Shown here one piece after another: positions 1-14,667 of a stretch of 14,667 nucleotides of DNA; position 1 is the first letter of the stretch, and every line of letters starts with the position of its first letter. This stretch comes from a virus (Monodnaviria > Loebvirae > Hofneiviricota > Faserviricetes > Tubulavirales > Inoviridae). The stretch is taken from the IMG/VR virus record IMGVR_UViG_2609459846_000001. One strand, given 5' to 3'. The position numbers were made by a program, and so were the translations under genes. The notes beneath the pieces are model-generated. The model saw nothing but the letters and a program-made list of their open reading frames with translations, was not told the DNA's origin and searched no databases.

Positions 1-3155
<3,155 letters not shown>

Positions 3156-3185
3156 CTGAATTTTTAACATTGAGGAGTCTGATTT

Positions 3186-3611
3186 ATGAATCAAATTTAC
3201 GACAGTTTTCCGTTTCCTTCCCCTGAAGGTTTTACCGCAGGTATGACAATGGCGGGATATTTTATTCACGCCACTGTCATAAATGATGAGGAGTTAAAAC
3301 CCACGGGTTCTCATTATAACCCTGAGGCCAAACCCAAATATGCCATTGTTATTGCCTATCCGTATGAGGACCGAAAATTAAAAGTCCGCCGTGAGGAGCA
3401 TGAGCGCTTTTCCTGTACTGAGGAGGATTTTAAATTTTTTAATTCATGTCCTGATTTGCAGGGCAAACCTGTTTATCTCACGGTGGATGTTAACTCATGG
3501 TCGACAGGCTCTGAACGTCATGGTGTCTGGTATCGTTTTATTTCCGGCTCCATGAAACGTTTTGACGGTCAGCCGCTGGGTGCACTGCCCGCTGGTAAAG
3601 ATAAGAATTAA
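3186..3611 (+). CDS. Hypothetical protein; putative ssDNA-binding protein by position (gV-like)
   Basis: 141-aa ORF with a GAGGAG ribosome-binding site 8 nt upstream, lying between the rep and coat genes where filamentous phages encode their ssDNA-binding protein. The assignment is positional only. Confidence 0.4.
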   Translation: MNQIYDSFPFPSPEGFTAGMTMAGYFIHATVINDEELKPTGSHYNPEAKPKYAIVIAYPYEDRKLKVRREEHERFSCTEEDFKFFNSCPDLQGKPVYLTVDVNSWSTGSERHGVWYRFISGSMKRFDGQPLGALPAGKDKN

Positions 3612-3616
3612 GTTTC

Positions 3617-3790
3617 ATGTCTGTTAATTCGGATTCGGTTTCCACGCAAATTAATGCTATTTGCGTGGGGATACCTGATGTGTCGGGGGTTGATTCCTCG
3701 GCGTTTTTAACGGGATTTTCACTGCCAGTATTTTGTTTTTTTCTTGGCATGATTATTTCCACAATTTGGAGTTTAATAAGGAGACTTTAA
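3617..3790 (+). CDS. Small hydrophobic protein, putative minor coat protein (g7p/g9p-like); not in the supplied ORF track
   Basis: 57 codons, translated by hand as MSVNSDSVSTQINAICVGIPDVSGVDSSAFLTGFSLPVFCFFLGMIISTIWSLIRRL. The C-terminal half is a predicted transmembrane helix followed by basic residues. It starts 5 nt after the previous stop and ends 2 nt before the major coat gene. An in-frame GTG at 3680 is an alternative start. Confidence 0.4.
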   Translation: MSVNSDSVSTQINAICVGIPDVSGVDSSAFLTGFSLPVFCFFLGMIISTIWSLIRRL

Positions 3791-3792
3791 TT

Positions 3793-4041
3793 ATGTTTGC
3801 AAAAATGACCAATCTTTTTAAGGGTGTTAATAAGAAAGTTGCAGCCTTATCTTTTTCCGCTGCTTCTGCTCTTGCTGTATCTCCGTCTTTTGCTGGTACA
3901 GTCGATTTTTCATCATTGACTAACAGCATTGATATGTCTTCTGTTTCTGCTGTTATTCTTTCTATCGGTGTTGCAGGAGTTACAGTTTATCTGACTTTTG
4001 CTGGCGTTCGTAAAGTATGGGGAGCCCTCAGAAGTATCTGA
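3793..4041 (+). CDS. Major coat protein (g8p-like) precursor
   Basis: 82 aa from the ATG at 3793, with AAGGAG 9 nt upstream. Signal peptide MFAKMTNLFKGVNKKVAALSFSAASALAVSPSFA, then a ~48-aa mature peptide with a hydrophobic core (VSAVILSIGVAGVTVYLTFAGV) and a basic C-terminus (RKVWGALRSI). A strong terminator follows. Confidence 0.7.
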   Translation: MFAKMTNLFKGVNKKVAALSFSAASALAVSPSFAGTVDFSSLTNSIDMSSVSAVILSIGVAGVTVYLTFAGVRKVWGALRSI

Positions 4042-4059
4042 GTTGTTTTTTATGAGGAA

Positions 4060-4083
4060 GGGCGGATATTCCGCCCTTTTTTT
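4060..4083 (+). terminator. Rho-independent terminator after the major coat gene
   Basis: GGGCGGA-tat-TCCGCCC forms a 7-bp GC-rich stem, followed directly by seven T residues (4077-4083). Confidence 0.65.
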
Positions 4084-4175
4084 GGATATTTATGTTTGAT
4101 TTTATTTTTATGATGTTTGGCTCCCTTTGTGGGTTATGTTGCGTCATTGGGTTTAAATCTAATTTGTGAGGTTTT

Positions 4176-4346
4176 GTGTCTACTCAAGAATTTAAAGTTA
4201 AATTGCCGAAATACACTATCGAGCAGATAGAAAGAATTATTTACAATAAAAATACAACCATTGAAGAATATGTTGTTTCAGTTATTCTTGAAAAAGCCGA
4301 TCAGGATTTCCGTCGAATTGTAAAACCATTTAGTTTTTACTGGTGA
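4176..4346 (+). CDS. Small hypothetical protein (56 aa, GTG start); not in the supplied ORF track
   Basis: Hand translation: [60 protein letters not shown] lies 4 nt upstream of the GTG. The stop (4344-4346) is 4 nt before the g3p start, which suggests translational coupling. Hydrophilic and charged. Confidence 0.3.
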
Positions 4347-4350
4347 TGAA

Positions 4351-5928
<1,578 letters not shown>

Positions 5929-5942
5929 TAATCAGGTGGTGA

Positions 5943-6233
<291 letters not shown>

Positions 6234-6244
6234 GAGGGTGATTT

Positions 6245-8559
<2,315 letters not shown>

Positions 8560-8819
8560 TGCCGCAACGCGGCATGTAAGGCGGCATGATGATGTTTCAT
8601 ATGATGCAGCTGCCTGACCGCCGAAGCCAGGGAGAGATTACAGAGCAGCAGGAGACAGCGCAACGCGCCGCCTGCCAGACCGCCTTTAAACAGGCAGTTA
8701 GCGAGACGAACGGCACGAGACGTGAGTCGTACAGGTGTTGATGTGATTAGTTGATGAAATTGATGATGACTTACAGCGATGCTTAGTTATCCGCCATCTT
8801 AAGTTCAATATGAATCATA

Positions 8820-8887
8820 GCCCGCCGGAACGGCAGTTGCCCCCGCCCGCAGGGGCGAGGACGGGAGCAACTGCCGTTCCGGCGGGC
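8820..8887. repeat. Perfect 21-bp inverted repeat with a 26-nt spacer (GC-rich hairpin) in the intergenic region after the secretin gene
   Basis: The left arm GCCCGCCGGAACGGCAGTTGC (8820-8840) is the exact reverse complement of the right arm (8867-8887). The spacer has its own short nested stem (CGCCC/GGGCG). No T-tract follows. Confidence 0.85.
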
Positions 8888-9016
8888 AATGATGCTATAT
8901 ACTCTTTAATGATGGATGTAACGTAATATTCTCTTTCCTATTCTGACATTATACACAGTACAAAAACTCATAACAAAGCACGAATGATAGCAAGCTTGTT
9001 TTTGTTATTTTTTTAA

Positions 9017-9784
<768 letters not shown>

Positions 9785-9867
9785 ATAATTACACACGTAA
9801 TTATTGCATTGCAAACCATTACCTTATAAGGGGGTAACTTAGTGTAGGCTCTTGTTCCCCCTCTAAT

Positions 9868-9922
<55 letters not shown>

Positions 9923-10263
9923 AACGCCTGATATGTCATCGCGGCAAAACGCGTCCATTGAATATAGCCAATATTTAAACCACCCGATCCAGCCCCAACA
10001 TGCCGCGAGCCTAAAAAAAACAGAGCAGCACCTTCCCCAAAAGGCGAGCCCCTGTAAGTGTGATATTTGCTATCTGTAAAAGACTAAAATCGGCAAAACT
10101 GATGATCTTTTCACGTAGACAAATAGTTATCTACACAACGTCAATAAGGGCATATTCCTCAAAGATAATGTCCATTTCTGCCGACACACTCATATTCAGA
10201 TTGCCCCACTCCCTGGGGCTTAAATCTCTTACTATTCACCGTTGCAGGCGTTTCAAATGCGCA

Positions 10264-11646
10264 TCAACCTGCCACACTCCCCCACACCAGTTGCCCTTTA
10301 TGGAACGTTGCTGTTCTCGGCGAGATACGCGCCACCGCCTCGGCAGAACAGGAGGCGTCCACCAGCACAAAGCTGGCGTCATCCTGCGCTTTTGGCCATA
10401 CACGCTCGCCTTTTTCATTCAGCGGCAATACATCGCCAGTGGCTAGAAACAGCGAACGGGAGAGGTTCTGTTCGTTAGGACGAATATAGAGCTGCGCGTA
10501 CAGATTGGCTTTTTCCAGCATGTCGCCCAGACCATAAGGCGACCAGTGGTCGATAACGCTGTCAGTGCCAGTCATCACTTTTACGCCTTTGTCGTGCAAC
10601 TGTTTGAGCGGCATATGCAGCGTGCCAATCGGCACCGTCGAGGCAATAGAAATTTGTTGCACCACCATCCGGTTCGCCAGTTCATCTACCTGTTGCTCGT
10701 TGAGCGTTGCCAGCGCAAAGGCGTGACTGATGGTCAGCTTGCCCTTCAGCTGTGGCGTTTTCTCTACCGTTTCAACCATATAATTGATGGCTGCCACGCC
10801 TGCCGGAGTGGTTTCGTGCAGGTGAATATCGACGCCTTTGTCGTAGTCCAGCGCAATCTGGAACATGGTGTCGAGGGATTTTTCCATCGCGCCATCAACA
10901 CTGGTCGGGTCCAGGCCGCCGACGTAATGCGCCCCCGCCTGCATCGCTTCACGCATTAAAGGTTCAGATTTCGACAGCAGCAAACCGTGCTGCGGGAAGG
11001 CGACGATTTCACACTCAAAGCCCGCCTGACGTCGCGCCAGCACCGCCTGCAAATTTTGCAGATTTTTCAGGCCGGAAACCGGTTCGATATTGCAGTGGCT
11101 GCGGGCAATGGTGGTGCCTTTCGACTGCAATAAATCAATCAGTTTTTCTGCCCGCTCCTGAGTGTACGGTTGCAGTTCCGGCAGCATTTTCTGCTCGAGT
11201 TTGATCATGTCCTGGATGATGGTGCCTGCCGGACGATTGAGCGAGCGCCACGGCCCGCCGTAAAAGGTTTTGTCGAGATGAATATGCATGTCGCGGGTGG
11301 TGGGCAGCATCAGCTTACCGCCAGCGTCATAGTGCGGCAGCGTGGCGTCCGGATGCAGCTTGTTCTCGCGCAGGGCGACAATTTTGCCGTCCTGAATCTC
11401 CACGGTCTGGCGCGCCGTGCGGGTCTGCACCGCCACGCCATTTTCGTAGTCAAAACCGGTTTCCAGCAGCACGTTATCGAGATAGTAATGCGGGTCAGTG
11501 ATTTTCATGGTGTTGTTCGCTTCGCAGTTTAGGGTGCCAGCTACCGCCGCATGGGCGAGCGGCACAGAGGTACCAAACAGCGCGGCGGCGGTGACCATCT
11601 TACCGCTCTGGCTCAGAAATTCACGGCGGCTATTGCTTTCTTTCAT
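10264..11646 (-). CDS. yahJ: Tat-exported amidohydrolase/deaminase family protein
   Basis: 460 aa with a twin-arginine signal (SRREFLSQSG...AAALFG...AHA) and metal-dependent amidohydrolase-like His motifs (HIHLDK, HLHE). Its size and position next to a carbamate-kinase-like gene match E. coli yahJ. Confidence 0.8.
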   Translation of the reverse strand: MKESNSRREFLSQSGKMVTAAALFGTSVPLAHAAVAGTLNCEANNTMKITDPHYYLDNVLLETGFDYENGVAVQTRTARQTVEIQDGKIVALRENKLHPDATLPHYDAGGKLMLPTTRDMHIHLDKTFYGGPWRSLNRPAGTIIQDMIKLEQKMLPELQPYTQERAEKLIDLLQSKGTTIARSHCNIEPVSGLKNLQNLQAVLARRQAGFECEIVAFPQHGLLLSKSEPLMREAMQAGAHYVGGLDPTSVDGAMEKSLDTMFQIALDYDKGVDIHLHETTPAGVAAINYMVETVEKTPQLKGKLTISHAFALATLNEQQVDELANRMVVQQISIASTVPIGTLHMPLKQLHDKGVKVMTGTDSVIDHWSPYGLGDMLEKANLYAQLYIRPNEQNLSRSLFLATGDVLPLNEKGERVWPKAQDDASFVLVDASCSAEAVARISPRTATFHKGQLVWGSVAG

Positions 11647-11655
11647 CTTACGTCC

Positions 11656-12606
11656 TTACGTTTTAATAATATGAGTGCCCGTTTCGCCGCGCAGCGCCGC
11701 AGGCAGGCATTCCGGCGTGGTGATAATCACTTCTTTGCCGCCTTGTTCTAAAAATGTCAGGCTGGCGATGATTTTTGGCAACATGCTGCCGGGCGGGAAA
11801 TGCCCTTCCTGCATATAGCGGGTCATGGTGGCAATATCCACCCGATCGAGCGCCTGCTGCTGCGGTTTGCCAAAGTGAATACACACTTTTTCGACGCCAG
11901 TGGTGATCACAAGAATGTCGGCGTGAATTTCACGGGCCAGCAGCGCGGTAGAGAGATCTTTGTCGATAACCGCGTCCACGCTTTGGTAATCTCCCGCGTC
12001 AGTACGCACTACCGGAATTCCACCGCCGCCCGCGCCAATTACGACAAAACCTTGTTGGATCAGCGCTTTAATGGCAGGTGCTTCGACAATACGTTTCGGT
12101 TCCGGCGAGGCGACCACGCGGCGATAGCCCCGCCCGGCATCTTCAACAAAACACCAGTCAGGGTTTGCCTTTTGTAATTCGTCACGCTGGCTGTCACTAA
12201 AGAATGCGCCGATGGGCTTGGTGGGATGGGCAAAACCTGGATCGTTTTTATCCACTTCCACCTGAGTCACCACGGTGACGGCTTTCTTCTCGCCGTGACG
12301 CGCCAGCCGGTTATTCAGCGCCTGTTGGATCAGATAGCCGATGCCGCCCTGCGTATCTGCCACACAGTTCGCCAGCGGCGTTAAGGGCAGCCCTTCGCGC
12401 TCGTGGGCAATCTCCGCACGGCGTAAATCCAGCCCGACCTGCGGCCCGTTGCCGTGGGTCAGCACAATGTCGTAATCGGAAGCCAGCATTTCCAGCACCG
12501 TATCGGCGACGGCTTTCACCGCCTCCGCCTGATGCTCAATCGACTGGCTGGCGTTATCTTTGATAATGCTGTTGCCACCAATGGCAACGACCACAAGCTC
12601 TTTCAT
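11656..12606 (-). CDS. yahI: Carbamate kinase-like protein
   Basis: 316 aa with an amino-acid-kinase-family N-terminus (VVVAIGGNSI, THGNGPQVG) and a Gly-rich loop (GAGGGGIPV). It lies 9 bp upstream of yahJ in the same orientation. Confidence 0.85.
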   Translation of the reverse strand: MKELVVVAIGGNSIIKDNASQSIEHQAEAVKAVADTVLEMLASDYDIVLTHGNGPQVGLDLRRAEIAHEREGLPLTPLANCVADTQGGIGYLIQQALNNRLARHGEKKAVTVVTQVEVDKNDPGFAHPTKPIGAFFSDSQRDELQKANPDWCFVEDAGRGYRRVVASPEPKRIVEAPAIKALIQQGFVVIGAGGGGIPVVRTDAGDYQSVDAVIDKDLSTALLAREIHADILVITTGVEKVCIHFGKPQQQALDRVDIATMTRYMQEGHFPPGSMLPKIIASLTFLEQGGKEVIITTPECLPAALRGETGTHIIKT

Positions 12607-12656
12607 GTTGTTATGTCCGCTACAGAGGGTGATGGGGTTATGACCAACGCCAGACT

Positions 12657-13201
12657 GCCTGATGCGCTACGCTTATCAGGCCTACAATTCTCGCGCCACT
12701 CGTAGGCCGGATAAGGCGTTCACGCCGCATCCGGCAATGGTGACAAATGCCTGATGCGCTACGCTTATCAGGCCTACAGATTCTCGCGCCACTCGTAGGC
12801 CGGATAAGGCGTCCACGCCGCATCCGGCAGTGGTGGCAAATGCCTGATGCGCTACGCTTATCAGGCCTACAGATTCTTGCGCCATTCGTAGGCCGGATAA
12901 GGCGTTCACGCCACATCCGGCAATGGTGACAAATGCCTGATGCGCTACGCTTATCAGGCCTACAGATTCTTGCGCCATTCGTAGGCCGGATAAGGCGTTC
13001 ACGCCACATCCGGCAATGGTGACAAATGCCTGATGCGCTACGCTTATCAGGCCTACAGATTCTTGCGCCATTCGTAGGCCGGATAAGGCGTTCACGCCAC
13101 ATCCGGCAATGGTGACAAATGCCTGATGCGCTACGCTTATCAGGCCTACAGATTCTTGCGCCATTCGTAGGCCGGATAAGGCGTTCACGCCGCATCCGGC
13201 A
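12657..13201. repeat. REP/BIME array: six tandem ~93-bp units, each with two oppositely oriented REP palindromes
   Basis: Units begin at 12657, 12749, 12842, 12935, 13028 and 13121. Each contains GCCTGATGCGCTACGCTTATCAGGCCTACA and GTAGGCCGGATAAGGCGTTCACGCCGCATCCGGCA, the classic E. coli REP consensus types. The array sits between the DUF1116 gene and the carbamate-kinase-like gene. Confidence 0.9.
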
Positions 13202-13213
13202 TGAACATGTAGG

Positions 13214-14632
13214 TCAGACGCCGTAACGTTCGCACCAGCCAAGAATGGCTTTCTCGAAGCAGGCAAAAGGTGGATGCACAATGCCCGCGCCAATCATGCC
13301 GACGCCCGCATCTTTATGGGCGATGGCGGTGTTGATCACCGGCAGAATGCCGCTGCTACCCACGCGGGTGATGTCGATTGCCGACGGCACGCCCATAAAA
13401 CCGAGCAGCGGAATGGTGACGTTGGGGTTTTCACCGAGGGTGATTTCGCGCATCTGACGGGAGAAATCAATAGCTTCTTCCACCGTGCCGCCCACCAGCG
13501 CGACGATAGCGGGCGCGGTCGCCATAGCAAATCCGCCAATACCGTAGGTTTCGGTGATGGCGCTGTCGCCGATATCCAGCCCCGAATCTTCCGGCTTATA
13601 ACCGGCAAACATCGGGCCGATCACCTGCTGCGCCGGGCCGGTAAACCATTGCCCCGGCAGGCCGCTGACCCGCAGGCCGAACTCGACGCCGTTACGCGCC
13701 ATGGTGGTGACCACGGTGCTGTATTCGATGCCATGCGCCGCATCCATCGCCGCTTTACACATCGCCATCCACGTCGGGCCGGAGAAGTAGTCGCTGCTGG
13801 CGACAAACTCAAACACTTCGCGCTGTTGCTCGACGGAATAACCCGCCTGAATAATCCCCGGCGTCAGCGCCTGAATCAGCAGTGTCGTCCCGGCGTTATT
13901 GCGGTTATGGCACTCATCGCCCATATGCAGCGCCTGCGCCAGCATTAAGCGCAGATCGATTTCGCCGATAATTTTCATCGCGTCGCGCAGTATTGGTCCC
14001 TGCACATCACGCATCCAGTTCAGGCGGTCAATCACGCTCTGGTCGTTAGCGCCCATACGCAAAATCTTCGCCATCTGCTCGCTCATGTTGGTATAAGCGA
14101 TGTTGCCGTAGGTTTTGTTTTTTACGATGTGCATAAACATCGAGGCCGAGGTAACACCCGCCATCGATCCCACGCAGTCGTGCTCGTGACACGGCGAGAA
14201 GGTGATCTCCCCGGAAGCCGCCAGTTCAGCCGCCTCGTCGAGATCTTTCGCCAGTCCTTCGAACACCAGCGCTCCGGTGACCGCGCCTTTCATCGCGCCG
14301 CACATTTTTTCCCAGGTGATCGGCGGCCCGGCGTGAAGAATGGTTTTCGCCGTCATGCCCGGCACCACGTTAATCGCCTGATCAAAACCAATCAGCATCG
14401 GATGCGACTGGATAATACGCTCCAGCGCCTGCTGGTTAGCGGCGGCGATTTTGTCCGCCAGCGGCGAATCGGCAATGTTATCCAGCGCCTGCACCACCTG
14501 CATATTGCCCTGCCCCGGCGGCGTCCAGTCGAGTTGAGTCACTTCTACATGCTGCTTTTTCAGGTCATCGCTAAACATGGCGATGCCGACGTTAATAACG
14601 TTCAATGGTTGGCTAAACAGTGACTGGCTCAT
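13214..14632 (-). CDS. yahG: DUF1116-family protein
   Basis: 472 aa, beginning MSQSLFSQPLNVINVGIAMFSDDL. Its size and position upstream of the REP array and yahI match E. coli yahG. A GGAGG ribosome-binding site lies upstream on the minus strand. Confidence 0.8.
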   Translation of the reverse strand: MSQSLFSQPLNVINVGIAMFSDDLKKQHVEVTQLDWTPPGQGNMQVVQALDNIADSPLADKIAAANQQALERIIQSHPMLIGFDQAINVVPGMTAKTILHAGPPITWEKMCGAMKGAVTGALVFEGLAKDLDEAAELAASGEITFSPCHEHDCVGSMAGVTSASMFMHIVKNKTYGNIAYTNMSEQMAKILRMGANDQSVIDRLNWMRDVQGPILRDAMKIIGEIDLRLMLAQALHMGDECHNRNNAGTTLLIQALTPGIIQAGYSVEQQREVFEFVASSDYFSGPTWMAMCKAAMDAAHGIEYSTVVTTMARNGVEFGLRVSGLPGQWFTGPAQQVIGPMFAGYKPEDSGLDIGDSAITETYGIGGFAMATAPAIVALVGGTVEEAIDFSRQMREITLGENPNVTIPLLGFMGVPSAIDITRVGSSGILPVINTAIAHKDAGVGMIGAGIVHPPFACFEKAILGWCERYGV

Positions 14633-14667
14633 CAGGCTTCCTCCCCTTTGCAGATAAATTCACGCGC
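14632..14667 (-). CDS. Partial 3' end of the upstream gene (possibly yahF, FdrA-like); truncated by the window edge
   Basis: The minus-strand frame reads ...AREFICKGEEA then a stop, and that stop overlaps the yahG start (TGATG) by 1 nt, consistent with a coupled upstream gene. Only 11 codons are visible. Confidence 0.3.
   Translation of the reverse strand, partial: AREFICKGEEA

Follow-up and report, generated by a model that had tools for sequence, protein, structure and literature searches.

A probable, unannotated small membrane protein gene at the head of the coat module in an Escherichia coli filamentous prophage

Small genes next to the major coat gene of filamentous phages

In phage f1, gene VII lacks a Shine-Dalgarno (SD) sequence, its start abuts the upstream stop, and its translation is coupled to that of the preceding gene. 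Gene VII follows gV in the Ff phages, in which the order is gVII, gIX, gVIII. Five copies of pVII sit at the leading (round) tip of the Ff filament, and the protein is needed for assembly to begin on the packaging signal. The tip proteins of Ff are placed with their C-termini facing the DNA, and the N-terminus of pVII is negatively charged and located at the tip (PMC10175506).

In the Pf phages, a gene of only 30 aa, PA0721 or PfsE, is found between the ssDNA-binding and coat genes of Pf4, and its product binds PilC and blocks superinfection (PMC8764522). The same protein has been listed as a gVII/minor capsid protein (PMC12328805). PA0722, which corresponds to ORF83 of Pf1, is the gene that immediately precedes the major coat gene on the Pf1 and PfAC09 maps, and a terminator behind the coat gene closes the operon. 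It is labelled a gIX/minor capsid protein (PMC12328805), is thought to be similar to pIX (PMC13502202), and co-varies with structural and not with replication genes (PMC7549136). The virion role attributed to PA0722 is itself a putative one, drawn from position and analogy.

A comparable arrangement is found in Vibrio phages, in which Vpf76 of VfO3K6 (phrog_969) and ORF81 of VGJphi (phrog_2924, 'putative minor capsid protein') occupy the slot before the coat gene. According to a recent preprint, many integrative filamentous phages lack gVII and gIX (10.1101/2023.12.30.573655). The initiation or leading-end cap proteins of most of these phages are unassigned or placed by gene position only.

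The window considered here is the whole 14,667-nt stretch of an inovirus record (IMGVR_UViG_2609459846_000001), in which an earlier note, made from the letters alone, had pointed to a 57-codon hydrophobic reading frame, here called ORF57, between a gV-like gene and the major coat gene (Table 1). A small membrane protein gene at this position is expected for such phages. Literature searches brought up no account of this E. coli phage.

Table 1. Features of the ORF57 region, numbered from the first letter of the window
Feature	Position	Strand	Description
141-aa gene, gV (ssDNA-binding) position	3186..3611	+	proposed coupling partner upstream of ORF57
Stop-start junction TAA-gtttc-ATG	3609..3619	+	module boundary, proposed re-initiation site; same ATG in three contexts
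ORF57	3617..3790	+	57 aa, ATG start, from the ORF listing; MSVNSDSVSTQINAICVGIPDVSGVDSSAFLTGFSLPVFCFFLGMIISTIWSLIRRL; putative PA0722-like minor capsid/assembly-initiation membrane protein
N-terminal segment, codons 1-22	3617..3682	+	polar, acidic; predicted periplasmic; tip-exposed if a virion component
In-frame GTG (V22)	3680..3682	+	GGGGA at 3667-3671; possible nested start, 36-aa product; speculative
Conserved C-terminal domain, codons 23-57	3683..3787	+	transmembrane helix and RRL tail; resembles Pf1 ORF83/PA0722
T7 homopolymer	3736..3742	+	in transmembrane-coding region; frameshift variants in draft assemblies
AAGGAG Shine-Dalgarno of coat gene	3778..3783	+	inside last ORF57 codons; duplex -9.3 kcal/mol
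Pre-coat (major coat) gene	3793..4041	+	82 aa, signal peptide
Rho-independent terminator hairpin	4054..4082	+	after coat gene; fold -18.9 kcal/mol, z -3.7, then T run
ORF25	4092..4169	+	25-aa hydrophobic gene, unannotated, after coat terminator; candidate partner cap protein

Coding evidence and module context of ORF57

The ORF listing confirmed a frame of 57 codons opening on an ATG, and the coordinates agreed with the tight fit described for it, since 5 nt (gtttc) separate its ATG from the stop of the 141-aa gene and its own TAA (3788-3790) is followed 2 nt further by the pre-coat ATG. The placement in the gVII/gIX slot, between the gV-position gene and the major coat gene, was also borne out. 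The 141-aa gene presented a weak match to Pfam Putative_G5P (E 0.075) and a match to phrog_30648 (E 6.5e-95), while the pre-coat protein matched the virion structural protein family phrog_2186 (E 2.4e-14), the major coat protein family phrog_6548 and, weakly, Pfam Phage_Coat_B. In RefSeq the pre-coat gene is a hypothetical CDS, and no PGAP feature was found in the ORF57 interval in any of the E. coli genomes inspected.

Of 5000 dinucleotide-preserving shuffles of the 181-nt interval, 0.3% contained a complete plus-strand ORF of 57 codons or more, and 0.04% contained one that opens on an ATG. All 14 DNA haplotypes were open in the ORF57 frame, each 174 nt long, and the 20 distinct protein variants, carried on about 180 contigs, were all exactly 57 aa and differed by conservative changes. 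The conservation of the frame in relatives, proposed as a check, was thus observed, and the frame-disrupting differences named as its counterpart were found in no gapless haplotype; one draft copy (L011) carries a frameshift, with six Ts in place of the T7 run. Of the 23 mutations that distinguish the haplotypes, 14 were synonymous, where a fraction of 0.29 would be expected, and 9 were non-synonymous (P=0.0014). This synonymous excess was the strongest of the six frames, and the overall dN/dS was 0.18. Purifying selection was observed in both parts of the protein, with a dN/dS of 0.24 for codons 1-22, where most of the amino-acid variation lies, and of 0.11 for codons 23-57.

All homologues come from Escherichia and share 93% identity or more, and the selection test consequently rests on just these 23 mutations. 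A word-indexed search and an exhaustive phmmer search with ORF57 returned relatives at 93% identity or more and nothing beyond, and scans of viral contigs and metagenomes returned the same narrow E. coli lineage and no other. Profile searches of genome contigs with the ORF57 alignment and with Zot gave no match, and megablast and tblastn searches of a phage collection with the region, ORF57 and the coat protein gave no meaningful one. Two candidate relatives were discarded, namely P0003, a repetitive junk match, and P0039, an unrelated 333-aa protein that had been clustered by mistake.

It was considered whether the interval is a non-coding leader of the coat gene carrying a chance ORF, or whether the real gene is a 74-aa antisense ORF (3538-3762, minus strand). 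The empty PGAP annotation and the missing SD before the ORF57 ATG are in line with this, gene callers picked the antisense ORF in L021 and L030, and the antisense frame displayed a mild synonymous excess of its own (P=0.038). However, the shuffle frequencies and the stronger excess in the plus frame speak against this reading. The antisense ORF is interrupted by a stop in the D26Y haplotypes and reduced to fragments of 23 and 35 aa in L004 and L040, its C-terminal third lies outside the conserved module and is different in each context, and, besides overlapping the upstream gene at its end, it is oriented opposite to the one direction in which the phage genes are transcribed. Broken in several haplotypes and with the weaker selection signal, it was rejected as a gene, and the reading as a whole is very improbable. 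That ORF57 is a genuine and conserved gene of this E. coli filamentous prophage, overlooked by annotation, is very probable. The suggestion that the interval might hold one or two small genes stood in its first part only, as one uninterrupted gene, and two adjacent genes were rejected, the internal stop that they need being absent from every haplotype.

The context of ORF57 changes on one side only. The same pair of ORF57 and coat gene is preceded by the 141-aa gV-position gene, by a Rep_trans module that includes a gene of 111 aa, or by Ff-like G2P/Phage_DNA_bind modules that include an ORF of 76 aa. ORF57 thus accompanies the coat module downstream of no fewer than three modules that are unrelated to one another. 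Across these different replication modules it is strictly co-inherited with the coat, g3, g6, Zot and secretin genes, and in this it goes with the structural module as PA0722 does in the Pf phages. Homology between the contexts starts at most 5 nt from the ORF57 ATG, which is retained at the junction in every context, and in all three unrelated contexts the stop of the upstream ORF lies 3-5 nt before it.

The signals around the gene recall those of Ff gVII. At -1.5 kcal/mol, the anti-SD duplex at the ORF57 start is weaker than that of any other phage gene scored, most of which reach -6 to -10 kcal/mol (the IS110 transposase ORF, which is not a phage gene, has a listed TTG start without any such duplex). 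The 141-aa gene upstream carries a strong SD (-8.8 kcal/mol). A stop-abutting start lacking its own SD, in a gene directly after the gV position, is a pVII-like trait that ORF57 shares, and it suggests coupled translation. A promoter scan revealed no plus-strand promoter-like site in the interval that separates the upstream gene from the coat gene, and Rfam gave no match within positions 3000-4500. The terminator after the coat gene repeats the layout annotated in Pf1 and IKe.

Relation to minor capsid families

The predicted C-terminal transmembrane helix with a basic tail was recovered in an otherwise acidic-fronted protein without a signal peptide. The best 19-residue hydropathy window comprises residues 36-54 (Kyte-Doolittle 2.17), flanked by a net charge of -3 on the N-terminal side and +2 on the C-terminal side (RRL), and this hydropathy and charge asymmetry agree with those of M13 g7p, the mature coat protein and the Pf3 coat protein. 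AlphaFold2, run on the single sequence without an alignment and therefore informative on secondary structure only, gave a helix at residues 27-56 (pLDDT 79-94), while codons 1-22, of negative net charge, were modelled with low confidence. A Pfam search returned only a sub-threshold transmembrane match, and a PDB sequence search one irrelevant flagellin match (E 0.065).

The likeness to Ff pVII, a protein of the round tip modelled in PDB entry 8B3P, is one of arrangement and composition. Both proteins lie after gV, lack a signal peptide, and combine an acidic N-terminus with a single hydrophobic helix and an arginine-rich C-terminal end, and a core motif is similar as well (VFCFFLGMI in ORF57 against VLCFALGII in pVII; shuffle p=0.008). 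However, pVII has 33 aa against the 57 aa of ORF57 (a possible internal-start product would have 36 aa), and the coat gene follows ORF57 directly, with no gene in the place of gIX. ORF57 had no match at E <=10 to Pfam PF19978 (Inovirus_G7P_2) or to phrog_7781 (pVII), which the M13 g7p control matched at 1.3e-21 and 4.6e-20, and none to phrog_10143 (pIX), which the M13 g9p control matched at 3e-26. With hhalign, against hand-built alignments of the M13, IKe and If1 proteins, the probability was 19% over 9 columns for g7p and 1.5% for g9p.

The families of the same slot in Pf and Vibrio phages gave a different result. All 20 ORF57 variants matched phrog_1147 first (E 0.002-0.01; profile positions 47-81 of 84) and phrog_969 second (E 0.013-0.032), and besides these only two families were reached at E <=1, by one or two variants each (E 0.15-0.4). 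The former is the family of Pf1 ORF83/PA0722 (E 7e-46) and the latter that of Vpf76 (E 1.6e-26), and the genes of both lie between the ssDNA-binding gene and the major coat gene. In an hhalign comparison, residues 23-56 of ORF57 were aligned with residues 48-81 of PA0722 over 34 ungapped columns, with 29% identity and a probability of 77%. The score of 29.1 was reached by none of 300 composition-preserving shuffles (mean 11.7, sd 1.6, maximum 20.6), and nine other small transmembrane proteins scored 7-17.5 against the PA0722 profile. The likeness is nevertheless weak and confined to the transmembrane segment and tail, where composition-driven matches are common; BLASTP gave no match. The link to phrog_969 was not reproduced by hhalign against a two-sequence alignment of Vpf76 and VGJphi ORF81 (0.3% probability).

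These relatives also differ in their N-terminal parts. ORF83/PA0722 has 83 aa, with an N-terminal domain of about 45 residues in which C10 and C23 are conserved in a two-lineage Pf alignment, whereas ORF57 has only 22 residues, unalignable, before the aligned region, and the two-cysteine domain of ORF83 and Vpf76 is absent. The 30-aa gene that Pf phages carry between the ssDNA-binding gene and ORF83 also has no counterpart at that place in this phage. Similarly, Vpf76 and VGJphi ORF81 share with ORF57 the C-terminal transmembrane helix and basic tail, but they reach 76-81 aa and begin with a cysteine-containing domain that ORF57 does not have. The assignment to g7p/g9p-type minor coat proteins made in the earlier note therefore holds for the slot, the predicted topology and the weak profile likeness to the slot families of Pf and Vibrio phages, and fails for membership in the Ff g7p/g9p sequence families and for size (57 against about 33 aa).

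A sister E. coli inovirus (L003) has the same gV-position gene followed by a different structural module, with two small ORFs of 46 and 56 aa, annotated as hypothetical proteins and orphans in protein databases, instead of one. Both occupy the place of ORF57, after the 141-aa gene and before the coat gene. The 56-aa protein resembles ORF57 in its acidic N-terminal half, single transmembrane helix and short tail, although no significant sequence similarity was seen (BLASTP E 10; Smith-Waterman shuffle p=0.013).

The example of PfsE raises another explanation, in which ORF57 would be a real inner-membrane protein that is not part of the capsid, with a host-directed or accessory task such as superinfection exclusion or assistance to assembly from outside the virion. 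In its exclusion form, ORF57 would block a phage receptor or the Tol/pilus machinery, as PfsE does in Pf phages. An exclusion factor is indeed encoded at the Pf locus (PMC8764522), which indicates that small hydrophobic genes there need not be purely structural. Moreover, the first 22 or so residues, which are polar, change more quickly than the remainder of the protein, a pattern compatible with an interaction surface, and the presence of ORF57 in the virion is something that we infer. On the other hand, Pf1 orf30 (PfsE), which has no PHROG family, scored 17.5 in the PA0722/ORF83 profile test in which ORF57 scored 29.1, and ORF57 is co-inherited with structural genes, whereas PA0721 goes with the replication side in Pf phages (PMC7549136). 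A role outside the capsid is accordingly rather unlikely, and the gVII/minor capsid label that PfsE carries implies that exclusion and capsid roles need not exclude each other. ORF57 is best read as one gene, whose product would be a PA0722-like minor capsid protein with a part in initiating assembly.

It is doubtful that this gene yields more than one product, either a nested 36-aa protein of pX/pXI type from the GTG at codon 22, or a fusion of the first 42 residues to the pre-coat frame by a -1 slip on U_UUU_UUU. For the nested start, the GGGGA stands at 8-nt spacing (duplex -5.5 kcal/mol), the codon is ATG in L031, P0037 and P0038, the likeness to PA0722 begins precisely at residue 23, and a product of 36 aa would match g7p and g9p in size. 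For the slip, T7 formally fits the X_XXY_YYZ heptamer pattern, no stop interrupts the coat frame over about 32 codons before its ATG, and fusion ORFs of 141 aa (P0005 and P0006) occur in assemblies. However, codons 1-22 are themselves under purifying selection and the ATG at 3617 is kept at every junction. The fusion and truncation variants occur solely in draft or Logan assemblies, and T7 is present in each of the five complete genomes checked, which makes an error of sequencing or assembly the simpler account. Neither a stimulatory structure downstream nor an Rfam element came to light, and a fusion recut by signal peptidase would have no obvious use. Phase variation or programmed frameshifting through T6 or T8 was likewise judged unlikely.

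An extended version, equally improbable, would make ORF57 a dual-purpose or dual-product tip gene. Its full-length form would present a fast-evolving, acidic peptide of 22 residues at the leading tip, or serve in the membrane as a PfsE-like exclusion or host-modulating factor, and the nested 36-aa form from the GTG would be the minimal pVII/pIX-like cap subunit. The C-terminal domain shared by PA0722, Vpf76 and ORF57 may then be an ancestral cap module of Pseudomonas, Vibrio and E. coli inoviruses, which, if true, would help to settle which proteins cap filamentous phages other than Ff.

Proposed role of ORF57 in virion assembly

With a probability of about 0.6, ORF57 is a genuine coding gene, the first of the structural module, which is translated by coupling and whose product has a pVII/pIX-like cap role. 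Its most likely function would be that of a small membrane protein that helps to start and cap the virus filament. The coupling, topology, virion presence and assembly role in the following scheme are what we infer from the gene and its neighbours. Ribosomes ending the upstream gene would probably re-initiate on the ATG 3-5 nt downstream, which would keep the output of ORF57 low relative to the coat gene with its strong SD. The product, lacking a signal peptide, would insert into the inner membrane with its roughly 25 acidic N-terminal residues in the periplasm and its RRL tail in the cytoplasm, the topology of Ff capsid proteins before assembly. A few copies, perhaps along with the product of ORF25, could then act as pVII and pIX do at the 'round tip' of Ff, their basic C-termini meeting the packaging end of the ssDNA at the Zot/secretin export machine. 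In this way, ORF57 would nucleate the polymerisation of the coat and stay as the leading-end cap, from which its longer N-terminus would project.

ORF25 is a candidate for the partner on grounds of position and selection. ORF29 of VGJphi (29 aa, 'putative minor capsid protein') occupies the corresponding place right after the coat gene. Across 7 haplotypes, ORF25 presented 16 synonymous and 10 non-synonymous changes (P=1.6e-5), together with a serine codon switch from TCT to AGT.

The finding is an ordinary but useful one, which consolidates rather than surprises, the biology being that expected of an inovirus. What it adds is a conserved gene in the cap slot, missed by standard pipelines and for which some gene callers choose the wrong strand, and a weak but measurable sequence link to the PA0722 family of Pf phages. 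ORF57 and ORF25, the latter giving the layout of VGJphi, provide two concrete candidates for the cap proteins of these phages, and the annotation of such prophages would be improved by their inclusion.

A conserved small gene upstream of the coat gene

ORF57, the 57-codon reading frame between the gV-position gene and the pre-coat gene, is a real, unannotated and single gene. The earlier note had described an unannotated 57-aa ORF fitted between its neighbours with spacers of 5 and 2 nt, and this is exactly what was found: the ATG lies at 3617 and the TAA at 3788-3790, the upstream stop is 5 nt before the ATG, the coat ATG is 2 nt past the end, and RefSeq leaves 3612-3792 empty in every genome inspected, though the neighbouring genes are annotated. 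In 5000 dinucleotide-preserving shuffles, an ORF filled this 181-nt interval by chance in 0.3% of cases, and an ATG-started one in 0.04%. The encoded protein begins with a polar segment of net charge -3 and terminates in RRL. Its top hydrophobic window comprises residues 36-54, and AlphaFold2 predicted from the single sequence one long helix at 27-56 (pLDDT 79-94), in agreement with the C-terminal transmembrane helix and basic tail previously proposed.

The ORF57 copies compared came from RefSeq genomes and IMG/VR, from metagenomes, and from assemblies encoding diverged coat proteins. The conservation of the frame, suggested as a check in the earlier note, was observed in DNA and protein: the 174-nt frame was open in all 14 gapless haplotypes (94-100% identity), and the 20 distinct protein variants recovered from ~180 contigs in a 15-billion-protein collection were each 57 aa long, with conservative amino-acid replacements. 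Synonymous changes accounted for 14 of the 23 distinct mutations; the fraction expected was 0.29 (P=0.0014), and no other of the six frames showed so strong an excess. The dN/dS ratio (Nei-Gojobori) was 0.18 for the whole frame, 0.11 for codons 23-57 and 0.24 for codons 1-22, the latter indicating that the N-terminal part is likewise constrained as coding. Since no haplotype carried an internal stop, one gene occupies 3617-3790; of the one or two genes formerly envisaged here, the second was found elsewhere, as ORF25, described below.

The exceptions to the open frame were one IMG/VR draft copy (L011), with T6 for T7 and a truncated ORF, and two Logan-assembly proteins (P0005 and P0006), which were 141-aa ORF57-precoat fusions resulting from a frameshift. 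The T7 run is found inside ORF57 at 3736-3742 and was present in 5/5 complete genomes checked; the T6 and fusion variants are most likely assembly errors. In formal terms, the same run is also a -1 slippery heptamer (U_UUU_UUU) from which a slip would enter the coat frame; slippage at this site is considered of low probability.

In some assemblies (L021, L030), gene finders choose an antisense ORF of 74 aa (3538-3762, -), which overlaps ORF57 and the 3' end of the upstream gene. This candidate was rejected: a stop interrupts its frame in the D26Y haplotypes, the C-terminal third falls beyond the conserved block and varies with the context, and the excess of synonymous changes is less marked (P=0.038). 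It is most likely an annotation artefact.

Relatives of ORF57 in other inoviruses

In Ff phages, the round tip is formed by five copies each of pVII and pIX; the C-termini of these proteins are positively charged and point towards the DNA and the packaging hairpin (PMC10175506). Sequence searches revealed no ORF57 homologues outside a narrow E. coli lineage, and ORF57 matched none of PF19978, phrog_7781 and phrog_10143, while M13 controls, verified against PDB 8B3P, matched Pfam/PHROG families strongly. Against profiles made from the M13, IKe and If1 proteins, the probability was 19% over 9 columns for g7p and 1.5% for g9p. A core motif common to ORF57 and g7p (VFCFFLGMI vs VLCFALGII, shuffle p=0.008) is unconvincing alone. 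Judged by sequence, ORF57 is no detectable member of the Ff g7p or g9p families. The g7p/g9p-type claim holds in part, as an interpretation: position and predicted topology are supported, a cap role is probable, and family membership was undetected.

At E <0.1, the PHROG matches were phrog_1147 (E 0.002-0.01) and phrog_969 (E 0.013-0.03), both matched by 20/20 variants; two other families were each matched by one or two variants (E 0.15-0.4). Scans of known phages identified phrog_1147 as Pf1 ORF83/Pf4 PA0722 (E 7e-46) and phrog_969 as Vpf76 of Vibrio phage VfO3K6 (E 1.6e-26). In its own phage, each is the gene separating those for the ssDNA-binding and the major coat protein. Small ORFs at this position, which the earlier note proposed to look for in related inoviruses, are thereby seen in Pf and Vibrio phages, with weak profile matches to ORF57. 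In the profile-profile comparison with two Pf lineages, residues 23-56 aligned ungapped to 48-81 (29% identity, probability 77%). When the C-terminal domain was shuffled 300 times with its composition preserved, no shuffle attained the score of 29.1 (mean 11.7, sd 1.6, maximum 20.6); scores for nine other small transmembrane proteins were 7-17.5. BLASTP returned nothing for the ORF57-PA0722 similarity, which is confined to the transmembrane-plus-tail region; the N-terminal domain with two cysteines that ORF83 has is missing from ORF57. A two-sequence profile failed to reproduce the Vibrio link.

PA0722 has been listed as gIX/minor capsid protein (PMC12328805), is thought similar to pIX (PMC13502202) and varies together with structural genes (PMC7549136), its own role being assigned by analogy. 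ORF57 resembles it in linkage to structural genes, position and topology; the description that suits ORF57 best is that of a short and divergent relative of the gene of PA0722/ORF83 type preceding the coat gene in other inoviruses. The PA0722-like region starts exactly at an in-frame GTG (codon 22) with a moderate SD, replaced by ATG in three variants; a nested 36-aa product from this codon is conceivable, with low probability.

The prophage, its exchangeable module and ORF25

An integrated filamentous prophage of E. coli lies in the window; its features are listed below.

Features of the prophage in the window
Feature	Position	Strand	Remark
IS110-family transposase	133-1149		heads the prophage
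Phage_GPA-type replication endonuclease	1152-3155
141-aa gene	3186-3611		gV position
ORF57	3617-3790	+	57 codons
Pre-coat gene	3793-4041		followed by terminator, then two small ORFs before the g3-like gene
ORF25, MFDFIFMMFGSLCGLCCVIGFKSNL	4092-4169	+	25 aa, hydrophobic, unannotated; just 3' of coat-gene terminator
56-aa ORF	4176-4346	+	soluble; GTG start; between ORF25 and g3-like gene
g3-like gene	4351-5928
DUF2523 g6-like gene	5946-6233
Zot	6245-7303
Secretin	7300-8559
PLD-family (phospholipase D) gene	9086-9784	+	right prophage end, 3' of secretin gene

The same element is carried by ~50/5426 complete E. coli genomes at differing chromosomal sites; loci L001 and L002 represent different insertion sites. 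Because the IS110-led prophage is flanked by yahK/yahJ in some strains and by hcxB/ybiB in others, it may move by IS110-type transposition instead of dif/XerCD or an integrase. The PLD-family gene may be accessory cargo.

The ORF57-coat-g3-g6-Zot-secretin block occurs 3' of several unrelated replication modules, namely IS110 or HTH plus Phage_GPA and the 141-aa gene, Rep_trans plus a 111-aa gene, and Ff-like G2P/Phage_DNA_bind genes plus a 76-aa ORF. In every context, similarity sets in no more than ~5 nt from the ORF57 ATG, and whichever ORF lies upstream ends 3-5 nt before that ATG (junctions in L004, L030, L040 and L026; 3612-3617 in the window). Across different E. coli strains, the replication/ssDNA-binding modules joined to the structural module number at least three or four and are unrelated to one another. 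The 76-aa ORF (MSRDFVGLIQSYYSKGV...), conserved in Ff-like replication contexts (L030 2044-2273; L040 2767-2997), lies between the Phage_DNA_bind gene and ORF57, ends 3 nt 5' of the ORF57 ATG, is unannotated by RefSeq in L040 and has no family match. The sister E. coli inovirus L003 keeps the 141-aa gene with a wholly different structural module, in which a 46-aa and a 56-aa ORF, both small and transmembrane, occupy the ORF57 slot.

Anti-SD complementarity of ORF57 was the weakest among the phage genes scored (-1.5 kcal/mol; most -6 to -10), and the coat-gene AAGGAG is embedded within the final ORF57 codons. A promoter scan found no promoter-like site between the genes; 3' of the coat gene there is a strong terminator hairpin. 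Translation of ORF57 would depend on re-initiation by coupling to the gene upstream, a mechanism established for f1 gene VII.

ORF25 is the second small hydrophobic gene predicted by Ff-type logic, but located elsewhere. It is retained over a far more divergent segment (~78% nt identity), with 16 synonymous vs 10 non-synonymous changes (P=1.6e-5) and a TCT to AGT serine switch; ORF25 was absent from the 15-billion-protein collection. Its position is like that of VGJphi ORF29, a 'putative minor capsid protein', and ORF25 is a candidate partner cap protein.

The neighbouring 56-aa ORF is annotated by RefSeq in some genomes only, shows weak HTH/transcription-regulator-like profile matches (E ~0.02-0.03) and is replaced in other module variants by a diverged 63-aa ORF (~57% nt identity). 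The g3-like gene contains an 18-nt tandem repeat (5392-5557, 9.2 copies) encoding (GTGSGT)n; this repeat, the protein length of 495-634 aa depending on the copy, and the ~64% identity of the N-terminal half among variants suggest a variable receptor-binding module.

Proposed role of ORF57

ORF57 is proposed to cap the phage and to initiate its assembly, probably acting as pVII and pIX do in Ff phages; the N-terminus, which is longer, would project from the tip. The strongest competing view gives ORF57 a membrane function that is not structural, for instance superinfection exclusion, a role demonstrated for PA0721/PfsE (PMC8764522), the neighbouring gene in Pf phages. ORF57 is not a surprising finding, but one useful for annotation and a candidate for experiments.

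Follow-up and report, generated by a model that had tools for sequence, protein, structure and literature searches.

The packaging signal of the Ff phages (f1, M13 and fd) is a 78-nt hairpin, designated [A], which is located directly after gene IV and before the minus-strand origin. To our knowledge, such signals have been defined experimentally only for a few phages of the Ff type, and not for the many inoviruses that reside in the chromosomes of pathogens. Filamentous phages are, moreover, not always alone in their hosts, as RS1 and TLC are satellites found with CTX-type phages in Vibrio, and we know of no documented case of inovirus-borne plasmid spread apart from pDolos in Shewanella. This rolling-circle plasmid is packaged by the Shewanella inovirus Dolos, and its authors proposed that the acquisition of a short packaging signal would be sufficient for this; the searched text of that report identifies no packaging signal common to pDolos and the phage (bioRxiv 10.1101/2023.11.28.569023).

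In this study, we followed up a GC-rich hairpin in the intergenic region of an Escherichia coli inovirus, which a preliminary description had linked to the packaging signals or replication origins, with an IS110 recombination site or an element boundary as alternatives. Judged by sequence comparison, the hairpin belongs to the inovirus intergenic region as a conserved cis element with a fixed strand, and its sequence family is a new one within a known class of elements. All coordinates refer to the window, i.e., the whole stretch of 14,667 nt that was analysed.

Genomic context and ends of the element

The host DNA in the window is E. coli chromosome, with yahJ, yahI and yahG as well as a BIME/naRNA4 array (12705-13206) on the right side, and the remaining part is an integrated inovirus whose features are listed in Table 1.

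Table 1. Features of the integrated inovirus and of the hairpin region (window coordinates)
Feature	Position	Strand	Remarks
Integrated inovirus	1-9902	+	9.9 kb; CTG core at 1-3 and 9900-9902
Left-end non-coding region with bridge-RNA-like guides	4-183	+	
IS110-family (DEDD) recombinase gene	184-1149	+	
GPA-type rolling-circle replication initiator (Rep) gene	1152-3155	+	
Gene for a 141-aa protein	3186-3611		
Structural/morphogenesis module plus element 1	3611-8765	+	coat, pIII-like, DUF2523/pVI, Zot/pI and secretin genes
Coat gene	3793-4041		
pIII-like gene	4351-5928		
DUF2523 (pVI-like) gene	5946-6233		
Zot (pI-like) gene	6245-7303		
Secretin (pIV-like) gene	7300-8559	+	upstream of element 1 and hairpin
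Element 1	8559-8770	+	conserved non-coding block directly after the secretin stop; candidate minus-strand origin
Full hairpin	8814-8893	+	outer 5-bp stem ATCAT/ATGAT, A.A mismatch, perfect 21-bp stem, structured apex of 26 nt
Apex CCCCGCCCGCAGGGGCGAGGACGGGA	8841-8866	+	with the inner 11 bp of the stem forms the nearly invariant family core CCCGCCCGCAGG..CGAGGACGGGAGC
PLD-family cargo gene	9086-9784	+	in AT-rich DNA between hairpin and right end

Two chromosomal integrations of the same element were found, one at yahK/yahJ (L001, which is identical to the window) and one at hcxB/ybiB (L002), and alignment of both with the matching empty sites (L003 and L004) placed the element ends at the CTG core. 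Both insertions closely precede the Shine-Dalgarno sequence of the adjacent gene, yahK or hcxB, with the IS110 targets TTACTCCTG^ATTAGC and TAACTCCTG^TTTATG. When the 180-nt left end was compared with the target and donor sequences, the matches of at least 6 nt included segments over the crossover flanks and the element ends. In particular, TAACTCC (65-71) repeats the left target exactly, and two further segments are reverse complementary to the core, TAAACAG (88-94) covering in addition the right target and CACACCAG (161-168) the start of the left end. The guide segments of an IS110 bridge RNA would be expected to match targets and ends in this way, as known for IS621.

These junctions bear directly on the proposal that the hairpin is the site recognised by the IS110 recombinase or a mark of the element boundary, which was suggested by the presence of an IS110-family gene in the same element and is also in line with a related phage (L226) whose hairpin homologue is found about 100-150 nt from its right end. 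As both junctions map to the CTG core in the comparison of occupied and empty sites, and the hairpin lies 1013 nt inside the element as measured from the CTG junction, neither the boundary nor the crossover falls at the hairpin. Furthermore, it is the guide-like segments of the left end that match the target and donor flanks, and members of the hairpin family are also present where there is no IS110 gene, namely in dif-integrating phages, a satellite and plasmids. The junction mapping thus refutes this proposal, to which we give practically no weight. The hairpin likewise did not turn out to be a generic chromosomal repeat, the finding that the preliminary description had named as speaking against it: together with its flanks, the exact hairpin was present in 13 of 5426 complete E. 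coli genomes, in one copy each and always within this prophage.

Structure of the hairpin

The initial account of the hairpin itself was correct with respect to position and structure. The two 21-nt arms of the inverted repeat (GCCCGCCGGAACGGCAGTTGC, 8820-8840 on the plus strand, against 8867-8887 on the minus strand) are exact complements and enclose a GC-rich hairpin of 68 nt at 8820-8887, and the gene map confirmed that it is located downstream of the secretin gene (260 nt from the stop at 8559) in the main intergenic region of an inovirus. Consistent with the assumption that such a repeat is unlikely to arise by chance, none of 200 shuffled sequences matched it. A repeat finder even extended the inverted repeat to arms of 35 nt (8814-8848 and 8859-8893), which are 91% complementary and separated by 10 nt, and the apex of 26 nt is partly self-paired. 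Folded as single-stranded DNA, the segment 8805-8900 reached -45.4 kcal/mol compared to a shuffle mean of -17.8 +/- 2.5 kcal/mol (z = -10.9), and 0 of 200 shuffles were equally stable.

A structure of this kind might act at the RNA level, e.g., as terminator, as 3'-end stabiliser of the morphogenesis operon or as regulator of the PLD gene. In fact, a long operon precedes the hairpin, 3' exonucleases would be stopped by a stable RNA hairpin, and the stem covariation described below would be explained equally well by an RNA structure. However, the lack of a T-tract that had been noticed at first sight was confirmed, with no T-run on either strand, and the scan of 8400-9950 gave no terminator-like site; an intrinsic terminator was consequently rejected. 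An Rfam scan of the whole window left the hairpin unmatched except for MIR161, which scored far below the threshold and was taken as a chance hit. A role as PLD-gene regulator was discarded as well, since L226 has the PLD gene on the opposite side, with element 1 before it and the hairpin after it. As the neighbouring genes differ in every context, and the orientation of the hairpin follows the Rep strand and not a particular transcript, we regard a function as RNA as very improbable.

Distribution and covariation of the hairpin family

A sensitive search detected diverged members of the hairpin family in 43 of the 5426 E. coli genomes, at 69 chromosomal and 17 plasmid places. In each context that was inspected, the hairpin belonged to a phage, a satellite or a small plasmid, or to a fragment on a large plasmid. 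In PLSDB, the family was present in 7 of 72,556 plasmids, all of them from Escherichia, while none of 50,697 deposited phages contained it. The closest deposited phages are oral or saliva inoviruses with about 40% pIV identity, and the hairpins that follow pIV in these phages are AT-rich and not homologous to the one described here. Similarly, a GTDB genome scan with a pIV profile gave relatives of at most 45% identity, save for one short contig, and the apex motif was found in none of them. Additional variants were obtained from pattern scans of IMG/VR and of metagenomes as well as from plasmids. The metagenome scan with an 18-base apex pattern returned 120 stretches, of which only about 16 are true family members; most of the matches were judged to be chance hits in GC-rich coding DNA, e.g., to an acyl-CoA-synthetase-like motif.

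The comparison with related inoviruses that the preliminary description had called for revealed that the hairpin is shared and has an invariant apex and compensatory changes in the stem. The family core, ACG.CAG..GC.CCCGCCCGCAGG..CGAGGACGGGAGC..CTGCCGT, is nearly invariant, and several sequence types can be distinguished around it. Type A, the form of the window lineage, has the perfect 21-bp stem with a 5-bp extension, and type B' (L083) has an 18-bp stem with two C.C mismatches and four compensatory changes relative to type A. In types B and C, which are found in most of the other phages and plasmids, the inner 11 bp with the same two mismatches are retained and the outer arms are largely mismatched; here, pair 4/65 occurs as four different pair types (CG, GC, AU and UA). 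Type D (L223) has kept both mismatches, with the three pairs between them changed from CAG/CTG to CGC/GCG, and has lost a C on one side of the apex helix and a G on the other, a paired deletion by which the helix is kept. Among ten representative variants, seven pairs were changed on both sides, a result obtained in 0 of 500 shuffles and compared with at most three such pairs in slid controls, which argues that the hairpin structure is under selection. The folding energy of types B and C is no better than that of shuffled sequences, with only the 11-bp inner stem and the apex pairing well, and the perfect 21-bp stem is therefore a lineage-specific elaboration.

These patterns have to be weighed against the idea of a selfish or accidental palindrome, i.e., a mobile palindromic insertion or a product of replication slippage that has no function for the phage. 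The window form indeed looks "perfected", as if it had been templated from one arm, E24377A-type phages have homologous flanks and only a degenerate, hairpin-less version in which the left half of the hairpin is absent, and a 150-nt fragment with the hairpin adjoins IS3 on seven large plasmids of approximately 90-170 kb. Nevertheless, the hairpin is found in one copy per replicon unit and is not dispersed in chromosomes, and the invariant apex together with the compensatory changes across diverged lineages indicates selection. A satellite of 3.66 kb has also retained the hairpin, with element 1 as its only other DNA in common with the window phage. A mere palindrome is thus, in our view, a most improbable explanation.

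Replicons carrying the hairpin

The carriers of the hairpin comprise phages, a satellite and plasmids. Inoviruses with a GPA-type Rep and an IS110 gene are represented by the window and by L215, whose genes are 66-72% identical to those of the window and whose hairpin unit is 87% identical. A second group is formed by dif-type inoviruses with a Rep_trans-type Rep (L083, L087, L155 and L159). The L083-type prophage was found in 14 further genomes, in tandem and beside hipA at the dif region; it is 97-98% identical to the window from 3611 to 8765 and has a Rep_trans-type Rep and neither an IS110 nor a PLD gene. Its homology to the window stops at 8765, and the hairpin reappears about 230 nt further on with 80% identity, placed after two dif-like sites of the CTX type in inverted orientation. 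L226 combines a Rep_trans-type Rep with an IS110 gene.

The 3.66-kb satellite (L227) is present in four tandem copies in the dif region of strain cM8a and codes for a Rep of the gpII/X type, an SSB similar to gpV and a protein resembling a regulator, along with two small ORFs. Genes for coat, pI and pIV are missing from the satellite, and the only window DNA found in it is element 1 (83% identity) and the hairpin. Finally, the hairpin is carried by small circular plasmids of 2.0-2.8 kb, which are relatives of the "phasyl" (Arp) replicons and have initiators of the Arp/phasyl-like (G2P/GPA-related), "protein rep" or Rep_trans-like type, the latter with RepL (L089, L091 and L090, respectively).

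In every replicon examined, the hairpin is located on the sense strand of the rolling-circle Rep. Its neighbours vary, as it follows attP in L083 and the PLD gene in L226 and stands upstream of ORF75 in the plasmids; this ORF of the plasmid cassette matched no Pfam or PHROG family and had no homologue in phages. Since Rep types and neighbouring genes differ in this way, the partner of the hairpin is not a particular Rep or neighbouring gene, and a plus-strand origin was rejected on the same grounds, the Rep family differing among the carriers. The partner would accordingly be a host factor or else the morphogenesis machinery of the phage; among phage-encoded functions, the phage carriers have only the structural and morphogenesis genes in common.

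The twelve small plasmids with the hairpin were found in 11 strains, of which seven also hold a hairpin prophage (two of these seven pairings were deduced from adjacent accession numbers). AST85, 100117 and 700481 are among the strains in which the prophage coexists with plasmids of 2012 or 2751 bp. Compared to a prophage baseline of 32 of 5426 genomes, this corresponds to a hypergeometric probability of 4e-14, a value that ignores clonal relatedness.

Element 1 and the f1-like origin of the plasmids

Element 1 shows 70-94% identity across all relatives, including the E24377A-type dif phage, in which the secretin DNA is barely alignable and element 1 is still about 84% identical. It contains an invariant block (GACAGCGCAACGCGCC..CCTGC), and covariation is seen in its first hairpin (GCCGC/GCGGC to GTCC/GGAC) and in a GGCGG/CCGCC pairing. 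A small ORF at 8586-8741 was rejected as a gene, because its homologues carry frameshifting indels, and element 1 was for the same reason considered to be non-coding.

The first part of element 1 (8559-8631, about 74 nt) is 79.7% identical to approximately 2000 IncFII plasmid loci. In the one such plasmid that was examined, the match and the DnaA box of oriR are 400-700 nt apart, and the matching strand would template leftward leading-strand synthesis. The match runs on into CCGGCGTAAGCCGG-TACTG, similar to stem-loop I and CTACTG of the annotated complementary-strand origin of G4. Its position is presumably that of the primase-dependent "G site" of R1, reportedly described by Masai and Arai in 1989. 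Based on this IncFII- and G4-like resemblance and on its position, element 1 is probably the minus-strand origin of the phage.

The small plasmids have a different candidate for this function. All 12 loci contain a homologue (114-140 nt, 73-78% identity) of f1 nt 5625-5751, a segment just upstream of the f1 nick site, which was located at 5781, and it has the same orientation as Rep and hairpin. From the known layout of the f1 intergenic region, we take this segment to be the minus-origin hairpins B and C. When presence and absence of element 1, the f1-like origin and the hairpin were tabulated for 25 loci, all complete phage and satellite loci with the hairpin had element 1 and no f1-like origin, and all 12 small-plasmid loci had the f1-like origin and no element 1. 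The minimal phasyl plasmid of 1464 bp (L224) has the f1-like origin and neither element 1 nor the hairpin, and the E24377A phage (L221) has element 1, no f1-like origin and no intact hairpin. This complementary pattern suggests that element 1 and the f1-type origin substitute for each other, with the hairpin as an additional shared element.

Discussion

The hairpin itself could be a minus-strand (single-strand) origin, i.e., a mobile sso cassette that stays free of SSB on the displaced plus strand and at which the host RNA polymerase, primase or PriA primes synthesis of the complementary strand. As is typical of sso cassettes, it is carried by rolling-circle replicons with no fewer than four Rep families, in each case on the Rep-sense strand, and in all contexts examined it is a folded element on the displaced strand whose orientation follows that of Rep. 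The conservation of the apex points to a host protein that recognises a specific sequence, the hairpin family is kept at 85-95% identity while the phage genes diverge to 66-72%, and the two conserved mismatches of types B and C flank CTG, the preferred start site of primase. This CTG, however, is present in types A-C only, gives way to GCG in type D and is completely base-paired in the window, which together with the lack of significant alignment to G4 oric also weakened the hairpin as a G4-type primase site; no significant similarity was found to the f1 origins either, and reading of the hairpin sequence gave no -35/-10-like or AAGCGG (n'-site) motifs. Moreover, each carrier already possesses another candidate minus origin, element 1 or the f1-like hairpins B and C, so that the hairpin would not be the sole signal for conversion of single- to double-stranded DNA in any of these replicons, redundancy would be required even in plasmids of 2 kb, and the minimal phasyl plasmid manages without it. 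Its very narrow spread among plasmids and, in particular, its strong association with prophages are not expected of a host-directed signal, and we therefore consider a second single-strand origin, although it is the main rival reading, unlikely. If it were nevertheless correct, the hairpin would define an ordinary, previously undescribed sso family.

The most coherent reading of the data is that the hairpin serves packaging and element 1 serves as minus-strand origin. Specifically, we propose that the hairpin is the packaging (morphogenetic) signal of the single-stranded viral plus strand, an assignment that we hold to be somewhat better than even (probability of about 0.55). The shared structure with its invariant apex and compensatory stem changes supports the earlier placement in the class of packaging signals or origins, and it is one of several arguments for this proposal. 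Stable, GC-rich and located after the assembly genes on the coding-sense strand, which is presumably the packaged strand by analogy with the coding-sense strand of Ff, the hairpin resembles the Ff signal in place and shape. It is independent of Rep type and neighbouring genes and keeps to the Rep-sense strand, the morphogenesis functions are all that the phage carriers have in common, a separate candidate minus origin is already present in all carriers, and element 1 displays several of the properties expected of a host-directed priming signal. From this we infer that the partner of the hairpin is the morphogenesis machinery. Further support comes from the satellite, which shares nothing but element 1 and the hairpin with the window, from the frequent co-residence of hairpin plasmids and hairpin prophages, and from the precedent of pDolos.

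Mechanistically, rolling-circle replication would displace the plus strand, which would be coated by the phage ssDNA-binding protein, while the GC-rich hairpin would remain duplex and protrude from the coated complex. The membrane assembly machinery encoded at 3611-8559 (pI/Zot, small tip proteins and the secretin channel) could then recognise the hairpin and thereby fix the end at which extrusion starts. Other circular single-stranded DNA with the hairpin in the same orientation might be packaged in trans, the candidates being the rolling-circle plasmids and the 3.66-kb satellite.

Several observations count against the packaging reading. The f1 packaging signal is unlike the hairpin in sequence, and a BLAST comparison of the f1 intergenic region, and hence of its packaging signal, with the window, L083 and L215 gave no match, homology to Ff not being a strictly defining property of such signals. 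Types B and C do not fold better than shuffles, rolling-circle plasmids can carry two single-strand origins, and a relative of the E24377A type has only the degenerate version.

The presence of the hairpin in the satellite and in the 12 small-plasmid loci, all presumably helper-dependent, is of special interest in this context. In the satellite, element 1 and the hairpin may represent the two cis functions that a helper-dependent element needs, namely double-strand conversion and packaging, and both the satellite and the small plasmids possibly carry the hairpin in order to be exported by the phage. In a broader, more tentative view, which we consider somewhat less likely than not, the hairpin would be a portable packaging cassette whose acquisition turned unrelated rolling-circle replicons of E. 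coli (phasyl-like plasmids, Rep_trans-like/RepL plasmids and the dif-integrated 3.66-kb satellite) into natural phagemids or satellites that leave the cell in virions of this group of inoviruses.

The comparative evidence thus pins down a discrete candidate for a packaging signal next to a candidate minus-strand origin, and it connects the inoviruses of E. coli with a satellite prophage and with cryptic plasmids of the rolling-circle type in a way that suggests natural phagemids in this species. If the hairpin is indeed the packaging signal, filamentous phage would mobilise such small plasmids, together with a satellite prophage, in diarrhoeagenic E. coli, and the hairpin could be used as a cassette for the construction of phagemids for inoviruses other than Ff.

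Comparison with known systems

Like the REP units and BIMEs of E. coli, the hairpin is a GC-rich intergenic palindrome. REP units are, however, about 35 nt long and present in hundreds of copies, whereas the hairpin is single-copy, unrelated in sequence and confined to phage, satellite and plasmid DNA. The element as a whole resembles IS110/IS621 in its IS110-family recombinase, the CT(G) core at both ends and the guide-like matches at the left end; the hairpin stands outside that system, as it is 1 kb from the junction and also found in elements without IS110.

The minus origin of f1 (B and C), oric of G4, the G site of R1/IncFII and the sso cassettes are likewise strand-specific folded structures in single-stranded DNA, and single-strand origins share with the hairpin the orientation fixed by Rep and the exchange as cassettes between replicons. 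In contrast to these, the hairpin occurs in carriers that already have an f1-like origin (plasmids) or the G-site-like element 1 (phages). With pDolos/Dolos, RS1 and TLC, the E. coli system has in common that small replicons or integrated elements without morphogenesis genes exist alongside an inovirus. Here, the plasmids and the satellite, whose packaging we would predict, share a discrete hairpin with the inovirus.

The closest counterpart is hairpin [A] of Ff. In f1, the signal directly follows gene IV, whereas here the hairpin is set off from the gene IV equivalent by 260 nt with element 1 in between; the stem is perfect in the window and imperfect in f1 and most relatives, the two sequences are dissimilar, and packaging is the presumed function here. 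Both are GC-rich hairpins of approximately 70-80 nt on the strand that is packaged (presumably so in the window), both are situated downstream of gene IV and beside a known or candidate minus-strand origin, and both can be borrowed by other replicons, as phagemids do with the Ff signal.

Probable bridge-RNA-guided integration

The ends of the IS110 element bear a CTG core (see table), and guide-like segments in the non-coding region of the left end fit both natural targets as well as the donor junction, with a perfect match for hcxB and one mismatch per side for yahK. These matches point to an integration of the filamentous phage guided by a bridge RNA.

The insertion point (window 1-3, corresponding to 3180-3225 of the yahK/yahJ copy L001) precedes the yahK and hcxB start codons by 9-10 nt and, in both cases, directly follows the Shine-Dalgarno sequence. 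Through the phage insertion, the promoters of both genes are now 9.9 kb away from them.

Variable genes and host repeats

The DNA around the PLD-family cargo gene has a GC content of 26-35%. Which side of the hairpin the gene occupies differs between two phage lineages, that of the window and that of the IS110-carrying relative L226. In L215, a further IS110-carrying relative, another cargo gene (581 aa) takes its position. The repeat in the pIII-like gene varies in length among prophage copies, with genes of 1578, 1614 and 1668 nt. In the host DNA, five tandem 93-nt units of the BIME array match Rfam naRNA4, a sixth being partial and below threshold, and these units give rise to long spurious ORFs on both strands.

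Coordinates of features in the window and in related loci
Feature	Location	Remarks
IS110 element ends	window 1-190 and 9880-9902	CTG core
(Gly-Thr/Gly-Ser)n repeat, long	window 5392-5620	within pIII-like gene
Element 1	window 8559-8770	non-coding conserved block, ~200 nt, directly 3' of secretin gene
PLD-family gene (PHROG 9329)	window 9086-9784; L226 8226-8921	cargo
BIME array	window 12705-13206	host; between yahI and yahG
Inverted dif-like site pairs	L083 11920-12020; L227 8450-8540 and 8630-8720; L221 1510-1600	flanking short hairpin
Degenerate hairpin-unit homologue	L221 1840-1940	E. coli E24377A prophage
Isolated hairpin-unit copy, 150 nt	L092 5950-6099	p14EC033c and six similar large plasmids (~90-170 kb)
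Tandem array L227	NZ_CM176589.1, 229-12050	strain cM8a; 4 copies of a 3.66-kb dif-region element

Element 1 and the hairpin unit beyond the phage

The conservation of element 1 exceeds that of the phage genes. Over 74 nt (79.7%), it is homologous to a sequence close to oriR in about 2000 IncFII plasmids, where the homologue continues into a G4-origin-like stem-loop followed by TACTG. Element 1 is a candidate minus-strand origin of the primase type. The f1 minus-strand origin (nt 5625-5751 of f1) has a clear counterpart by homology (73-78%) in phasyl-like and related plasmids (L089, L090, L091, L223 and L224), small E. coli rolling-circle replicons of 1.5-2.8 kb. A 590-nt cassette of hairpin, 75-aa ORF and f1-like origin is common to three plasmid backbones.

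In the E24377A-type phage L221, the right half of the hairpin unit (CGAGGAGCGGAGCGCCTGC) is retained and the left half replaced, so that the hairpin cannot form. The large-plasmid copy L092, probably a remnant, is situated 5' of sodC and is separated by 155 nt from an IS3 element; its surroundings contain neither phage nor Rep genes.

A probable satellite and dif-like sites

The element repeated in L227 codes for a gpII/X-type Rep, a gpV-like SSB and a regulator-like protein and is devoid of structural or assembly genes; from the phage, solely element 1 and the hairpin are retained. It looks like an E. coli inovirus satellite resembling RS1 and TLC. In the dif-integrating relatives, the dif-like pairs are located between element 1 and the hairpin, and those of L083, L227 and L221 match the style of the forked ssDNA attP of CTX phage for XerCD integration.
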